A DNA stretch of 64,000 nucleotides from an uncultured Gemmatimonadales bacterium (GTDB lineage Bacteria; Gemmatimonadota; Gemmatimonadetes; Gemmatimonadales; Gemmatimonadaceae), in assembly GCA_963850905.1 (NCBI GenBank), contig CAWKMU010000003.1, positions 2,688,001 through 2,752,000 of the forward strand. The letters run 5' to 3'. Of this stretch, positions 1 through 64,000 are shown piece by piece. The first letter of the stretch is position 1. Each line of letters opens with the position of its first letter. A model generated the notes under the pieces. That model was given only the letters and a program-made list of their open reading frames with translations, was not told the origin of the DNA and made no database searches. A program made the position numbers and the translations under genes.

Positions 1-58
1 CGAAATGCGTCTTCGCCGCGCGCTCGAAGAAACCGCTCAACGAGCGCGTGGTCGTCCG

Positions 59-691
59 TCACGGAGCCTTGGTGGGGTCCACCCAATCGCGCGTGACGAC
101 GATGAGCGCGGACATCGGCGTCCCTTCCTGGACGACGGCCGGGACGTCCATGCTGTTCGATGTGATGATGCCCATCGAGCTGTTCTTCATGAGCGGATAG
201 TAGATCATGACGTGTGGCATGAATCGGGAGCGGGCCGTCCCTTTCGCATCGGTGAGCACCTGAGACGATGACTCCATGTACACCAGCGCGGGGCGCTGCG
301 GCGACCGGAACCGGCCCGAGGCCAACCCGCTATCGACCTCCGCCTTGATTTCGTCGTGGGTCTTGCCGGCGATCCGCTGCTCGACACGGAAGCGATAGAT
401 GGCCAACACTGTCGCGTCAGCCTCGGCATCCCCGCATTGCGGCTCGAAGGATGTCGGAGAGCTCCGGGCCACGACGCACGCGATACCCGAAGTGCCGGGC
501 TCCGCAACGACATAGCGGCCGTTCTCGAGCACCCACACCTTGGCATCCTTCGATATCTCCGCTGGTGCAGCGCTTTTCGCGTATCGAATCTCGTCCGCGC
601 GCGACAGATTCATCGGAGCCGTTGGTGGTGGATCTTGCTGGGCTGCGATGGCGGCGGGGACCAGGAACAACGCAAGAATCCATGCATGCAT
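59..691 (-). CDS. Secreted hypothetical protein (210 aa)
   Basis: Signal peptide MHAWILALFLVPAAIAA-QQ; coherent ORF with motifs SAAP, C...PQC and PHVMIYYP. Confidence 0.75.
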   Translation of the reverse strand: MHAWILALFLVPAAIAAQQDPPPTAPMNLSRADEIRYAKSAAPAEISKDAKVWVLENGRYVVAEPGTSGIACVVARSSPTSFEPQCGDAEADATVLAIYRFRVEQRIAGKTHDEIKAEVDSGLASGRFRSPQRPALVYMESSSQVLTDAKGTARSRFMPHVMIYYPLMKNSSMGIITSNSMDVPAVVQEGTPMSALIVVTRDWVDPTKAP

Positions 692-816
692 TGAACACCC
701 TTCACCGTTGAAGTTACCAGTGAGTGACGTTCGACCGCCAAAGGGTTGGAAGGCGATTGTTGTGGCCCGCGAACGGCGCGCGACGGATTGCGAGTTGGCG
801 TCGCCGAACCGTCATT

Positions 817-1057
817 CGGCGGGTAGGGGCGACGCAATGCGTCGCCCTCCATCCCCGCACCGCATGCACCGGCATCGACGTGGGTGCCGTTCTTCTTAAT
901 GTCGGGCGGCGTAGCCGGCGAACGGCGGGTAGGGGCGACGCAATGCATCGCCCTCCATCCCCGCGCCGCATGCACCAGCATCGACGTGGGTGCCGTTCCT
1001 CCTAATGTTGGGGGGCGTGGCCGGCGAACGGCGGGCGGCGCATTGCGTCGCCCCTAC
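817..1057. repeat. Cluster of GTAG-type REP palindromes: two 106-bp tandem units plus an inverted third REP
   Basis: GTAGGGGCGACGCAATGC(G/A)TCGCCC at 823-847 and 929-953 (period 106) and an inverted copy at 1033-1057; the sequence between copies is also near-identical. Confidence 0.85.
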
Positions 1058-1113
1058 CAGCCGTATTGCGGTTTCGTGGCTGAGCGCCGGCGTCGCGTTC
1101 TGTGAATCGTCGG

Positions 1114-1596
1114 TCAGCCCAGCTGAAGATCGGTATCCGGTGCGGGGTGGCCGAGCAGTCGGCACATTGCGACGACTTGCCCCTTGTGATGAAAGGCGTG
1201 GGTCATCACGTGGTGCAGGATGAACGCCGGGCTGCGGAGTTCCCCAATCCACTGCTGTGGACGTCGCGCCAGGGGAACGTCGAGCGCCGCCTCCGGCAAT
1301 CGATCGAGGTATGCTTCCGTCGCGCGCATCACTCGCTCCTTGGCTGCGCGGAGCGATGCTGCGGTCGGAAAGTCTGCTGCCGACCATGGCCGGATCGGCC
1401 GATCTTCGAGCCGCAGGACCCAGCGCTCTTCAGCTCCCAGGATGTGCATGAGCTGCTCGCGGACACTCGACGCTCCAAACCCGGGAAGTTCCCGAGCGAA
1501 TTCGTCCGCGCTCAGCACTGCGGCATGCTCTACCACGATGTGCAGCCTCGCGTGCGTCCACTGGTGGAGCGCGCGAATCCCGTCCCTGGTGAACAT
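1114..1596 (-). CDS. DinB/DUF664-family protein
   Basis: Motifs SVREQLMHILGAEERW and HVMTHAFHHKGQV (DinB His triad). Confidence 0.9.
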   Translation of the reverse strand: MFTRDGIRALHQWTHARLHIVVEHAAVLSADEFARELPGFGASSVREQLMHILGAEERWVLRLEDRPIRPWSAADFPTAASLRAAKERVMRATEAYLDRLPEAALDVPLARRPQQWIGELRSPAFILHHVMTHAFHHKGQVVAMCRLLGHPAPDTDLQLG

Positions 1597-1728
1597 GTTA
1601 CCAAGTTACGCGGGGTCGACGGCGGGGTCAGGGGGCGGGCGCTTGCACACCCGAGAACGCAGAACCACAGAAAATAGAGGAAAGACGTCCGATTGCCGAT
1701 CGAGGGTGTTTGTAGGTACCTCGGCGAG

Positions 1729-1757
1729 TTGAGCGAGACGGTGCGAGCGCCTAAGTT
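1729..1757 (+). promoter_or_regulatory. Putative sigma70 promoter of the tRNA
   Basis: TTGAGC-N17-TAAGTT ending 16 nt upstream of the tRNA 5' end. Confidence 0.5.
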
Positions 1758-1773
1758 GTTGTGAATCAACGTC

Positions 1774-1847
1774 GGCAGGGTAGCTCAGCTGGTTAGAGCA
1801 CGGCACTCATAATGCCGGGGTCGCGGGTTCGAGTCCCGCCCCTGCTA
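1774..1847 (+). tRNA. tRNA-Met (CAT), probably elongator; CCA not encoded
   Basis: Acceptor stem GGCAGGG/CCCTGCT, D arm TAGCTCAGCTGGTTAGAGC, anticodon arm CGGCA-CTCATAA-TGCCG, T arm GCGGG-TTCGAGT-CCCGC, discriminator A. Confidence 0.93.
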
Positions 1848-2043
1848 TTTGGGAAATCGCGGGGCCGCGCCGGCTTGCACGATTTGGCGCCAAGGGCCAG
1901 CCGGCAGTGGCGGCGCTTGGCATGTCTTCGTATCCTCTGGGCGCATGATTGTCCGCCCGGAGCGCAAGCGCGCCGGCACTGTTCACTGCCCCTGACCGGG
2001 TTGATCGTCCCAGGGAGGCACGGTCCACCGTCTGTCACGTAGC

Positions 2044-5000
2044 GTGCGACCTGCGGCACGTCGCCTCGACCGACCGTTTGCCGCGTTCCGTGGGCTAGCG
2101 GGTTATCTTCTCGCTGCCGTTCTGTGCCAGGGGTGTAGTCGGCCATCCGGCGCCCGGAGTGTGGCGCTCGAGGAATGCGATCCGGCGGCATATATCCGTT
2201 GCATTCAGCAAGCCGCCGTCCTTTCAATTCCTGTCTCTGGAACCGGGCTGGCCCTTAGCTATTCGAGCCAGTGGAAGTCCGACGGCGCTGGTCCTGACAA
2301 ATGGGAGTCGCGTCGACTTGGCTTGGGCGGCTGGTCGATCAACGTCCTGGAGAGTTATGACACGGCGGCTCACGTGCTGGCCAGTGGGGATGGAACGTGG
2401 CGCTTGGTGCCGAGCGTCAACCTACCGGCGGGGGAGTATGCGGTGCCGAGCTTTGATGGCTCCACGGCGCACATATTCGATCGCGAGGGCCGCCACGTTC
2501 GCACAGTCGACGGGCGCTTGGGAACCCAGCTCGCAAGCTTCGGCTACGACACGGCCAGCCGCCTTGCCTCGATCAATGGATACGTTGGCGGTCACCCGGT
2601 TCATCTGGTAGTCGAGAGGGGCCCGAACGGGGTTCCGCGTGGTATCTCGGCTCCGGACGGCGGGACGACCACGCTGCAAGTGGATAGCGCGGGCGATCTG
2701 GTGCGAATCACCGACCCGGCTGGCAATGCTATTCGCGTTGGATGGAACGCCCAGGGCCTGGTCGCGTCCGAAACGGATGCCTTGGGGGCGACCCAAAGGT
2801 TCACCTACGATGACGCGGGGCGTCTGGCGACATTTACTGACGCCGACAGTGTCGTGCAGCACCTCGAGCGCAGGGCGGCTCCAAACCGGGTCGAAATCGT
2901 CGCATCGACGTCTCTTGGCAGACGGTGGGTCTACCGTGTGGAGGCCGCTGCCGACGGTAGTCGGCGCACGTTGATCGCACCCAATGGAACTACGAGCCTC
3001 GAGACCCTCGATGCCGAGGGCAGGCGCACGATCACGTACGCCGATGGGACGAAGTGGAGTGTGGGAGCGGCTCCGCACCCGACCTGGGGACGCGCGGCAC
3101 CACTGTTGACTCCAATGGTGCTGACGCGAGCTGATGGAGTTATCTCGAGGCAAGACTTGAAAGCTTCGCTCCATTCGCAGGGTGGTCTTCCCTACGTCCT
3201 CGCGGGCTCGATGACGACTACCGTGAATGGGCGATCATGGGTCGAGGCGATTGATCCCGCTCATTTGACCACGACGTGGACCGATCCAGCTGGCCGGCTC
3301 ATAACGACCACCTTTGACCCCAACGGACACATTCTCGAGCACTCTGCACCGGGCGTAGCACCACTTTCGTACGAGTATGACAAACTTGGCCGGCTCGTCA
3401 CTGTGATGCGTGGGCTCGGCAACCTCGCCGAAACGACGCGCTACGCGTACAACGCACGAAGCGGGCAGATCACCCTAACCCGGCCGGATGGGAGCAGGGA
3501 GCAGACGTTCGTTGACCGAGTTGGCCACATCGTCAGTGTGTCCCCGGGCGACAACGCCGGCGCCACCATCAGCTATGATGCGGTCGGCCGTCTCGCGGCT
3601 GTTCACAGGGCGGTGGGGATGATGTTCACCCTGGGAACCAGTAGCGCGGGGCGCCAGACGGCGTTCGCACCCCCAATGGTGCCAGGTGATTCGTCAGTCG
3701 AAACGCGCTCTTATGACGTCGACGGTCAACTCGTGTCGATCTCTGGGCTAGGTCAGCGGTCAGTCAACGTCACATATAACGAAGCAGGTAAACCTGCTGC
3801 CTGGACCTTCGATCGCGGAAGCGCCGCCGCGTCCTACGACCCCCGCTCCGGACTGACTACTCGCACCGTCGATCCCTCGGGAGTAATCACGACTTACAGT
3901 TACGTCGGAACAATGCCGAGCCTCTTGACATGGTCGGGACCAGTCAGTGGCTCGGTCTCAGAGGTGTTTGAAGCCGGAGAGCGGCCGGCAAGAGAGGTGG
4001 TGAACGGCGTCGACAGCTTGGCATTCGCCTACGATCCGGGCGGAGAACTCATAGGCCTCGGTCCGTTGACTCTGAGGCGAAGCGCCACGACCGGCCTTGT
4101 GGAGCGCGCAACGGTTGGCGTCATCGAGACAAACCAGCAATTCGACGCGAGCGGACGGATGACGCGCTCGGTGACGACCGTGCTCGGCCGGACCGTGCTC
4201 GACGATCTGTACGCGCGTGATGCATTGGGTCGACTTCGAACGGTCAGGGAGTCGACGGCGGACGGCGCACCATCGGAGACACAATATGGCTATGACAATG
4301 CCGGGCGGCTCGCGTCAGTCCGAGTCAATGGCCGCGCGGTCGAAACCGATAGGTATGATCCGGCGGGCAATCGCGTCAGGAGTACGGGGGTGCTCGGAAA
4401 CGTGTCGGCCAGTTACGACGACCGCGATCGATTGCTGACGTGGGGCGAGCGCCGCTACACGTGGAGCGCAGATGGCAAGCTACAACGTCGAGTCGACGCC
4501 GCCGGTGTAACCTCGTTTGCATATGATGACTTCGGAGCGCTTCGCGGGGTGACGCTTCCCGATGGCCGCGTGATCACCTATCTGGTCGATGCCACGCAAA
4601 GGCGCGTCGCTCGACAGGTTGCGGGCACGCTCTCCGCCGAGTACCTGTACCGACCCGATGGCGCGGTGGCGGCGGTAATCGATTCAACGGGGCACGGTGG
4701 TTCGCATCTTGGTTACGATGGGGACGGACACCTGGCTCTCGTTGTGCGATCGGGAGTCGCCTATCGCGTCATCACGGATATTGCCGGAAGTCCCCGCCTG
4801 GTCATCGACTCACAGACGGGGCGCGTGGTCGACGCGATTACTTACGACGCGTGGGGGGGCGTCATCCGAGAGACCGCGCCCGGATTCATCCCGATCGGGT
4901 TTGCCGGCGGACTACGCGACGCCTACACCGGTCTCATACGATTTGGCGCTCGCGACTACGATCCTGGTTCTGGTCGATGGACCGGTGCAGACCCACTTCG

Positions 5001-7290
5001 CTTCGCTGGCGGCGACCTCAACCTATATCGCTATGCGGCTGGCGACCCGGTCAATCGCGTCGACCCGACGGGGCTTCAGTGCGCCGAAACGGGGCGATCC
5101 TCGACCTGCTATCAGCCGAACAATGGTGGCAACTCCAACTTCCTGCCGGCTCCGTCCGGCGGCGGCTGGTGCATCGGCTTGGGGAACTGCTGGAACCAAG
5201 TGCCGCCGAGGAATCTTCCCCCGGAGCAGCCGCCAGCCCCGCCAACACCACCTCCTGGTCCAGGCGGCGGCGGCGGTGGCAAGCCCTGGTCCTGTTCTGG
5301 GTTCGTCTGTACCGGGCCCAATAACGCGACCTGTGTGTTTGGCAGCTGCGGGTACGGCCCCGGGGGATTTCAGTGCTGGGGGTTCGTCTGCAATGGCCCC
5401 GACAACCAAACCTGCGTGTTGTGCTCGATGGGCGACACGCACGTGGTGACAGTCGGCGGGACCCACTTCGACTTCCAAGCGGCAGGGGAATTTCTCGTTG
5501 CCGCCTCCGCTGACGGCTCAACCGTGATTCAGGGCCGCCAGGAGCCCGTGTCGGGCGGGACCAATGTCACCTTCAACACCGCTGTGGCGGCAAGCGTCAA
5601 TGGCGATCTGGTAGGAGTTTACGCGAGAGAGCCGGCATTTCTCGTGGTCAACGGTGCGCCAATGAGTGAGACGAGCACGGATCGGCGTCTGCCCCACGGC
5701 GGGACGGTCGAGCGTCGTGGTGCTCTCGTCGTCCTGAGCTGGCCGAACGGCGATCAGCTCGCCATCACTCGGACGGCAAACACGCTGAATTACAGCTTCG
5801 GCGAGGTTGGCGGAGCCACGCACACGATGACAGGCCTGTTGGCCAGTGCACACGAGGACGAACTCGGCGCCGTCACGGGACGCAATGGAACGACGCTCCA
5901 GCTATCGGATCCGATGTTCCATTCAAAGGTATACCAGCAGTTCGGCAACAGCTGGCGGATCAAGCAATCCGAGTCACTTTTCCACTACTGGCCCGGAGAG
6001 AGCTCGGCCAAGTTCACAGATCTAAAGATTCCGTCGCGTCCAGCAACGGTTTCGTCGTTGACGGCGGCCGTGAGCGGCAAGGCCGCGTCTGTCTGTCGGG
6101 CTCTTGGCGTGCATCGCCAGCCGCTACTCAATGATTGCATCTTGGATGTTGGAAAGACCGGAGCTCCAGACTTCGCAACTGCGGTCGCCACAATCGCCGC
6201 CAACTGGACCCAATGGCGAGGAGAGGCACCACTGCCCGTGTCAGCGCACCCACCGGCGGCCGCGCCTGGCTCAGCGTCTACGACTGTCCCCGAGGCTGTG
6301 GTGCCTGATCGCTACAATATTGCGACGGGAGACAGCGTTGCGCCTGACCGGCCTGTGCGAGGGGCGGGGATCATCACGCATCGCGGACAAACGCAGACGT
6401 ATTCATTCATCGCGAAAGCTGGTGAGATCTGGTATGTCGGGATTGGTCCTTGTAGCGGCGCTCCGATCAGCTTTGATCTCCGCGATCCAAAGGGCAAATC
6501 GATCGCAAGTCGGACCGGCTGCGGTGACAATCTCGGGCCCCTAACGACCGGCGACAGCGGCACCTACAGCATCGTTGCGACCGCCGACAGCGCTGCTCGC
6601 TATGCGTTCAGTTTGCGCGCTACGCGGCTCGACAGCTATAGGATCGCGATCGGCGATAGTGTTGGCTCGAACCGTCCATCTGCAGGAGCAGGGGTCATCG
6701 CCACTCCTGGCGAGCGACAGTGGTTCACTTTTTCTGCGACACGGGGGGCGATTGTCTACGTCAAGGTCGGCCCGTGCGACGGGGCGGCAATGAGTTTCGA
6801 TCTCACGACGGTGAGCGGTGCGTTCGTCGGCGGCAAGAGTGGTTGCAACGACCTTGGCCCGATGACGCTACCAGCCGGCGGCGCGTACCGAATCACGACC
6901 AGTGCTGGTCCGGGGACGGCAAACTACAGGTTTGTGCTGTTGGGGACCACTCTAGACCGGTACACGATCAAGATCGGAGACACCGTGTCCCCGGGTCATC
7001 CCACCGGCGGAGGTGGTATCATCAGTCACCTAGGGGAACGCCAGTGGTATTCATTTTCAGCGCCCGCAGGCGCCACTGTGACCGTCAAGGTCGGACCCTG
7101 TGCCGGGGCGCCAATGACCTTTGACCTCGTGAGTGAAGGCGGTAAATGGCTGGGCGGCAAGGACGCGTGCGGCGACTTTGGTCCGATGAGCCTGCCGTCC
7201 GCTGGAACATATCGCATCGTGACTAGTGCTGACCGTGGCAGCGCTCGCTACACTTTCTCGCTATTGAAGGCGACCGCGGGCCTGCAATGA
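2044..7290 (+). CDS. YD/Rhs-repeat (teneurin-like) protein with VWD domain and three C-terminal PPC-like repeats (1748 aa)
   Basis: Signal/lipobox-like start (LLAAVLCQG-C); YD repeats; Rhs core GFAGGLRD...FGARDYDP...RW...YRYAAGDPVNRVDPTGL; VWD-like CSMGDTHVVTVGGTHFDFQAAGEF; three 108-aa repeats starting at 6307, 6631 and 6955. Confidence 0.9.
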   Translation: MRPAARRLDRPFAAFRGLAGYLLAAVLCQGCSRPSGARSVALEECDPAAYIRCIQQAAVLSIPVSGTGLALSYSSQWKSDGAGPDKWESRRLGLGGWSINVLESYDTAAHVLASGDGTWRLVPSVNLPAGEYAVPSFDGSTAHIFDREGRHVRTVDGRLGTQLASFGYDTASRLASINGYVGGHPVHLVVERGPNGVPRGISAPDGGTTTLQVDSAGDLVRITDPAGNAIRVGWNAQGLVASETDALGATQRFTYDDAGRLATFTDADSVVQHLERRAAPNRVEIVASTSLGRRWVYRVEAAADGSRRTLIAPNGTTSLETLDAEGRRTITYADGTKWSVGAAPHPTWGRAAPLLTPMVLTRADGVISRQDLKASLHSQGGLPYVLAGSMTTTVNGRSWVEAIDPAHLTTTWTDPAGRLITTTFDPNGHILEHSAPGVAPLSYEYDKLGRLVTVMRGLGNLAETTRYAYNARSGQITLTRPDGSREQTFVDRVGHIVSVSPGDNAGATISYDAVGRLAAVHRAVGMMFTLGTSSAGRQTAFAPPMVPGDSSVETRSYDVDGQLVSISGLGQRSVNVTYNEAGKPAAWTFDRGSAAASYDPRSGLTTRTVDPSGVITTYSYVGTMPSLLTWSGPVSGSVSEVFEAGERPAREVVNGVDSLAFAYDPGGELIGLGPLTLRRSATTGLVERATVGVIETNQQFDASGRMTRSVTTVLGRTVLDDLYARDALGRLRTVRESTADGAPSETQYGYDNAGRLASVRVNGRAVETDRYDPAGNRVRSTGVLGNVSASYDDRDRLLTWGERRYTWSADGKLQRRVDAAGVTSFAYDDFGALRGVTLPDGRVITYLVDATQRRVARQVAGTLSAEYLYRPDGAVAAVIDSTGHGGSHLGYDGDGHLALVVRSGVAYRVITDIAGSPRLVIDSQTGRVVDAITYDAWGGVIRETAPGFIPIGFAGGLRDAYTGLIRFGARDYDPGSGRWTGADPLRFAGGDLNLYRYAAGDPVNRVDPTGLQCAETGRSSTCYQPNNGGNSNFLPAPSGGGWCIGLGNCWNQVPPRNLPPEQPPAPPTPPPGPGGGGGGKPWSCSGFVCTGPNNATCVFGSCGYGPGGFQCWGFVCNGPDNQTCVLCSMGDTHVVTVGGTHFDFQAAGEFLVAASADGSTVIQGRQEPVSGGTNVTFNTAVAASVNGDLVGVYAREPAFLVVNGAPMSETSTDRRLPHGGTVERRGALVVLSWPNGDQLAITRTANTLNYSFGEVGGATHTMTGLLASAHEDELGAVTGRNGTTLQLSDPMFHSKVYQQFGNSWRIKQSESLFHYWPGESSAKFTDLKIPSRPATVSSLTAAVSGKAASVCRALGVHRQPLLNDCILDVGKTGAPDFATAVATIAANWTQWRGEAPLPVSAHPPAAAPGSASTTVPEAVVPDRYNIATGDSVAPDRPVRGAGIITHRGQTQTYSFIAKAGEIWYVGIGPCSGAPISFDLRDPKGKSIASRTGCGDNLGPLTTGDSGTYSIVATADSAARYAFSLRATRLDSYRIAIGDSVGSNRPSAGAGVIATPGERQWFTFSATRGAIVYVKVGPCDGAAMSFDLTTVSGAFVGGKSGCNDLGPMTLPAGGAYRITTSAGPGTANYRFVLLGTTLDRYTIKIGDTVSPGHPTGGGGIISHLGERQWYSFSAPAGATVTVKVGPCAGAPMTFDLVSEGGKWLGGKDACGDFGPMSLPSAGTYRIVTSADRGSARYTFSLLKATAGLQ

Positions 7291-7310
7291 GGTACCCACA
7301 GAGGTACCCA
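7289..7310 (+). repeat. 10-bp direct repeat, candidate tyrosine-integrase arm-type sites
   Basis: GAGGTACCCA at 7289-7298 and 7301-7310, about 85 bp inside the att copy. Confidence 0.5.
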
Positions 7311-7395
7311 AACTTGCGCCGTTTCGCACCGCGCCGTGCCGCGTTACGCCTAGTCTTCAGAGGGAAACTCAAGATCTAGTGCGGGCGAGTCTGAT

Positions 7396-7436
7396 CTCAT
7401 AATGCCGGGGTCGCGGGTTCGAGTCCCGCCCCTGCT
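7396..7436 (+). repeat. att site: duplicated 3' half of tRNA-Met
   Basis: CTCATAATGCCGGGGTCGCGGGTTCGAGTCCCGCCCCTGCT, identical to 1806-1846; no tRNA 5' half upstream. Confidence 0.9.
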
Positions 7437-7662
7437 GTTCTGCCAAGGCTTGCGACCAGTGTCAGTTACGGGCCTTTCTGCATCCGTTTCATCGGGTGCG
7501 ACCGATGATATCGGTGATGCTGACGATGTCGCCGCCGAAATCCAACGCGGCATGTTCGTGCCGGCGTGCATAGATGCCACTGTCTTGCTACGAGGTGCCT
7601 CTCCTTTGAGCAGACCTGGCTGGCTTCGGCCCCGATCAGCCCAGCGCCGGCGATGAGTTGAA

Positions 7663-8010
7663 CTAGCGGCCGCTCAGCTTGAACTCCCAGCCCCATTCGT
7701 TGCCGCCATCCTTCATATCAGTGATGAATTGGGTGAGGTAGGACGCCAGTTTATCCGGCGCAATCTCTTCCCCGTCGTCGTTGACGAACGAATTCCCCGT
7801 TCGACGTATGCCATAAGATCCCGCAAGATCCGGCGCCGTCACGGCGCACAGCTTGATGTTCGCCTCGCCCAAGGGCTTGGAGAAGGAAAGACTCTTTCCC
7901 GACGCATCGCAGAAGACGTCAGTCTGGGTTCCCTTCTGAACGGTTACCATGAGACTCACAAGCTTCGGGAGATTCGAGTCTATGATTCTCCATGCCTCGC
8001 GTTCATTCAT
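7663..8010 (-). CDS. Hypothetical protein (115 aa)
   Basis: ATG preceded by GGAG; Lys/Asn/Asp-rich composition unlike the GC-driven shadow ORFs; no family recognised. Confidence 0.65.
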   Translation of the reverse strand: MNEREAWRIIDSNLPKLVSLMVTVQKGTQTDVFCDASGKSLSFSKPLGEANIKLCAVTAPDLAGSYGIRRTGNSFVNDDGEEIAPDKLASYLTQFITDMKDGGNEWGWEFKLSGR

Positions 8011-8539
8011 GTTGCATCACTCCAATTGAGAGTTGCCGTGCCCCTGTGCGGCAACATTGGGCAGGACCTTTTTCGTGTCCGAATTAAAGCCACGGTAGCG
8101 TAGCGTGAAATGAGCCGCCGCCTTGAGCACCTGACCGACGACTTGAAATCGGGCCTGACTGTGGGGCTGACACTGTCGCCACACGTCTGTTCTCGCAGCA
8201 TCTAAACTGCCGCGCCGCCGTCAGGGCAGGAAGGGCGCCGGCCGGTGGCGGTTGCGTGAGCGACTCTAAGGATCGAAAGGGCGCTCGAGTGGCTGGTCTC
8301 AGCCGCTCAGTAGGACAGGCCAGCGGGCAAAGGCCGCTTTGGTGGCGGCGTCTGATGCATTGATCCATCATTATTGCCCTCATGCGTTGTGCGGCACTCC
8401 AGAGATCAGGCCCAATTATGACCGATCAAGGCGCCGGCGACATGGCGAGCGAACTGGCTCGCGCTTCCGAGCGACGCAGCTATGCATCGTACTTCAATTG
8501 GCCCGACGCTGTCGTTGAAGAACGTGGTGTGGCGCGAGG

Positions 8540-10012
8540 ATGAAGCCCGCGAGTGCCGGACCCGCCCTTGCTGCGTCGCCAGCGACTGAGCTCGCCCAAG
8601 CCGAGGCGCGCGTGGAGGCGCAAAGCGCGTCGCTCAAGAAAGAACTCGGCCTCCGCGACCTCGTCCTCACGCAGATCCTCGTCATCGTCGGGCTCTCCTG
8701 GATCGGCGTCGCGGGGAAGTTGGGACCGTCGCACGCCGTCTTCTGGCTGCTCGCCCTTGTGCTCTTCTACGTACCATCGGCGGCCGTGGTCATGTACCTC
8801 AGCCGGCTGATGCCGCTCGAGGGCGGGTTGTATCAGTGGGCGAAGCTCGGCTTCAGCGACACGGTCGGCTTCATGCTCGCGTGGAACCTCTGGCTGTACG
8901 TCATCGTGTTCACGTCGGAGGTCGGCGTGGAGTGCGCGACGTACCTGTCGTACGCGCTGGGGCCGAACGCGGCGTGGATGACGACGAGCACCTGGTTTGT
9001 GGCGTTGTCTAACGCCGCGATTCTCTCGCTGATGGTCGTGATGTCGACAATCGGGTTGTCGATCGGAAAGTGGTTACACAATGCGGGCGGCGTCATGATG
9101 CTCCTGATCTTCGGCGCCTTGCTTGTGCTACCCGCGCTCGGCCTGATTAGCGGACGACTCCACGACTATCATCCACTTCGCGCGAGCATTCCTTCGTTCT
9201 CGCTGTTCAACCTCAACATTCTTGGCAAGCTCGGCTTCGGTGCCCTGGGCGGATTCGAGTACGTCGCCATCCTCGCAGGCGAGACCAGATCACCCGGGCG
9301 ATCGGTCGCGCGATCAGTGCTCATCGCGGCGCCGATCATCGCGTTGATGTTCGTGCTCGGCACGGGCGCCGTCGTTGCGTACGTCCCAACGAACGACATT
9401 GATCTGGTGGGGCCAGTGCCTCAGGTCCTCCGCGTTGGGTTCGGCCCGTTCGGCATCGCCGGACAACTCGTAACCGTCGCGATCCTGATGACGCTTACCA
9501 TGCGCATTGGCCAGGCGAGCGTCAGCTTCACGGCCGTGACGCGCTTGCCGATGGTCGCGGGCTGGGACCGCCTGCTGCCGCTCTGGTTCAGCCGGTTGCA
9601 CGCCACGTATCGGACGCCAGTGAACTCGATCATGGTCGTTGGCGCGTGCTCATTCGGCATCGCGTTGTTGAGCCTCGTGGGGGTCCGGCAGGCGGAGTCG
9701 TTCCAACTGTTGAACAGCGCGAGCGGAATATTCTATGCATTGACGTACGTCGTGATGTTCGCGATCCCCTTGTTCGGCCTTCGGGGCGTGGTGCCGCGGC
9801 CATCGGTATGGCTGCAGGCGGCCGCGATGTCGGGGCTTCTAATGACACTCCTCTACGTCACGCTCTCGGTGTTTCCGATCATCAAAGTGGAGAGCGTGGC
9901 GGGATTCGCGCTCAAGATCTCACTCGTGATCGCGGGGATGAACGTCGTGGGGATCGGCATCCTCGCCTCGGCGCGCCGGCGATCGGCACGGCTTGCGGTG
10001 GTTGGGGCCTGA
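8540..10012 (+). CDS. APC-family amino acid permease
   Basis: LKKELGLRDLVLTQI, PLEGGLYQWAK and GGFEYVAILAGE motifs; about 12 hydrophobic segments. Confidence 0.92.
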   Translation: MKPASAGPALAASPATELAQAEARVEAQSASLKKELGLRDLVLTQILVIVGLSWIGVAGKLGPSHAVFWLLALVLFYVPSAAVVMYLSRLMPLEGGLYQWAKLGFSDTVGFMLAWNLWLYVIVFTSEVGVECATYLSYALGPNAAWMTTSTWFVALSNAAILSLMVVMSTIGLSIGKWLHNAGGVMMLLIFGALLVLPALGLISGRLHDYHPLRASIPSFSLFNLNILGKLGFGALGGFEYVAILAGETRSPGRSVARSVLIAAPIIALMFVLGTGAVVAYVPTNDIDLVGPVPQVLRVGFGPFGIAGQLVTVAILMTLTMRIGQASVSFTAVTRLPMVAGWDRLLPLWFSRLHATYRTPVNSIMVVGACSFGIALLSLVGVRQAESFQLLNSASGIFYALTYVVMFAIPLFGLRGVVPRPSVWLQAAAMSGLLMTLLYVTLSVFPIIKVESVAGFALKISLVIAGMNVVGIGILASARRRSARLAVVGA

Positions 10013-10023
10013 GCCGGGCAGCA

Positions 10024-10347
10024 ACTGCGCTGGGTGCACGGTCTCTCCTATGGCGAGATCGCGACGAAACTCCACAACGCTCCTCGGACGGTTGAGCGCC
10101 AGCTCGCCTTGGCGGACAAAGCGCTCCGAACCTATCTACCGATGATCCGACCGCAGCGATAGCTGTCGGTTCAGCCAGCGGGTGGTCGATTGTGGGTTTG
10201 CGGCCCCTCAGTCGTTACTTGAGTGTGGAGACTCAAGACGACAGGCGTCGATGAATCCGCGTGACTCGGTTGGTTGGATCCTGGTCGACCGCTTTCTGGC
10301 CGGAGAATGCTCCCCGGCGGAAGCAGAGAGCGTTCGAGAACGAGCAC
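10024..10347 (+). repeat. 324-bp duplicate of 12221-12544 (ECF sigma 3' end, intergenic spacer, fecR 5' end)
   Basis: Ungapped match at offset 2197; I count 11 substitutions. Confidence 0.92.
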
Positions 10348-10453
10348 CGATCTGCACACGACCATCGGGCCGATCGCAGAAGCTGTGTCGAGCACGTGTT
10401 CGAATACACAAGCTGAGCAAAGGATTCGAATCACCCACATGGGAGGGGCAGTG

Positions 10454-11605
10454 ATGAAAGCGAGCCTGCTTCACGGTGGCCTCCGGGTCACGCCAATGCC
10501 AATCCGTGCTGCGGCAATGGTGGCAGCGTTGTCTGCCGCGGTCATGGTTCCCTCGGCCCTCGCACAACAGGCGCAGACCTCGTCCTTTACCGTTGGCACC
10601 GCGACCGCACAACCTGGCGCACTCGCGACTGGTGTGGTTGTTGTGCCGCCAGGTTCAGATTCGGGGCTTTCCATCCCCGTTGCGGTGATTCGCGGCGCCC
10701 ATGTCGGCCCCGTCATCACCTTCATGGCCGGAACTCACGGGACTGAATACGCCTCGGAGGTTGCGCTCCAGCAACTGATCACCCGCGTCGACGCCAAACA
10801 GCTCGCAGGCACGGTGATCGTCGTTCCGATCGTCAATATCCCGTCGTTCGAGACGATGACGCCGCATTTGAATCCGGTCGATCGCAAGAGCATGGCAGGA
10901 GGGGTGGGCGATCCATTGGGGACACAAAGCCCGCGCACGTTGGCGATCATGTTGCAACAAATTATTGTCCCCGCTGACGTCGTGGTCGATCTCCATGGTG
11001 GAGACCTCGACGAGAACCTGCGCGCCTACAGTTACTGGAATCGCACCGGGCATGCGAGCCAGGACTCGGCATCCCTGCGGCTAGTGCGGGCCTTCGGGAT
11101 GAGCACTGTTCTCGTCACCAACGCGAACATTGATGGGCCAAATTCGGGTCACCCCTATGGAGGCTACGCGCTCAAGAACGGCAAAACGCTGCTCGTTGCA
11201 GAAGCGGGACGTACCGGCACCGTGGCGCCCGCGGATGTGGCGGCGCTCGTGAACGGATCGCTCAATGTCTTGGACGCGCTTCACATGATCAAGCACCCCT
11301 CAACGCCAGTAACCCAGATCAGATGGCTCGAGGGCCCTGGCAAGACCATCACCGCAGATAGTGCAGGAATGTTCTTCGCGTCGGTTGATCGCGACACCCG
11401 GGTGACCGCGGGCCAGGTCGTCGGGTACACAACAGACTTCCTCGGTCATAAAACAGGTGATGTTCGGGCGCCGATCGATGGCCTCGTAACGTACATCCGA
11501 GGCGTCCCATCAATGTGGCCGAAAGCCGTGCTATTCGGCGTCATCCCAGTCATGCCAGGTGCACCACCGCCATGGCAAGCGCCTGCCCCAGTCGCTGCTC
11601 GCTAG
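10454..11605 (+). CDS. Secreted succinylglutamate desuccinylase/aspartoacylase (M14)-family deacylase
   Basis: GTHGTEY, VVDLHGG and EAG motifs; C-terminal biotinyl-like domain; RBS GGAGGGG before GTG/ATG at 10451/10454. Confidence 0.88.
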   Translation: MKASLLHGGLRVTPMPIRAAAMVAALSAAVMVPSALAQQAQTSSFTVGTATAQPGALATGVVVVPPGSDSGLSIPVAVIRGAHVGPVITFMAGTHGTEYASEVALQQLITRVDAKQLAGTVIVVPIVNIPSFETMTPHLNPVDRKSMAGGVGDPLGTQSPRTLAIMLQQIIVPADVVVDLHGGDLDENLRAYSYWNRTGHASQDSASLRLVRAFGMSTVLVTNANIDGPNSGHPYGGYALKNGKTLLVAEAGRTGTVAPADVAALVNGSLNVLDALHMIKHPSTPVTQIRWLEGPGKTITADSAGMFFASVDRDTRVTAGQVVGYTTDFLGHKTGDVRAPIDGLVTYIRGVPSMWPKAVLFGVIPVMPGAPPPWQAPAPVAAR

Positions 11606-11764
11606 CAGAAGGTTGAGAGCTGTGTTGTCAGCGAACTAAAGACGAGGGCTCGTCATCTCTAGTCGGGGCGAGCCCCGGCGTCGCGCCGTGTGAGGCGCCA
11701 AAGTGTGAATGGTCCGTGGCGGCTATTGCGGCCCAGATGCGCCCGTTGCATGATAGCTGCCCCA

Positions 11765-12359
11765 ATGCAGACCGTGTCGGCTCCTGGGACCCGAGGCCTG
11801 GACCACGAGACCGCCCTTGCTGCGCGCATCCGCGCCGGCGATGAGGAGGCATTCGAGACTGTGTTTCGGTCTCACGCCGTGCGGCTGGCTGATTTTGCGT
11901 GCGCATTCCTGGGGTCGAGAGATGATGCGGAAGATGTGGTGCAAGCCATTCTTTACAAGGCTGTGGTTGACGCGCGATCGCTTGGACCCGCGAGCGCCCT
12001 TGGCTGCCCACTTGACGTTGGCGACTCGCAACGAGGTCAGGGATCGGATCAAGCACAATCGCGTCGTCGCTCGCTGGCAAGCCGAAGTCCTCCAGCATGG
12101 GTCGCACTTCGGTTCGGCTGTCACCCCAGGATGCGACGACGAGTTCGATGCGCGCGACACTGCAGCCGCGATCTGCGCGAGCGTCGCCGCTTTCCCACCG
12201 CAGCGACGTGCCGCCTGCACACTGCGCTGGGTACACGGTCTCTCCTATAGCGAGATCGCGACGAAACTCCACATCGCTCCTCGGACGGTTGAGCGCCACC
12301 TCGCCTTGGCGTACAAAGCGCTCCGAACCTATCTACCGATGATCCGACCGCGGCGATAG
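11765..12359 (+). CDS. ECF sigma-70 factor, split by an apparent frameshift near 11950
   Basis: Region 2 (GDEEAFETVF...DAEDVVQ) and region 4 (GLSYSEIATKLHIAPRTVERHL) lie in different frames. Confidence 0.85.
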
Positions 12360-12447
12360 CTGTCGGTTCAGCCAGTGGGTGGTCGATTGTGGGTTTGCGA
12401 CCCCTCAGTCGTTACTTGAGTGTGGAGACTCAAGACGACAGGCGTCG

Positions 12448-13500
12448 ATGAATTCGCGTGACTCGGTTGATTGGATCCTGGTCGACCGCTTTCTGGCCGG
12501 AGAATGCTCCCCGGCGGAAGCAGAGAGCGTTCGAGAGCGAGCACGCTCGGACCCGGCATTCGCGGCGCACCTCGACTCGGCACGATTCGTCCGCGACGCG
12601 CAGCGCGCAGCGCATGGCCGTTCCAATGTCGATCGGATGTGGCGGGCCGTACTCGCCGCGACGAGCGCCGCCGGTGACCCCGCAAAGCCGCACAAGCGCG
12701 AGCCGCCGGTGCAAGCTTTCCGAGTCGTCCCGCCGCAACCCGGGGGATGGTGGCGACGGCGCTCCTTTGCAGCAGCAGCTGCGTGCGCGCTTGGCCTCGT
12801 AGGCGTTGCGTCGTTCTTCATCGCCGATCGCCCTGCGACCGAGCAAAGCCTAACGACCACAACCCGTGACTACGCGGCGGGACCGCAAGAGCGAGCAGCC
12901 ATCGAACTGCCCGACGGCACGCACGTCCTTCTTGCACCAGGCAGCCACTTGAAGGTGCCAGCAGACTTCTCGCGCGAACGCCAGGTCAATCTGGACGGCG
13001 AGGCCGAATTCAGCGTGGTTCACAATACGCGACGTCCTTTTAGTGTCCGCACGGCACAAACGGTTACGCGCGATGTCGGAACGGCGTTCGATCTACAGGC
13101 GTACGCCGAGAGTGGGACGACTCGAGTGATTGTCACCGAGGGAACGGTGGACGTCGGTGGTCTGTCAGTGAAGGCAGGTCAGGCCGCTGTAGTCACGGCG
13201 CACGCGCCGCCCGCCATCATCCCCCGCGTGCATCCAGACGAGGACTTGGGCTGGACTCGCGGGCAGCTGGTCTTTGACGCCACGCGAGTGTCGGACGCAG
13301 CGACCATTATCAGCCGATGGTATGCCGTTGATGTGCGGGTTCCCGACTCCGCGCTTGGCGCACGTCACGTGACGGCGCGCTTTACAAATCCTTCGGTCGA
13401 CCAGGTACTTGCCAGTCTGGCGTCGACGCTCAATGTGCGCGTCGATCGGACTGATCTGACAATAACGCTGTTACCGCAGGAGTCGAGGTCAACTAAATAG
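12448..13500 (+). CDS. fecR: FecR-family anti-sigma factor
   Basis: Single TM segment; LPDGTHVLLAPGS, LDGEAEFSV and DVGTAF motifs; adjacent to the ECF sigma. Confidence 0.9.
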   Translation: MNSRDSVDWILVDRFLAGECSPAEAESVRERARSDPAFAAHLDSARFVRDAQRAAHGRSNVDRMWRAVLAATSAAGDPAKPHKREPPVQAFRVVPPQPGGWWRRRSFAAAAACALGLVGVASFFIADRPATEQSLTTTTRDYAAGPQERAAIELPDGTHVLLAPGSHLKVPADFSRERQVNLDGEAEFSVVHNTRRPFSVRTAQTVTRDVGTAFDLQAYAESGTTRVIVTEGTVDVGGLSVKAGQAAVVTAHAPPAIIPRVHPDEDLGWTRGQLVFDATRVSDAATIISRWYAVDVRVPDSALGARHVTARFTNPSVDQVLASLASTLNVRVDRTDLTITLLPQESRSTK

Positions 13501-13518
13501 CGTTTCGCGGGAGGCGGC

Positions 13519-16500
13519 ATGCATCACTGCAGGACTGTGAAGGGCATGTTCGTGGTCGGAGGCGCACTGCTCGCGGCAGCTGCCCCGACACGCGCAAAGG
13601 GCGCCCAGGATACAACGGGCGGTACTCCGGCAACGCAGCTTGCCATACTGACCGCCAGCCCGACGCCATCGTTCTTTGAAAGGACGGGCAGCCGCCGCAC
13701 CACGGTGAATGGCGCAATAGTGCCGGGTTTCCAACGCCGGGTGTCGCTCTCACTCGTGGATGTACCGGTCGCCGATGCCATCCGACGGATTTCGGAAGAA
13801 GCAGGCCTCGATTTTACCTACAGCCCTGAAATCTTCCCCGAAGGGGCCAGTGTCTCGCTCCGGGCGGAAGACATAACGGTCGTTGCAGCACTAACGGACG
13901 TGCTGCTCAATACTCAGGTAGACGTCGAAGTCACCCGCGACGGGCATGTGAACTTCGTCAAGCGTGCCGCCGCGAAACGCCAGCAGGGCCGCATCACGGG
14001 ACGGGTGATTGACGCAGACACACATCTCGGCATTCCAGCAGCGCCAGTGACCGTCACAGGGACAACGATCGGTGTAACCACGAGCGACAGTGGGACCTTT
14101 GCCCTCCCAATGCCACCGGACGCGAGGACCCTGTCGGTGCGACGCATCGGGTACCTCGCCCAGGTTGTGGCCCTCGAGACCGGAAAATCCTATTACGAGA
14201 TTGCGCTCCAACACGACGTCTTGCGGCTTCAGGCCGAGGTCGTGACCGGCGTCGCGACGACGGTGGCTTCTCAGAACGCGGCCAATGCGGTGGCCGTCGT
14301 CAATTCTCAGGACATCAACGAGGTTCCTGCCCCGACAATGGAGAATTCGATTCAGGGCAAGATACCAGGGGCCGTCGTTACGACGAACAACAGTGGCGCA
14401 CCCGGGGGCGGACTGCAGATCCAGGTGCGTGGAATCACTTCCATCAACGGAAATGCCCTTCCGCTCTACGTCATCGATGGGGTTGTGGCCAACAACGAGA
14501 CGATCAATGCCGGTGACAACGCCATTGACCGCGGCGGCGGCGGGCAGACATCGACCGGGCAATCGGCTGCGACAGCGCCAAGCGGTCAGGATAACAGCCC
14601 CAACCGAATGGCTGACATCAATCCCGACGACATCGAGTCGATCGAGGTCCTGAAAGGAGCGTCGGCATCGGCGATTTATGGCTCCAAGGCATCGGCCGGC
14701 GTGGTCATCATCACGACCAAGCACGGGACAAGCGGCAAGCCGAAGTGGAGCCTCAACAACCAGGTTGGCCACTTCGCCCTATCGAACACGTATCCGGATC
14801 GGAGCTTCCCCACGCTAGCGGGCGCTCAAGCGTGGTACGTGAACGATGTGACTCGCGACAAAACTGCGGGTGCCATCGCTGCCGACAACTCGTTCATCAG
14901 CAGCTTGTACGCCGGACCGCAGGATTATCAGACACAACTCTTCGCCAACCCCCAAGCCGCCTACCAGACGAACCTGAGCGTGAGTGGTAGCGTGGGCAAG
15001 GCACAGTACTACTTGTCGGGGCTTTCGAAGTACGACAACGGCACGATGTACAACACGGGCTACAACAAGCAGTCCGTGCGGGCCAACATCACGCAGGAGG
15101 CCGCGTCGGGTCTGACGGTGGCCGCCAATTTAAACTACATCCACGACGTCACACGCCGCGGCATCACGGGTAACGACAACATTGGCATCAGCCCCTACGA
15201 CGTCTTCTCCTACACACCGGGGTTCTTGGCGCTCGATAAGGTGAACGCGGACGGCTCGTGGCCTCATAACTACTTTGGTCCCGCCAACCCGTTCGCCGAT
15301 GCCTATGAGATCCAAACGCCGCAGCAAGTGAGCCGATTCATCGGTGGTGGCAGCATCAACTGGACGCCGTGGAAGACTGAGCATCAGAGCGTGCAGGCCA
15401 ACTTCATCGGAGGAGCTGACCTCTCGAGTGTGCAGGACTTGCTGTATGCACCACCCGATCTGCAACAGGAGCAGCAACAACCATCTGGATTGCCTGGCAC
15501 AGCGGTGACTAACGGTGCCCAAATCAACTATTTCAATTACTCGATCAGCATCATTCATCGGTTCACCGGATTCTCGTGGCTCGACGCGACGACGTCGGCG
15601 GGATTCGTCCGCGAACGCCGGAGCACCACCAACCCGGTGTCGGTCGGTGAAAACCTGTTAGCCGGAGTCAATTCACCGACGGTCGGCACGGTGCAGCAGA
15701 ACTTCCTCTACAAGACCGCACAGCTCGACCAGTCGCTGTACGCCCAAGAGCAGATTCTCACCCTCGACTCTCGGCTGGCGGTCACCGCCGGCATCACCGC
15801 CGAGCGGTCGACCAACGATGGCGACATCACCAAGTTTTACTACTATCCGCGCTACTCGGCGTCCTACCGGCTGCCGCAGTTCGCCAGCGCGCTGGACGAG
15901 TTGAAGGTGCGCGTGGCGTATGGACAGTCTGGCAACCTGGCGCCCTACGGCGCCCGATATTCGACCCTCAGCCAGACACTCGACGGGGGTGCGAACGGTA
16001 TCGGCGGCAATCTGGAACTCGGCGATTCCCACATCAAGCCGGAATCGGAACAAGAAATCGAGACCGGATTCGACGCTACGTTCTTCCACTCGCGGGCTCA
16101 GCTCTCGGCCACGATCTACCAGAAGCGCCTGACCAGCCTGTTGCTGCAGGCGGGTGTGGCTCCTTCCTATGGGTACACAACGGAGTTTATCAATGGCGGC
16201 GAGTTCACGAACCAGGGGCTCGAGCTCTCGCTGCAGTCCACTCCGATCACGTTGCGGAACGGTTTCACGTGGGTGAACACGCTCACGTTCTTCCGCAACT
16301 ACAGCGTCGTCAACGCCCTGCCGGTGCCGCCGTTTACCGTGGAAAACGAATCCGGATTCGGCAACGGATTTCTCGCTCCGGGGAGGTCGGTATCGGAGAT
16401 TGTGAACCCCAACATCACCGGGGCCGGCGGCCTCCCTCTGTGGGTGGGTGATGTGTCACCCGGAATGCTGGTGAGCTTGGGCAACGAATTCACTTGGAAG

Positions 16501-16918
16501 GCGTTCCGTGTCTACGGGTTCCTCGACTGGAGCCGGGGCGGCAACCAGATCAACGTGACGGACTTTTACTACGATTTCGGCCCAGAGTTGTCCGCCGACT
16601 CGGCGTATGACGCCAGGCAGGTCGCAGCTCTAAACGCCGGCGAAGAGCCCTACACTGAGGGAGCTTCGTTCCTGAAGGTGCGTCAGGTGACGGCCAGCTA
16701 CACTCTGCCCCAGCGCGCGGTCAACCGGATCGGATTCGGCCGGATAAGCAGCGCGCGACTCTCGTTCGGTGGATACAACTTGTGGGGCATCTGACAAGTA
16801 TCACGGCCTCGATCCGGAGGTGAGTTTCGCCGGCGACCAGACGATTCGCGCCGCTGGAGACATCACACCGTACCCGCCAGCACGCAGCTATTTCTTCGGC
16901 CTCGACCTGGGATTCTGA
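13519..16918 (+). CDS. SusC/RagA TonB-dependent receptor with N-terminal STN signalling domain; apparent frameshift near 16792
   Basis: DINPDDIESIEVLKGASASAIYGSKASAGVVIITTK plug motif; the conserved tail KYHGLDPEVS...YPPARSYFFGLDLGF continues in another frame to TGA at 16916-16918. Confidence 0.9.
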
Positions 16919-16919
16919 C

Positions 16920-18468
16920 ATGACTCACCTTCGCGAAGGCGACACGCCGAAGCTCGGCCGGCACGCACACCGACCACCGAGTTTCCGAAGGTCTGCGCGG
17001 TACACCCTGTTGGCGACTGCGGCCGCCGCAGTCGCAGTGGCGGCCTGCACGGACAGCGCCGTCCCGTTCCTCACCGGGCCGACGTCTGTTCCAACCACGC
17101 CGACGGGGGTCCAGCAGGCCATTACGGGGCTGTTCAGCTACACGAGAAATGACCAGAAGGCCATCGCGCTCGAGAATGTCGTCGTTCGCGCGAGAGGCGG
17201 CGAATTTCACCAACACCGACTCGCGCTACATCACCTACAGCCTTGGTATCACGCCGATCGGCAACGGGGTGGGCTGGTTCACAACGTGGGCAAACGCATA
17301 CGAAAACATACGTGAGGCCCAGCAAATCTTGGCTTCGTTGCCGAACGTCGTGCCAAGCTATTCGACACAGGACATCGCCGGCATCACTGGGGTGGTCCAG
17401 ACCATTGAGGCCCTCAACTACATGTTCATCGCGTGGGCTCATGACTCGCTTGGGCTCGCGATCATGCAGTCGCCCAATGCTACCGCGCTGGCGCTCGCGG
17501 TGTGCAACGCTGACGGTTTGCGGTACATCATCGCACTGCTCGACTCGGCGAATAGAACCCTCAACACTGTCGGGCCGGTCCCGTTGCCCATCAAGGTGCC
17601 TCCCGGGTTCGCCGCCGTGTCGGCGATCGCCGCGCCAAGCACAACTCTTGGATCTTTCGCGGCATTCAATCGAGCGCTGGCCGCGAAGGCAGGACTGATG
17701 CTCGCCTACGCGATTGCACGTCAACAGCCCGCGTCCACACCGACCCCGGGCTCCGCCGGTACACCCAATGTGACGGCGTTGACGCGCGCCGACAGCGCGG
17801 CGACGGCTTCGGCGCTGTACAATCCCGGCGCGCTGGCACCCAATCCCATTGGGCAGTGGACATACGACAATTACTCGGTGCTGCACGATTTCAGTGCGCA
17901 GTCGGGCGATCAGACAAACCCGATCAACGGTGTCGTCGGGACACAGGCCGTGCTCGATGACGTGCCCAGTGACCAAGACACGGTGAACGACCTGCGTTGG
18001 AAGGCCAAGTTCTTGCTCAATCCGAACCCCGTCCAAGAGCAGGCGTATAGTTTCGTCGCGTCGAAGTACATCTACGGCATGTATCCAAGTCCTGCGTCAC
18101 CGATCCCCATCGTGCGCAACGAGACGCTCGTGCTGGTGCGGGCGCAGATCCGACTAGGGCTTGGCGATTTCCCCGGCGCTTTGGCGCTGCTCAACGATGT
18201 GAGGACCCAAGTCGGGGGACTGGCGCCAGTGGTTGCGTCGGGCTACGTGGCGGTCCGAGACGCCTTGCTGCGGGAACAACAAATATCGACGCTGATGGAA
18301 GGCGGCGCGGATCGTGTCATTGCGCTCCGCATGTATGGCCTCGAGGCGGTGCTGGACACGACGTGGACGCATACTCAATATGCGCCCGATCTGCACACGA
18401 CCATCGAGCCGATCCCAGAAGCGGAGCTTATCGGGCGCGGCGGCACGTTCAACACCACCTGCAACTAG
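16920..18468 (+). CDS. SusD/RagB lipoprotein; apparent frameshift near 17150-17180
   Basis: Lipobox AVAA-C in ORF 16920; SusD motifs PIVRNETLVLVRAQ, LLNDVR and PIPEAE in ORF 17149-18468. Confidence 0.85.
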
Positions 18469-18628
18469 TGTAGCGATGCGAAAGTCTCGTTCGCCTTCTT
18501 GACTCTGTCGAGAATGGATTGTCACCACGGGAGTTCAGGTGAAAGGGACGGGCGTTCGTTGCGGTGAGCGATCGAGCAGGGGAGGGCGGGTTCGAGTTCG
18601 GCGACGCTCCTGACATGGGGAGGCTTCT

Positions 18629-21600
18629 ATGCTGTCGCGGTGGAAACTCGCAGTGGCTCGCACTTCGGTCGTGCTGGGCCTGGTGTGCCTGTTCGCCGGA
18701 CTTGCGATAGCCCAGGTCAATCCCAACGAGTATGCCGGGCTCGTTTGGCGCAACATAGGCCCCTTCCGCGCCGGCCGCATCTCGGCTGTGAGCGCGCCCG
18801 TTGGACCCGGCCAGGCCGGCATCTTCTACGACGCCCTGCCGGAGGGCGGCGTGTGGAAGACCGAGAACGCCGGCATGACGTGGTTCCCGATCTTCGACGC
18901 CATCAAGACGGTGTCGTCGGTCGGTGCCATCGCGGTGGCGCCCGGCGACCCGAACATCATCTACGCCGGTACGGGCGACCTCGTCGGCGAGGGCGCCATC
19001 GACGAGGGTGACGGCGTGTACAAGTCGACCGACGCGGGCAAGACCTGGGTGCACCTCGGCCTCGAGGCCACCAAGCAGATCCCGGCGCTCATCGTGGATC
19101 CCAAAAATCCCAACATCGTACTGCTGGCGGCCCAAGGCGACGTTCATCACCCCAGCCTTGACCGCGGCATCTTCCGCTCCACCGACGGCGGGCAAACCTG
19201 GAAGCAGGTGCTCTTCCGTAGCGACATCGCCGGCGGGCAGGATGTCGAATTCGCGTATGACAATCCCAACGTCGTCTTCGCCACCACCGTACTGCACATG
19301 AGCGGTACGGGGGGCGGCGCCGGCGCGGGCAATAACGAGACCGCGCTCTACAAGTCCACCGACGAAGGCGCCACGTGGACAGAGGTGAAGGGCGGCGGCC
19401 TGCCCGAGCTGGCCGGGCGCACGAGTGTCGCTGTGGCGGCCAACACCAACTCGCAGCGGGTGTTCCTCGTCGGCGCTTTCGGGTTATGGCGCTCCGATGA
19501 CGGCGGCGCGAACTGGCGCCGTATGAGCACCGATCCTCGCATCAGGGGCAACGGTTATATCTGCGGCGTGATGGTCGACAGCAAGAATCCTGACGTCGTG
19601 TACATCATGAACACCTCGGTCTACCGCTCCACGGACGGCGGCGCCAACTTCGCCGGCTTCAAGGGCGCGCCCGGCGGCGACGATTACCACTTCATCTGGA
19701 TTGATCCGACCGACCCTAACCGTATGTCGCTTGCCAGCGATGAGGGTGCGACGGTCACCCTCGACGGCGGCAGGACCTGGAGCTCGTGGTACAACCAGCC
19801 CACCGCCCAGACATACCACATCGCGATCAATGACGAAATCGCCGGCCTTAACGACTTCATTTACTGGGTGTATGGCACGCAGCAGGATCCGTGCGCCGTC
19901 GCCGAGCGCAACCGCGGCGACTACGGTGAGACCACGCCCTGGGACTGGACGCCGTTCCCCATCTATGAAATCGGCTCCATCGCCCCCGACCCCGATAATC
20001 CCGAAATCGTTTACGGCGCGGGCGGCGATAACGGCATCCTGAAAGTCTGGCTCAAGAGCGGGCAATGGGAGAATTTTGCTCCCAATATCGGCACGACTCG
20101 AGGTGGCATCGGCTGGATTTCCGCAAGAGTATCGAGTTCCCCATGGTGTTCTCGCCGAGCATCACAAAACCCTCTACCTGGGCACGCAATATGTCACCGC
20201 TACATCGAGATGGCGGTGTGCATTGGCGCAACCTGGGTGACAAGGATCTCGCCACCCGCACCCTGACGCCGGAAGAAGCGGCGGCCGTGGCAGCCGCAGG
20301 CCGTTTCGCCATCGGAGGGCATGGCGCCATTTCCTCGATCGCTCCCTCCACGGTAACCGGCAAAGTGATCTGGACAGGCAGCAATAACGGCCTGATCTAC
20401 GTCACGCAGGACGGCGGCACCACCTGGAAAGAGACCGATCTCAAACTGCCCTACAATGCGAACGTCGTCATCATGGACGCTTCGCATTCCGATCCCGCCG
20501 AAGCGTATGCCGGGGTCGATCTCCACGCCGCCGGCACCTATACCCCCTACATCTACCGCACGCGCGATTACGGCGCCCATTGGGATCTCATCACCAACGG
20601 ACTGCCGACGAACGAACCCGCGGGCAGCTTTGTGCGGGTGGTTCGCGAGGACATTGTGAAAAAAGGCCTGCTCTTTGCCGGTACCGAGAGCTCGGTCTAC
20701 GTCTCGTTCAATGACGGCGATCACTGGCAGTCGCTGAAGCTCAATCTGCCAGTCGTTTCCTACCGCGACCTGATCGTGCATGGAAAGGATCTGGTGGCCG
20801 GCACCTTCGGCCGTTCCTTTTGGGTTCTCGACGACATCTCGCCGCTGCGGCAGATCGCGGCCGATCTGCCTTCGAAGACGGCATATCTCTTCAAGCCCAC
20901 CGACACCTATCGCATCCGTAAGGATGTGAACCGCAACACGCCGCTGCCGCCGGAGATCCCGCACGGTCTCAATCCCCCCGACGGCGCGATCCTTTATTAC
21001 TACCTCGCGTCGAAGCCTTCCGGCGAAATCAAGATCGAGATATTCGATTCCGCCAACAACCTGATTCGCTCCTACAGCAGCGCGCCCATCCCGCCGGTGA
21101 CGATCAACCCGCTCCCCAACGTCCCGGACTACTGGTTCTACCGGCCCGAACCGATCCCCACGGAGGTCGGCACCAACCGCATCAACTGGGATCTGCACTA
21201 TACGCGGCCGCCATCGCTCATCCAGAATTACTCGCTGGAGAAATTCGACGCCATCTACCACAACACCGTCTACGACCCGCAGGGGCCGCTCGTGGTTCCC
21301 GGCACCTACACGGTGAAGCTCACCGCCAACGGCACCACCTCAATGCAGACCGTCAGGGTGAAGATGGATCCGCGCGTCGAGGGCCAGGCGACGCAGGCCG
21401 ATCTCGTGGCCATGCACGACCTGTTGATGAAGGTGTACAGGTCCATGTTCACTACCTGGGATGGGTACCAGCAGGTGCGTGACATGCGCGCGCAGCTCAA
21501 AACCATCACCGACGGCCAGCTTCCGCCCCAGGTGGCGAACGCGGCGAGCGAGTTCGACGCCAAGATGGCGGGGATCGAAGGCGAGCTTCCTGCCGCCCAG

Positions 21601-21967
21601 GGCGGGGCGCCAGCGGCCGGGGCCGGACAAGGAGGTCGCGGCGCGACGCCGCAGATCGGCTTCGGCGCTCTGAATATCCAGTTCGGCGGTGACGGTCAGA
21701 CCGGCTACATCAACGCCTTCGGCACGGCCGACGTCGCGCCCACGCCCGCGGAGCGGCGCGCGTATCAGATCAGCTGCACGCATCTGAACAGCGCGATCGC
21801 TGCCTGGACGGCCATCAACAATCAGGATGTCAGCGCCTTCAACACCCTGCTCCGGCAGAACAAACTTTCGCCGCTTCCAGATGCCCACCAAGGCGTTGGC
21901 CACCACCGAGTGCGGCCCGCCGGTGGGCATCGCCCCGCCGGGCACGCCCGCGCTCGCCGCGCGGTAA
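18629..21967 (+). CDS. VPS10/BNR (Asp-box) repeat secreted hydrolase-like protein, with apparent frameshifts near 20100-20200 and 21880
   Basis: WRNIGPFRAGR start, repeated S/TxDGGxTW Asp boxes and GTFGRSFWVLDD spread over ORFs 18629-20266 and 20065-22032; probable true stop TAA at 21965-21967 just before a terminator. Confidence 0.8.
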
Positions 21968-22001
21968 GTAGCCGTCAGGCGAGCGGGTTTCGAGTTTTCA
22001 C

Positions 22002-22030
22002 GGGGCGGCCCAAGGGCCGCCCCTTCTTTT
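22002..22030 (+). terminator. Rho-independent terminator
   Basis: GGGGCGGCCC-AA-GGGCCGCCCC followed by TTCTTTT. Confidence 0.85.
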
Positions 22031-22075
22031 GACTGGCGCGAGTCCGCCTCGCGTGTGCGCCGGCCACCGGCGTCA

Positions 22076-23170
22076 TCACCGCAAGCTCACCTCTTGGTAC
22101 ACGAGGCCAAGCAGCGCCGCCGCCTCATTGTCAAATTCCGCCGCGATTTCCTTGTCGTTTCCGGCAAATCGTTGCCGGAACGGCGTGAGATCCACGCTCC
22201 CCTTGACCTCGTCGAAGCTGCTGAACTTGCCGTGGCCGGATTTCCCCAGCGCGTCGTTCATTTGATCCACCGCGCTTTTCAGGAGATCCCTGGTCAGGTA
22301 AATGTGCGCCTTGTCGTGCAGGACCGGTCCGTGCCCCGGCACGATCGCGGTCGCATCCAGCTGAGCGAGATTCTCGAGCGTGTGGATCCACTCGCTCGGA
22401 TAGCCGTCGAACATGTACGTCAGCGGATACCCAACGAGATCGCCCGCCATCACAATGCGTTCCTTGGGGAGATAGGCCACAGCGTCACCCGCCGTGTTGC
22501 CTCGTCCCAGGAACTTGACCTGAACCTCTCGATTGCCCAAGTCAATGCTGAAGTCGTGATCGAACGCGAGCGTGGCACTCTGGAACCGCGTCTTCGCGAT
22601 CTCCTCCATGACCGGCGCGCGCCGCGCGAGATAATCCCTGATCCTCGCCTTACGGTCGTCCGTCAACGCCGTGCCGTTACCGTCCTTTCCGCTGTCCAGC
22701 GCCTGTTGATTCTCGATGTTGCTCTGTTTCTCCCGCAACTCCGTCGTCGGCCCATAGCGGTCCATATCTTTCTTCGCTTCCACCGTGGCGATGAAGGTCA
22801 CCGCGGGGAAGGCATCCACGTAGGCGCGGTTCGCGAAGTTGTGGTCATTGTGGAAGTGCGTCGTCAGCACAAAGGTGACCGGCTTGTCCGTCCACTGGCG
22901 GATTTGGGCGATGTCTTCGCGGGCAACCGAGGGCATGAATCCGGCATCGACCACGAAGACCTGCCGATCGCCGATGATCACCGTCGTGTTACTGCTCTGG
23001 ACGCCAAGGCGCAGATTCTTGTGCTCGATCTCATAGACGCCGTCGGCGAGCTTTGTCACTTTCCGCTCCGCCTGGCCGCACAGCGGCCGCGCCGCCGCGC
23101 TGAGTCCGAGCGTCACCAGGCACAGGTACGGCCGGAGGGAATTGCCGAGCGAACTGCTGCGAAACGTCAT
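22076..23170 (-). CDS. Secreted MBL-fold metallo-hydrolase
   Basis: THFHNDH motif, MAGDL and VPGHG; signal peptide. Confidence 0.88.
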   Translation of the reverse strand: MTFRSSSLGNSLRPYLCLVTLGLSAAARPLCGQAERKVTKLADGVYEIEHKNLRLGVQSSNTTVIIGDRQVFVVDAGFMPSVAREDIAQIRQWTDKPVTFVLTTHFHNDHNFANRAYVDAFPAVTFIATVEAKKDMDRYGPTTELREKQSNIENQQALDSGKDGNGTALTDDRKARIRDYLARRAPVMEEIAKTRFQSATLAFDHDFSIDLGNREVQVKFLGRGNTAGDAVAYLPKERIVMAGDLVGYPLTYMFDGYPSEWIHTLENLAQLDATAIVPGHGPVLHDKAHIYLTRDLLKSAVDQMNDALGKSGHGKFSSFDEVKGSVDLTPFRQRFAGNDKEIAAEFDNEAAALLGLVYQEVSLR

Positions 23171-23233
23171 TGGGAGATCTCCGGGAGCGAACGGATGGGT
23201 GGCGCAAATGCGCCAAGATCGCTTCGTCCCGCC

Positions 23234-24148
23234 TCAGAAATCTTGGAGATTCCGGCCATCCAGTGTGAGGTCCGGCGTCGAGGCTGCCGTGGGCTGGGCG
23301 CGGCGCTCGCGATACGCCTGTGTCGGCGTTATCCCGCACAGGTCCTGAAGGTCCCGGGCCAGGTGCGCCTGGTCGCAATACCCGGCTTCAGTGGCAAGGC
23401 GCGGCCAGCATGGACGCTGGCCGCGCGGGGTCCGGTCCGCAGCCGTGACCGCTTGGAGCAGTCGCACGGTCCGGCTAAACGCTTTGAGCGAGACCCCGGC
23501 GTCCCGGCGGACAAGGCGTCGCAGATGCCGGATCGACAAGCCCGTCCAGTCGGCCACGCCATCGAGGGAAAGCCGCCCGCATGTCCGGCGGATCAGGTCC
23601 AGCGCTCGCGTGGCGGTCTCAGGGCGGGGCACGGGCTGACGCTGGGCCCGGCGCACGACCGCCGTGGTCAGGACGGCGAGAGCCTCAGGCGCCGTGAGCG
23701 TCTCGGTCAGTGGCCCGAACACCGACTCCGCAAACCGGGGAAGGACGAGTGACAGGTCATCGCCGAAGTCATCGTGCGCGTCCGGCTCCAATCCGAACAG
23801 CGGCCGGACCCACTCGCGCTTGACCATGACCGCCGCCACTTCGTATCCGGGCCGCAGCGCGAAGAAGTGCGGGGTCACCACGGGACCCAGGAACAGAAGG
23901 CGCGGGCTCACCGGCCGCCCCCCGGGCTCACGGTAGCAGTTAAACGTCAGCCCGAACGCCGGGTCAGGTAATACACGGTGCATCGCGGCGCCAGTCAGCG
24001 GGACCCCAGCCGGCGTGTGGTGGATCCAAACCGCGTCGCTCACGGGCGCGAGCAACGGCGGCGCGACGTACTCCCGATAGCCGCCAACCATGTGCCGCAC
24101 CGGCAGGGATATCGCGCCCGGCTCAGCCGCCATTAACGAGCCCCGCAT
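23234..24148 (-). CDS. AraC-family transcriptional regulator (start may be 24133)
   Basis: HRVLPD N-domain; HTH motifs LSIRHLRRLVRRDAG and GYCDQAHLARD. Confidence 0.88.
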   Translation of the reverse strand: MRGSLMAAEPGAISLPVRHMVGGYREYVAPPLLAPVSDAVWIHHTPAGVPLTGAAMHRVLPDPAFGLTFNCYREPGGRPVSPRLLFLGPVVTPHFFALRPGYEVAAVMVKREWVRPLFGLEPDAHDDFGDDLSLVLPRFAESVFGPLTETLTAPEALAVLTTAVVRRAQRQPVPRPETATRALDLIRRTCGRLSLDGVADWTGLSIRHLRRLVRRDAGVSLKAFSRTVRLLQAVTAADRTPRGQRPCWPRLATEAGYCDQAHLARDLQDLCGITPTQAYRERRAQPTAASTPDLTLDGRNLQDF

Positions 24149-24254
24149 AATGCTTCATTCTGGCATGGCTCAAAGAAGCCGGAAATAGGGATACGTACCG
24201 CGACACCCGTCGTACAACGTGATCGAGCCGGCGCCCCCCCTCCATCGAATCACC

Positions 24255-24770
24255 TCAGCGCGGCTGCTCGAACCTCCCCGCCCTCCGCAAATACGGCACG
24301 AGGCCACCCGCCGACAGTATCCTCGCCGCAATCCCCGACGGTATCGTTCCTGATACCGCCGCCGCCGTCGTCTCATCCCGCACGATGACCCGCCTCCCGC
24401 TGGTCTCAACCGATATCGCGTCGCCTTCGCCAATCCCGCTGGTGTCGCACTCAATCGGCAACAACCCATTGTTGACCGCATTCCGATAAAACGTCCGTGA
24501 AAAGCTCTGCGCGATCACCGCTCTGATCCCCGCAGCCAGAATGACGGTCGCCGCGACCTCCATCGCCGATCCACACCCGAAGTTGCGCCCCGCCACGAGC
24601 ACGTCACCAGGCTGCACAGAGCTCGCGAATCCAGGATCGACAGTCTCCAACAAATACCGCTTGAGCACTTGCTCGTCGATGGTCTCCTTCTTCCGCGTTG
24701 ACGAGATGATGTAATCCGTATTCACATCATCGCCCAAGCGCCGCGCGCGGCCGGCTAGCAGAATGCTCAT
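24255..24770 (-). CDS. 3-isopropylmalate dehydratase-like small subunit (LeuD/HacB family)
   Basis: GDDVNTDYII, VAGRNFGCGS and SFSRTFYRNAVNNG motifs; ATG at 24770 overlaps the upstream stop. Confidence 0.88.
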   Translation of the reverse strand: MSILLAGRARRLGDDVNTDYIISSTRKKETIDEQVLKRYLLETVDPGFASSVQPGDVLVAGRNFGCGSAMEVAATVILAAGIRAVIAQSFSRTFYRNAVNNGLLPIECDTSGIGEGDAISVETSGRRVIVRDETTAAAVSGTIPSGIAARILSAGGLVPYLRRAGRFEQPR

Positions 24771-26029
24771 ACGCCGATCGACGACGGATCCGTGATGACC
24801 CCAGTCACCGCCGCCGCCCCGCACGCCGCCGGCGACGCGAGGTAGATCCGCGCGGTCGCAGTGCCCATCCGTGCCTTGAAGTTGCGATTTGCCGTCGACA
24901 GCACGTTCGCTCCGTCGGGCGGAATCACACCGCTCGTGCCGCAGCAGGCGCCGCAACCGGGTGCAGTGATCGTCGCGCCGATCGCCCGGAACTTCGCGTA
25001 GCTGCCATCGGCGACCAGGTGCTGCTCGACGTCGCCCGACGCCGGCGTCAGGACGAGCTGTACGCCCGGCGCAAGCTTCCCGCCGCCGCGCTCGATCACG
25101 GCGAGCGCCTCGTGAAAATCGCGCACGCGACCGCCCGTGCAGGTGCCGAGGAATACCATATGAATGCGCGTGCCGCCGGCGTCGGCGATCGGCACCACGT
25201 TCGCCGGCGAATGCGGCAGCGCGATCACCGGCGCATGCTCGGCCAGATTGATCTCGAGTACGCGCGCGTAGCGGGCATTCGCGTCGGCGACCACCGGCGC
25301 ATACTCCACGATTTGCCGCGACCGCAGAAACTCGGCCAGCACATCGTCTGCGGGGAACATCGCGGCCTTGGCCCCGCTCTCGACCAGCAGATTGCTCAGC
25401 ACGAGGCGATCATCGAGCGGGAGCTCGGCGACTTGGCCGTCGAACTCCACCGCCTGGTAGTTCGCGCCGTCCGCGCCGAGCCGGGCGACGATCGCGAGCG
25501 CGAGATCCTTCGCCGTGAGATCGCGCGGGCGCTCGCCGCGGAGTACGATGCGAATCGTGTCCGGGACGCGAAGCCAGATCTGTCCGGTGATCAGCGCGGC
25601 CGCGAGGTCGGATGAGCCAATGCCCGTTGCGAACAGATTCAGCGCGCCGCACGTCACGGTGTGACTGTCGGCGCCCAGCACGAGCTGACCCGGTCGCACT
25701 TCACCGCGCTCGATCGCGAGCTGATGACTGATGCCCTCGCCGCGCTCGTAGATGCGCAGCGCGTGCTGCGCTGCGAACGTGTGCACGAGGTCGTGATACT
25801 TCGCGGTGCCGGGGCTCGTCGTCGGATCGTAGTGATCGAGCGCGAACACCACGCGGTCCGGCCGCCGCACATGCGTGCCGCCCATCTTTGCGAAGTACGC
25901 AATCGCCATCGGCGCCGAGGCGTCGGTGCCGATGATCAGATCGGCGTCACAGACGACCGTGTCGCCGGCGCGGCCATCGGAGCCGGACTTGGCCGAGAGG
26001 ATCTGCTCGGCGATCGTCTTGCCGTTCAC
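24767..26029 (-). CDS. Aconitase/3-isopropylmalate dehydratase-like large subunit (LeuC/HacA family)
   Basis: KTIAEQIL, GADSHT, FLGTCTGGR, PGCGACCG and STANRNFKARMG motifs; GTG start at 26029. Confidence 0.9.
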   Translation of the reverse strand: MNGKTIAEQILSAKSGSDGRAGDTVVCDADLIIGTDASAPMAIAYFAKMGGTHVRRPDRVVFALDHYDPTTSPGTAKYHDLVHTFAAQHALRIYERGEGISHQLAIERGEVRPGQLVLGADSHTVTCGALNLFATGIGSSDLAAALITGQIWLRVPDTIRIVLRGERPRDLTAKDLALAIVARLGADGANYQAVEFDGQVAELPLDDRLVLSNLLVESGAKAAMFPADDVLAEFLRSRQIVEYAPVVADANARYARVLEINLAEHAPVIALPHSPANVVPIADAGGTRIHMVFLGTCTGGRVRDFHEALAVIERGGGKLAPGVQLVLTPASGDVEQHLVADGSYAKFRAIGATITAPGCGACCGTSGVIPPDGANVLSTANRNFKARMGTATARIYLASPAACGAAAVTGVITDPSSIGV

Positions 26030-27279
26030 GGCGCCGGCTCTGGCGCAGGGCGGGGCGATGCGACGCCTACAGCGACGGTGCCACGTGCGACCCACGCCGC
26101 GCCGACCAGATTGCCGATCGTATTCACCGCGGTGCGGCACATGTCGAGCGGGCGATCGATCGCCGCGACGAGCGCGATGCCCGCGGCCGCCTGCGCCTGG
26201 AGACCCACGGCGTTGAGCACGATGAGCGTCGTCACGAGCGAGCTGCCTGGCACGCCCGCACCCGCAAACGCAGCGGCCGTCGACGCGGCGACAATCGCGA
26301 TCGACTGTGTGGGGCCAAGCGCCAACCCGTAGATCGTCGCGAGAAATACCGCCGTCACCGCCTTGTAGACGGCGGCGCCATTCTTGTCGATCGTCGCGCC
26401 GGCCGGCAACACGAATGCCGCGACGTCGGGCGGCACGCCAAGCCGATGCGTCGCCGCCGCCATGCTGACGGGCAGCGCCACGCTCGACGACGCGGTGGCG
26501 AAGGCGAGCATCACCGCATCGGCGATGCCGCGCGCGAATGACGCGAGACCGACCCCGGCCCCGAAGCGCAGCACGGGCGCGAGCACGACCGCGACGTGAA
26601 TCGCCAGCGCGGCGATCACTGCGACGACGAACATCGCGAGGTTCGCGAGCATCGCCGCGCCAGACTTGGCGACCGTCGCCGCGATCAACACCGCGACCGC
26701 ATACGGCGCGAGCTGCATGAACCAGCCGATGATGATCATCGACAGATCGTTGAGGCGCGCGAATGCCTCGACGACGGGCTGGCGCTTGTCGCCGGGCAAG
26801 GTCGTCGCAGCGGTGGCGAAGATGCACACGGCCACGATCAACGGCAGCAGATCACCCTGCGCCGCCGCCGCGAACGGATTCTGCGGAATGATGGCGAGCA
26901 GCGCTTCCAGCAGTCTCGGCGTCGCGCTGGTTGGCGTGACGTGGCCGGCCGCCAGGGTCGGCACGAGGCCGAACGGCATCGCGCGCGCGACGCAGAGACC
27001 GACGATCGCTGCGGCGAGCGTGGTAGCAAGGAAGTACGCGAGGGTACGCCCGCCGATGCGGCCGAGCCGGCGCGGGTCGCCGAGCGATGCGATGCCGGTG
27101 AACAGGCTACCGATCACGAGCGGTACAACGACCATCGTGATCAATCGAATGAACGCGGTGCCGAGCGGCTCGAGGGCGATCAAGCCGTCGCGCAGCGGCA
27201 TGGCGAACGGAGCCTTCGAGATGGCGCCGAGCGCGGCGCCCACGAGCAAGCCGGCGAAGATGCGTGTCTCGAGCTTCAT
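26026..27279 (-). CDS. Dicarboxylate/amino acid:cation symporter (DAACS)
   Basis: AFATASSSVALP, GATIDKNG and DRPLDMCRTAVN motifs. Confidence 0.92.
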   Translation of the reverse strand: MKLETRIFAGLLVGAALGAISKAPFAMPLRDGLIALEPLGTAFIRLITMVVVPLVIGSLFTGIASLGDPRRLGRIGGRTLAYFLATTLAAAIVGLCVARAMPFGLVPTLAAGHVTPTSATPRLLEALLAIIPQNPFAAAAQGDLLPLIVAVCIFATAATTLPGDKRQPVVEAFARLNDLSMIIIGWFMQLAPYAVAVLIAATVAKSGAAMLANLAMFVVAVIAALAIHVAVVLAPVLRFGAGVGLASFARGIADAVMLAFATASSSVALPVSMAAATHRLGVPPDVAAFVLPAGATIDKNGAAVYKAVTAVFLATIYGLALGPTQSIAIVAASTAAAFAGAGVPGSSLVTTLIVLNAVGLQAQAAAGIALVAAIDRPLDMCRTAVNTIGNLVGAAWVARGTVAVGVASPRPAPEPAP

Positions 27280-28379
27280 GTGACGCGTGCCGCCTGCGCC
27301 GACAGCACGTCGGCCAACGCCACGACCGTGCGCTCGACGTCGCTCATGCGGATGTCGCCCATGTGGCCGATGCGAAAGCCCGTCGCCTGATACGGCCCGA
27401 GCCCCGCCGCGGTGAGAATGCCGCGCGACGTGAGGGCGCCACGAACGTCCGCGGGCGCTACGCCGGTCGGCAGTGAGAGCGCGGTCAGTGTCGATGCACG
27501 GTCTGAGAGGGCAGGACATTGCAACGACATCCCCAGCCCTCCCGCCGCCGCACGCGTCCGCTCGGCCATCTCGCGATGGCGGGTGAGCACGTTGTCGAGG
27601 CCTTCCTCGTGAATCATCCGCAGCGCTTCGGCGACCTGCAGCACGAGGTGCACGGGTGTCGTGCCCGGGGTCTCAGGCTTGGCTTTGGAGGTCTCTGACC
27701 GAATCGCCGAAAAGCTCCAGTAGTTCCGCGGGAGGCGGGCAGCCTCGGAGGCGCGCCACGCGCGTTCGCTCAGTGCCACGAACGCGATCCCGGGGCTCGA
27801 CATCAGACACTTTTGCGATGCCGTGACGGCGACGTCGACGCCCCAGGCATCCAGCTCGAACGGCATCCCGCCGATCGACGAGACGCCGTCGATCATCGTC
27901 AGCACGCCGCGCGCGTTGGCAACGTGCGCCACCGCCGCGACATCGTTTGCCACGCCGGTCGACGAATCGGCGTACGTCATCGTGACCGCCTTCACCCTCG
28001 GATGCTCGGCTAGAAATGCATCGACTGCCGCGGGATTCACGCTCCGCTCCCAGTCCGTCTCGATCCAATGCGTGACCACACCATATGACTCGGCGAGGGC
28101 GGCCCACATCTCGCCGAACTTGCCGTTGCAGCACCCCGCGATTTCGTCACCGGCGGAGAAGAGATTGCAGATCGTCGCCTCGAGTGCGCCGCGGCCAGTC
28201 GTGTGAACCGGCAGAATCGGCTGCGTCGTGCCGAAGATCGGCGGCAAGAGCTCGAGCACCGTCGCCAACTCCTTCGCGAACTCGGGCGTCCGGTGATGGA
28301 GCATCGGCCGACCACCGGCGCGCAACACGCGTTCGGGCACGCGCGTTGGACCGGGCGTCAGCAACAGCAGCTCGCTCAC
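27276..28379 (-). CDS. Class V PLP aminotransferase (alanine-glyoxylate/serine-pyruvate type)
   Basis: LLTPGPT, DGVSSIGG, TASQKCL (PLP Lys) and FRIGHMG motifs. Confidence 0.92.
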   Translation of the reverse strand: MSELLLLTPGPTRVPERVLRAGGRPMLHHRTPEFAKELATVLELLPPIFGTTQPILPVHTTGRGALEATICNLFSAGDEIAGCCNGKFGEMWAALAESYGVVTHWIETDWERSVNPAAVDAFLAEHPRVKAVTMTYADSSTGVANDVAAVAHVANARGVLTMIDGVSSIGGMPFELDAWGVDVAVTASQKCLMSSPGIAFVALSERAWRASEAARLPRNYWSFSAIRSETSKAKPETPGTTPVHLVLQVAEALRMIHEEGLDNVLTRHREMAERTRAAAGGLGMSLQCPALSDRASTLTALSLPTGVAPADVRGALTSRGILTAAGLGPYQATGFRIGHMGDIRMSDVERTVVALADVLSAQAARVT

Positions 28380-29056
28380 TCGATCACGCCCTTCTTCCGC
28401 AACAGGTCATCGACGTCCGGACGAAACAGCGTACCCGCATTGATCTCGGCGATACGCTTGCGCTCGCGTTCCATCAGCTGTTGAACCAGAGTCAGCACAT
28501 CTTCGGCGTTGTCGCGTGGCACGACAACGACGCCGTCGCCATCGCCGACGATGATGTCGCCGGGCATCACCACCGTACCGCCGCACGCGATGGGGACGTT
28601 GACTTCGCCGGGGCCATCCTTGTCGCATCCGCCGGCGCAGACCGTGCGGCTGAATGCGGGGAAACCGAGCTTCCTGATGCCGTCCACGTCGCGGATCGCG
28701 CCGTCGACGACAATGCCGCCGAGCTTCGCCGCGGCCGCCGTGGTGCACATCAATTCGCCGAAGACGGCGCTCGTCGTGTTCCCGCAGGTGTTGACCACGA
28801 CCACGTCGCCCGACTGCGCCACCTGCATGGCCTTGTGGATCATGAGATTGTCGGCGGGACGCGCGCTGACGGTGACGGCGAGCCCGCACATCGAGAATCC
28901 GCTCCGCGAGCGAATGCCGGCGTCCATGAAGTTGAAGCGGCCCATCGCGTCGGCGAGGTTGGGCGAGGCGAGACCGCGAAAGCGATCGAGGAGGGTCGCG
29001 TCGACGCGCGGCGGAGCAGCGAGCACGCGAAAACCAAGTCTGCCGGATTGTGGCAT
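28376..29056 (-). CDS. RraA-family / HMG-CHA aldolase-like protein
   Basis: NLADAM, DNLMIH, AVFGELM, VDGAIRD and PGDIIVGDGDGVVVVP motifs. Confidence 0.9.
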   Translation of the reverse strand: MPQSGRLGFRVLAAPPRVDATLLDRFRGLASPNLADAMGRFNFMDAGIRSRSGFSMCGLAVTVSARPADNLMIHKAMQVAQSGDVVVVNTCGNTTSAVFGELMCTTAAAAKLGGIVVDGAIRDVDGIRKLGFPAFSRTVCAGGCDKDGPGEVNVPIACGGTVVMPGDIIVGDGDGVVVVPRDNAEDVLTLVQQLMERERKRIAEINAGTLFRPDVDDLLRKKGVIE

Positions 29057-29289
29057 GGAGAGAGTTGCGTGGAGGAGAGTGCGCCTCAAAGAGGCACGCT
29101 GGCCGTGCCCCACGCAACTATCGCCCGCTGACCTCAGCTGAACCATTCACGCTGGGCCAAGGCCTGCCGCGGACGCCCGGCGACAGGAAGACGGTCTCAG
29201 CTTCACCCCTCGCCCCTGCCGCACCGGCCTCGGGCGTTCAGAGTGCGCCGGTAGGGGTCCGTAGTCAAGCTTGGGAGAACAGGATTGTT

Positions 29290-31152
29290 TTATGGCATGA
29301 TCGGGAGCTGGACGCGAGACGGCATTTCGGCGGAGCTGTAGACTCGCTGCGTCGCCTTGACGTAGTCAGCCGCAGTCGCCTGGTAGATGCTCGGCACAAA
29401 CTTCTGCGGGTTGCGGTCGATGAGCGGAAACCAGGTCGACTGCACTTGTACCATCAGTCGATGCCCCTTGAGAAAGACGTGGTCACGATCCCGCAGCGGG
29501 ATGGTCCAATCCGTAGCCTGTCCCGGCACGAGGGCATGCGGCTGCTCGTAGCTCGTGAGGAAGCGACCGCGTCGCACTTCCATCGCAATCGGCAGCTCGT
29601 AACCGTTGAGGGAACGCGCGTACTGCCCGGGTGCCGGCCCCTCTTCCGCGTTCCACTTGTTGGCCTGGGCGCTTTCGGGATATACGTCGATCAGCTTGAC
29701 GATGAAGTCCGCGTCCGTCCCCGAGGTCGACGCGAACAGATGGGCAGATACGGGGCCGCTAATCGTGACGTCGTGATCGAGTGGCACGCTCTCGTACGTC
29801 AGCACATCGGGGCGATGGTCGACGAATTGTTGATCTGACATCTCCCACGTCCGCCAATCTCCCCACGGGTACGTCGGTGAAATCGGGCGCCGCCGGTACG
29901 GCACCGGGTTGGCCGGATCGGACACGTATTCTCTGTAACCGCTCGTCGGTTTGGTAAACGACAGCGTTCCGTCCGCGTGCAAGTAGAGGCTCGTCTGGAC
30001 GGCCTCCTTGGGCGGCCACGCGGCGTACGTCCGCCATTTGTTCGAGCCCGACTGGAAGGTGGTCGCCTGCCACGCCGGCTTATCACCAACTCCATGGAGG
30101 TAGTAGCGGAAGAACGGCGCCTCGATCGTCTCGCGAAACTCGCGTGCCGTCTCGTGCCCACCGAATGAGACCAGGCCAATGCTGTCGCCCTTTGGCGACT
30201 GCCACTCCCCGTGATACCAAGGACCCACCACGATGAAATTGGTGTGATCGGGATCATGCTCCTCGGCGTGTTGGAAGACTTGCCACGGGCCCCAGGGATC
30301 TTCCTGATCCCAGAAGCCAGCAACGTTGAGATTCGGGACTGTGGAGGAGTGTAACTGGTCGACCCAAGCCTCCTTCTTCCAAAACGCGTCCCGGTTCGGG
30401 TGTTGCACCGTCTCGTTCCACTGGGGGATCGAGTCGTGGAGGTACTTGGTGTTGACGTTGCTCAGCGGACCGAGGTCGAGATACCACTGATAGGTGTCGT
30501 AGGTGTTGAAATTGAAGTGCCTGTTCTCGGTCTTGCTCGCCTGCTCCATGACGTCGTACTCGACGTTGTAGCTCTCTCGCAATGCGCCGAAGTGGTGCAT
30601 GTCGTCGTTCATGAACCAGTCGACCGGGGTGGCCTGCTCACTGATCGCTTTGAGCGCCGGGTGTGGCTGCAGCAGCGCCATTGCGGTCGTGAGGCCGTCG
30701 TATGAGACCCCGAACATCCCGACTTTGCCCGAGTTGTTGGGCACGTTCTTGATGAGCCAGTCAATGCTGTCGTACGCGTCGGTGGTCTCGCTGGTCGCCT
30801 TGGGGTCTTTGAGGTCTGCCTCAAAGGACTCCTTGAACACGCCCTCGGACTTGAAGCGCCCGCGCAGGTTCTGCACGACGAAGATGTACCCATCCTTTGC
30901 CAATTCCCTGAGGTTTTCGGGGACGCTGTCTGGCGCTTGGTAGGGGACACCGTACGGGGTGCGTCTGAACAGGATCGGGAGTGGCCCGCTCTGATTGACG
31001 GGCGTCAGGATCGCCGTTTCAAGGTGCACGCCGTCGCGAACTGGAATCATCACTTGGCGCAGCGTGAAAACCGGGTCGGGCTTGGCCGGAGACGAGCTGC
31101 CGGTGCAAGCTGCCAGGAGCACGGTGAAGCCGAGACAGGCTGTGTATCGCAT
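29290..31152 (-). CDS. CocE/NonD-family hydrolase (lipoprotein)
   Basis: MIPVRDGVHL, RTPY, nucleophile motif GVSYDG and QSTWFPLIDRNPQ; lipobox LLAA-C. Confidence 0.92.
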   Translation of the reverse strand: MRYTACLGFTVLLAACTGSSSPAKPDPVFTLRQVMIPVRDGVHLETAILTPVNQSGPLPILFRRTPYGVPYQAPDSVPENLRELAKDGYIFVVQNLRGRFKSEGVFKESFEADLKDPKATSETTDAYDSIDWLIKNVPNNSGKVGMFGVSYDGLTTAMALLQPHPALKAISEQATPVDWFMNDDMHHFGALRESYNVEYDVMEQASKTENRHFNFNTYDTYQWYLDLGPLSNVNTKYLHDSIPQWNETVQHPNRDAFWKKEAWVDQLHSSTVPNLNVAGFWDQEDPWGPWQVFQHAEEHDPDHTNFIVVGPWYHGEWQSPKGDSIGLVSFGGHETAREFRETIEAPFFRYYLHGVGDKPAWQATTFQSGSNKWRTYAAWPPKEAVQTSLYLHADGTLSFTKPTSGYREYVSDPANPVPYRRRPISPTYPWGDWRTWEMSDQQFVDHRPDVLTYESVPLDHDVTISGPVSAHLFASTSGTDADFIVKLIDVYPESAQANKWNAEEGPAPGQYARSLNGYELPIAMEVRRGRFLTSYEQPHALVPGQATDWTIPLRDRDHVFLKGHRLMVQVQSTWFPLIDRNPQKFVPSIYQATAADYVKATQRVYSSAEMPSRVQLPIMP

Positions 31153-31338
31153 GGACAATCCGATGGGTGGAGGCCAGCTGGCGCTGGCGAAGGAGGTCTC
31201 TGCCGTCGCGGGAAATCATGGCACTCGCGAGGCGTTATCGGAATGGCTGCGATGCAATTTTATTGGATAGCTGGGATTGGCGGCCACTGGAACGGGTCAC
31301 GATTTCGCGCTCAAATCGGGCGATGACTCTTCATCCGC

Positions 31339-33987
31339 TCAAGTCGAAGTGAGCGCAACCACCGGATCGACGCGCGTCGCCTGAAACGCCGGTAAGCTCG
31401 CTGCGGCCAACGCCACCGCGCCCAAAGCCGCCGCAGCCAGTCCATAAATGATTGGGTCGTGCGCTCCGACGCCGACGAAGAGACTCGCGAGCACGCTAGT
31501 CGACACCCACGCGGCGGCGGCACCCAGCACGATGCCCGTTCCGGTCAGCGCGACAGCACGACGCATGACATCCGTCATCACATCGGCGCGACTGGCGCCG
31601 AGCGCTCGGCGAACGCCGATATCTCGCTGTCGCTGCGCCACAATGTAGGCGAGGACACTGTAGATACCGACCGTCCCGAGGATGAGGGCGACCACCGCGA
31701 ACAGTGACGCCAGAAACGTCGAGAACCGCGTTGTGCTGACAGACTGCGTCATGCGCTGGCTCATGGTTTTGACGTCGAACACGGGCACAGTCGGGTCAAC
31801 GCTCGCAATGATCCGCCTGACGGCAGTCGCTTGGGCTGCCGGGTCACCCGCGACGCGGACGGCCACCGTGGCAGCGTTGCGGGGAGACTGTGCAAACGGG
31901 AGGTAGATCTCGGGCCAGTCTTCCGTGGCGAGTCCCCCCTGCTTCACTGGCGCCGCTACGCCAACGACTTCCATCGTATCGGGCACGTCGTAGAACGTGA
32001 TGTGCCGACCGATCGGATCCCGCCCGCCGAAGTGGCGCCGAGCCAATAGCTCGTCCACGACCGCAATCTTGACCGCGCGGCTGTCGTCGGTGGTGAGCAC
32101 GCCGCGTCCGCGCAGCAGCTTGATGCCCATCGTGTGGAAGTAGGTCGGGGTCACCGTCATGACTAAGGCCATTGGTACGTGTGCCGCGTCCGGCAGCGGA
32201 TCTCCAGCAATGGCGAATCCCTGCGTATCGTTGTTGTCGCTCGCGGGAACGTTCGAGGCAATGCCCGCTCCTGCGATTCCTGGTTGGTCGGACAGTGCGT
32301 CGGCGAGTCGCGTGAAGAACGCGGACTGACGCTCGGGCGTGGGGTACTGAGCCGGGGGGAGAAGGATCTGTGCCGTGAGTACACCAGTCGGTCGGAACCC
32401 TGGGTCCATACGACGGAGGTGCTCGACACTCTCGACCAGGAGGCCGGCCCCTGTTAGGAGCATGAGCGCGACGGCGATCTGGAACACGACCAGCACGTTT
32501 TGGGTTCGCCGATGCTGGGTCGAGTTGGATGTCCGTGCTCCTTGCTTCAACACGTCGCTCAATTGCCCGCGCGATGCCTGCCAAGCGGGCGCGAGTCCGA
32601 AGAGCAGTACTGTGCCAATCGCGATCAAGGCGCAGAAGGCGACGACACGACCGTCGAGACTGACCTCGTCGAGGCGCGGGAGCGACGTGGGAGCCAGCGT
32701 ACGCAGCGCACGTACGCCCGCCGCTGCTACCGCGACGCCGAGCGCTCCCGCTGCGACATTCAGGATTCCGGCTTCAAAGACGTACTCGCGAATGAGCCGA
32801 CTGCGGGTCGCCCCAAGGGCGCTCCGGAGAGCGATTTCGCGCTCGCGGGCGAGACATCGCACCAGAAAGAGATTGGCCAAGTTCGCGGCGCCGATCAGTA
32901 GCACACACGCCGCGGCTGCCAGCAGCATGATCAACATGGGGCGCACATCGCCGACGATCTCATCGATGAGCGGGTGGACGACAACGGACAACCCCTTGTT
33001 TGTCATCGGATACGCGTGCCCGAGTCGATCGGCGATGACTTCGAGGTCCCGCTGTGCGTCCTCAGCTGTCACTCCGGCGGCGCGTCGGCCGTAGACCCCC
33101 AGGTCCTTATTGCCACGATTCGCCAGATCGGATGCAGTGAAGCTGAGACGCGTGTAGAGTTCCTCGCCTGGTGGTGAGGGGATGCCCGCAGGGGTCACGC
33201 CGACGATCGTGTAGGGCTGGTTGTCGAGGGTAAGTGTTTGGCCGAGGGCTGAGCGACTGCCTCCAAACCGTCGCTCCCACAAGCCGTGCCCGATCACGAC
33301 CTCTGGCGGTCCATTGGAATCCGCCGCCAGCGGGCGGCCGAGGACGGGCCTAACGCCCAGGACGGAGAAGTAGTTTGGAGTGACGGCTGCGGCGATCACG
33401 CGCTCGGGCTCCTCCTTTCCGGTCACCGTGAGTTGCTGAGGCAACTCGGCAGCCAAGGCTGGGAACGCGCGAGTTTGCGCTCGCAGATCGACATAGTCGG
33501 CGGGCGCGACGCCCAGAACTGGCAAGTTCGCCGACGGGTCGCTCTCCGAGATCAGGACCAGCTGGTTCGCGTCGCGGTATGGGAATGCCTTGAACAGCAC
33601 GGCGTCGACGAGGCCGAACACCGAGGCCGTCGCGCCAATGGCGATCGCGAGGGTGATGGTGACAGCAACCGTGAACATCGGGCTGCCACGCAACCGCCGG
33701 ATCGCATACCGCAGCTCAGTCCACCAACCGCTCCAGCGCTCCACTAGCGACACCCGTCGTAGCACTCGCTGGTCGATCGTTCGCAACCCGTCACGAACGG
33801 CGGCCAGATCGCCCATCTCTGTGAGAGCCTCCGCGGCCGCAGCCTCCTTTGGTACACCACGAGCAACGAGATCGTCGGTTCTGGCATCGAGGTGAAACCG
33901 GAGCTCGTCATCGACATCCGCGGCCACGTCGGCGCGCCAGAAGCGGAGGTATCGTCGCCAGTTCGGCTGTCGCGGAAAGGAACCCAT
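31339..33987 (-). CDS. ADOP-type duplicated ABC permease (MacB/FtsX domains)
   Basis: DVDDELRFHL N-terminus, ANLANLFL..REREIALRSALGA and GIYSVLAY..QRQRDIGVRRALGA motifs. Confidence 0.92.
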   Translation of the reverse strand: MGSFPRQPNWRRYLRFWRADVAADVDDELRFHLDARTDDLVARGVPKEAAAAEALTEMGDLAAVRDGLRTIDQRVLRRVSLVERWSGWWTELRYAIRRLRGSPMFTVAVTITLAIAIGATASVFGLVDAVLFKAFPYRDANQLVLISESDPSANLPVLGVAPADYVDLRAQTRAFPALAAELPQQLTVTGKEEPERVIAAAVTPNYFSVLGVRPVLGRPLAADSNGPPEVVIGHGLWERRFGGSRSALGQTLTLDNQPYTIVGVTPAGIPSPPGEELYTRLSFTASDLANRGNKDLGVYGRRAAGVTAEDAQRDLEVIADRLGHAYPMTNKGLSVVVHPLIDEIVGDVRPMLIMLLAAAACVLLIGAANLANLFLVRCLAREREIALRSALGATRSRLIREYVFEAGILNVAAGALGVAVAAAGVRALRTLAPTSLPRLDEVSLDGRVVAFCALIAIGTVLLFGLAPAWQASRGQLSDVLKQGARTSNSTQHRRTQNVLVVFQIAVALMLLTGAGLLVESVEHLRRMDPGFRPTGVLTAQILLPPAQYPTPERQSAFFTRLADALSDQPGIAGAGIASNVPASDNNDTQGFAIAGDPLPDAAHVPMALVMTVTPTYFHTMGIKLLRGRGVLTTDDSRAVKIAVVDELLARRHFGGRDPIGRHITFYDVPDTMEVVGVAAPVKQGGLATEDWPEIYLPFAQSPRNAATVAVRVAGDPAAQATAVRRIIASVDPTVPVFDVKTMSQRMTQSVSTTRFSTFLASLFAVVALILGTVGIYSVLAYIVAQRQRDIGVRRALGASRADVMTDVMRRAVALTGTGIVLGAAAAWVSTSVLASLFVGVGAHDPIIYGLAAAALGAVALAAASLPAFQATRVDPVVALTST

Positions 33988-34025
33988 TTGTGTGCTCGCT
34001 CTCGCGTCGCGAAATCGGCTGGGCG

Positions 34026-34094
34026 TCAGCCGCGCAAGACCAACAGGTCAAGGGTGCCTTGCAGAGTGTTGAGGCTGCGATCGGCGGAGCTCAC
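34026..34094 (-). pseudogene. Truncated padR (only ~22 N-terminal codons remain)
   Basis: VSSADRSLNTLQGTLDLLVLRG-stop matches the PadR N-terminus (LQGTLDLLVL); only 38 bp separate it from the permease start. Confidence 0.8.
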
Positions 34095-34100
34095 GCCGCC

Positions 34101-34130
34101 ATTATACCCTCGAGATGCTGATACAATCAA
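34101..34130 (-). promoter_or_regulatory. Putative sigma70 promoter for padR/permease
   Basis: TTGATT-N18-TATAAT on the minus strand, 6 nt before the padR GTG. Confidence 0.6.
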
Positions 34131-34280
34131 GCCGGATCTTGATACAAACGAGCCCGCCATGGCCTCCGTGGCCTCCTGCGGAGGGCTCTCTACGTCCCCG
34201 TCCGGGCAGCTCCTTCGCGCAATGGGGATGTCACTCACGCCGCGCACATCAGGCGTCGACCCGGTCGCCGATCCCGGCGC

Positions 34281-34880
34281 TCACCCGAGGGAGTTGATCT
34301 CCATCTTCATCCACGGATGGACGCAGCACTGGAACTTCAACACGCCCGGGGTCTGGGAGAGGAGCAAAAGAACCTCACCACCGGGAGGGACGAGGAGCTC
34401 GGATTTGGGGATCGTACATTCCGGAGCCTCGGCCGGGGTGCCCGCAAGCTTGTTAAGCATGGGCACGAAGCCGCCGCCGAAACTCGTCACGCGCGTGAAG
34501 GTGTGGGCCTCGCCGCCCGTGTTGTACACGACAAGCTCTCTGCTAGACGTCGTGAGTAGCGTGGGGTTGATCCACCATCCTCGGACATTGTGATTCGTCT
34601 CGAGTTGCGCTAGGAAGTCCTGATACGGTACGCGACGCCCGACCGTAGGGACCGCGAGACAGTCGCCGCTGCTGACCGCGATGTTGAACGTGACCGGGTC
34701 GCACTGATCACGCAGGAAGATGGGGCCGTTGCCGTGCACCCAGGCAATGTGGTTCTCTCCTGCTGTTTCGGCGCGGACTGCCTTGGGAACCGTCGTGGGC
34801 GCCACGGCGCTAGGCGCGTCACAACCGGCAGCCACAAGTGCGACACCAAGGACAACGGCTCTCGTGCGCAATACGTCCAT
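34281..34880 (-). CDS. Cupredoxin-like lipoprotein
   Basis: Lipobox VAAG-C; EAHTFT plus C-x2-H-x2-M (QCCVHPWM), type-1 copper ligand pattern. Confidence 0.75.
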   Translation of the reverse strand: MDVLRTRAVVLGVALVAAGCDAPSAVAPTTVPKAVRAETAGENHIAWVHGNGPIFLRDQCDPVTFNIAVSSGDCLAVPTVGRRVPYQDFLAQLETNHNVRGWWINPTLLTTSSRELVVYNTGGEAHTFTRVTSFGGGFVPMLNKLAGTPAEAPECTIPKSELLVPPGGEVLLLLSQTPGVLKFQCCVHPWMKMEINSLG

Positions 34881-35124
34881 GTCGTCCTCCCTGCCTCACG
34901 TGGCATCGCAACTCCTCAGCTTGAGCGCGGACTCGACCATCGAGCCGCCCCGCGATACTACGACTGCCGTGATGGCAGCTCAAGCGAGCTAGACTGAGAG
35001 GTTGGTGCGGCAAGGCAAGGATGCCACGAGGCGCCAGGATCGCCGCGCTCGCGTCGACCGAGGTGGTTGAGGCTCAGACTTGCGACGCCGTGGGCCGATA
35101 GGTCAGCGTCGATCGCGCGACTAC

Positions 35125-35660
35125 CTATCGCCTGGCTGTCGGGGGGATATGGCCGTTCAGTCGGAGGTAAATCGCCATCTGGCTGTAGTGGTCGGCCCAG
35201 TCTTCTGTCCGCTCGCTCATGAGCGCCACCTGCGTCCACTTGACCCCGAAGCCCGTAACCTCCTGGCCAAGCTTGGAATCGTCGAGCTTGGCGAACACCT
35301 GGTCGCAGAGCGCGAAGGTGTCCTTCAGGCGTGCGACGAGCTTGTCCTTGTCATCCGTCGGTGTGAGTTTATCCCGCTCCGGCGCTTGCATACCCCCGAT
35401 CCCAGGGCACGCCAGGTCGTTGTCCGCCGCGACATGGAGCACCACCTGGCCAAACGTCATCTGCGGGGCCGTGGGCTTGAAGTTGTATTTGTCCGACGGC
35501 ATCTCCTCAGCGGCGGCCACGAGACGCTTCTCCATGTTGCTTTCCGTACTCCGGAACGCGTCCGCGAGGGCGCGTTGCCTGCGGGCGCGTTGGCCTGAGC
35601 AAGGCCGAGAGCTGGAACCAATGTGGTCGCCAAGAGCGCGACGATGGCGGGACGGCGCAT
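35125..35660 (-). CDS. Secreted DinB-family protein; apparent frameshift near 35575
   Basis: Signal peptide MRRPAIVALLATTLVPALGLA in one frame; AAEEMP..KYNFKPT and DHYSQMAIYLRLNG in another. Confidence 0.8.
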
Positions 35661-35764
35661 GCGGTTACTCGAGGTGGGGAGGAGTGTAATCTGCCACGTC
35701 CGCGGGCTCCATGTCACGGGCCGTTATTGCAATTTTGACGTAAATGCGTCGGTCTGGGCTCGCC

Positions 35765-36992
35765 TCACTGGACCTGGATTGGCGCCGTCCACCGAAACGT
35801 CCCCCATTCCATCGTGAGCGCGCCACGAGCCTTTCCACTCGGGACGATCGAGATGGTGAACTTCTCGACTGGCGTTGCGAGCGTCCCGGTCGTCATGCGA
35901 GCCATGCCGACGTCGCGCGAGTTGTCGTACTCGGTGCCCCACTGCCCGCTCTGTCCGTTCACGATCAAATCGGCGCCCGTCGTGCGCGGAACAGTCCATA
36001 GCGAGTACGTCCCCGCAGGCATCTCTGATGCCGCCGAGGGTCATGGGCGCCGATGTCGTGAACTGCGTGGCGGCGTTGGCCCCCGTCCGCCACACGCGGT
36101 CGTATGGCAGAATGTTGCCTAGCAGCACGCGCCCGCGTACCAGGGGCCGGCCGTAATCGATGAGGAATGTCGCCTTGCCGATGCTGTCGCGCACCGTGTC
36201 CCGTACGCTGAGCTGCGTCACACCACTCTTCGCCTCGGCGGCCTCGAATCCGTTGGCAACCGCCCGGACGTCGGGAGGGTCCGACAGGCGGCTCACATCC
36301 ACCTTGTACGTCGTTCGGGCCCCCGAATAGCGCAGCATGTGGTCCGCGGAGTCGAGCGTCGCCTCTCCGATCCCGGCCAGCCAGTCGTGTTCGATCTCCG
36401 CTCTGCCACCGGCGAGCGGTCGCACCACGCCATGATGCAGCGGGAACCGGTCGAACTCCCGATCGATGTAGAATTGCCGCAGCTGCACTGTGTCACCAAT
36501 CGCGCGCTTCAATGCCCTCGCGCGCTCCATCGCCGCCGCGAAGTACAGCTCGTAGAGGCTGTACATCTGCGGGACATGGGCCATCGCCGTGCCGCCCTCG
36601 GTGGCGAATGCGCGCACGATCGTGCCCGTTCCATCCTGCTTTGAGACCCGCACCGAGTCCCTTGTGACGTCCGCTACGACCTGCCGGTGCTGTTGATTCG
36701 CCGGCTCACTCGGTGTGTAAATCTGCATGACGAGATGCCGGATGCCGCCGTCGGGGCGGAGCTCGATCTCGGTGTGCCGCTCGCGTACGCGCGGGAACCG
36801 GTCGACTGCATCGCTGGTCTCTGTGTTGCCTCGGCGCGTGACGCTCTCGACGGAGAGCGTGTCGCGGCCCAAGCGCGCGATGAACCCGTAGTGTTCGGCG
36901 GGGCCGGTGGGGCCGCAACCCAGGAATAGCAGTGTGGCGATAACGCAGTGTGTCGTCCGACGGCGGACGACGCGCTCGGTCCAATCAGGCAT
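35765..36992 (-). CDS. DUF2911-domain protein; apparent frameshift near 36025
   Basis: IDYGRP, VWRTGANAAT, then PAGTYSLWTVP and GQWGTEYD in another frame. Confidence 0.82.
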
Positions 36993-37333
36993 GGTGCCGT
37001 CCAGCGACGATTCGGGTTGAGAACGAAATCAGTGCGGAAACTAGGCTCCTGCGCGCGTCCGTTGCACGTGTCCGCGCGTCCGGGTTTGGTGAAACGTTGC
37101 GGGCGCTTCTGATGTCGCGGCGGCACTAACGCCCGTGGTTCTCGTTCCGTCCGTGGGGCTAGCGGGAGTCGCGACCCCGGCAACGCACAGCGCTCCTGCC
37201 CACACGCAGTCCGGGTGCGGCCGTGAATGAGCCCACACGCCAGTCACGGTCGTCATTCTTACTGACGCGAGCCGCTTTGTTTGCATGCCAAGGACCGTCG
37301 CGTGAACCGATCGATTGCCCTGAGCGAGTGACC

Positions 37334-37654
37334 ATGCCCAAAACCCCGACCGGCGAACCCTTCTTCCGGGTGATCTTTGCGTCGACGGACGACTTTCTGC
37401 TCGTCTCCGCCGCGCTGGCCAGCAAAGCGACCGCGGAGAAGGTCCGCGCTGCGCTGGCCGAGACGCCGCCGGCGATCGTCCTCGAGACGTCGCCGAACTC
37501 GCCTTCCCATCCAGTCTGGTTCGTGAATCGGGGCGGCCGGAGTCTCGTCCTCGAGCTGGGAAGGCCGGTGACGTTCAGCGAAGCGATTACCGAGCGGCAG
37601 TTGCCGCGGGGCCTTGCCACCCGTCTCGGGGAACATTGCCGCGCGGTGAGGTAG
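37334..37654 (+). CDS. Hypothetical protein (~106 aa)
   Basis: Plausible ATG-started ORF in an otherwise empty interval; no family recognised. Confidence 0.45.
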   Translation: MPKTPTGEPFFRVIFASTDDFLLVSAALASKATAEKVRAALAETPPAIVLETSPNSPSHPVWFVNRGGRSLVLELGRPVTFSEAITERQLPRGLATRLGEHCRAVR

Positions 37655-37664
37655 GCCGCCCAAA

Positions 37665-37699
37665 CGTCTAGCGCCCAGCGTCTAGCGTCTAGCGTCCAG
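37665..37699. repeat. 7-bp tandem repeat CG(T/C)C(T/C)AG x5
   Basis: cgtctag-cgcccag-cgtctag-cgtctag-cgtccag between convergent gene ends. Confidence 0.85.
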
Positions 37700-39197
37700 C
37701 CAACCCCTGTGCCGCGCGGAACAGCGTCGCTTCGTCGAAGTGCCGGCCCACGAGCATCAGCCCCACGGGTAGGCCATCCACGGCGCCACAAGGGATGGTG
37801 AGCGCCGGGTGGCCCGATACGTCGAACGGGCAGGTGTTCTGCTGCATGTTGAGCGCGGCATCGACGTACAGCTCCCGCGGCGCGTCCGCAGGAGGGATTC
37901 GGGTGGCGGGGAAGGGGATCGTTGGCATCGCCAGGATGTCATGCGCCGCCAGCGCCGCGTCGTACGCCTGGCGCAAGAGCACGCGGATGTTCTGAGCCTT
38001 GGCGTGATATCGGTTGTGATACTTGCGGTGCATGTGCTCGCCCAGCAACAACACGAGCTTCACCGTCTCGGATACGCTGTCCGGCTGCGCTCTCCAGCCG
38101 TGCACAAACGCTTCCTGCAGCGATGTCGGGTAGTAGCCGGGCGCGTTGTTCCCCAGGGCGAATCCCTTGAGCATCATCTCGGCCGCACCCTCGACGATCA
38201 CGCCGGTCCAGATGTGGGGGCCGTCGTAGTGCATCGGGACCGACACGTCGGAGACGGATGCGCCACACGATCGGAATGCGCCAATGGCGTCGCGCACGAC
38301 ACGATCGGTTGCCGTCGATCGCGGGTCGCTTGTCGGGTGGCCAAACCCCTCGCGGAGTACGGCGATCCGGAGACCAGCGGGCGACGTCTGGAGTGCCCCC
38401 ATGTAATCGCCCACCACGGCATTCGCGGTGCGAGGGTCGTGCTCGTCGCGACCCGCAATGGCCGTGAGCAGCCGCGCAACGTTCTCCACGCTGTTGGCGA
38501 TCGGCCCGCAGTGGTCGACCGAATACGAGATCGGCATCCCACCCGTCATGGGTACGAGTCCCCACGTCGGCTTGAGCCCGTAGACGCCGCACCAAGCCGA
38601 TGGCGTGCGAATCGAGCCGCCCTGATCACCACCCAATGCCATCTCGACCTCTCCAGCTGCCACCAAGGCCGCGCTACCCCCTGACGACCCCCCGGCACTG
38701 AACGCAGGGTTGTGCGGATTGCGAATCGGGCCGGTCGCACACGTGTGACTCCCGGCCGAGAAGCAGAGATCCTCACACGCGGCCTTGCCCGCCACGTCTG
38801 CGCCCGCATCGAGCACGCGAGTGACCACGGTGGCGTCGACCTCCGGCGTGTAACCCTCGAGCCAGCGTGAGCCGTTCATCATCGGGACGCCGGCCACGCA
38901 GAGGTTGTCTTTCACAGCGATGCGGCGGCCGGCGAGGATGCCATGCGTCGCGCCCTTGATCTCCGACTTCCAATACCACGCGTTGAACGGGTTCTCCGCG
39001 GCGGACGGACGGTGCCCCGCCGAACGCGGATACTTGACCGGTAGCATTGGCTCCGGGATCTCGTCCAAACGATTGTACGAGCCGATCGCGCCGCGCATGA
39101 GATCGCGGAACGAGGCGGCGTCACTGGATGAAAGCGTCATGCCGAAGGATTCGGCAATGTCGAGGAGCTCGTGCTCGGTAGGCAGCTCCACCGGCAC
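37689..39197 (-). CDS. Amidase-signature family amidase
   Basis: AVKDN, GGSSGGS and GGDQGGSIRTPS (Ser-cisSer-Lys triad); GTG start at 39197 inferred. Confidence 0.92.
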   Translation of the reverse strand: MPVELPTEHELLDIAESFGMTLSSSDAASFRDLMRGAIGSYNRLDEIPEPMLPVKYPRSAGHRPSAAENPFNAWYWKSEIKGATHGILAGRRIAVKDNLCVAGVPMMNGSRWLEGYTPEVDATVVTRVLDAGADVAGKAACEDLCFSAGSHTCATGPIRNPHNPAFSAGGSSGGSAALVAAGEVEMALGGDQGGSIRTPSAWCGVYGLKPTWGLVPMTGGMPISYSVDHCGPIANSVENVARLLTAIAGRDEHDPRTANAVVGDYMGALQTSPAGLRIAVLREGFGHPTSDPRSTATDRVVRDAIGAFRSCGASVSDVSVPMHYDGPHIWTGVIVEGAAEMMLKGFALGNNAPGYYPTSLQEAFVHGWRAQPDSVSETVKLVLLLGEHMHRKYHNRYHAKAQNIRVLLRQAYDAALAAHDILAMPTIPFPATRIPPADAPRELYVDAALNMQQNTCPFDVSGHPALTIPCGAVDGLPVGLMLVGRHFDEATLFRAAQGLAGR

Positions 39198-39231
39198 CGG
39201 CTCGCCACGCGGGCCCGTGTGTGCTGCGAGA

Positions 39232-40953
39232 TCAGGCAGTTGCGATGTCTTGAGCATCGGCGCGGTCCAATTCCGTTGTGGAGGTCTTGCGCATCACGAA
39301 CTTCTGGATCTTGCCAGTCACCGTCATGGGAAACGCGTCGACGATCTTCAGGAATCGCGGGACCTTGTAGTCGGCGATCTTGCCCTTGCAGAATTGTTGG
39401 AGCTCCTCGAGCGACAGCCGTGTGCCGGGCTTGAGCTTCACCCAAGCGACGATCTCCTCGCCGTATCTGGCATCCGGCACCCCAATGATCTGGGCTTCGG
39501 TGATCTCCGGGCAGGAGTACAGGAAATCCTCGACTTCGCGGGGATAGACGTTCTCACCGCCGCGGATGATCACATCCTTCGCCCGTCCAGTGATCTTGAA
39601 GTACCCGCGCTCGTCGAGGACCGCGAGGTCACCCGTGTGCAGCCAGCCGTCCCCGTCGATCGCGGCCCGAGTCGCGTCCGGATCTCGGTAGTACCCCTTC
39701 ATGACCAGGTACCCGCGTGTGCACAACTCGCCGGGCGTCCCGACTGGGACGATGTGCCCGGTCTGTGGATCGATGACCTTCACCTCGGTGTGTGGCAGCG
39801 CTTTGCCCACCGTGGTACAGCGGACCTCGACCGGATCGTCCGTCGTCGTGAGCGTGATCACGGGAGACGCTTCGGTTTGTCCGTAGGCGATCGTCAACTC
39901 GCGACAGTGCATCTCGGCGACGACCCGCCGCATGATCTCGATCGGACACGGTGCGCCGGACATGATCCCCGTGCGCAGCGAGCGGAGATCGAACTCGTGG
40001 AACGTCGGATGGTTCAACTCGGCGATGAACATGGTTGGGACGCCGTGCACCGCCGTGCAGCGCTCGTCTTGAATTGCCTGCAACGTCGCGCCGGCGTCGA
40101 AGTGCGGAGCGGGCACGACCATGGTCGCACCCGTCACGACGCAGGCCATGTTCGCCAACACCATGCCGAAGCAGTGGTAGAAGGGGACAGGGATGCAGAG
40201 GCGGTCGTGACTCGTCAGCCGGAGTGCGTCCGCGATGAGGAGACCGTTATTGACGATGTTGTGGTGCGACAACGTCGCGCCCTTCGGGAAGCCGGTCGTC
40301 CCGGACGTGTATTGAATGTTGATCGCATCCGAACACGCGAGCGTCCCTTCTCGCCCCCGGAGGGCTCGCTCGGAGACGCGGGCGCCGGCGCGCAGGAGAT
40401 CATCCCAGGACAGCATGCCTCGGGGGGCGGCATCCCCGACGAAGACGACGTTGCGCAAGTGCGGGACTTGCTCCGACCGTGTCTGCCCAGCCTCACAGTG
40501 GTCGAGCTCGGGGCAGATCTCGCGAAGGATCGCGGGATAGGAAGCGTCGCGAAATCCGTCGATCAGGATCAGCGTCTGACACTCCGATTGCCGGAGCACG
40601 TACTCCAGCTCACGCGCGCGGTTCAACGGGTTGACGCTCACCAGTATCGCGCCGATTCTCGCCGTAGCGAACTGTGTGATGACCCACTCGGCCGAGTTCG
40701 TCGACCAGATGCCGACCCGGTCGCCGGCAGCAATGCCGAGACTCAGAAAGCCGCGGGCGGCCACGTCCACCGCGTCGTTGAGCGCGCGGTAGGAATACCG
40801 CTTGGCCTGATGCGACACGACGAGCCCGTCGCCGTCGGGAAACCGCGTCGCGGCATCGTCCAGCGCTTGGGCAATGCACATCTCCCGGAGCGGCGGAGTC
40901 GCACCTCCCTGCGTGTAACTCGACAGCTCGTTTGTGCCGACGGTCAGCGTCAT
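39232..40953 (-). CDS. AMP-binding acyl-CoA synthetase
   Basis: QYTSGTTGFPKG, YGQTE, GWLHTGD and TGKIQK motifs. Confidence 0.93.
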   Translation of the reverse strand: MTLTVGTNELSSYTQGGATPPLREMCIAQALDDAATRFPDGDGLVVSHQAKRYSYRALNDAVDVAARGFLSLGIAAGDRVGIWSTNSAEWVITQFATARIGAILVSVNPLNRARELEYVLRQSECQTLILIDGFRDASYPAILREICPELDHCEAGQTRSEQVPHLRNVVFVGDAAPRGMLSWDDLLRAGARVSERALRGREGTLACSDAINIQYTSGTTGFPKGATLSHHNIVNNGLLIADALRLTSHDRLCIPVPFYHCFGMVLANMACVVTGATMVVPAPHFDAGATLQAIQDERCTAVHGVPTMFIAELNHPTFHEFDLRSLRTGIMSGAPCPIEIMRRVVAEMHCRELTIAYGQTEASPVITLTTTDDPVEVRCTTVGKALPHTEVKVIDPQTGHIVPVGTPGELCTRGYLVMKGYYRDPDATRAAIDGDGWLHTGDLAVLDERGYFKITGRAKDVIIRGGENVYPREVEDFLYSCPEITEAQIIGVPDARYGEEIVAWVKLKPGTRLSLEELQQFCKGKIADYKVPRFLKIVDAFPMTVTGKIQKFVMRKTSTTELDRADAQDIATA

Positions 40954-41002
40954 GCGCCGCCTCTCCGAGAACGCGAACCGCTTTTGTCCCTCTCCGTCCC
41001 GA

Positions 41003-43024
41003 TTATCGCGCTGCCACCTTGCCCAACATCGCGATGACTTGCTGGGCCGCGCGACGCCCCTCCTCGGCGGCGACGTTCCAATGCTGGTTGCCGTTGAGCT
41101 CCGAATGCCCGAATGCGAGCTGCCCTAAGGGCTGGCGCAGGACATCGCTCTGCGTTGGCTTGCCGTTCTTTCTCGTGTAGAACCCCGGGCCTGCGTTGCA
41201 GTAGGCGTGCCCCCATCGGTTGATCACGATTCCAGCAATGTCTCGCTTGGGATCGAAGCCGGCATCCGCAAAGAGTGTGACCATCTGTTGCCGCACCTGC
41301 GTCTCGAAGTCGCGGTAGGTCGTCCCGAACAGCCGCCCCCGCCCCGCAACACCCTGCTCGACGAGCGACAACCCGTACTGATTGAACGGGACGTAAAAAG
41401 TGAACAGGTTCGGGTGGTCCGGATCGAGCGGCGGCCGATAGTCCCCAACATACATGTTCGGGCGCATGTTGGCCGTGAAGCCAAAGCCGCCCCGCCAGGA
41501 GCAGGCGGTGTAACCGAGGTTGTACAGGAATCGCCAGTTGTCCAACGCGACGTTGACTGATAGCATCGGCGACCGCGGAAACTTCTTGACGGCCTCGCGA
41601 TACTCATCGGGCAGGTTCTTCACGGCGTGCCGCGCGGTGAAGCTCGCGCCGGCCCAGACCACCGTGCGCGCCCGTACGGAATACAGCTTCCCATCCTTGA
41701 CGTAGGTCACCGTCGCCAGCTTCCGCAGGCCGGCCTCGGGGTCGTGATCGAGATGCACGACCATGGCGCCACCGCGCAGGCGACACGGCGTGTTCGGCCG
41801 ATCCATCAGGTCGAACCGGATGCGGCCGCTGTGCACCTCGGGAAACGCCGCCGAGCCCTCGATCGTCTCCGGGTTCAGCCACTTGACGATGCAGCGCTGA
41901 ATCGCGTCGTTCCCCCCGGGGAACGAGATGACCGCCTGTGGCTCGCGCAACGTGTGGTCCGCGATGAACGATTCGAGCGGTTTGTCGACTCCGAGTCCCA
42001 GGAAGCCCGGCATCGCAAGCGTGTACGCCGAATAGGCGGACAGCACGTCGCTCCCGAGGCCAATGCCCGATGCGTAGATCGGATCGGCATAGCGCGCCAC
42101 CTCTGGCCGGAGCTTGCGGACGTTCACGAGCCACTGCTCGTACGTCATGGTGTCGAGGTACTGCTTGAGGCTCTCGGCGTCCCCTTTCCACGGCTCGACA
42201 CGCTCCTCGCGCCACCGAAGCAGGTCGCGGCGCACCTCTTCTGGCCAAGGCGTGCCCTCGAGCCGGTGACCCCAGGGATTCCGCACCCAGTGCGGCTGGG
42301 GCGTATCGAAATAGAAGCCGTGGTTCTCGAAGTTGTCGAACCACAGCTGATAGACGTAGTTGCTCTTGGGGAAGATCATGGGGCGGCGGCCGGGCGCCAT
42401 CTGCCCGAACTCGAGTTGCGTCGGCAGTCCGACATCGTGCCACAGATTCTTCATCCATTCCGGGGAGCTCTCGTCCGGCGGATCACCTTCGTTCGAACCT
42501 TGCGGCCCGATCAGGCGCTGTCCGCGCACGACGAACTCGTTGCGCTTCGCTTCGCCGCCGATGATCGGGTGATTGTCGAGCAGGAGGCAGGTCCGCTGGC
42601 GGCCAGTCTCCTTGAGGAACGTGTACGCCGCGACAGTTCCCGAGAAGCCTCCGCCAACGATCACGAGATCGTACATCTCCCCCGTGTCGATCGCGGTGCT
42701 CAGCATCTTGTCGTACGTGCCGTCGCGAAGCCCGTGCGCGGCACTGACGACCTCCCAGGTGTTGCCGTTCGACCGCGCGTAGTCGCCGACCCCGGAATAG
42801 CCGGTCCACGGATGCCATGGCTCGTCGGCCGCCGGCGGCATCTGTGCCGGCGGCGCACCCGGGCGACCCCGATGCGCAGGTGCTGGCGTCCCGAGCAGCG
42901 CTGCCCCTGTGCCCAATGCAACCGCGTTGAGAAAGTCCCGTCTCGTAATGTCGGCGTCCATCCCGAGCTCTTGCTCTGCCGGCGTCAAGTCCGAGTTCGG
43001 TCGCTGCGTCGAATCGCTACTCAT
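41003..43024 (-). CDS. Tat-exported FAD oxidoreductase, spermidine dehydrogenase-like
   Basis: LGMDADITRRDFLN Tat signal, GGGFSG, DNHPIIGGEAKRNEF and FDPKRDIAGIVINRWGHAY motifs. Confidence 0.8.
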   Translation of the reverse strand: MSSDSTQRPNSDLTPAEQELGMDADITRRDFLNAVALGTGAALLGTPAPAHRGRPGAPPAQMPPAADEPWHPWTGYSGVGDYARSNGNTWEVVSAAHGLRDGTYDKMLSTAIDTGEMYDLVIVGGGFSGTVAAYTFLKETGRQRTCLLLDNHPIIGGEAKRNEFVVRGQRLIGPQGSNEGDPPDESSPEWMKNLWHDVGLPTQLEFGQMAPGRRPMIFPKSNYVYQLWFDNFENHGFYFDTPQPHWVRNPWGHRLEGTPWPEEVRRDLLRWREERVEPWKGDAESLKQYLDTMTYEQWLVNVRKLRPEVARYADPIYASGIGLGSDVLSAYSAYTLAMPGFLGLGVDKPLESFIADHTLREPQAVISFPGGNDAIQRCIVKWLNPETIEGSAAFPEVHSGRIRFDLMDRPNTPCRLRGGAMVVHLDHDPEAGLRKLATVTYVKDGKLYSVRARTVVWAGASFTARHAVKNLPDEYREAVKKFPRSPMLSVNVALDNWRFLYNLGYTACSWRGGFGFTANMRPNMYVGDYRPPLDPDHPNLFTFYVPFNQYGLSLVEQGVAGRGRLFGTTYRDFETQVRQQMVTLFADAGFDPKRDIAGIVINRWGHAYCNAGPGFYTRKNGKPTQSDVLRQPLGQLAFGHSELNGNQHWNVAAEEGRRAAQQVIAMLGKVAAR

Positions 43025-43329
43025 GGCTACCTCGGCACTGGGCTGGGTCGTTCGCACAACGGTGGGCGATCGCCTCGCCGTTTTGGGCGAGTAATCGAGC
43101 GGTGCGCTGGCATTGCGCTCAACACTAGGGCCGCCGAGTGCGATGTCAAACGCGTGCCCGGCCGTCGGGCGTTGAAATCCCACTTAGTGGGACGCGGTGC
43201 CGACCGGTCCGGGTTGGCGAAGGGGTGCGGCCTGGCGAACCCTTGGTCATTAGCATCAGCGCCATGGCGCCAGGCCACGGCGCGCAAGGCGCCGTTGTCT
43301 GGCAACCGACAGACGCCTAACCTCTAGTC

Positions 43330-43944
43330 ATGCCGGTCGACACGACGATCAACTGGGATGAGCGCTACGCGACCCCGGACTTTCTCTACGGGACCACCCC
43401 GAACCAGTATCTGTGCGCCCAAAGCCAGCGCTTGGCGCCAGCGAGCCGGGTACTCGTCGCTGCTGATGGTGAGGGCCGCAATGGAGTGTGGCTCGCGCAG
43501 CAGGGACACGCCGTCACGTCGGTCGACCAATCAGCCGTTGGACAGAAGAAGGCCATCATTCTCGCGCGCCAACGTGCGGTGTCAGTGGAATTCGTATGCG
43601 CCGATCTCTCCCGCTGGTCGCCGCCGGCTGCGTCGCAATACGATGCGGCGATCGCGATCTTCGGGCACTTCCCGGCAGCGATCCGACCGGCTATCCATGC
43701 CACGCTGGCGCGCGCGCTTCGACCCGGTGGGCTGCTCATCCTCGAGGCGTTCCACGTCAAGCAACTGGGAAGACCATCGGGCGGCCCGAAGGATCGGGAT
43801 ATGTTGTACGAACCGGCTGTTTTGCAGCGCGATTTCGCTTCGTTGACTACCCTCGAGCTGACGGAAGGCATCGTGCTCCTGGACGAGGGTGCGAAGCATC
43901 AGGGCGAGGGATATGTGGTACGGTTCGTCGGTCGCCGAGGCTAG
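43330..43944 (+). CDS. Class I SAM-dependent methyltransferase
   Basis: WDERY, YGTTPN, ADGEGRN, ALRPGG and SGGP motifs. Confidence 0.9.
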   Translation: MPVDTTINWDERYATPDFLYGTTPNQYLCAQSQRLAPASRVLVAADGEGRNGVWLAQQGHAVTSVDQSAVGQKKAIILARQRAVSVEFVCADLSRWSPPAASQYDAAIAIFGHFPAAIRPAIHATLARALRPGGLLILEAFHVKQLGRPSGGPKDRDMLYEPAVLQRDFASLTTLELTEGIVLLDEGAKHQGEGYVVRFVGRRG

Positions 43945-44011
43945 GTAACCATCGCGAGACCCAGGACCGGAGACAGGGTGTGGACGAGCGGACGAGCCGA
44001 CCGTCCGCAGC

Positions 44012-44413
44012 CTAGCTTGCCGTCGCGCCCTCTCGCGCCAAGGCGCGGTAGAGGTTCGTGCCGCGAACACCCTGAAAGAGACCGACACCGATGAGGACAC
44101 CGATGAGGCCCAACGGCGGTATCCACCGGCGGCTCTGCCACCAGCCATAGCCAAACGTGATCGCCCACAGTGCGAAGAGCGCCAGCGCAGATCCAAAGTG
44201 CTTCCGAAAGAGTCCATAGCCGAGACCCGACGCAATCACTATCAGGACGACGAGCTGCGCGAAAAAAACGCCCGCTGCGGCGACGGCGTCATGAACTACG
44301 ATCGTCACGACGACTGCAAGGCGCAGCCCGATGAACACCGCCGCGGCCACCAGTCCCATTCGTATCTGGGAATCCGCCCACCTCTGCTGCAACCCACGAG
44401 CGAGCGAGTGCAC
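44012..44413 (-). CDS. Small membrane protein
   Basis: Four hydrophobic segments; no family recognised. Confidence 0.65.
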   Translation of the reverse strand: MHSLARGLQQRWADSQIRMGLVAAAVFIGLRLAVVVTIVVHDAVAAAGVFFAQLVVLIVIASGLGYGLFRKHFGSALALFALWAITFGYGWWQSRRWIPPLGLIGVLIGVGLFQGVRGTNLYRALAREGATAS

Positions 44414-44429
44414 CGGCGCCTCCGGCGGG

Positions 44430-44978
44430 CTAGCGAGGTGCGTCGGTCAGGACTGCGGTCGCTCTCTCGGTTCGCCGCCGCGACATGACCGTTCGCCAGA
44501 TCGATAGTACGTGATCCGGATCGCCGACAACGAACGCGCCAAAGCAGAGGGCGAGCACCAGGTGGTCGAGTGAGGCTCCGAAGTACTGCCAGGCCGGCGC
44601 CTGGCCGCCCGGATAGTTGGACGAGAAGAGCAGGGTAAGCATGTAGACCAGGCCACACGCGCTCGCCAGCCGCGAGTAAACGCCGAGCGTGAGCGCGAGG
44701 CCGATCGCGAGCTCACCGTACGCGACGAGGAAGGCGATCGCCGTACCATAATCGAGCACGAAGTGCTGGAGCACGGGCACCATGAAGGGGTACGCCGCCC
44801 CATCGCTCAGGAAACGATGGATCCATCCTTGGAACCCGCCGCCCAAAGTGAAGGTGGTGCCAAAGACCTTGTATTGGCCAAAGATCAGGAACAGGACTCC
44901 GACCGCGATGCGTAACGCGGAGAACGCCGCGGCGCTTCGCGACAATTCTGACGACGCAGGGCGTGTGTCAGCGTTCAT
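44430..44978 (-). CDS. DoxX-family membrane protein
   Basis: LRIAVGVLFL and ELAIGLALTLG..SRLAS motifs. Confidence 0.85.
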   Translation of the reverse strand: MNADTRPASSELSRSAAAFSALRIAVGVLFLIFGQYKVFGTTFTLGGGFQGWIHRFLSDGAAYPFMVPVLQHFVLDYGTAIAFLVAYGELAIGLALTLGVYSRLASACGLVYMLTLLFSSNYPGGQAPAWQYFGASLDHLVLALCFGAFVVGDPDHVLSIWRTVMSRRRTERATAVLTDAPR

Positions 44979-45080
44979 GAGTCGTTCCCCTATCCGCGGC
45001 GTGGCGGGGAGACGCACGACGGGTAGCGACAACGACCACAGGTGGCTGGCCTGGAGCCGTGCACGGACTCACCTCGGCGG

Positions 45081-45105
45081 GTAGGGGCGACGCAATGCGT
45101 CGCCC
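45081..45105 (+). repeat. GTAG-type REP element
   Basis: GTAGGGGCGACGCAATGCGTCGCCC, identical to 823-847. Confidence 0.85.
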
Positions 45106-45168
45106 TCTGGCATTGACCACGACCTCTCGGCTTCCAACCACATGTCATCGCGAACGTACGCCGTGTGT

Positions 45169-45234
45169 CCGCCAGCCGCCAGCCGCCAGCCGCCAGCCGC
45201 CAGCCGCCAGCCGCCAGCCGCCAGCCGCCAGCCG
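45169..45234. repeat. Perfect heptanucleotide tandem repeat (CCGCCAG)9 plus CCG
   Basis: Nine exact copies counted. Confidence 0.95.
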
Positions 45235-45369
45235 GGAGGAAGGGCGTCTCTAGAGTTGCGGCAAGTCGTGCGCGCTGGACGCCCCGCCCGCGCGGTGCCA
45301 GTCGAGCTCCTGCGGGGTGAACGGCCGAAGCCAGAGATCGGCGGCCCTAGCTGGCTATGAGCTTTGTTC

Positions 45370-45395
45370 TCCAGCGTCCAGCGTCTAGCGTCCAG
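45370..45395. repeat. 7-bp tandem repeat CGTC(C/T)AG, ~3.5 copies
   Basis: tccag-cgtccag-cgtctag-cgtccag just past the stop at 45400. Confidence 0.8.
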
Positions 45396-45399
45396 CCCC

Positions 45400-46701
45400 T
45401 TACAATGACTCCAGGAAGTGAATGATCGCCTCCTGGTCGTCCGGACTGAGTCGCTCGAAGCGGCCGGTGACATCGCTCGCCTCACCTCGGTGCCGCTCGA
45501 TGGCGTCGCGGAACGTGAATGACGCGCCGTCGTGCATCAATCGTGGGCGCAAGCGCACGCCCCAGAGGGGAGCGGTGCGAATCTTTTGCCGGGAGCTCTC
45601 GAAGTTCTGTTTCCCGAGATAGTCCGTCATCATTTCGTACACGCGACGCCCATAGTGCTCCCGAGTCGCCTGTAGGATCCCGTCGCCGGTCCCGATGTCG
45701 TGCATCAGATAGTCGCTGTAGGGGTGGAACGTCACCGATCCCAGCGCCGATGGAATCGTGTAGGTGCCGCCGTTGATCTTCGTTCCGGCGGGCGCCGTCA
45801 TCAGGGATTCGACGTGACAGGTCGCACATCCGATCTTCTCGAACACACCCACGCCCATCCGTGGCACTGCGCTCGACTCGAGCCCGAGATCGGGCGCCGG
45901 CGCTTTCGTCGCCCGAATGAACCGCGCGAAGTGATCGATGTCGGTGAGTCCGTCAGTACCCGGCTTGTCGTTCGGCTCCGTCACCGTGTTGCACAGCGTC
46001 GTGACTTCATCCGGTTGCAACCGATTCGTGATGCCCATTTCGTTGAGGTACGCGTCTGCGGCGAACGATAGAAGACTGGCGTGCTGATCCTTCCAGCCGA
46101 ATCGGCCGACACCCATCTGACCCGGCGCTTCGACGATCGGGACGAACAACACCTGCCCGCAGATCTTGCCGTTCGTCGCGTCGCATTGCTGCCGCGCTGC
46201 GTCGATCAACGTTTGATCGGCGACCGCCTCGACGAAACCGTCTCCCAATAGATTCACCGAGAGTCGCAGCGCGCGGATCGTCTCGGTGGGCGGAACCCGC
46301 TCCTGGATCTCCAGGTTGGGAAACGCCGCGTTGGGACAGATCGCACGATCGTTGACCAGCGACCGCCCCGAGATCACGGCCGCTCCGTGAGCAATCGGGA
46401 TGTCTGGATTGCGGAATCGTCCGTCCGGTCCGTCGTGACCGACCCGCAGCTCGGTGACCTGGGAGGCCGCGCCGGAAACGGGGCTCTGGTGGCATTCGCG
46501 GCACGATTGGGCGTTGTACAACGGCCCCAGACCGTCGTTCAGTTCTTCGACTTCCTCGAACGTTGCCTTGTCGATCTGGTGTGTCGAATCGTCGACGACA
46601 CCGTTGCTCTTGTCGTCGAAGGCCGCGGGCGCTTCTCGCGGCTGATAGGCGGCTACGGCGATGAGGGCACTGAGGATCGTGACCGGAATCACGCGTCGCA
46701 T
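45400..46701 (-). CDS. Secreted di-heme oxidoreductase (DHOR/DUF1111-like)
   Basis: GLGPLYNAQSCRECH, GRFGWK, NEMGIT, GCATCH and RTAPLWG..HDG motifs. Confidence 0.88.
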   Translation of the reverse strand: MRRVIPVTILSALIAVAAYQPREAPAAFDDKSNGVVDDSTHQIDKATFEEVEELNDGLGPLYNAQSCRECHQSPVSGAASQVTELRVGHDGPDGRFRNPDIPIAHGAAVISGRSLVNDRAICPNAAFPNLEIQERVPPTETIRALRLSVNLLGDGFVEAVADQTLIDAARQQCDATNGKICGQVLFVPIVEAPGQMGVGRFGWKDQHASLLSFAADAYLNEMGITNRLQPDEVTTLCNTVTEPNDKPGTDGLTDIDHFARFIRATKAPAPDLGLESSAVPRMGVGVFEKIGCATCHVESLMTAPAGTKINGGTYTIPSALGSVTFHPYSDYLMHDIGTGDGILQATREHYGRRVYEMMTDYLGKQNFESSRQKIRTAPLWGVRLRPRLMHDGASFTFRDAIERHRGEASDVTGRFERLSPDDQEAIIHFLESL

Positions 46702-46864
46702 CGCTGTCTCCCTCCGTCGATGACTGCGTCAGGGCACTCGGTGGCCAAGATCCCCGCCCCTCCTGTGCCACGAGGCGGCAATCCGAGGGCGAGACTATCG
46801 TTGCCCCGCACGCCCAGGATGTCAACACCGGTGGCCGCTGGGAGACGATCCCTCGTGCGACGTC

Positions 46865-47665
46865 CTAACTCTGGGTTTTTTCCGCGCCCAGCTGGCCCTG
46901 CGCCGCGGCCGTCCCGGCCGCACTGGGCCTGCCCTTGAGAATCCACTCGAAACCGACTGCGATGAGGGCACCCACGATTGGCCCGACAATGTAGACCCAT
47001 GTCGTGCTGAGGTCGCCGCGCACGAGGTCCGGCGCAAAGGACCTCGCTGGGTTCATCGAGGCACCACTGATCGGAGCAGCCCAGAGGCCGGCCAACGCAA
47101 TGTACCCCCCGACGGCGAGCGCTCCGTTGGTGCCGATGTTGCGCGCGCCGGACGCCGTGCCGAGGATCGTGTTCACCAATCCGGTCGTCAGCAGAATCTC
47201 CATCGCGAGGGCGGTGCCTGTGCCCACTCCGCTGCCCGGCACCGTGGCACCGAGCAGACCGATGTTCCCAAATGTCGTCCTCAGAAACACGGCCGCGAGG
47301 ATGCTGCCGACCGCCTGCGCGCTGATGTAGCCGACCACCCGATTCCAGGGGAAGTTGCCTCGGACGGCAAACGCGATCGTTACCGCCGGATTGACATGGG
47401 CGCCGCTCACCACGCCCATGAAGTAAATGATTGCCATGACCATGAGTGCTGGTGCGACCACCGCCATTCCCAGCGTGATGGTACCCGGACTGTGCGCCGA
47501 CACGACACCGGCTCCCGCGGCAACTACGACCAACAAGAACGTGCCCCACGCCTCCGAGAAGAGGCGCCGCCATTCGAGCGTGGCGTTCTCGAAGTCACTG
47601 GCCGCCTTGAGATCGGCCCGTCGCTCGAGCGGTGCCGCTCCTTCACTCCTGCCGGGTGGTGCCAT
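46865..47665 (-). CDS. Aquaporin (MIP family)
   Basis: Two NPA boxes (SGAHVNPAVT, GASMNPARS). Confidence 0.93.
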   Translation of the reverse strand: MAPPGRSEGAAPLERRADLKAASDFENATLEWRRLFSEAWGTFLLVVVAAGAGVVSAHSPGTITLGMAVVAPALMVMAIIYFMGVVSGAHVNPAVTIAFAVRGNFPWNRVVGYISAQAVGSILAAVFLRTTFGNIGLLGATVPGSGVGTGTALAMEILLTTGLVNTILGTASGARNIGTNGALAVGGYIALAGLWAAPISGASMNPARSFAPDLVRGDLSTTWVYIVGPIVGALIAVGFEWILKGRPSAAGTAAAQGQLGAEKTQS

Positions 47666-48017
47666 AACCCCTCCAGTTGGATGTGCCCATCGACCGCAGC
47701 CGCATGCCCCACTCAGCCGCCCCGGACGCCGTACGCTCGCCGCCAGCCAATCGAGGACCCCGAGTCAGCCTCTGCAACCTGACCTAGGCGACCAGCAAGA
47801 CCACCACGAACTCGGCCTCGACGGACACTGGCTGGAGACCAAAGTCTTATCGCCGCCATTGTCGATCCGCGTCAGGTTGCGAGGATCGTGGCGACCGCTA
47901 CGGCGAGAAGCGGCGCAACCGCGTGCAGCGTGTGCGCGGCTGGAGCCACTTCGCGCAACCAGTCTCGCATCGGCGCCGGCGTTCCGCGAATTGGCTCGAC
48001 GCGAAGGAGGCAAACTG

Positions 48018-49214
48018 ATGAGACCTGCGGACAGAGTGAAGCCACTGCTCTCGGTCGTGGCGATGTGTGTGCTCGCCGCGGCCTCCGCGCCGGGTGCGTA
48101 CGGCCAGAACGCCACTTCCTCGCAGGACGCGGCGTCGTCGACCCCGGCTCCGCAGAGCGCCCAGCAGATCCAAGCGCTGGTCGCACCTGTCGCCCTCTAT
48201 CCAGACCAGCTCCTGGCCCAGGTGCTCTCGGCGGCGACGTACCCCGATCAGATCTCCGACGCCGAGACCTGGGTCTCGCACCAGTCGCTGACCGGACAGG
48301 CACTGATGGACCAGGTGAACCAGCAGTCGTGGGACCCGGCGGTGAAAGCGCTCACTGCGTTCCCGTCGGTGCTCTCGCAGATGGCCAACAATCTTGCGTG
48401 GACGTCGCAGTTGGGAGAGGTCTACCACTTCCAGGCCACAGACGTGATGCAGGCCGTCCAGGCATTGCGAGCGCAGGCTCAGGCCGCTGGTAACCTGAAA
48501 TCGTCCTCGCAGATGACGGTGGTCGAGCAATCACCGAGCACCATTGTCATCGAGCCAGTGAATCCGAGCGTCGTATATGTGCCGGTATATAACCCGGCTG
48601 TCATCTACGGCACGGCCTACGTGGTACCTGGTTACACGGCGGGGGAAATGGCCGCCGCCAGCATGATCTCGTTCGGAGCGGGCGTTGCCATCGGCGCGAT
48701 GATGAGTGGTGCCTGTTGCCACGCGTGGGGGTGGAGCTCGTGGAACATGAGTTGGCACGGCGGCTACGTCGCCTACGGTGGCCACCCGTACTACGGGAGC
48801 GCCGCGTGGCACGGAGGGTACGGCGCATACGGATACCACGGGTACGGCGGGTACGGCAGCGCGGCGTACCACGGACCGGCGGGGTCGGCTCAGGCATATC
48901 ACGGCTACTCAGCCAATGGTGCGTACCACACGGGCGGCGCATACCAGACGGCATGGGGCGGCGGGAGTGCGCATACCGGTTACGGGGCCGACGGCGCCGT
49001 GCACACAGGTGGAAGCGGTTACAACGCGGCGGGTCAAGCCTACCACTATGGGGCGACCAAGACCCCGTCCGGCCAAACCGCCTATCACGGCAGCACTGCC
49101 TCCGGACAGCACGTTGCGGGGAGCACCGCCGGCGGCTGGGGTCACGATGACGGCTGGTCCTCGCGCGCGGCGAGTAGCAGGGGCCGGGCGAGTGGCGGTG
49201 CGTATCACCGCTGA
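48018..49214 (+). CDS. DUF3300-domain secreted protein with Gly/Tyr/His-rich tail
   Basis: LVAPVALYPDQLLAQVL, WDPAVKAL and VYVPVYNP motifs; RBS AAGGAGG before ATG 48018. Confidence 0.88.
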   Translation: MRPADRVKPLLSVVAMCVLAAASAPGAYGQNATSSQDAASSTPAPQSAQQIQALVAPVALYPDQLLAQVLSAATYPDQISDAETWVSHQSLTGQALMDQVNQQSWDPAVKALTAFPSVLSQMANNLAWTSQLGEVYHFQATDVMQAVQALRAQAQAAGNLKSSSQMTVVEQSPSTIVIEPVNPSVVYVPVYNPAVIYGTAYVVPGYTAGEMAAASMISFGAGVAIGAMMSGACCHAWGWSSWNMSWHGGYVAYGGHPYYGSAAWHGGYGAYGYHGYGGYGSAAYHGPAGSAQAYHGYSANGAYHTGGAYQTAWGGGSAHTGYGADGAVHTGGSGYNAAGQAYHYGATKTPSGQTAYHGSTASGQHVAGSTAGGWGHDDGWSSRAASSRGRASGGAYHR

Positions 49215-49261
49215 TCGATGATGCCGAACGCAATGTTGGATCGCGCAATCGGAGGGGCAGC

Positions 49262-50329
49262 ATGTTGAAACTGCGTGGTGCGAGCACCGGGATGCTGAAC
49301 GCCCGGCACGTTCTCGCCTCCTTGGCCTTGGTGACCCTTGCTGCAACGACTTCCGCGTGCAGTGGAAGCGAGCGCACCGCGAGCGAGAGCCAGGGAGACG
49401 TCGCAAACGGCGGGCAACGGACATTCGCGTCACCCGAAGCGGCCGGCGCCGCACTCTTTGCAGCGGTGAAGAGCGGGGACCAGAACGCGCTGCTCGCGAT
49501 CTTCGGTCCCGACAGCAGAACCCTCGTGTCTTCCGGCGATACGGTCGAGGACAGGGACATGCTGCAAAGCTTTGTGGACCGGTACACGCGGATGAACCGC
49601 TGGCGCAAGGATAAGGCGGGTGACGAGATCCTCGTCATCGGTCCGACCAACTGGCTCTTCCCAATTCCGCTGAGCCGGAACGCCTCAGGACAATGGGCGT
49701 TCAATACCGCAGCAGGGAGAGACGAGGTGCTCGCGCGTCGGATCGGGAGTGGCGAGCTGACGGCCATCGGTGTGCTCAGTGAGGTCGCCAACGCCCAGGA
49801 GACGTACTTCACCCAATTCCATCGATTCGCCGAACGATTCCTGAGCGATTCCGGTCAGCAGAACGGTCTCTTCTGGTCTGTCGCCCAAGGCCAAAATCCA
49901 AGTCCGCTCGGCTCACTCGCCAATGTCGCGAAGACCCTGGGTTACGGACCGACGCACTCCGCGCAACCGCAACCCTTCGTCGGCTACTTCTACCGAATGC
50001 TGACCGCACAGGGCGATGCGGCAAAGGGTGGTGCCAAGGACTATGTCGTGAACGGACAGATGACCGGTGGGTTCGCCGTTGTTGCGTGGCCCGCTCGGTA
50101 CAGGAACTCAGGGATCATGACGTTCATGGTCGCAAAGGACGGTGTGATCTACCAGCGGGATCTCGGCCAGTGGACGACCGACTCGGTCGCGGCGATCAAG
50201 ACCTTCAACCCGACCCCGGCGTGGGCCGTGGTGCTCGCACCCGAACCCGCGAGCACGTCAGGCGGTCCGAATGCCTCGAGGAAGGACGCGCTTCAGAACG
50301 CGAAGGTGAGGCCCAGCACCGGACCGTAG
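49262..50329 (+). CDS. DUF2950-family lipoprotein
   Basis: FASPEAA, WLFPIPL, RRIG..EL and PARYRNSGIMTFMV..DGVIYQRDLG motifs. Confidence 0.88.
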   Translation: MLKLRGASTGMLNARHVLASLALVTLAATTSACSGSERTASESQGDVANGGQRTFASPEAAGAALFAAVKSGDQNALLAIFGPDSRTLVSSGDTVEDRDMLQSFVDRYTRMNRWRKDKAGDEILVIGPTNWLFPIPLSRNASGQWAFNTAAGRDEVLARRIGSGELTAIGVLSEVANAQETYFTQFHRFAERFLSDSGQQNGLFWSVAQGQNPSPLGSLANVAKTLGYGPTHSAQPQPFVGYFYRMLTAQGDAAKGGAKDYVVNGQMTGGFAVVAWPARYRNSGIMTFMVAKDGVIYQRDLGQWTTDSVAAIKTFNPTPAWAVVLAPEPASTSGGPNASRKDALQNAKVRPSTGP

Positions 50330-51108
50330 AAATTCAGGTCGGCCCTGTAGTGCCCCGAGCGATCGTAGTCGAGGTACCAGTATCGGAAGCCCACGACGCC
50401 CAACAGCCAGTGGGTGAAGCGCATGTTGACGGACAGTGTCGTCTGGCTCTCGAACTGCGAGCCGACATCGAACCCGCCGATATCGAAGCCGAGCACGGCG
50501 AGGAAAAAGCTCGAGATCCGATACTGCGCCACGGCCCCCAGGATGGGATCCACCCAGCCGTTCGTCGCCGACGCTTCTGTCGGTAGCGACGCGATCGCCG
50601 GGACATTGAGCTTGTTCGTGACGTCCCAGCCGCGCGCGCCAATGTAGGGCTCGAAATACCAGATATTGCTCTGGACCACGCTGTAGCCAATGGTGCCGGT
50701 GCCAATGAACGTCTGTTGCGTCAGGGACGCCGTCTGGCCGTTGAGCAACGTGATGGGTTCAGTCGATTTCGAAAGACCCAGGTACTCGAGGTCGACACGT
50801 CCATGCCAATTGCCAGCGTCGATCTGACCGCCCAACATCGCGGCGAGTTGCAACGAGTTCACGAGGTCGCCGAAACTCAGGCTGAAACTGGAAGCGACCG
50901 CCGGGAACCGATTCGAGTACAGACTTCCCGATACGCCGGCGAGCCAACCATACGGCGTGACCGCCCCGTGGATGCCTTCGGGATTGGAATCTCCGAGTAG
51001 CCGCGGAGCGGGCGTGTAGGTCTGGGCCGCGCCGCTACGGACGAACAACACGGCGGCGGCCGCCGCGACGCTGACGGCGAACGCGGCAGTGCGCATCGAT
51101 TTGCTCAT
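50293..51108 (-). CDS. Outer-membrane beta-barrel hypothetical protein
   Basis: Signal peptide, TPYGWL, WVDPILG, DIGGF and terminal GPVLGLTFAF (C-terminal Phe). Confidence 0.8.
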   Translation of the reverse strand: MSKSMRTAAFAVSVAAAAAVLFVRSGAAQTYTPAPRLLGDSNPEGIHGAVTPYGWLAGVSGSLYSNRFPAVASSFSLSFGDLVNSLQLAAMLGGQIDAGNWHGRVDLEYLGLSKSTEPITLLNGQTASLTQQTFIGTGTIGYSVVQSNIWYFEPYIGARGWDVTNKLNVPAIASLPTEASATNGWVDPILGAVAQYRISSFFLAVLGFDIGGFDVGSQFESQTTLSVNMRFTHWLLGVVGFRYWYLDYDRSGHYRADLNFYGPVLGLTFAF

Positions 51109-51453
51109 GGGAGTTCGCTCTCCTAGCATCTCTGGCGGGATGCTAGCGCGCGAACTGGCAACGCGAATGAGCCATCAGGTCCACTTGCATAGCATGAAGG
51201 CCCAGTCTGCGGCACGCCCTCGGGCGGATGAGCTGCCGCTGCCCCTCAACCGGGGCCCGGGTGGTTTGGTCATCCGGCCGGCAGGTTCCCGAGACCTTCC
51301 ATAGACAGTGGGCCTTCCGGCGGTTCGCGAGGGATGGCTTGTGATCTAAGACACTGCCTCCCTTGCTATTAGCGCCAATTGACACAGCGGCGGTCCGATC
51401 GCAAAAGCGGCCCCATTGCGCCTGTTCATGGACGGCCTGTGGACTAATGGCGA

Positions 51454-52521
51454 GTGACGCAGTACCATCAACACGCCATGATTTCGCTGTCTGGTCGGTC
51501 GTCTGGCTCGCATCCCGACACGGGCTCGTACGCTGCCGGATCGATCGTCTCCGGTGAACGAGTCATTCGTGCGCTCTATGGGGTGGCGGACCTGCGACAG
51601 GCCCGAGCGCTCTCCGATGAAGATGTCAGGTGCGCGCTGGCGATTGCGGAGGCGCTCGGCGAGGTCGCGGCCGAGAAGGTGGGTGGCCCCTTCCGGAAAG
51701 GGGCGTATGCGTCGACCGATCTCCCCCTGGACCGCGCAACCGGCGTGGTACTCGCGGCCAAGAGTGGGGCGACCCCTCGGCAGGTGGATCGCGGTCTCGA
51801 GTTGCTGCTCGCCAGCCAGGTGCTCCTGCGAGTGCCCGGCCGCGCGGAGGTGCGACTGGCTCGCGAGTGTCTGGTCGACATTCGCACCTCGTTCCCCAGC
51901 GCTCCGCTCACGCAGATCCGTCAGTTGCTGCTCGCGCGTCACGCCGCGCTCATGCCCGCGCTTGGCGTCCTCCGGTATCTCCGAGAACTGGCACCCGATG
52001 CCGTTGGATGGGTGGTCTCCAGTCTCGAGCAGGCAGCTGAGCGCACCTTCTTCAGACGCAGCACGGTCGCCAGAGCACTTGTCGACCTCGAGTCGGTCGG
52101 TGCAATCGAGCGCGCGCATGGGCCTGGCCTCCGAGGACACTACCGCCTCGTCGCGGGCGATGCTGCGACGCCGACCGCCGGTCCGGAACCCGAGCCGGCG
52201 GCGTACGATGGATTGGGCGTGGTGCCCGGTGGACGGAACAGCCCGTCATCGCCCCCGGAGAACCTGGTGGGCATCCGCGCCCATGAAGAACTTCTCGCCC
52301 GTTCGAGCGTAGAGGGAGAGGGATGCAGCGACGGTCCCGCGCTCGACCCGCCAACGGTCGGACCGCTGGCCGATGCGGAGCACAGCCACGCCATCATCGA
52401 GATCTCTGGTGTCGAGTTCCCGATCCCACACGGCGCAACGCTCGCTCCTGAGATCGATCCCGACGGTCGGCTGTGGTACCGGCTAGGCTCAGCCCGCCTC
52501 GGCCCCATCATTCTTCAGTAA
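51454..52521 (+). CDS. Hypothetical protein with winged-HTH motif(s); start uncertain
   Basis: SSLEQAAERTFFRRSTVARALVDLESVGAIER, plus a second candidate LAAKSGATPRQVDRGLELL. Confidence 0.6.
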   Translation: MTQYHQHAMISLSGRSSGSHPDTGSYAAGSIVSGERVIRALYGVADLRQARALSDEDVRCALAIAEALGEVAAEKVGGPFRKGAYASTDLPLDRATGVVLAAKSGATPRQVDRGLELLLASQVLLRVPGRAEVRLARECLVDIRTSFPSAPLTQIRQLLLARHAALMPALGVLRYLRELAPDAVGWVVSSLEQAAERTFFRRSTVARALVDLESVGAIERAHGPGLRGHYRLVAGDAATPTAGPEPEPAAYDGLGVVPGGRNSPSSPPENLVGIRAHEELLARSSVEGEGCSDGPALDPPTVGPLADAEHSHAIIEISGVEFPIPHGATLAPEIDPDGRLWYRLGSARLGPIILQ

Positions 52522-52582
52522 CTCGCGCACAACCTGAGCCCTGCAGCTGCGGGTTCGGGCCCCAAGCACCGACGCTGCCAGG

Positions 52583-54235
52583 CTAAGACGTAGGCTTCGT
52601 CGCGGGGTGGGAAAGGTTCGAGGCCCCGTTCGCCGCGAGCACCGCGCGGTCGAACGCCGCGACTGCCGCATCCACGTCGGGGTCTGCCGCCGTTGCGGCG
52701 CGATAGTAGCCGGGCGCTCCCCACTTGGCCTGCGCGACCGACAAAGTGAGGAGGCGCTGCAGGACATGGTCGACCGCCGCGCCGCTGGGAATCGAGTCGC
52801 CCCGCGCCGCGGCGAAGGCCCGGAACTCTGCGATGGCGGAGTCGGGGATCGCGGGTGCCGCAACGAGGCTCTCCAGCGACACGAGCTCCGCTCCGTGCGA
52901 GTCGAGATAACCATCCACCCATTGCAGCGGAACATTGTCGACCTGCATCCGGTCGATCCACACCGGTGTCGGCGGCTCTGGGCCGAGCGGAATGTCAGGG
53001 AAGATGCCGCCGCCGCCGTACACGGTCCGTCCGGCGTCCGTGCGACAGGAGGGGAGGCCAGTCGTGTCCCGAGCCGACATCGCCCGAGTGTAGTAGTCTC
53101 GAAGATCGAGCCCACGGTAGCTGCGCTGGATCACGCGGCCGCACGGTGTGCGAACGTGGCCGACTACCAGCATGAGCACGGAACCGTCAGTCAGTCGGAT
53201 CGGCTTCATCAGCAGCGCCTTTCCGAAGCTCGGTCGCCCCACGATGATGGCGCGATCGTGATCCTGCAGCGCGCCCGCGACGAGCTCCGCAGCGCTCGCC
53301 GTGCCGCCATTGATCAGCACCACGAGCGGATACCGTTCCTCGTGGCGAAAGAAGGAGCGTTTTACACGGACCGTGTCGGTTGCGTCTTTCTTGCGACCCT
53401 CGGATGTGTAGATCAACGTCCCGGCGGGGAGGAATTCTCCGGCGACCTGTGCCGCCTGCTCGATGATCCCGCCGCTGTTGTCGCGGAGATCGAGCACCAG
53501 ACGGTGCATGCCCCGATCGTGCAGGCGACCCAGCGCGGCGTGGACATCGTCGCCAGCCTTGGGGCTGAGAAACGACTCGATGCGGAGGTAGCCCGTGCGC
53601 CGATCAAGCATTACCGCCACCGGGACCGCCGATTCGGCCCCCGGGACGGCGCGCGCCAGCCGGCGGGTTAGCGTCACGGTCGTGCCGTCCAGCCGATGGC
53701 GTTCGAACGTCAGCGCCGCTTCGGAGTGCGGCGCGCCCGCGAGCGCGATCTCGAGTTCCTCGACGCTGGTCGCCGTAATTGGCGCGCTATCGGCGGCGAT
53801 CAGGCGGTCGCCTGACAGGATGCCGGCGCGCGCCGCCGCGGATCCATCGGCTGCGCCGGTGACGACGAACACATCTCCCAATTGCGCGAACGACAAGGGC
53901 ACTGGGACGAGTTGGCCCATCCGATAGGCTTCGGCCTTCGAGGCGGAGAGCTTGACCACCGGGATCATGAAGGAATGCGGGTCCGCGGCGTGGAGCATTC
54001 CCTCGATCGCGGCCATGACGAGCACATGACTGTCGAGTGAGTCCGCGTGATTGTTGTGCAGCTCGTTCAGGACCTGGCTGAAGAGCTGCAAATCCTCGTA
54101 GGTCGTCCAGTAGTGGATTGGGTGGCGCGTGGTGTCCTGCGCAACGACCGGCGCGGCAGCGAGCGAGAAGAGACACGCGCACCAAACGGCGCGGCCGCGG
54201 TGGCGAGGCGAACCGTGCGCGTTCCGACCCGACAT
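52583..54235 (-). CDS. S41-family carboxyl-terminal processing protease
   Basis: DPHS, PDZ-like segment, LDLRDNSGG, TASAAELVAGALQDHDR and SFGK motifs; start at 54235 inferred. Confidence 0.9.
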   Translation of the reverse strand: MSGRNAHGSPRHRGRAVWCACLFSLAAAPVVAQDTTRHPIHYWTTYEDLQLFSQVLNELHNNHADSLDSHVLVMAAIEGMLHAADPHSFMIPVVKLSASKAEAYRMGQLVPVPLSFAQLGDVFVVTGAADGSAAARAGILSGDRLIAADSAPITATSVEELEIALAGAPHSEAALTFERHRLDGTTVTLTRRLARAVPGAESAVPVAVMLDRRTGYLRIESFLSPKAGDDVHAALGRLHDRGMHRLVLDLRDNSGGIIEQAAQVAGEFLPAGTLIYTSEGRKKDATDTVRVKRSFFRHEERYPLVVLINGGTASAAELVAGALQDHDRAIIVGRPSFGKALLMKPIRLTDGSVLMLVVGHVRTPCGRVIQRSYRGLDLRDYYTRAMSARDTTGLPSCRTDAGRTVYGGGGIFPDIPLGPEPPTPVWIDRMQVDNVPLQWVDGYLDSHGAELVSLESLVAAPAIPDSAIAEFRAFAAARGDSIPSGAAVDHVLQRLLTLSVAQAKWGAPGYYRAATAADPDVDAAVAAFDRAVLAANGASNLSHPATKPTS

Positions 54236-54439
54236 GATGCCCCCAATCTGCCGCCGAGCGGGGCCGCGTCCGCGTCCCGCGTGCGGGCTTGCCTCAGTAA
54301 CGATCACGCCCACCGCCCCACAAACGACCGGGGCACCTGGTAGGCGGGCCCAACGGTAATATCGTCGACGGAGCGAAGCTAGGTGTGACGCCGACGACCG
54401 TCGACCGTCGGTCCTGACACGTCGACAGCGAGACATGCA

Positions 54440-54898
54440 ATGATCGAAACCTTTCCCATCGTCCCCGGATCGGTACGGATGCTTTGGCTGATCGTGCCGG
54501 TCTGCCTCCTCGTGGCGGCCTCCGTCGCGGGTCTCATCTACTCTCTCTCGGGCGCCCGGAACGCACGCTTCGAAGTGTCGCCAGCCGGCCTCCGGCTCCG
54601 GGGCGATTTCTACGGGCGTCTCATACCGCCCAGTGACCTCCGCGTCGACGACGCGCGCGCGGTCGATCTCGACAGCGAGCCTTCGCTCGCCCCGAGGACG
54701 CGACTCGTCGGGACAGCGATCACCGGGTATCGAGCGGGGTGGTTTCGACTTCGCAATGGCGAGCGCGCCTTGCTCTACGTGACCGATACGAGGCGGGTCG
54801 CGTACCTCCCAACCGTCAATGGCTACGCCGTCCTGTTGAGCGTCCCCGATCCGAACGCGCTGCTCGCGAGTCTCAAGCGACTCAAGCCGGCGGCGTAG
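54440..54898 (+). CDS. Bacterial PH-domain membrane protein
   Basis: One TM segment then GYRAGWFRLRNGERALLYVTD. Confidence 0.8.
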   Translation: MIETFPIVPGSVRMLWLIVPVCLLVAASVAGLIYSLSGARNARFEVSPAGLRLRGDFYGRLIPPSDLRVDDARAVDLDSEPSLAPRTRLVGTAITGYRAGWFRLRNGERALLYVTDTRRVAYLPTVNGYAVLLSVPDPNALLASLKRLKPAA

Positions 54899-54910
54899 CT
54901 GGCTCGACCC

Positions 54911-55927
54911 TCACGGATACAGCCGATCTGTGCATGCGTGTACCCGGTTCGAATACATCTCTTGCACGACGAACTGGTCGGGCCCCATGCGCTCGTTGTG
55001 CCGAAGCCCAATGCAGAGATCCGCAACCTCATCGCCAGTCAGCCAGTTGTACCAGGTGCTGAGATCCGGGTCCGTGATGGTCTCGAAGAACTCGTGCGTG
55101 AGCGTCGAAGCCGTGGCGTCGATCACGCGCGTTTGACTGGGCGTGACACAGCCGGGAACGGCTTGGTAGGGTTGCACGGTGTACAGGACGTGTTGGCTCG
55201 CGCTGAAATCCACGCTGCCGTGGAACGCACAGAAGGTCCACGTCGACGCGTTGTCGGGCGAGTAGCAGTCGGATGCCGTGATGCACATGTCGGTGCCGCG
55301 CGGCAGGAAGACATGGAAGATGTTGGTATAGCCACTCGCGCCGGCGAAGTTCGACGCCGAGTAGACAATGCTGAAGATGTCGTTGAGCGTCGCCGTGCTC
55401 GAGGCAAGGGCCACGGTCCCTTGTAGCTCCGTCACGGCGAACTTTCCCGGCACATCTTCGTTGAGGTACTGGTTGGCGACTTCGAGCAGGGGACTCACGT
55501 TGAGATCGCGCAGGTACGTGGCCGGGGATATTGAGCCAGTCCCCCAGCAATCGGTCGGCGCGCCGGAGCAGTTGACGTAGAGGTTGTACGACATCGCCTC
55601 GGTCACCACGGGGCCGCCATTGAACGTGAGGTCGAACGGCGAGTCGGTTTGCGACCCGGACGCCGTTTCCGGGGTGCGCGCAGCAGTCGCGGCTTGGAGC
55701 GTCGGGAGCCTGCGAACCACCTGGTTGGTCGCCATCGCCGCGGCTTGTGCCGCCCCCGGCGCAACCGGAAATCGTACCACGAGCGGGCTGCCACCGCGAT
55801 CGCCCGCGACCATGGGCGTGTCGGCCTCGCAGGCGCCGAGAAAAAGCAGGAGCACGGCGCTGGTGGCGGGAGCCAGTAAGTGGAGGCGCCGAATGACCAG
55901 AGAGGCCGTTCGCGTGGCGACGCGCAT
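54911..55927 (-). CDS. Lipoprotein with Phi-1/EXORDIUM-like domain
   Basis: Lipobox FLGA-C; GGPV, FCAFHG and THEFFETITDP..W..GDEVADLC motifs. Confidence 0.7.
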   Translation of the reverse strand: MRVATRTASLVIRRLHLLAPATSAVLLLFLGACEADTPMVAGDRGGSPLVVRFPVAPGAAQAAAMATNQVVRRLPTLQAATAARTPETASGSQTDSPFDLTFNGGPVVTEAMSYNLYVNCSGAPTDCWGTGSISPATYLRDLNVSPLLEVANQYLNEDVPGKFAVTELQGTVALASSTATLNDIFSIVYSASNFAGASGYTNIFHVFLPRGTDMCITASDCYSPDNASTWTFCAFHGSVDFSASQHVLYTVQPYQAVPGCVTPSQTRVIDATASTLTHEFFETITDPDLSTWYNWLTGDEVADLCIGLRHNERMGPDQFVVQEMYSNRVHACTDRLYP

Positions 55928-56137
55928 GGATATCTTCCCTGCCGGACGAGGCCGGCGGTGAACTGCCCAGGGGAGGGCGCGGGAACAGATGACTCGACTG
56001 CCGACAGACGTTCAAGCGATCGAACGGCAACCGCTCTGCGCTCTGGACAACCACCGGGACGCGCCGTCTGGTGCCGGGATGTCCAGCCGTGCCAGCATGC
56101 GCGGGGACACGGCGCGCACGCTCACAACGAGTCAGTC

Positions 56138-57577
56138 GTGATCGCGACGCTCTTCACCGTCGCGCACATCTTGCTCGCGATCGGCGTCTCGGCGCACATC
56201 ATCCTGACCAAGGACGACGTCCGGTCGGCGATCGGGTGGGTGGGGCTGGTGTGGCTGGCTCCGGTGCTCGGCTCGCTGCTGTACATGCTGCTCGGCGTGA
56301 ATCGTATCTCCCGTCAGGTCGGCGCGATGCGCCGGCATGCGCCGCTCGACAACGAAGACCGGGCCCAGACTGTTCGTGCACGGACGGCGCAAGTCCCCGC
56401 AGACGTCCTCCCGGGCGACGCGCCGTGGACGCTCCAGGCAATCGCACGTCTCGTCGGCACGGTGACCCGGGAGCCACTCGTGGGTGGGTGTAGCGTCGAA
56501 CCCCTGCTCAACGGCGACGAGGCCTACCCGGCCATGATCGCAGGAATTGATGCTGCCACACAGAGCGTCGCGCTCGCGACCTACATTTTCGATCGGGGAG
56601 AGGTCGGCGCGGCATTCGTGGATGCGCTGGGCCGGGCCGTGCGACGCGGAGTCGAAGTGCGGGTGTTGATTGACGGCGTCGGCGCGTTGTACAGTCGGCC
56701 ACCGATCGTTCATGAGCTCAAGCACCACCATGTGCCGGTCGCGCGTTTCCTCCCGCCGACCTTACCGGTTCGGCACGCGTACTTCAATCTGCGCAATCAT
56801 CGGAAGCTGCTTGTGGTCGATGGGCGCCTGGGGTTCTGCGGAGGGATGAACATCCGCGACGCATGCGTGCTCGCGCGCATGCCACGTGGGGCGACACAGG
56901 ACATCCACTTCCGCGTACGCGGTCCGATCGTCGCTCAGCTGCTGGACGCCTTTCGGTTCGACTGGCAGTTCACCACGCGCGAGCGGCTGGACGGGGCGGC
57001 CTGGACTGCGGCGTCCGACCGAGTCGGGTCGGTCGCGGCTCGCGGCATACCCGACGGCCCCGATGAGGACTTCGAGACGCTGGTCATGGCCATTCTTGGT
57101 GCGCTCGCGTCCGCGCGCGAATCGGTGCGTATCGTGACGCCCTACTTCCTGCCGGACCCGCCCGTCATTGCAGCGCTCCGGGTCGCCGCGTTGCGCGGTG
57201 TAGACGTCACGATTCTCATTCCCGAGAAGGGCAATCTCAGACTCGTCGAGTGGGCGGCGAACGCGCAGCTCGCGCAGGTCCTCTCGTGGGGCTGCCGCGT
57301 CCACCTGTCGCAGCCTCCGTTCGACCACTCGAAGATGCTCGTGATGGACGGCACCTGGTGCTTGATCGGGTCGGCGAACTGGGATCCGCGCAGCCTGCGC
57401 TTGAACTTCGAATACGATGTCGAGTGCTACTCAGCGGACCTCGGCGCGCGGCTGAACGCGATCATCGACGACAAGCTGGCGCGGAGCCGGCCGCTGACGC
57501 TGGGAGAGCTCGAGTGCCGTCCCCTGTTCCGTCGCCTGCGGGACGGCGTCGCCTGGCTGGCCCAGCCCTACCTCTAA
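56138..57577 (+). CDS. cls: Cardiolipin synthase (phospholipase D family)
   Basis: N-terminal TM pair and two HKD motifs (RNHRKLLVVDG, HSKMLVMDG). Confidence 0.9.
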   Translation: MIATLFTVAHILLAIGVSAHIILTKDDVRSAIGWVGLVWLAPVLGSLLYMLLGVNRISRQVGAMRRHAPLDNEDRAQTVRARTAQVPADVLPGDAPWTLQAIARLVGTVTREPLVGGCSVEPLLNGDEAYPAMIAGIDAATQSVALATYIFDRGEVGAAFVDALGRAVRRGVEVRVLIDGVGALYSRPPIVHELKHHHVPVARFLPPTLPVRHAYFNLRNHRKLLVVDGRLGFCGGMNIRDACVLARMPRGATQDIHFRVRGPIVAQLLDAFRFDWQFTTRERLDGAAWTAASDRVGSVAARGIPDGPDEDFETLVMAILGALASARESVRIVTPYFLPDPPVIAALRVAALRGVDVTILIPEKGNLRLVEWAANAQLAQVLSWGCRVHLSQPPFDHSKMLVMDGTWCLIGSANWDPRSLRLNFEYDVECYSADLGARLNAIIDDKLARSRPLTLGELECRPLFRRLRDGVAWLAQPYL

Positions 57578-57612
57578 CATCCAGCGTCTGGCGTCCAGCG
57601 TCTAGCGTCTAG
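57578..57612. repeat. 7-bp tandem repeat (CGTCTAG-like) x5
   Basis: catccag-cgtctgg-cgtccag-cgtctag-cgtctag starting immediately after the cls stop. Confidence 0.85.
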
Positions 57613-57654
57613 CCTTACCTGTGGCTTGCCTCTGCACAGCGTCGTCCAGTCGAT

Positions 57655-58806
57655 GTGGACCAGTCTCCCGAAGCCGTATCGCCTCGGCCTGACCGGGGAG
57701 TGTCGGATGGCTACCTGCCGACGCTCGACGGGTGGCGCGCGATTGCGATCGGCCTCGTGCTCTTCGACCACACGGTCAACTCGACGGCGTGCGCCGAAGG
57801 AAGTGTCCAGTGGTGCGGCCGGATCATGGTTGGGCAGACCGGCGTCAATCTGTTTTTCGGGATCAGCGGCTTCCTGATCTGTTCGCGGCTGCTGCAAGAG
57901 TTTCAACGAACCCAGCGCATCTCGCTCGCCAAATTCTATATTCGGCGCGCCTTCCGGATCTTGCCCGCGGCGCTCTTGTACCTCGCGGTCATGACGACGC
58001 TGGCGCTCGCGCGACAGATCCTTGTCTCGAAGGCTGAGCTCGCGGGAAGCCTCTTCTTCTTTCGCAACTACCTGGGTCAGGAGTCCGGCTTCTACACGGC
58101 GCATTTCTGGTCGCTGTCGCTCGAGGAGCAATTTTACATCTTCTGGCCGACGCTCCTCATTGGTTTGCTGGCCCTGCCGCGGCGGTGGGGTGCGCCATGC
58201 GCAGTGGGCCTCGCGCTGGCCGTCGCAGGATGGCGTCACGCGTCGGTTGGCGTCGCGCTCGCGACCTACGGGCATCTCCCGCCGGGCTTTGTCTTTCGCA
58301 CGGGCGTACGAGCCGATGGATTGTTGCTGGGAGCTGCCCTCGCGCTCGCGCTGCGAAGTCGGGCCGTGCCCATCGAGCGGATCCGAGGATGGATGTGGGC
58401 GGCCCTGGTTGCCCTTTACATCGCTGTCGTCACCCACTTCGGTATGCGGCCCACGATCTGGGAATCGGCCCTCGTGCCCGTTCTCATCGCATGGACGGCG
58501 TACCATCCAGCTGCCGTTCCCAGTCGCATCCTCGAGTGGCCCGTGCTGTCCTGGATCGGTCGCATCTCGTATGGTCTCTATATCTGGCAACAATTCTTCT
58601 TTCCGTGGGCCCACATAGCGGCGCCCCTGCCAGCGGTGCAGCGATCGCCACTCGGAATCCCCGCGGCATTGGCGTGCGCCGCAGCGAGCTACTATCTGCT
58701 CGAGCGTCCGGCCCTTCGCCTGGGCCATCGATTGGCCCGACCGGTCGTCGAGGGGCGGCCCGATCTCGCGAGTCGCCAGGAGACTGCGATCGTCGCTGCC
58801 GCCTAA
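57655..58806 (+). CDS. Acyltransferase family 3 (OafA-like)
   Basis: LDGWRAIAI, GVNLFFGISGF, HFWSLSLEEQFY and GRISYGLY motifs. Confidence 0.92.
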   Translation: MDQSPEAVSPRPDRGVSDGYLPTLDGWRAIAIGLVLFDHTVNSTACAEGSVQWCGRIMVGQTGVNLFFGISGFLICSRLLQEFQRTQRISLAKFYIRRAFRILPAALLYLAVMTTLALARQILVSKAELAGSLFFFRNYLGQESGFYTAHFWSLSLEEQFYIFWPTLLIGLLALPRRWGAPCAVGLALAVAGWRHASVGVALATYGHLPPGFVFRTGVRADGLLLGAALALALRSRAVPIERIRGWMWAALVALYIAVVTHFGMRPTIWESALVPVLIAWTAYHPAAVPSRILEWPVLSWIGRISYGLYIWQQFFFPWAHIAAPLPAVQRSPLGIPAALACAAASYYLLERPALRLGHRLARPVVEGRPDLASRQETAIVAAA

Positions 58807-58848
58807 CCGGGGGCCGGCACCAGACGAATGGCCGGATCCCTCGCGCCG

Positions 58849-59424
58849 CTAGCCGTTGCCGAGATACACCACGTGTACGTAGGTCCCGAGCCGCGGATTG
58901 TACGCCAGGTAGTACCCGGGATGATCCGGGTCTTCGTAGATCACGACGGAGTCGGCGTCCCATAACCAGTCGTTGCAGTAGACCACGTCGGCTGCCGCAA
59001 CGCTGAAATAGAACCCTCCGAACCAGAACCGATCCGGGCCACCACCGGCCAACCGGTACACGTGGCCTCGACCGAACCCGCCGGGGAAGTGCCCATGTTC
59101 CCACGGGTGGTCGAGATGAAACCGTACGTCGTGCGGCCCCGTGTCGTGACCGACCCACTCGCCCGTGCGGGCGTCGACATGCGGGGCGTTGGGATGCCCC
59201 GGGTGATCGGCGAAGTTCTCGGGCTGGCTGGCGGCGTGTGCATACGCGTCGCCCTTCGCCGTCGGGCCGTGTCGCGGGACGTACCCGCCGCCAACCTCGT
59301 GGCCGCCCTTCTCATGCCCGCCGGCTCCGTGGTCCTGCGCAGCAGCCGGGACTGACAGCAGCACGCAGGCCGCAAGTCCCCCAATCGTCAGTGTGATCGC
59401 TCGGTGTAACGAATTGGTTACCAT
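58849..59424 (-). CDS. Secreted His/Gly-rich hypothetical protein
   Basis: Signal peptide ending AAA-Q; motifs [11 protein letters not shown] and [14 protein letters not shown]. Confidence 0.75.
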
Positions 59425-59496
59425 AAATGAGACCTCAAGTGCGCTGGGATCTTGTCTCCGCATCGCGCGTTGGTGTGTATGCGTGATGACACCTAA

Positions 59497-59512
59497 TGCA
59501 CCCGCCGTGCCA
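59497..59512 (-). promoter_or_regulatory. Putative sigma54 (-24/-12) promoter
   Basis: Minus strand TGGCAC-GGCGG-GTGCA with correct GG/GC spacing, ~70 bp upstream of 59424. Confidence 0.6.
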
Positions 59513-59549
59513 GTAAGGCAAGCGGGAGGGGATCACCTGGCATCCCCCA

Positions 59550-59565
59550 AGTGATCTACGTCACA
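59550..59565. promoter_or_regulatory. CRP/FNR-type palindromic operator
   Basis: AGTGA-TCTACG-TCACA versus consensus TGTGA-N6-TCACA. Confidence 0.55.
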
Positions 59566-59936
59566 CGTGACATGATCCGTTGGGTTGCGTATCACCAGCG
59601 TGCAACGGCCAATCGTCACCCGCTTGGTCCTCCATAGTCGCCACCTATCGTAGCAATCGAAACAAAATACTGGAGCCATCGGTGGCGTCGCGGCATCCTG
59701 CTCTCGGGCGACGTGTGGTAACCCTGTCCAGCGCCGCGCGTTCGGTGCGCCACACGAAACCCTGAGCCTTGTGCGGAGGATCGTGGATGTCAGTGTCCGT
59801 GCGCCGCGATGACTGTGGGTCCTGGCAGCCTCCGGCGCGTTGGCCCAGAGACGGACTCGCTCCCGTGCTTCACCGCACCAAAGCGTCCGCTGTCACCACG
59901 ATCGGGGGCCGGGTCCCTGCGGCACGGTACGTGTCA

Positions 59937-61178
59937 ATGCACCCATTGGTCGCCTCGCCCAACTTCCGGCGGCTGTTTGTCGGCGACGTGCTGGTCAAGG
60001 TGGCGGAGCGATACTTCGCACTTACCGTCGCGTGGTGGCTGCTCGCTGGACCGCACGCGAGCGGCGGGCGCCTCGGCTTTCTGCTGATGCTGGAATCGCT
60101 GCCGATTCTGCTCGTCGGGGCGTTGAGCGGGCCGCTGATCGAGCGGTCGAGCAAGAAGCGCTGCATGGTGGCGAGTGCGTCGATTCAGTGTGCCATCGTG
60201 GCGATCGTCGCCGGATTACTCGCGGTCGATGCGCTGTCATTCCCTCGTCTGGTCGCGGCGGCGATTGCCCTGGGGTCGCTCATCCCGGTGTTCGAGGGGG
60301 CCGCCGCAGCCGCCCTCCCTCTGGCGGTCACCGCACGCCAACTCCCGGGGGCGGCGGCGCTGCAGTCGATGACAGTCGAGTTCTCCAACGTCATAGCGGC
60401 TGCGCTCGCCGCCATCGTCCTCGCAACGGGCGGCTTTGTCACTGCACTGGCTGTCAATGCGGCGCTGTATGGTGTGGCAGCACTATTTCTGCTGCGGCTT
60501 CGGGCTCCGGCATTCTCGCCGTCGCCGATCGTGCGCTCCTACGTGGCCGATCTCCGGGCCGGCCTTGCCCACATCCTGAACCGGAGACCCCTCGCCGCGT
60601 TCGTCGGAATCTATATCGCGGAGCTGTTTCTCTTCGTGCCCCTGTTGGTGCTGATCCCGATGCTGGTGCAGGCTACGCGGGGCGGGGGGGTCGGCTGGGT
60701 GGCAATTCTCGAGACCTCCTTCTCCCTCGGCGCTATCGCGACCGCGCTGGCACTCAGCACCGGGGATGCGACACAGCGGTTGTATCGCCGGTCGATGCTG
60801 GCGCTCGTGCTGCTCGCCGCCTCCATGCTCGCGTTGACACGTCTTCCGACGCTCATGGCGATGATCCCGGCCGTTGCGATCATGGGCGCGTGTGTCGCCG
60901 TGCTCATGGGGCTGGCCAACGTGCTCTTTCAGCAGGTTGTACCCGATCACCTGAAGGGGCGGTTCTTCGGAATCGTCGAGACTCTGGGTGCGGCCGCGAC
61001 GCCACTCGGCTACGCGTTGGTCGGACTCGCCTTCGGATGGAACGGAGTCGCTGGTGTGGTGGTCGTGACCGCCACCGGCCTTCTGGTCCTGGCGGCGTGC
61101 GTCTTTCGCGCCCCGCGCGTCGTCATGGCGCGCGTCCGGTATGGCGTGGCAGCGGACGGACTCCGGAGCGAGTCATGA
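59937..61178 (+). CDS. MFS transporter (DHA3-like exporter)
   Basis: NFRRLF start, GPLIERSSKK motif-A-like loop, VPDHLKGRFFG; about 12 TMs. Confidence 0.88.
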   Translation: MHPLVASPNFRRLFVGDVLVKVAERYFALTVAWWLLAGPHASGGRLGFLLMLESLPILLVGALSGPLIERSSKKRCMVASASIQCAIVAIVAGLLAVDALSFPRLVAAAIALGSLIPVFEGAAAAALPLAVTARQLPGAAALQSMTVEFSNVIAAALAAIVLATGGFVTALAVNAALYGVAALFLLRLRAPAFSPSPIVRSYVADLRAGLAHILNRRPLAAFVGIYIAELFLFVPLLVLIPMLVQATRGGGVGWVAILETSFSLGAIATALALSTGDATQRLYRRSMLALVLLAASMLALTRLPTLMAMIPAVAIMGACVAVLMGLANVLFQQVVPDHLKGRFFGIVETLGAAATPLGYALVGLAFGWNGVAGVVVVTATGLLVLAACVFRAPRVVMARVRYGVAADGLRSES

Positions 61179-62203
61179 TTGCTCCCGCCAACACTCGCCC
61201 CGATCGACTCGACGTGGTGTTGCTGCTGGACGACCCGGGAGAGTTCGGGGGTCGCTCCGACGGCTACGAAACGTTTCTCTTCGTCTCCGAGGTGGTCGAC
61301 GCGCTCGAGCCAGCACTCGAGCGACTAGGACATCGACCACGCCGGATGTCGTTCGCGATGGGTGTGCCCGAGCTCATGGCGCAGCTGGACGCTCGGCGTC
61401 CTGACGTCGTGTTCCACCTCGGCCAGCCGGTCCCGACCGACCCCGCTGGTGAAGCGCACGTGACCGCGATGCTCGATCTGCTCGGCGTTGCCCACACGTC
61501 GGAATCTCCCGAAACCCTGATGCTGGCACGGGATAAAGCGCGGGCGAAGGCATTGTTCGACCACGCCCGCATCCCGACACCGTCGTACGCCGTGTCCGCC
61601 GACGGTGAGCTGCCGGACGCGCTGCCACGCGCGCCCTGGATCGCCAAGCCGGCACTCGAGGACGGCAGCATGGGCATCGCGTATGCGCCCCCGACCCGCG
61701 CACGGGCGCAGCTGGCCGAGCGTGTGTGTGTGCTCCACCAGCGCTTTGGGCAACCAATCCTGATCGAGACATTCGTCGGTGGAAGGGAATTCCAGGTCGG
61801 AGTGGTCGGCTCGGAGCTCTTGCCGATCGTGGAGATCGATTTTTCGGGGCTGCCGCTGGGTGGTCCCCGCATGGTCGGCTACGAAACCAAGTGGAAATAC
61901 GACAGTGCGGCGTTCAAGGGGACGCATTACGCCTGCCCGGCGGAGGTGAGCGATGCGCTCGGTGAGCGTATTCGCCAACTCGCGCGCCGCACGTGCGAGA
62001 TCTTTGGCGTGCAGCGGTGCACGCGGCTCGACATCCGCATGGATGATCAGGACGGCTTGTATGTGCTCGATGTCAACCCCAATCCCGATCTGTCACCTGT
62101 GGCAACGATGCATGTGATGGCACACGTCGCCGGGTGGGGTTTTGACGGCATGGTGCAGCGCCTGCTCGACCTCGCGCGCACACCGCGCGCGCGCGGACGA
62201 TGA
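61175..62203 (+). CDS. ATP-grasp ligase (D-Ala-D-Ala ligase-like)
   Basis: DKARAK, IAKPALEDGSMGI, IETFVGGREF, RLDIR and DVNPNP motifs; ATGA overlap with the MFS stop. Confidence 0.88.
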   Translation: MIAPANTRPDRLDVVLLLDDPGEFGGRSDGYETFLFVSEVVDALEPALERLGHRPRRMSFAMGVPELMAQLDARRPDVVFHLGQPVPTDPAGEAHVTAMLDLLGVAHTSESPETLMLARDKARAKALFDHARIPTPSYAVSADGELPDALPRAPWIAKPALEDGSMGIAYAPPTRARAQLAERVCVLHQRFGQPILIETFVGGREFQVGVVGSELLPIVEIDFSGLPLGGPRMVGYETKWKYDSAAFKGTHYACPAEVSDALGERIRQLARRTCEIFGVQRCTRLDIRMDDQDGLYVLDVNPNPDLSPVATMHVMAHVAGWGFDGMVQRLLDLARTPRARGR

Positions 62204-62231
62204 CCATCCACCGATCCGGCGCCGCCCGCAC

Positions 62232-63278
62232 ATGACGGTCGTCAGTGCATTCAATGAGTGGGACCCGTTGGAAGAGGTGATCGTTGGCAGAGTCGACGGC
62301 GCCCGCGTGCCCCGTGCTGACCCCGGGCTGCACGCGTTGGAGTTCCCCGACTTGCAGGACATGAATGAGATCCCGAGCGGGCCATTCTGCCAATGCGTGC
62401 TCGACGAGACGGCGGAGGATCTCGATGTGCTGGCCGCAGAGCTGACGAAGCTTGGCGTCGTCGTGAGACGTCCCCAGGCCATGGACCACGCGCAGGTGTT
62501 CCGCACGCCCGATTGGGAAACCGATGGCCTGTTCAACTACTGCCCCCGCGACAGTCTGCTCGTGATCGGCGACATGGTCATTGAGGCACCCATGGTCCTC
62601 CGCGCACGCCAGTACGAGAATCTCGCGTACCGGCCGCTTCTCACGAGCTACCTGATAGCGGGTGCGCGTTGGGTCAGTGCGCCGAGGCCGCGACTGCTGA
62701 ACAGCGTCTATCGCCGCTCCCAGGGGTTCCAGATCGCGATTGACGAGAGCGAACCGCTGTTCGACGCGGCCAACGTGGCGCGTTGCGGCACCGACCTCTT
62801 CTACCTCGTGTCGGACACGGGGAACTACCTCGGCGCACAGTGGCTCCAACAGGCCGTGGGGCCGACCTATCGGGTCCACGCCCTCGATCGCCTGCGCAAC
62901 ACGGCGCACATCGACACGACGATCGTCCTGGTGCGCCCTGGCTTGGTCTTCGTGCCGGCGCCGTTTGTCCGGCCTGACAACCTGCCCGCGCCGCTCCGCG
63001 ACTGGGACGTCGTCTACGTCGACGACCTGGTAGACAACACGCCGTGCGCGTGCCCGCAGCTCTCATCGAAGTGGGTCGGTCTCAATCTCTTCATGATCAA
63101 CCCGTCGCTCGCCGTCGTCGATTGCCGCCAACACACGCTCATCCGCCAGTTGGAACAACGAGGCATCGATGTGCTGCCCCTGCGCCTCCGCCACGCGCGT
63201 ACCCTCGGCGGTGGGTTTCACTGCGTCACGCTCGACATCCGCCGGCGCGGATCGCTCGAGGACTACTGCCACGGGTGA
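62232..63278 (+). CDS. L-arginine amidinotransferase, StrB1 (inosamine-phosphate amidinotransferase)-like
   Basis: NEWDPLEEVIVG, YCPRD, FDAAN, HIDTT and LGGGFHCVTLD (Asp-His-Cys triad). Confidence 0.92.
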   Translation: MTVVSAFNEWDPLEEVIVGRVDGARVPRADPGLHALEFPDLQDMNEIPSGPFCQCVLDETAEDLDVLAAELTKLGVVVRRPQAMDHAQVFRTPDWETDGLFNYCPRDSLLVIGDMVIEAPMVLRARQYENLAYRPLLTSYLIAGARWVSAPRPRLLNSVYRRSQGFQIAIDESEPLFDAANVARCGTDLFYLVSDTGNYLGAQWLQQAVGPTYRVHALDRLRNTAHIDTTIVLVRPGLVFVPAPFVRPDNLPAPLRDWDVVYVDDLVDNTPCACPQLSSKWVGLNLFMINPSLAVVDCRQHTLIRQLEQRGIDVLPLRLRHARTLGGGFHCVTLDIRRRGSLEDYCHG

Positions 63279-63316
63279 CGGGTGAGCGGAACGGCCACGA
63301 CACGTGACAACGGCGG

Positions 63317-63344
63317 GTAGGGGCGACGCAATGCGTCGCCCTAC
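63317..63344. repeat. GTAG-type REP element
   Basis: GTAGGGGCGACGCAATGCGTCGCCCTAC between convergent genes. Confidence 0.85.
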
Positions 63345-63469
63345 GGTGCGGCAATGCAACCCACGCTTCGTCGCGCGCTCCAAATTGCGACGCCAATGGC
63401 AGGCATCGTTGCCGTCACCCCGAAACCCGTCACCGATTCCCCTTACCCCGTCACCCGTCACCCAACTTC

Positions 63470-64000
63470 TCAGTTGTTACTGAAGCTGTTGGACGTGCAA
63501 TCCTGAATCTGGTTCGAGTAGAACTGCTGCACGACGTACACGTGGCGGTTGAGGCGGACGGGCACGCGGAACCCGAAGCAGAGGTCAGCGACCTCGTTTC
63601 CTGTGAGGAGACTGACCCACGCGTCCCCATCGGGGTCGGTAACCGCCTCCATGAACTCGTGCGACAGGGTGGACGCGGTGGCATCGATGAGTCGCGTCTG
63701 TGTCGGGAGCGGGCAGCCTGGGACGGCCTGATAAGGCTGGACCGAAAACAGCACATGCGTGCTCCCGAAATCCACCGAGGCGTGGAAAGCACAGAACTCG
63801 AATGTGCTGAGGTTGTCAGGCGAGTAACATTCGGTCGAGTTGATGCACATGTCCGTGCCTGGCGGCAAGAACACGTGATAAATGTTGGTGTAGCCGGTCG
63901 CTCCCGTAGAGGCAACGGCCGAGGCGATGATGTTGAAGATGTCCGAGAGCTGCGCAGTGTTGTCCGTAAACGTGTAGGTCGTGCTCAGTTGTTGGACGCT
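63470..64000 (-). CDS. Partial paralog of the 54911-55927 Phi-1-like protein (5' end beyond the window)
   Basis: Frame open to 64000; GYTNIYHVFLPPGTDMCI..CYSPDN..FCAFH..SHEFMEAVTDP..GNEVADLC aligns by eye with 54911-55927. Confidence 0.85.
   Translation of the reverse strand, partial: SVQQLSTTYTFTDNTAQLSDIFNIIASAVASTGATGYTNIYHVFLPPGTDMCINSTECYSPDNLSTFEFCAFHASVDFGSTHVLFSVQPYQAVPGCPLPTQTRLIDATASTLSHEFMEAVTDPDGDAWVSLLTGNEVADLCFGFRVPVRLNRHVYVVQQFYSNQIQDCTSNSFSNN

Follow-up and report, generated by a model that had tools for sequence, protein, structure and literature searches.

An apparently undescribed family of predicted bacterial lipoproteins with a pared-down teneurin shell and an oversized mucin-like tail

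According to the accessible text of the study on bacterial teneurin-like proteins (TLPs), these share an invariant superfold of FN-plug, NHL propeller, and YD shell, with a cargo of about 15 kDa hidden in an exitless shell (PMC13018210). The locus studied here raises the question of what becomes of such a shell when the FnIII domain and the propeller are missing and the chain behind it is too large to be hidden. The window (the whole analyzed stretch, 64,000 nucleotides of contig CAWKMU010000003.1 from an uncultured Gemmatimonadales bacterium) contains, at positions 2044 to 7290 of the forward strand, a single open reading frame (ORF) of 1,748 amino acids (aa). It encodes a predicted lipoprotein with a plug-only teneurin-like shell, a VWD-C8 unit, and three PPC-type domains. 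The ORF and its motif layout proved to be as given in a preliminary description: LGLGGWS lies at 2317 to 2337, LASGDG ends at residue 117, 17 aa before PSFDGS (from residue 135), and 737 aa remain C-terminal to DPTGL (5062 to 5076). Short-read contigs from four soil runs of two studies match the gene piecewise with few differences, none spanning it whole, and the domain order is unbroken and identical in 50 homologs. An assembly chimera or frame artefact is thereby ruled out.

The gene occupies 5,247 of the 5,590 bp of an island at tRNA-Met(CAT), placed by ARAGORN at 1774 to 1847 (forward strand). The tRNA gene contains the left copy of a 44-nt direct repeat (D1, 1806 to 1849), and the right copy, a duplicated 3' part of tRNA-Met on the same strand (7396 to 7439), closes the island; the copies are 98% identical over the 44 nt. 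A genome of the same genus (G004) has the empty site, so that both hallmarks of an integrative element, att direct repeats and an unoccupied site in a relative, are found at this tRNA-Met. The gene leaves no space for an integrase, and none was found in the island; in genome G002, these repeats flank an integrase-like gene that scores below the Pfam cutoff. The family as a whole is not tied to tRNA genes: among 46 family or sister loci (the window's own left aside) and 6 other TLP loci, none had tRNA-Met and 6 in all had any tRNA. Overlapping alternative frames aside, the 5.6-kb island has no other ORF of at least 80 aa (ATG, GTG, or TTG start). No immunity gene follows it within the window, as initially stated, and no same-strand ORF of at least 60 aa starts between -25 and +60 nt relative to its stop. 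Promoter and terminator scans of the locus stayed at chance level, and no RNA data set was listed as containing the gene.

A signal peptide is predicted at 2044 to 2136 (forward strand, as for all features below), with lipidation at Cys31 in an atypical box (LCQG-C). The simple lipobox rule used is passed by the query and by 37 of the 51 aligned members, failures being mostly short or truncated N termini, and the sequence makes it likely that the 1,748-aa protein carries a lipoprotein anchor. Plug segment 1 (2170 to 2271, aa 43 to 76) contains C45, the counterpart of BiTLP C719, and C53, which is also invariant; its G|S serine is replaced. Plug segment 2 (2293 to 2412, aa 84 to 123), placed by alignment, runs from LGLGGWS to GDG. 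About 9 aa join the two segments where ordinary TLP loci have an FnIII domain of 121 to 160 aa, and about 9 aa separate segment 2 from the shell where ordinary TLPs have an NHL propeller of 286 to 475 aa. The suggestion that the propeller and most of the FN-plug are absent holds for the NHL but needs correcting for the plug: FnIII is missing, but both plug segments, which seal the N-terminal end as in TLPs, are kept.

The YD shell itself is full length (2434 to 5076, aa 131 to 1011; Pfam TEN_YD-shell 108.9 bits, cutoff 50), the median being 880 aa in the family and 878 aa in ordinary TLPs. The sequence matches BiTLP (9PT5/9IFO) with an E value of 5e-96; residues 111 to 1026 align to BiTLP 1243 to 2159 and residues 87 to 129 weakly to 885 to 927, and the alignment jumps over the NHL (BiTLP 929 to 1255 in PMC13018210). 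A model of the shell fits 9IFO from BiTLP residue 712 onward (Z 37.7, 2.1 Å over 938 residues). An identity as an ordinary DUF6531 Rhs protein is excluded by the lack of any DUF6531 match in the query at E 0.1, its absence from the domains precomputed for the 50 homologs, and the lower Foldseek fit to T6SS Rhs proteins (TMq 0.34 to 0.52, versus 0.70 for BiTLP). The shell is therefore of the teneurin/TLP type, as had been proposed.

The 737-aa tail (75.7 kDa) has a volume of about 89,700 cubic Å, and the accessible text of the TLP study gives the BiTLP cavity as about 44,000 cubic Å (PMC13018210). At roughly twice the published cavity, the tail cannot be fully caged, which bears out the initial suspicion and rules out a wholly internal tail; complete family tails have 560 to 939 aa (57- to 95-kDa class). 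The VWD and C8-like helical unit (5425 to 6213, aa 1128 to about 1390) begins with GDTH, not with the self-cleaving GDPH. Pfam VWD gives no score on the query and exceeds its cutoff in 6 of the 15 homologs scanned; the domain is recognized through these homologs, a profile match to FCGBP (E 7e-29), and its fold, in which a C8 helical unit comes after a VWD beta-sandwich, as in the VWF D assembly (Z 23.6, 2.9 Å, 239 residues aligned). The preliminary description had named both this unit and the three 108-aa repeats with GPC...(G/A)C, and both stand. The repeats (6307 to 7278, aa 1422 to 1745) are PPC-type beta-sandwiches with one Cys pair each, 38 to 55% identical, whose folds resemble PliG (Z 12.6) and a collagenase collagen-binding domain (Z 12.2); Pfam PPC exceeds its cutoff in one homolog (P0043). 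Apart from PPC-like domains that serve binding in enterotoxin and Vip3/Cry proteins (Z 8 to 10), the fold list for tail residues 108 to 731 includes no toxin fold, in keeping with the non-toxin C terminus first proposed, although such absence does not exclude one.

We propose, with about even confidence, that a teneurin-like toxin carrier has become a non-toxic, self-cleaved, and releasable surface adhesin or display protein whose tail is threaded through the shell wall. The protein would be exported by Sec and then lipid anchored at Cys31. Alignment and model show residues 43 to 1011 as a plugged three-layer YD shell without FnIII or NHL. The Rhs core, with its intact triad, would sever the chain after L1011, the first part of the tail would lie in the cavity, and the chain would leave through the wall, probably near aa 470 to 570. 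The VWD-C8 unit and PPC repeats would then fold outside the shell, an arrangement like that of animal teneurins and mosquito SGS1 and one for which the size argument is firm. If threading alone holds the cut tail on the cell, the tail could attach to a partner cell, a matrix, or a surface before it is eventually shed. The VWD/PPC module may face outward in place of the NHL propeller and N-terminal adhesin domains that were lost; its fold types, VWF/mucin D assembly and PPC/collagen-binding, support an adhesin.

The candidate exit (3454 to 3753, aa 471 to 570) diverges from ordinary TLPs: in a scan with no formal null, no other part of the wall diverges as much in distant VWD members, and in close members it ranks with the most divergent parts, aa 351 to 410 and 151 to 210 being equally so there. 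It adjoins the TcB/TcC junction in the shell model, and the teneurin chain exit gap lies at this junction (PMC5851990). Model confidence is low over aa 987 to 1178, which covers the start of the tail, and the model therefore does not show threading. A complex prediction of shell aa 43 to 730 with tail aa 1085 to 1390 (score 0.09, mark 0.32) gave no answer either way.

The Rhs-associated core (4843 to 5076; TIGR03696 74.6 bits) carries R970, D983, and D1007 at the spacing of BiTLP R2103, D2116, and D2140, with the cut predicted after L1011. All 51 aligned members have this autoprotease triad intact, as do all 112 VWD-tailed records that have a recognizable core, and we infer from its conservation that the core probably severs the tail from the shell. 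We consider it improbable that the protein is instead a permanently tethered adhesin or periplasmic envelope protein, its protease residues structural only and its chain uncut as in animal teneurins. Two distant members (P0241 and P0267) that lack the protease residues, with frame and tail still intact, would suit such a protein, as would several other shell Asp and Gly positions that are likewise invariant, but uncleaved teneurins lack the motif whose three residues and spacing are kept throughout the aligned set. The retained triad also speaks against a simple adhesin, which would not need it.

Cysteine parity bears on the toxin-release tether. The plug G|S cleavage serine is found in 1 of 51 members (the query has A-Y). 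Tails of ordinary TLPs have an odd Cys count in 82 of 88 cases, a second set giving 48 of 49, which matches the plug-cargo disulfide of BiTLP, called "surprising" in the accessible text of the TLP study (PMC13018210); the parity suggests that this disulfide is general among TLPs. VWD tails have an even count in 70 of 71 cases, and this, together with the loss of the plug serine from the family, indicates that the toxin-release tether is gone. Even counts leave no spare thiol for linking chains, and this weighs against a reading that we hold to be rather improbable, in which the shell acts as a chaperone that helps a matrix protein to fold or to be secreted, the cut tail leaves wholly, the shell need not stay threaded, and the Cys-rich segment and VWD-C8 assemble a mucin-like envelope or biofilm scaffold. 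VWD-C8 units polymerize VWF and mucins, and the unit found here has their fold; in Acidobacteria the gene lies among lipoprotein, zinc-ribbon/OmpA, and membrane-protein genes, and the module is found in thousands of proteins besides these (at E 0.001, 6,057 representatives), all of which would agree with a matrix protein. However, most of the cysteines of mucins are missing from the bacterial VWD, a full 880-aa shell would be costly if disposable, and the protease residues are gone from P0241 and P0267.

The segment at the cage position (5077 to 5424, aa 1012 to 1127; 11.7 kDa, 12 Cys, low model confidence) consists of a variable peptide, a Pro/Gly spacer, and Cys-rich hairpins. The ESM Atlas returned nothing for it and, for the cage segment of P0002, only leads below 0.9, to hypothetical proteins of 133 to 146 aa. 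The 94 distinct core-to-VWD segments are all 65 to 251 aa long and would fit the cavity; TLP cargo has a median of 137 aa. In 53% of 15 pairs with shells 80 to 90% identical, the partners show no relation over the first 40 residues behind the cut, so that the tip is hypervariable while its flanks are conserved, the pattern of a polymorphic tip. This pattern and a transmembrane-like stretch in 10 of the 94 segments, as well as a beta-rich domain common to six, count against an adhesin. The first two would fit targeted delivery: VWD-C8-PPC would be a receptor-binding end replacing the NHL, and the shell would shield a hypervariable and often membrane-active peptide. Once self-cleavage has taken place, this peptide would be pulled out to act on a eukaryotic or non-kin cell, a target for which no immunity gene is needed. 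The retained triad, transmembrane-like hairpins in these 10 segments as well as in P0241 and P0267, and the weaker hydrophobic stretches of unrelated Rhs-VWD proteins also point toward delivery. Precedents, as given in the accessible parts of their sources, are the membrane-permeabilizing 92-aa peptide that is the BiTLP cargo (PMC13018210), the caged transmembrane helices of SGS1, whose tail exits via a mid-shell opening (PMC9935623), and myxobacterial vWD and Ig domains that follow a putative toxin domain (PMC12419801).

Several features nevertheless make delivery unlikely. Most segments (84 of the 94), the query's among them, are rich in Pro, Gly, and Cys and have no hydrophobic stretch. The variable N-terminal peptide is wholly absent from two members (L009 and P0133) and is thus dispensable. 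A beta-rich domain shared by six segments shows no homology to 159 TLP/Rhs tips, its profile finding nothing above shuffled scores. The VWD start motif is DPH in 35 of the 94, DTH in 31, EPH in 27, and DIH in 1, so only 35 members, the query not among them, have an Asp-Pro at which the peptide could come away from the VWD. Orphan core cassettes were found at 0 of 27 family loci versus 5 of 34 ordinary TLP loci. For the self-cleaved, threaded adhesin that we prefer, a further step is possible but doubtful: bacteria may independently have built the animal-teneurin topology plus a trigger, with binding or pulling on the self-cut tail drawing out the caged peptide or shedding the adhesin. If so, bacteria would have an equivalent of the adhesion receptors that cleave themselves and are released by force, and the apparently uncleaved P0241 and P0267 would repeat the last step of teneurin evolution.

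The homologue search called for at the outset returned 50 close homologs with the same domain order and 112 records in total, from several phyla; the gene thus belongs to a conserved family rather than being a single case. A VWD tail occurs in 0 of 83 NHL-bearing shells versus 112 of 133 NHL-less shells, a contrast that is essentially that of one clade, and among 8 hits of 3,060 to 5,000 aa none combined the NHL of a TLP with a VWD tail, which is weak evidence. Short-tailed NHL-less shells occur at four places among ordinary TLPs, and NHL loss alone is therefore not unique. A shell tree with 11 ordinary Rhs proteins as outgroup came out with this outgroup split and does not distinguish NHL loss from a primitive plug-only shell. 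An immunity gene follows almost every TLP copy, according to the accessible text of the TLP study (PMC13018210); a strict downstream-gene rule picked out 2 of 28 family loci (ORFs of 315 and 566 aa) versus 14 of 38 ordinary TLP loci, and a loose test, which separates poorly, 14 of 28 versus 29 of 38. The preliminary description had overlooked the intact triad, the hypervariable and in part membrane-active-looking residues after the cut, the family itself, and the occurrence of NHL loss elsewhere.

The architecture is not described in the papers searched, a set that lay outside the subscription literature, and the TLP study's search, which by its accessible text required all three domains, could not have detected it (PMC13018210). 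A family of predicted bacterial lipoproteins with a pared-down teneurin shell and an oversized, mucin-like, putatively adhesive tail thus apparently has gone undescribed. A bacterial shell that has lost the toxin-tether features and whose tail is bound to be outside makes it testable in bacteria how a caged toxin became an exposed adhesion protein, and forms predicted to be cleaved can be compared with forms that apparently are not. The family also defines the smallest plug that closes a YD shell, and it gives the barely described bacterial VWD domain a defined context.

Among known systems, DUF6531 Rhs toxins of the T6SS and other types (RhsA 7Q97, Tse5, Tse15) share the YD repeats and Rhs core; the family differs in lacking DUF6531 and an immunity gene, in its lower fold match to them, and in its Sec/lipoprotein export. 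Mosquito SGS1 (8FJP; PMC9935623, accessible part) has an Rhs shell with a protease of the active type, cages a segment of its chain, and lets the tail out through a mid-shell opening, much as proposed here, but it is eukaryotic, with a Tc-sized shell, propellers, outer receptor domains, about 230 aa of caged helices, and a Tox-SGS end, and reaches only Z 15.4 to the query model. The VWD-C8 assemblies of VWF, MUC2, MUC5B, and FCGBP share the fold (Z 18 to 24) and the G-D/E-P/T-H start motif, whereas the family has a single unit with few cysteines behind an Rhs shell; bacterial vWD has been noted previously (PMC12419801, accessible part). Giant Rhs-VWD proteins (P0164, P0167, and P0385, the last of these named from Nitrosomonas marina), on which we found no paper, have an Rhs core, 83 to 132 aa, a VWD, and a tail of 780 to 1,300 aa. 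Their shells are not TLP-type, P0167 has DUF6531, and they carry Calx-beta, cadherin-like, and PKD domains; their layout apparently has a separate origin.

TLPs (BiTLP, 9IFO/9PT5; Raoelijaona et al. 2026, PMC13018210) are alike in the plug, the three-layer YD shell, the Rhs triad, the lipoprotein signal of many, and the hypervariable stretch directly after the cut. The family differs in having no FnIII, NHL, TIP, TTR, or N-terminal adhesin domains, in the lost plug serine, in the even rather than odd Cys count, in largely lacking immunity genes and orphan tips, and in a tail of 57 to 95 kDa in place of a fully caged domain of about 15 kDa. Animal teneurins (Ten2 6FB3, Ten3 6FAY) have the same shell (Z about 30, 3.2 to 3.4 Å), with an internal linker of like length (126 aa) followed by domains that are necessarily outside (Jackson et al. 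2018, PMC5851990). They keep FnIII and NHL, are uncleaved and anchored by a transmembrane helix with EGF repeats, and have ABD and Tox-GHH at the end where the family has VWD-C8-PPC; the query has no EGF repeats, NHL, ABD, or Tox-GHH, and its core, unlike theirs, keeps the autoprotease triad. The non-toxic adhesion role would be shared with teneurins by analogy only, and in that sense the family may parallel the conversion, in animals, of a toxin shell into a cell-adhesion receptor.

We conclude that the single ORF at 2044-7290 (+ strand) of the window, 1748 aa long, encodes the plug-only shell of a bacterial teneurin-like protein (TLP), because both plug segments and a full-length shell are present and the FnIII and NHL domains are replaced by joins of about nine residues. 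The motifs named in the preliminary description all lie where it placed them in this ORF, and its proposal of a teneurin-type rather than an ordinary Rhs N-terminus is borne out by the Pfam scan, in which RHS repeats and the teneurin YD shell scored above cutoff and DUF6531 was not found. The Rhs-associated core occupies aa 934-1011 (NCBIfam). Among solved relatives, the TLP BiTLP (PDB 9IFO/9PT5) ranks first (E 5e-96), followed by animal teneurins (1e-38) and T6SS Rhs proteins (5e-30). It is also the best Foldseek match of the AlphaFold2 shell model (aa 40-1239, mean pLDDT 79.6), at TMq 0.70 compared with 0.34-0.52 for T6SS Rhs proteins, and model positions 1-968 superpose on BiTLP 712-2140 (Z 37.7, 2.1 Å, 938 residues). 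In the section of PMC5851990 that deals with it, the teneurin plug is an insertion within the FnIII domain plus an extension after FnIII. Here, about 9 residues separate plug segment 1 from segment 2 (121-160, holding FnIII, in ordinary TLP loci) and about 9 separate segment 2 from the shell (286-475, holding NHL), and the shell is full length (median 880 aa versus 878 aa in ordinary TLPs). The propeller was thus rightly reported missing, as is FnIII; the supposed loss of most of the FN-plug did not hold, both of its segments being retained.

The tail (aa 1012-1748; model mean pLDDT 81.2) aligns structurally with D assemblies of VWF and mucins (Z 23.6, 2.9 Å, 239 residues aligned), and a profile from nine VWD-C8 regions of the VWD family (the gene product and its homologs, with an NHL-less shell and a VWD tail) finds FCGBP at E 7e-29, in agreement with the VWD-like domain and C8-like helix first proposed. 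The three 108-aa repeats, likewise confirmed, are 38-55% identical pairwise and resemble PliG and the collagen-binding PPC domains of collagenase (Z 12); family members carry one to four. The profile matched 6,057 representative proteins, and the majority of the best 150 matches have no Rhs core (125 of 147 new ones). The protein may function as a releasable, nontoxic adhesin, a reading that we favor over three others and give about an even chance; that the same tail belongs to a chaperoned matrix protein is unlikely.

At 75.7 kDa and about 89,700 cubic Å (from residue volumes), the tail has twice the volume of the BiTLP cavity (44,000 cubic Å; PMC13018210), and the suspicion that it is too large to be fully caged is upheld. 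Since the chain emerges from the Rhs core inside the cavity, according to the relevant parts of the BiTLP (PMC13018210) and teneurin (PMC5851990) papers, such a tail must cross the shell wall or a shell end, and we infer that it is threaded through the shell. The teneurin exit gap is the meeting point of TcB and TcC in the corresponding part of PMC5851990, and alignments of TcC chains start at model residues 424-441 (aa 463-480). Within the shell model, pLDDT dips at aa 490-549, and confidence is low over aa 987-1178. The stretch at aa 471-570 is the most divergent from ordinary TLPs in distant VWD family members and one of the three most divergent in close ones. Taken together, these features are no more than suggestive of a chain exit near aa 471-570. 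Among Rhs exit routes, the part of PMC11461821 on Tse15 describes a cleft in the shell wall.

The spacing of R970, D983, and D1007, the Rhs protease residues, equals that in BiTLP (positions from PMC13018210), this R/D/D set is present in 51 of 51 aligned family members, and the chain is predicted to cleave itself. The second BiTLP cleavage site, between G723 and S724 and beside C719, aligns to C45-D-P-A-A-Y, and the plug-cleavage serine is retained in 1 of the 51. A simple lipobox rule is passed by 37/51 members (most others are called from a late start), and the protein is presumably lipid anchored. A form that stays uncleaved or periplasmic is the least probable of the alternatives.

Between the predicted cut and the VWD lies what we call the cage segment, 65-251 aa long (median, 115; n = 94 distinct segments), near the length of ordinary TLP tails (median, 137 aa; n = 91); all 94 are small enough for the cavity. 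Types include Cys-rich hairpins behind a Pro/Gly spacer (as in this protein), Gly/Pro low-complexity runs, transmembrane-like stretches (10/94), and a beta-rich domain (six proteins). Among 15 pairs with 80-90% shell identity, 53% share <30% identity over the first 40 residues after the cut, and their VWDs are still at least 69% identical. The hairpin type recurs in P0012 and P0139, proteins with shells just 57-58% identical to this one, and the variable part is absent from the homologs L009 and P0133. On one metagenome contig (L097 and L115), each strand encodes a family member; the two are at most about 20 kb apart and have unrelated cage segments. Judged from sequence, this variability would suit a tip that is polymorphic and a spacer on which selection has relaxed equally well. 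Targeted delivery of the caged peptide is the strongest competitor of the adhesin reading, and is still rather improbable.

Gene neighborhood and cysteine content give several signs that this family has abandoned the layout of a toxin system. Under a strict rule (ATG start plus a ribosome site or overlap), a directly downstream gene occurs at 2 of 28 VWD family loci (neither gene small) versus 14 of 38 ordinary TLP loci, and under a loose rule at 14/28 versus 29/38, one family locus with too short a flank being left out. Orphan core cassettes follow 0/27 family loci versus 5/34 TLP loci. Cysteine parity is given as counts, without probability, related sequences being nonindependent: the number is odd in 82 of 88 distinct tails of ordinary and sister TLPs and in 48 of 49 of a second set, and even in 24 of 26 DUF6531-type Rhs tails (zero taken as even). 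The odd-Cys survey covered TLP loci L011-L079 and L144-L159 and a further protein set, orphan cassettes included. Odd parity would fit a general plug-cargo disulfide like C719-C2216 of BiTLP (PMC13018210); an odd-cysteine rule for TLPs is not stated in the text or ten supplements of that paper. In many TLPs, a second cysteine follows closely on the plug G-S site and could be a route to disulfide exchange. In the VWD family, parity is even in 93/94 segments and 70/71 whole tails, six cage segments are cysteine-free, and C45 and C53 are invariant; therefore, these two would most simply pair with each other. The cysteine tether and plug serine are lost in this family.

When aa 40-420 was used as the query, the 120 matches listed included at least 50 proteins at 98-100% coverage and 38-54% identity; 47 of 50 close homologs are 1546-1834 aa long, and truncation or a frameshift apparently shortened the other three. 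More distant members were added from the VWD-C8 profile search and one further search. The family occupies 10 of 78 genome loci (record titles: Terriglobales, Acidobacteriaceae, Acidiferrales, Dormibacteraeota, Chloroflexia, Limnocylindrales, Anaerolinea, and Gammaproteobacteria) as well as the majority of 80 metagenome loci. Across all collected sequences, partly redundant and with nine unclassified, 112 of 133 NHL-less shells carry the VWD, versus 0 of 83 NHL-bearing ones. In an unrooted tree built from 95 shells, a single branch (support, 0.84) has every VWD-tailed shell on the same side, and NHL-less shells with short tails are scattered over four positions among ordinary TLPs; from these two patterns, NHL loss is recurrent and the VWD tail is the mark of one clade. 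The short-tailed shells (tails, 70-340 aa) are L013:5191-9258, L033/L034:5206-9216, L037:5107-9438, L056:2048-6004, L143, L144, P0299, P0372, and P0280; those inspected (Acidobacteriaceae, L037) retain the plug G-S site and have no directly downstream gene by the ORF rule.

The gene is a recent acquisition without an integrase, as judged from the repeats that it fills, an empty site in a congener, absence from relatives, and GC3. From tRNA-Met (1774-1849) to a directly repeated 44-nt copy of its 3' part (7396-7439), the stretch measures 5,590 bp, of which the gene takes 5,247 bp. The congener G004 has the same flanking genes on both sides of the empty site, and in the relative G002 these repeats enclose an integrase-like gene. 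The family gene was found in 0 of 40 relatives searched, with weak matches in four (G003, G012, G021, and G025), those of the first three being other Rhs proteins. It is single-copy in its own genome, with a GC3 of 0.68 (0.73-0.84 in seven of eight long neighboring ORFs). The tRNA-Met 3' fragment is duplicated a few kilobases from the tRNA in several of the relatives G001, G002, G005, G006, G007, G021, G033, and G035, and cargo differs where inspected (G002, G005); the site looks like an integration hotspot. Small conserved genes without a Pfam match flank the island (7663-8010 and 59-691, both on the - strand), syntenic in G004, and a repeated palindrome-like intergenic sequence at 700-1100 occurs also in G004 and in contigs of other organisms. 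Short-read contigs from four soil runs in two studies cover the gene piecewise with few differences, no piece spanning it. At 2575, 2983, 3114, 3675, 3912, 4297, 5122, 5563, 5661, 5884, and 6130, the window has A and these contigs G; the context is C-A-ATG in 11/12 places, several differences change Asn to the Asp of the family, catalytic residues are untouched, and CAATG is in slight excess genome-wide (1.12). A systematic long-read error beside a methylated motif, or a strain difference, may be responsible.

Elsewhere, among the neighbors listed, the family gene lies amid lipoprotein, zinc-ribbon/OmpA, and membrane-protein genes in Acidobacteria and after a LuxR-AAA regulator and an SCO4226-like gene in Chloroflexota and Dormibacterota records. 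The recurring acidobacterial cluster (L006, L007, L081-L085, L087, L089, L093, L100, L102, and L103) contains several uncharacterized lipoproteins that match no Pfam family, a zinc-ribbon/DUF4870-like membrane protein, a zinc-ribbon-OmpA protein, and secreted proteins of 470-730 aa.

With respect to known systems, the relevant part of PMC6425310, on reviews of bacterial TLPs, states that there is no sign of their C-terminus passing out of the shell. A 2025 paper (PMC12419801) presents, in its passage on the subject, a myxobacterial vWD as the first bacterial example, and the words vWD and Willebrand were not found in the 300,000 characters covered of the 2012 polymorphic-toxin survey. Three unrelated giant non-TLP Rhs proteins (P0164, P0167, and P0385) share the layout of core, then 83-132 aa, then VWD (tails, 780-1300 aa); thus, this layout arose more than once, apparently with a separate origin in these proteins. 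Two distant sequences, P0241 and P0267 (one sequence each), keep the shell and VWD-PPC tail and have lost the Rhs protease residues, which are missing in teneurins too; both have a strongly hydrophobic hairpin directly before GDPH. SGS1, a mosquito Rhs-shell protein, combines an active-type Rhs protease and caged helices with a tail leaving via a mid-shell opening, according to the pertinent section of PMC9935623. The protein studied here falls outside the TLP family as defined, departing from it in FnIII, NHL, cargo size, and immunity gene, and its topology, with a tail probably threaded through the shell, would be like that of teneurins and SGS1.
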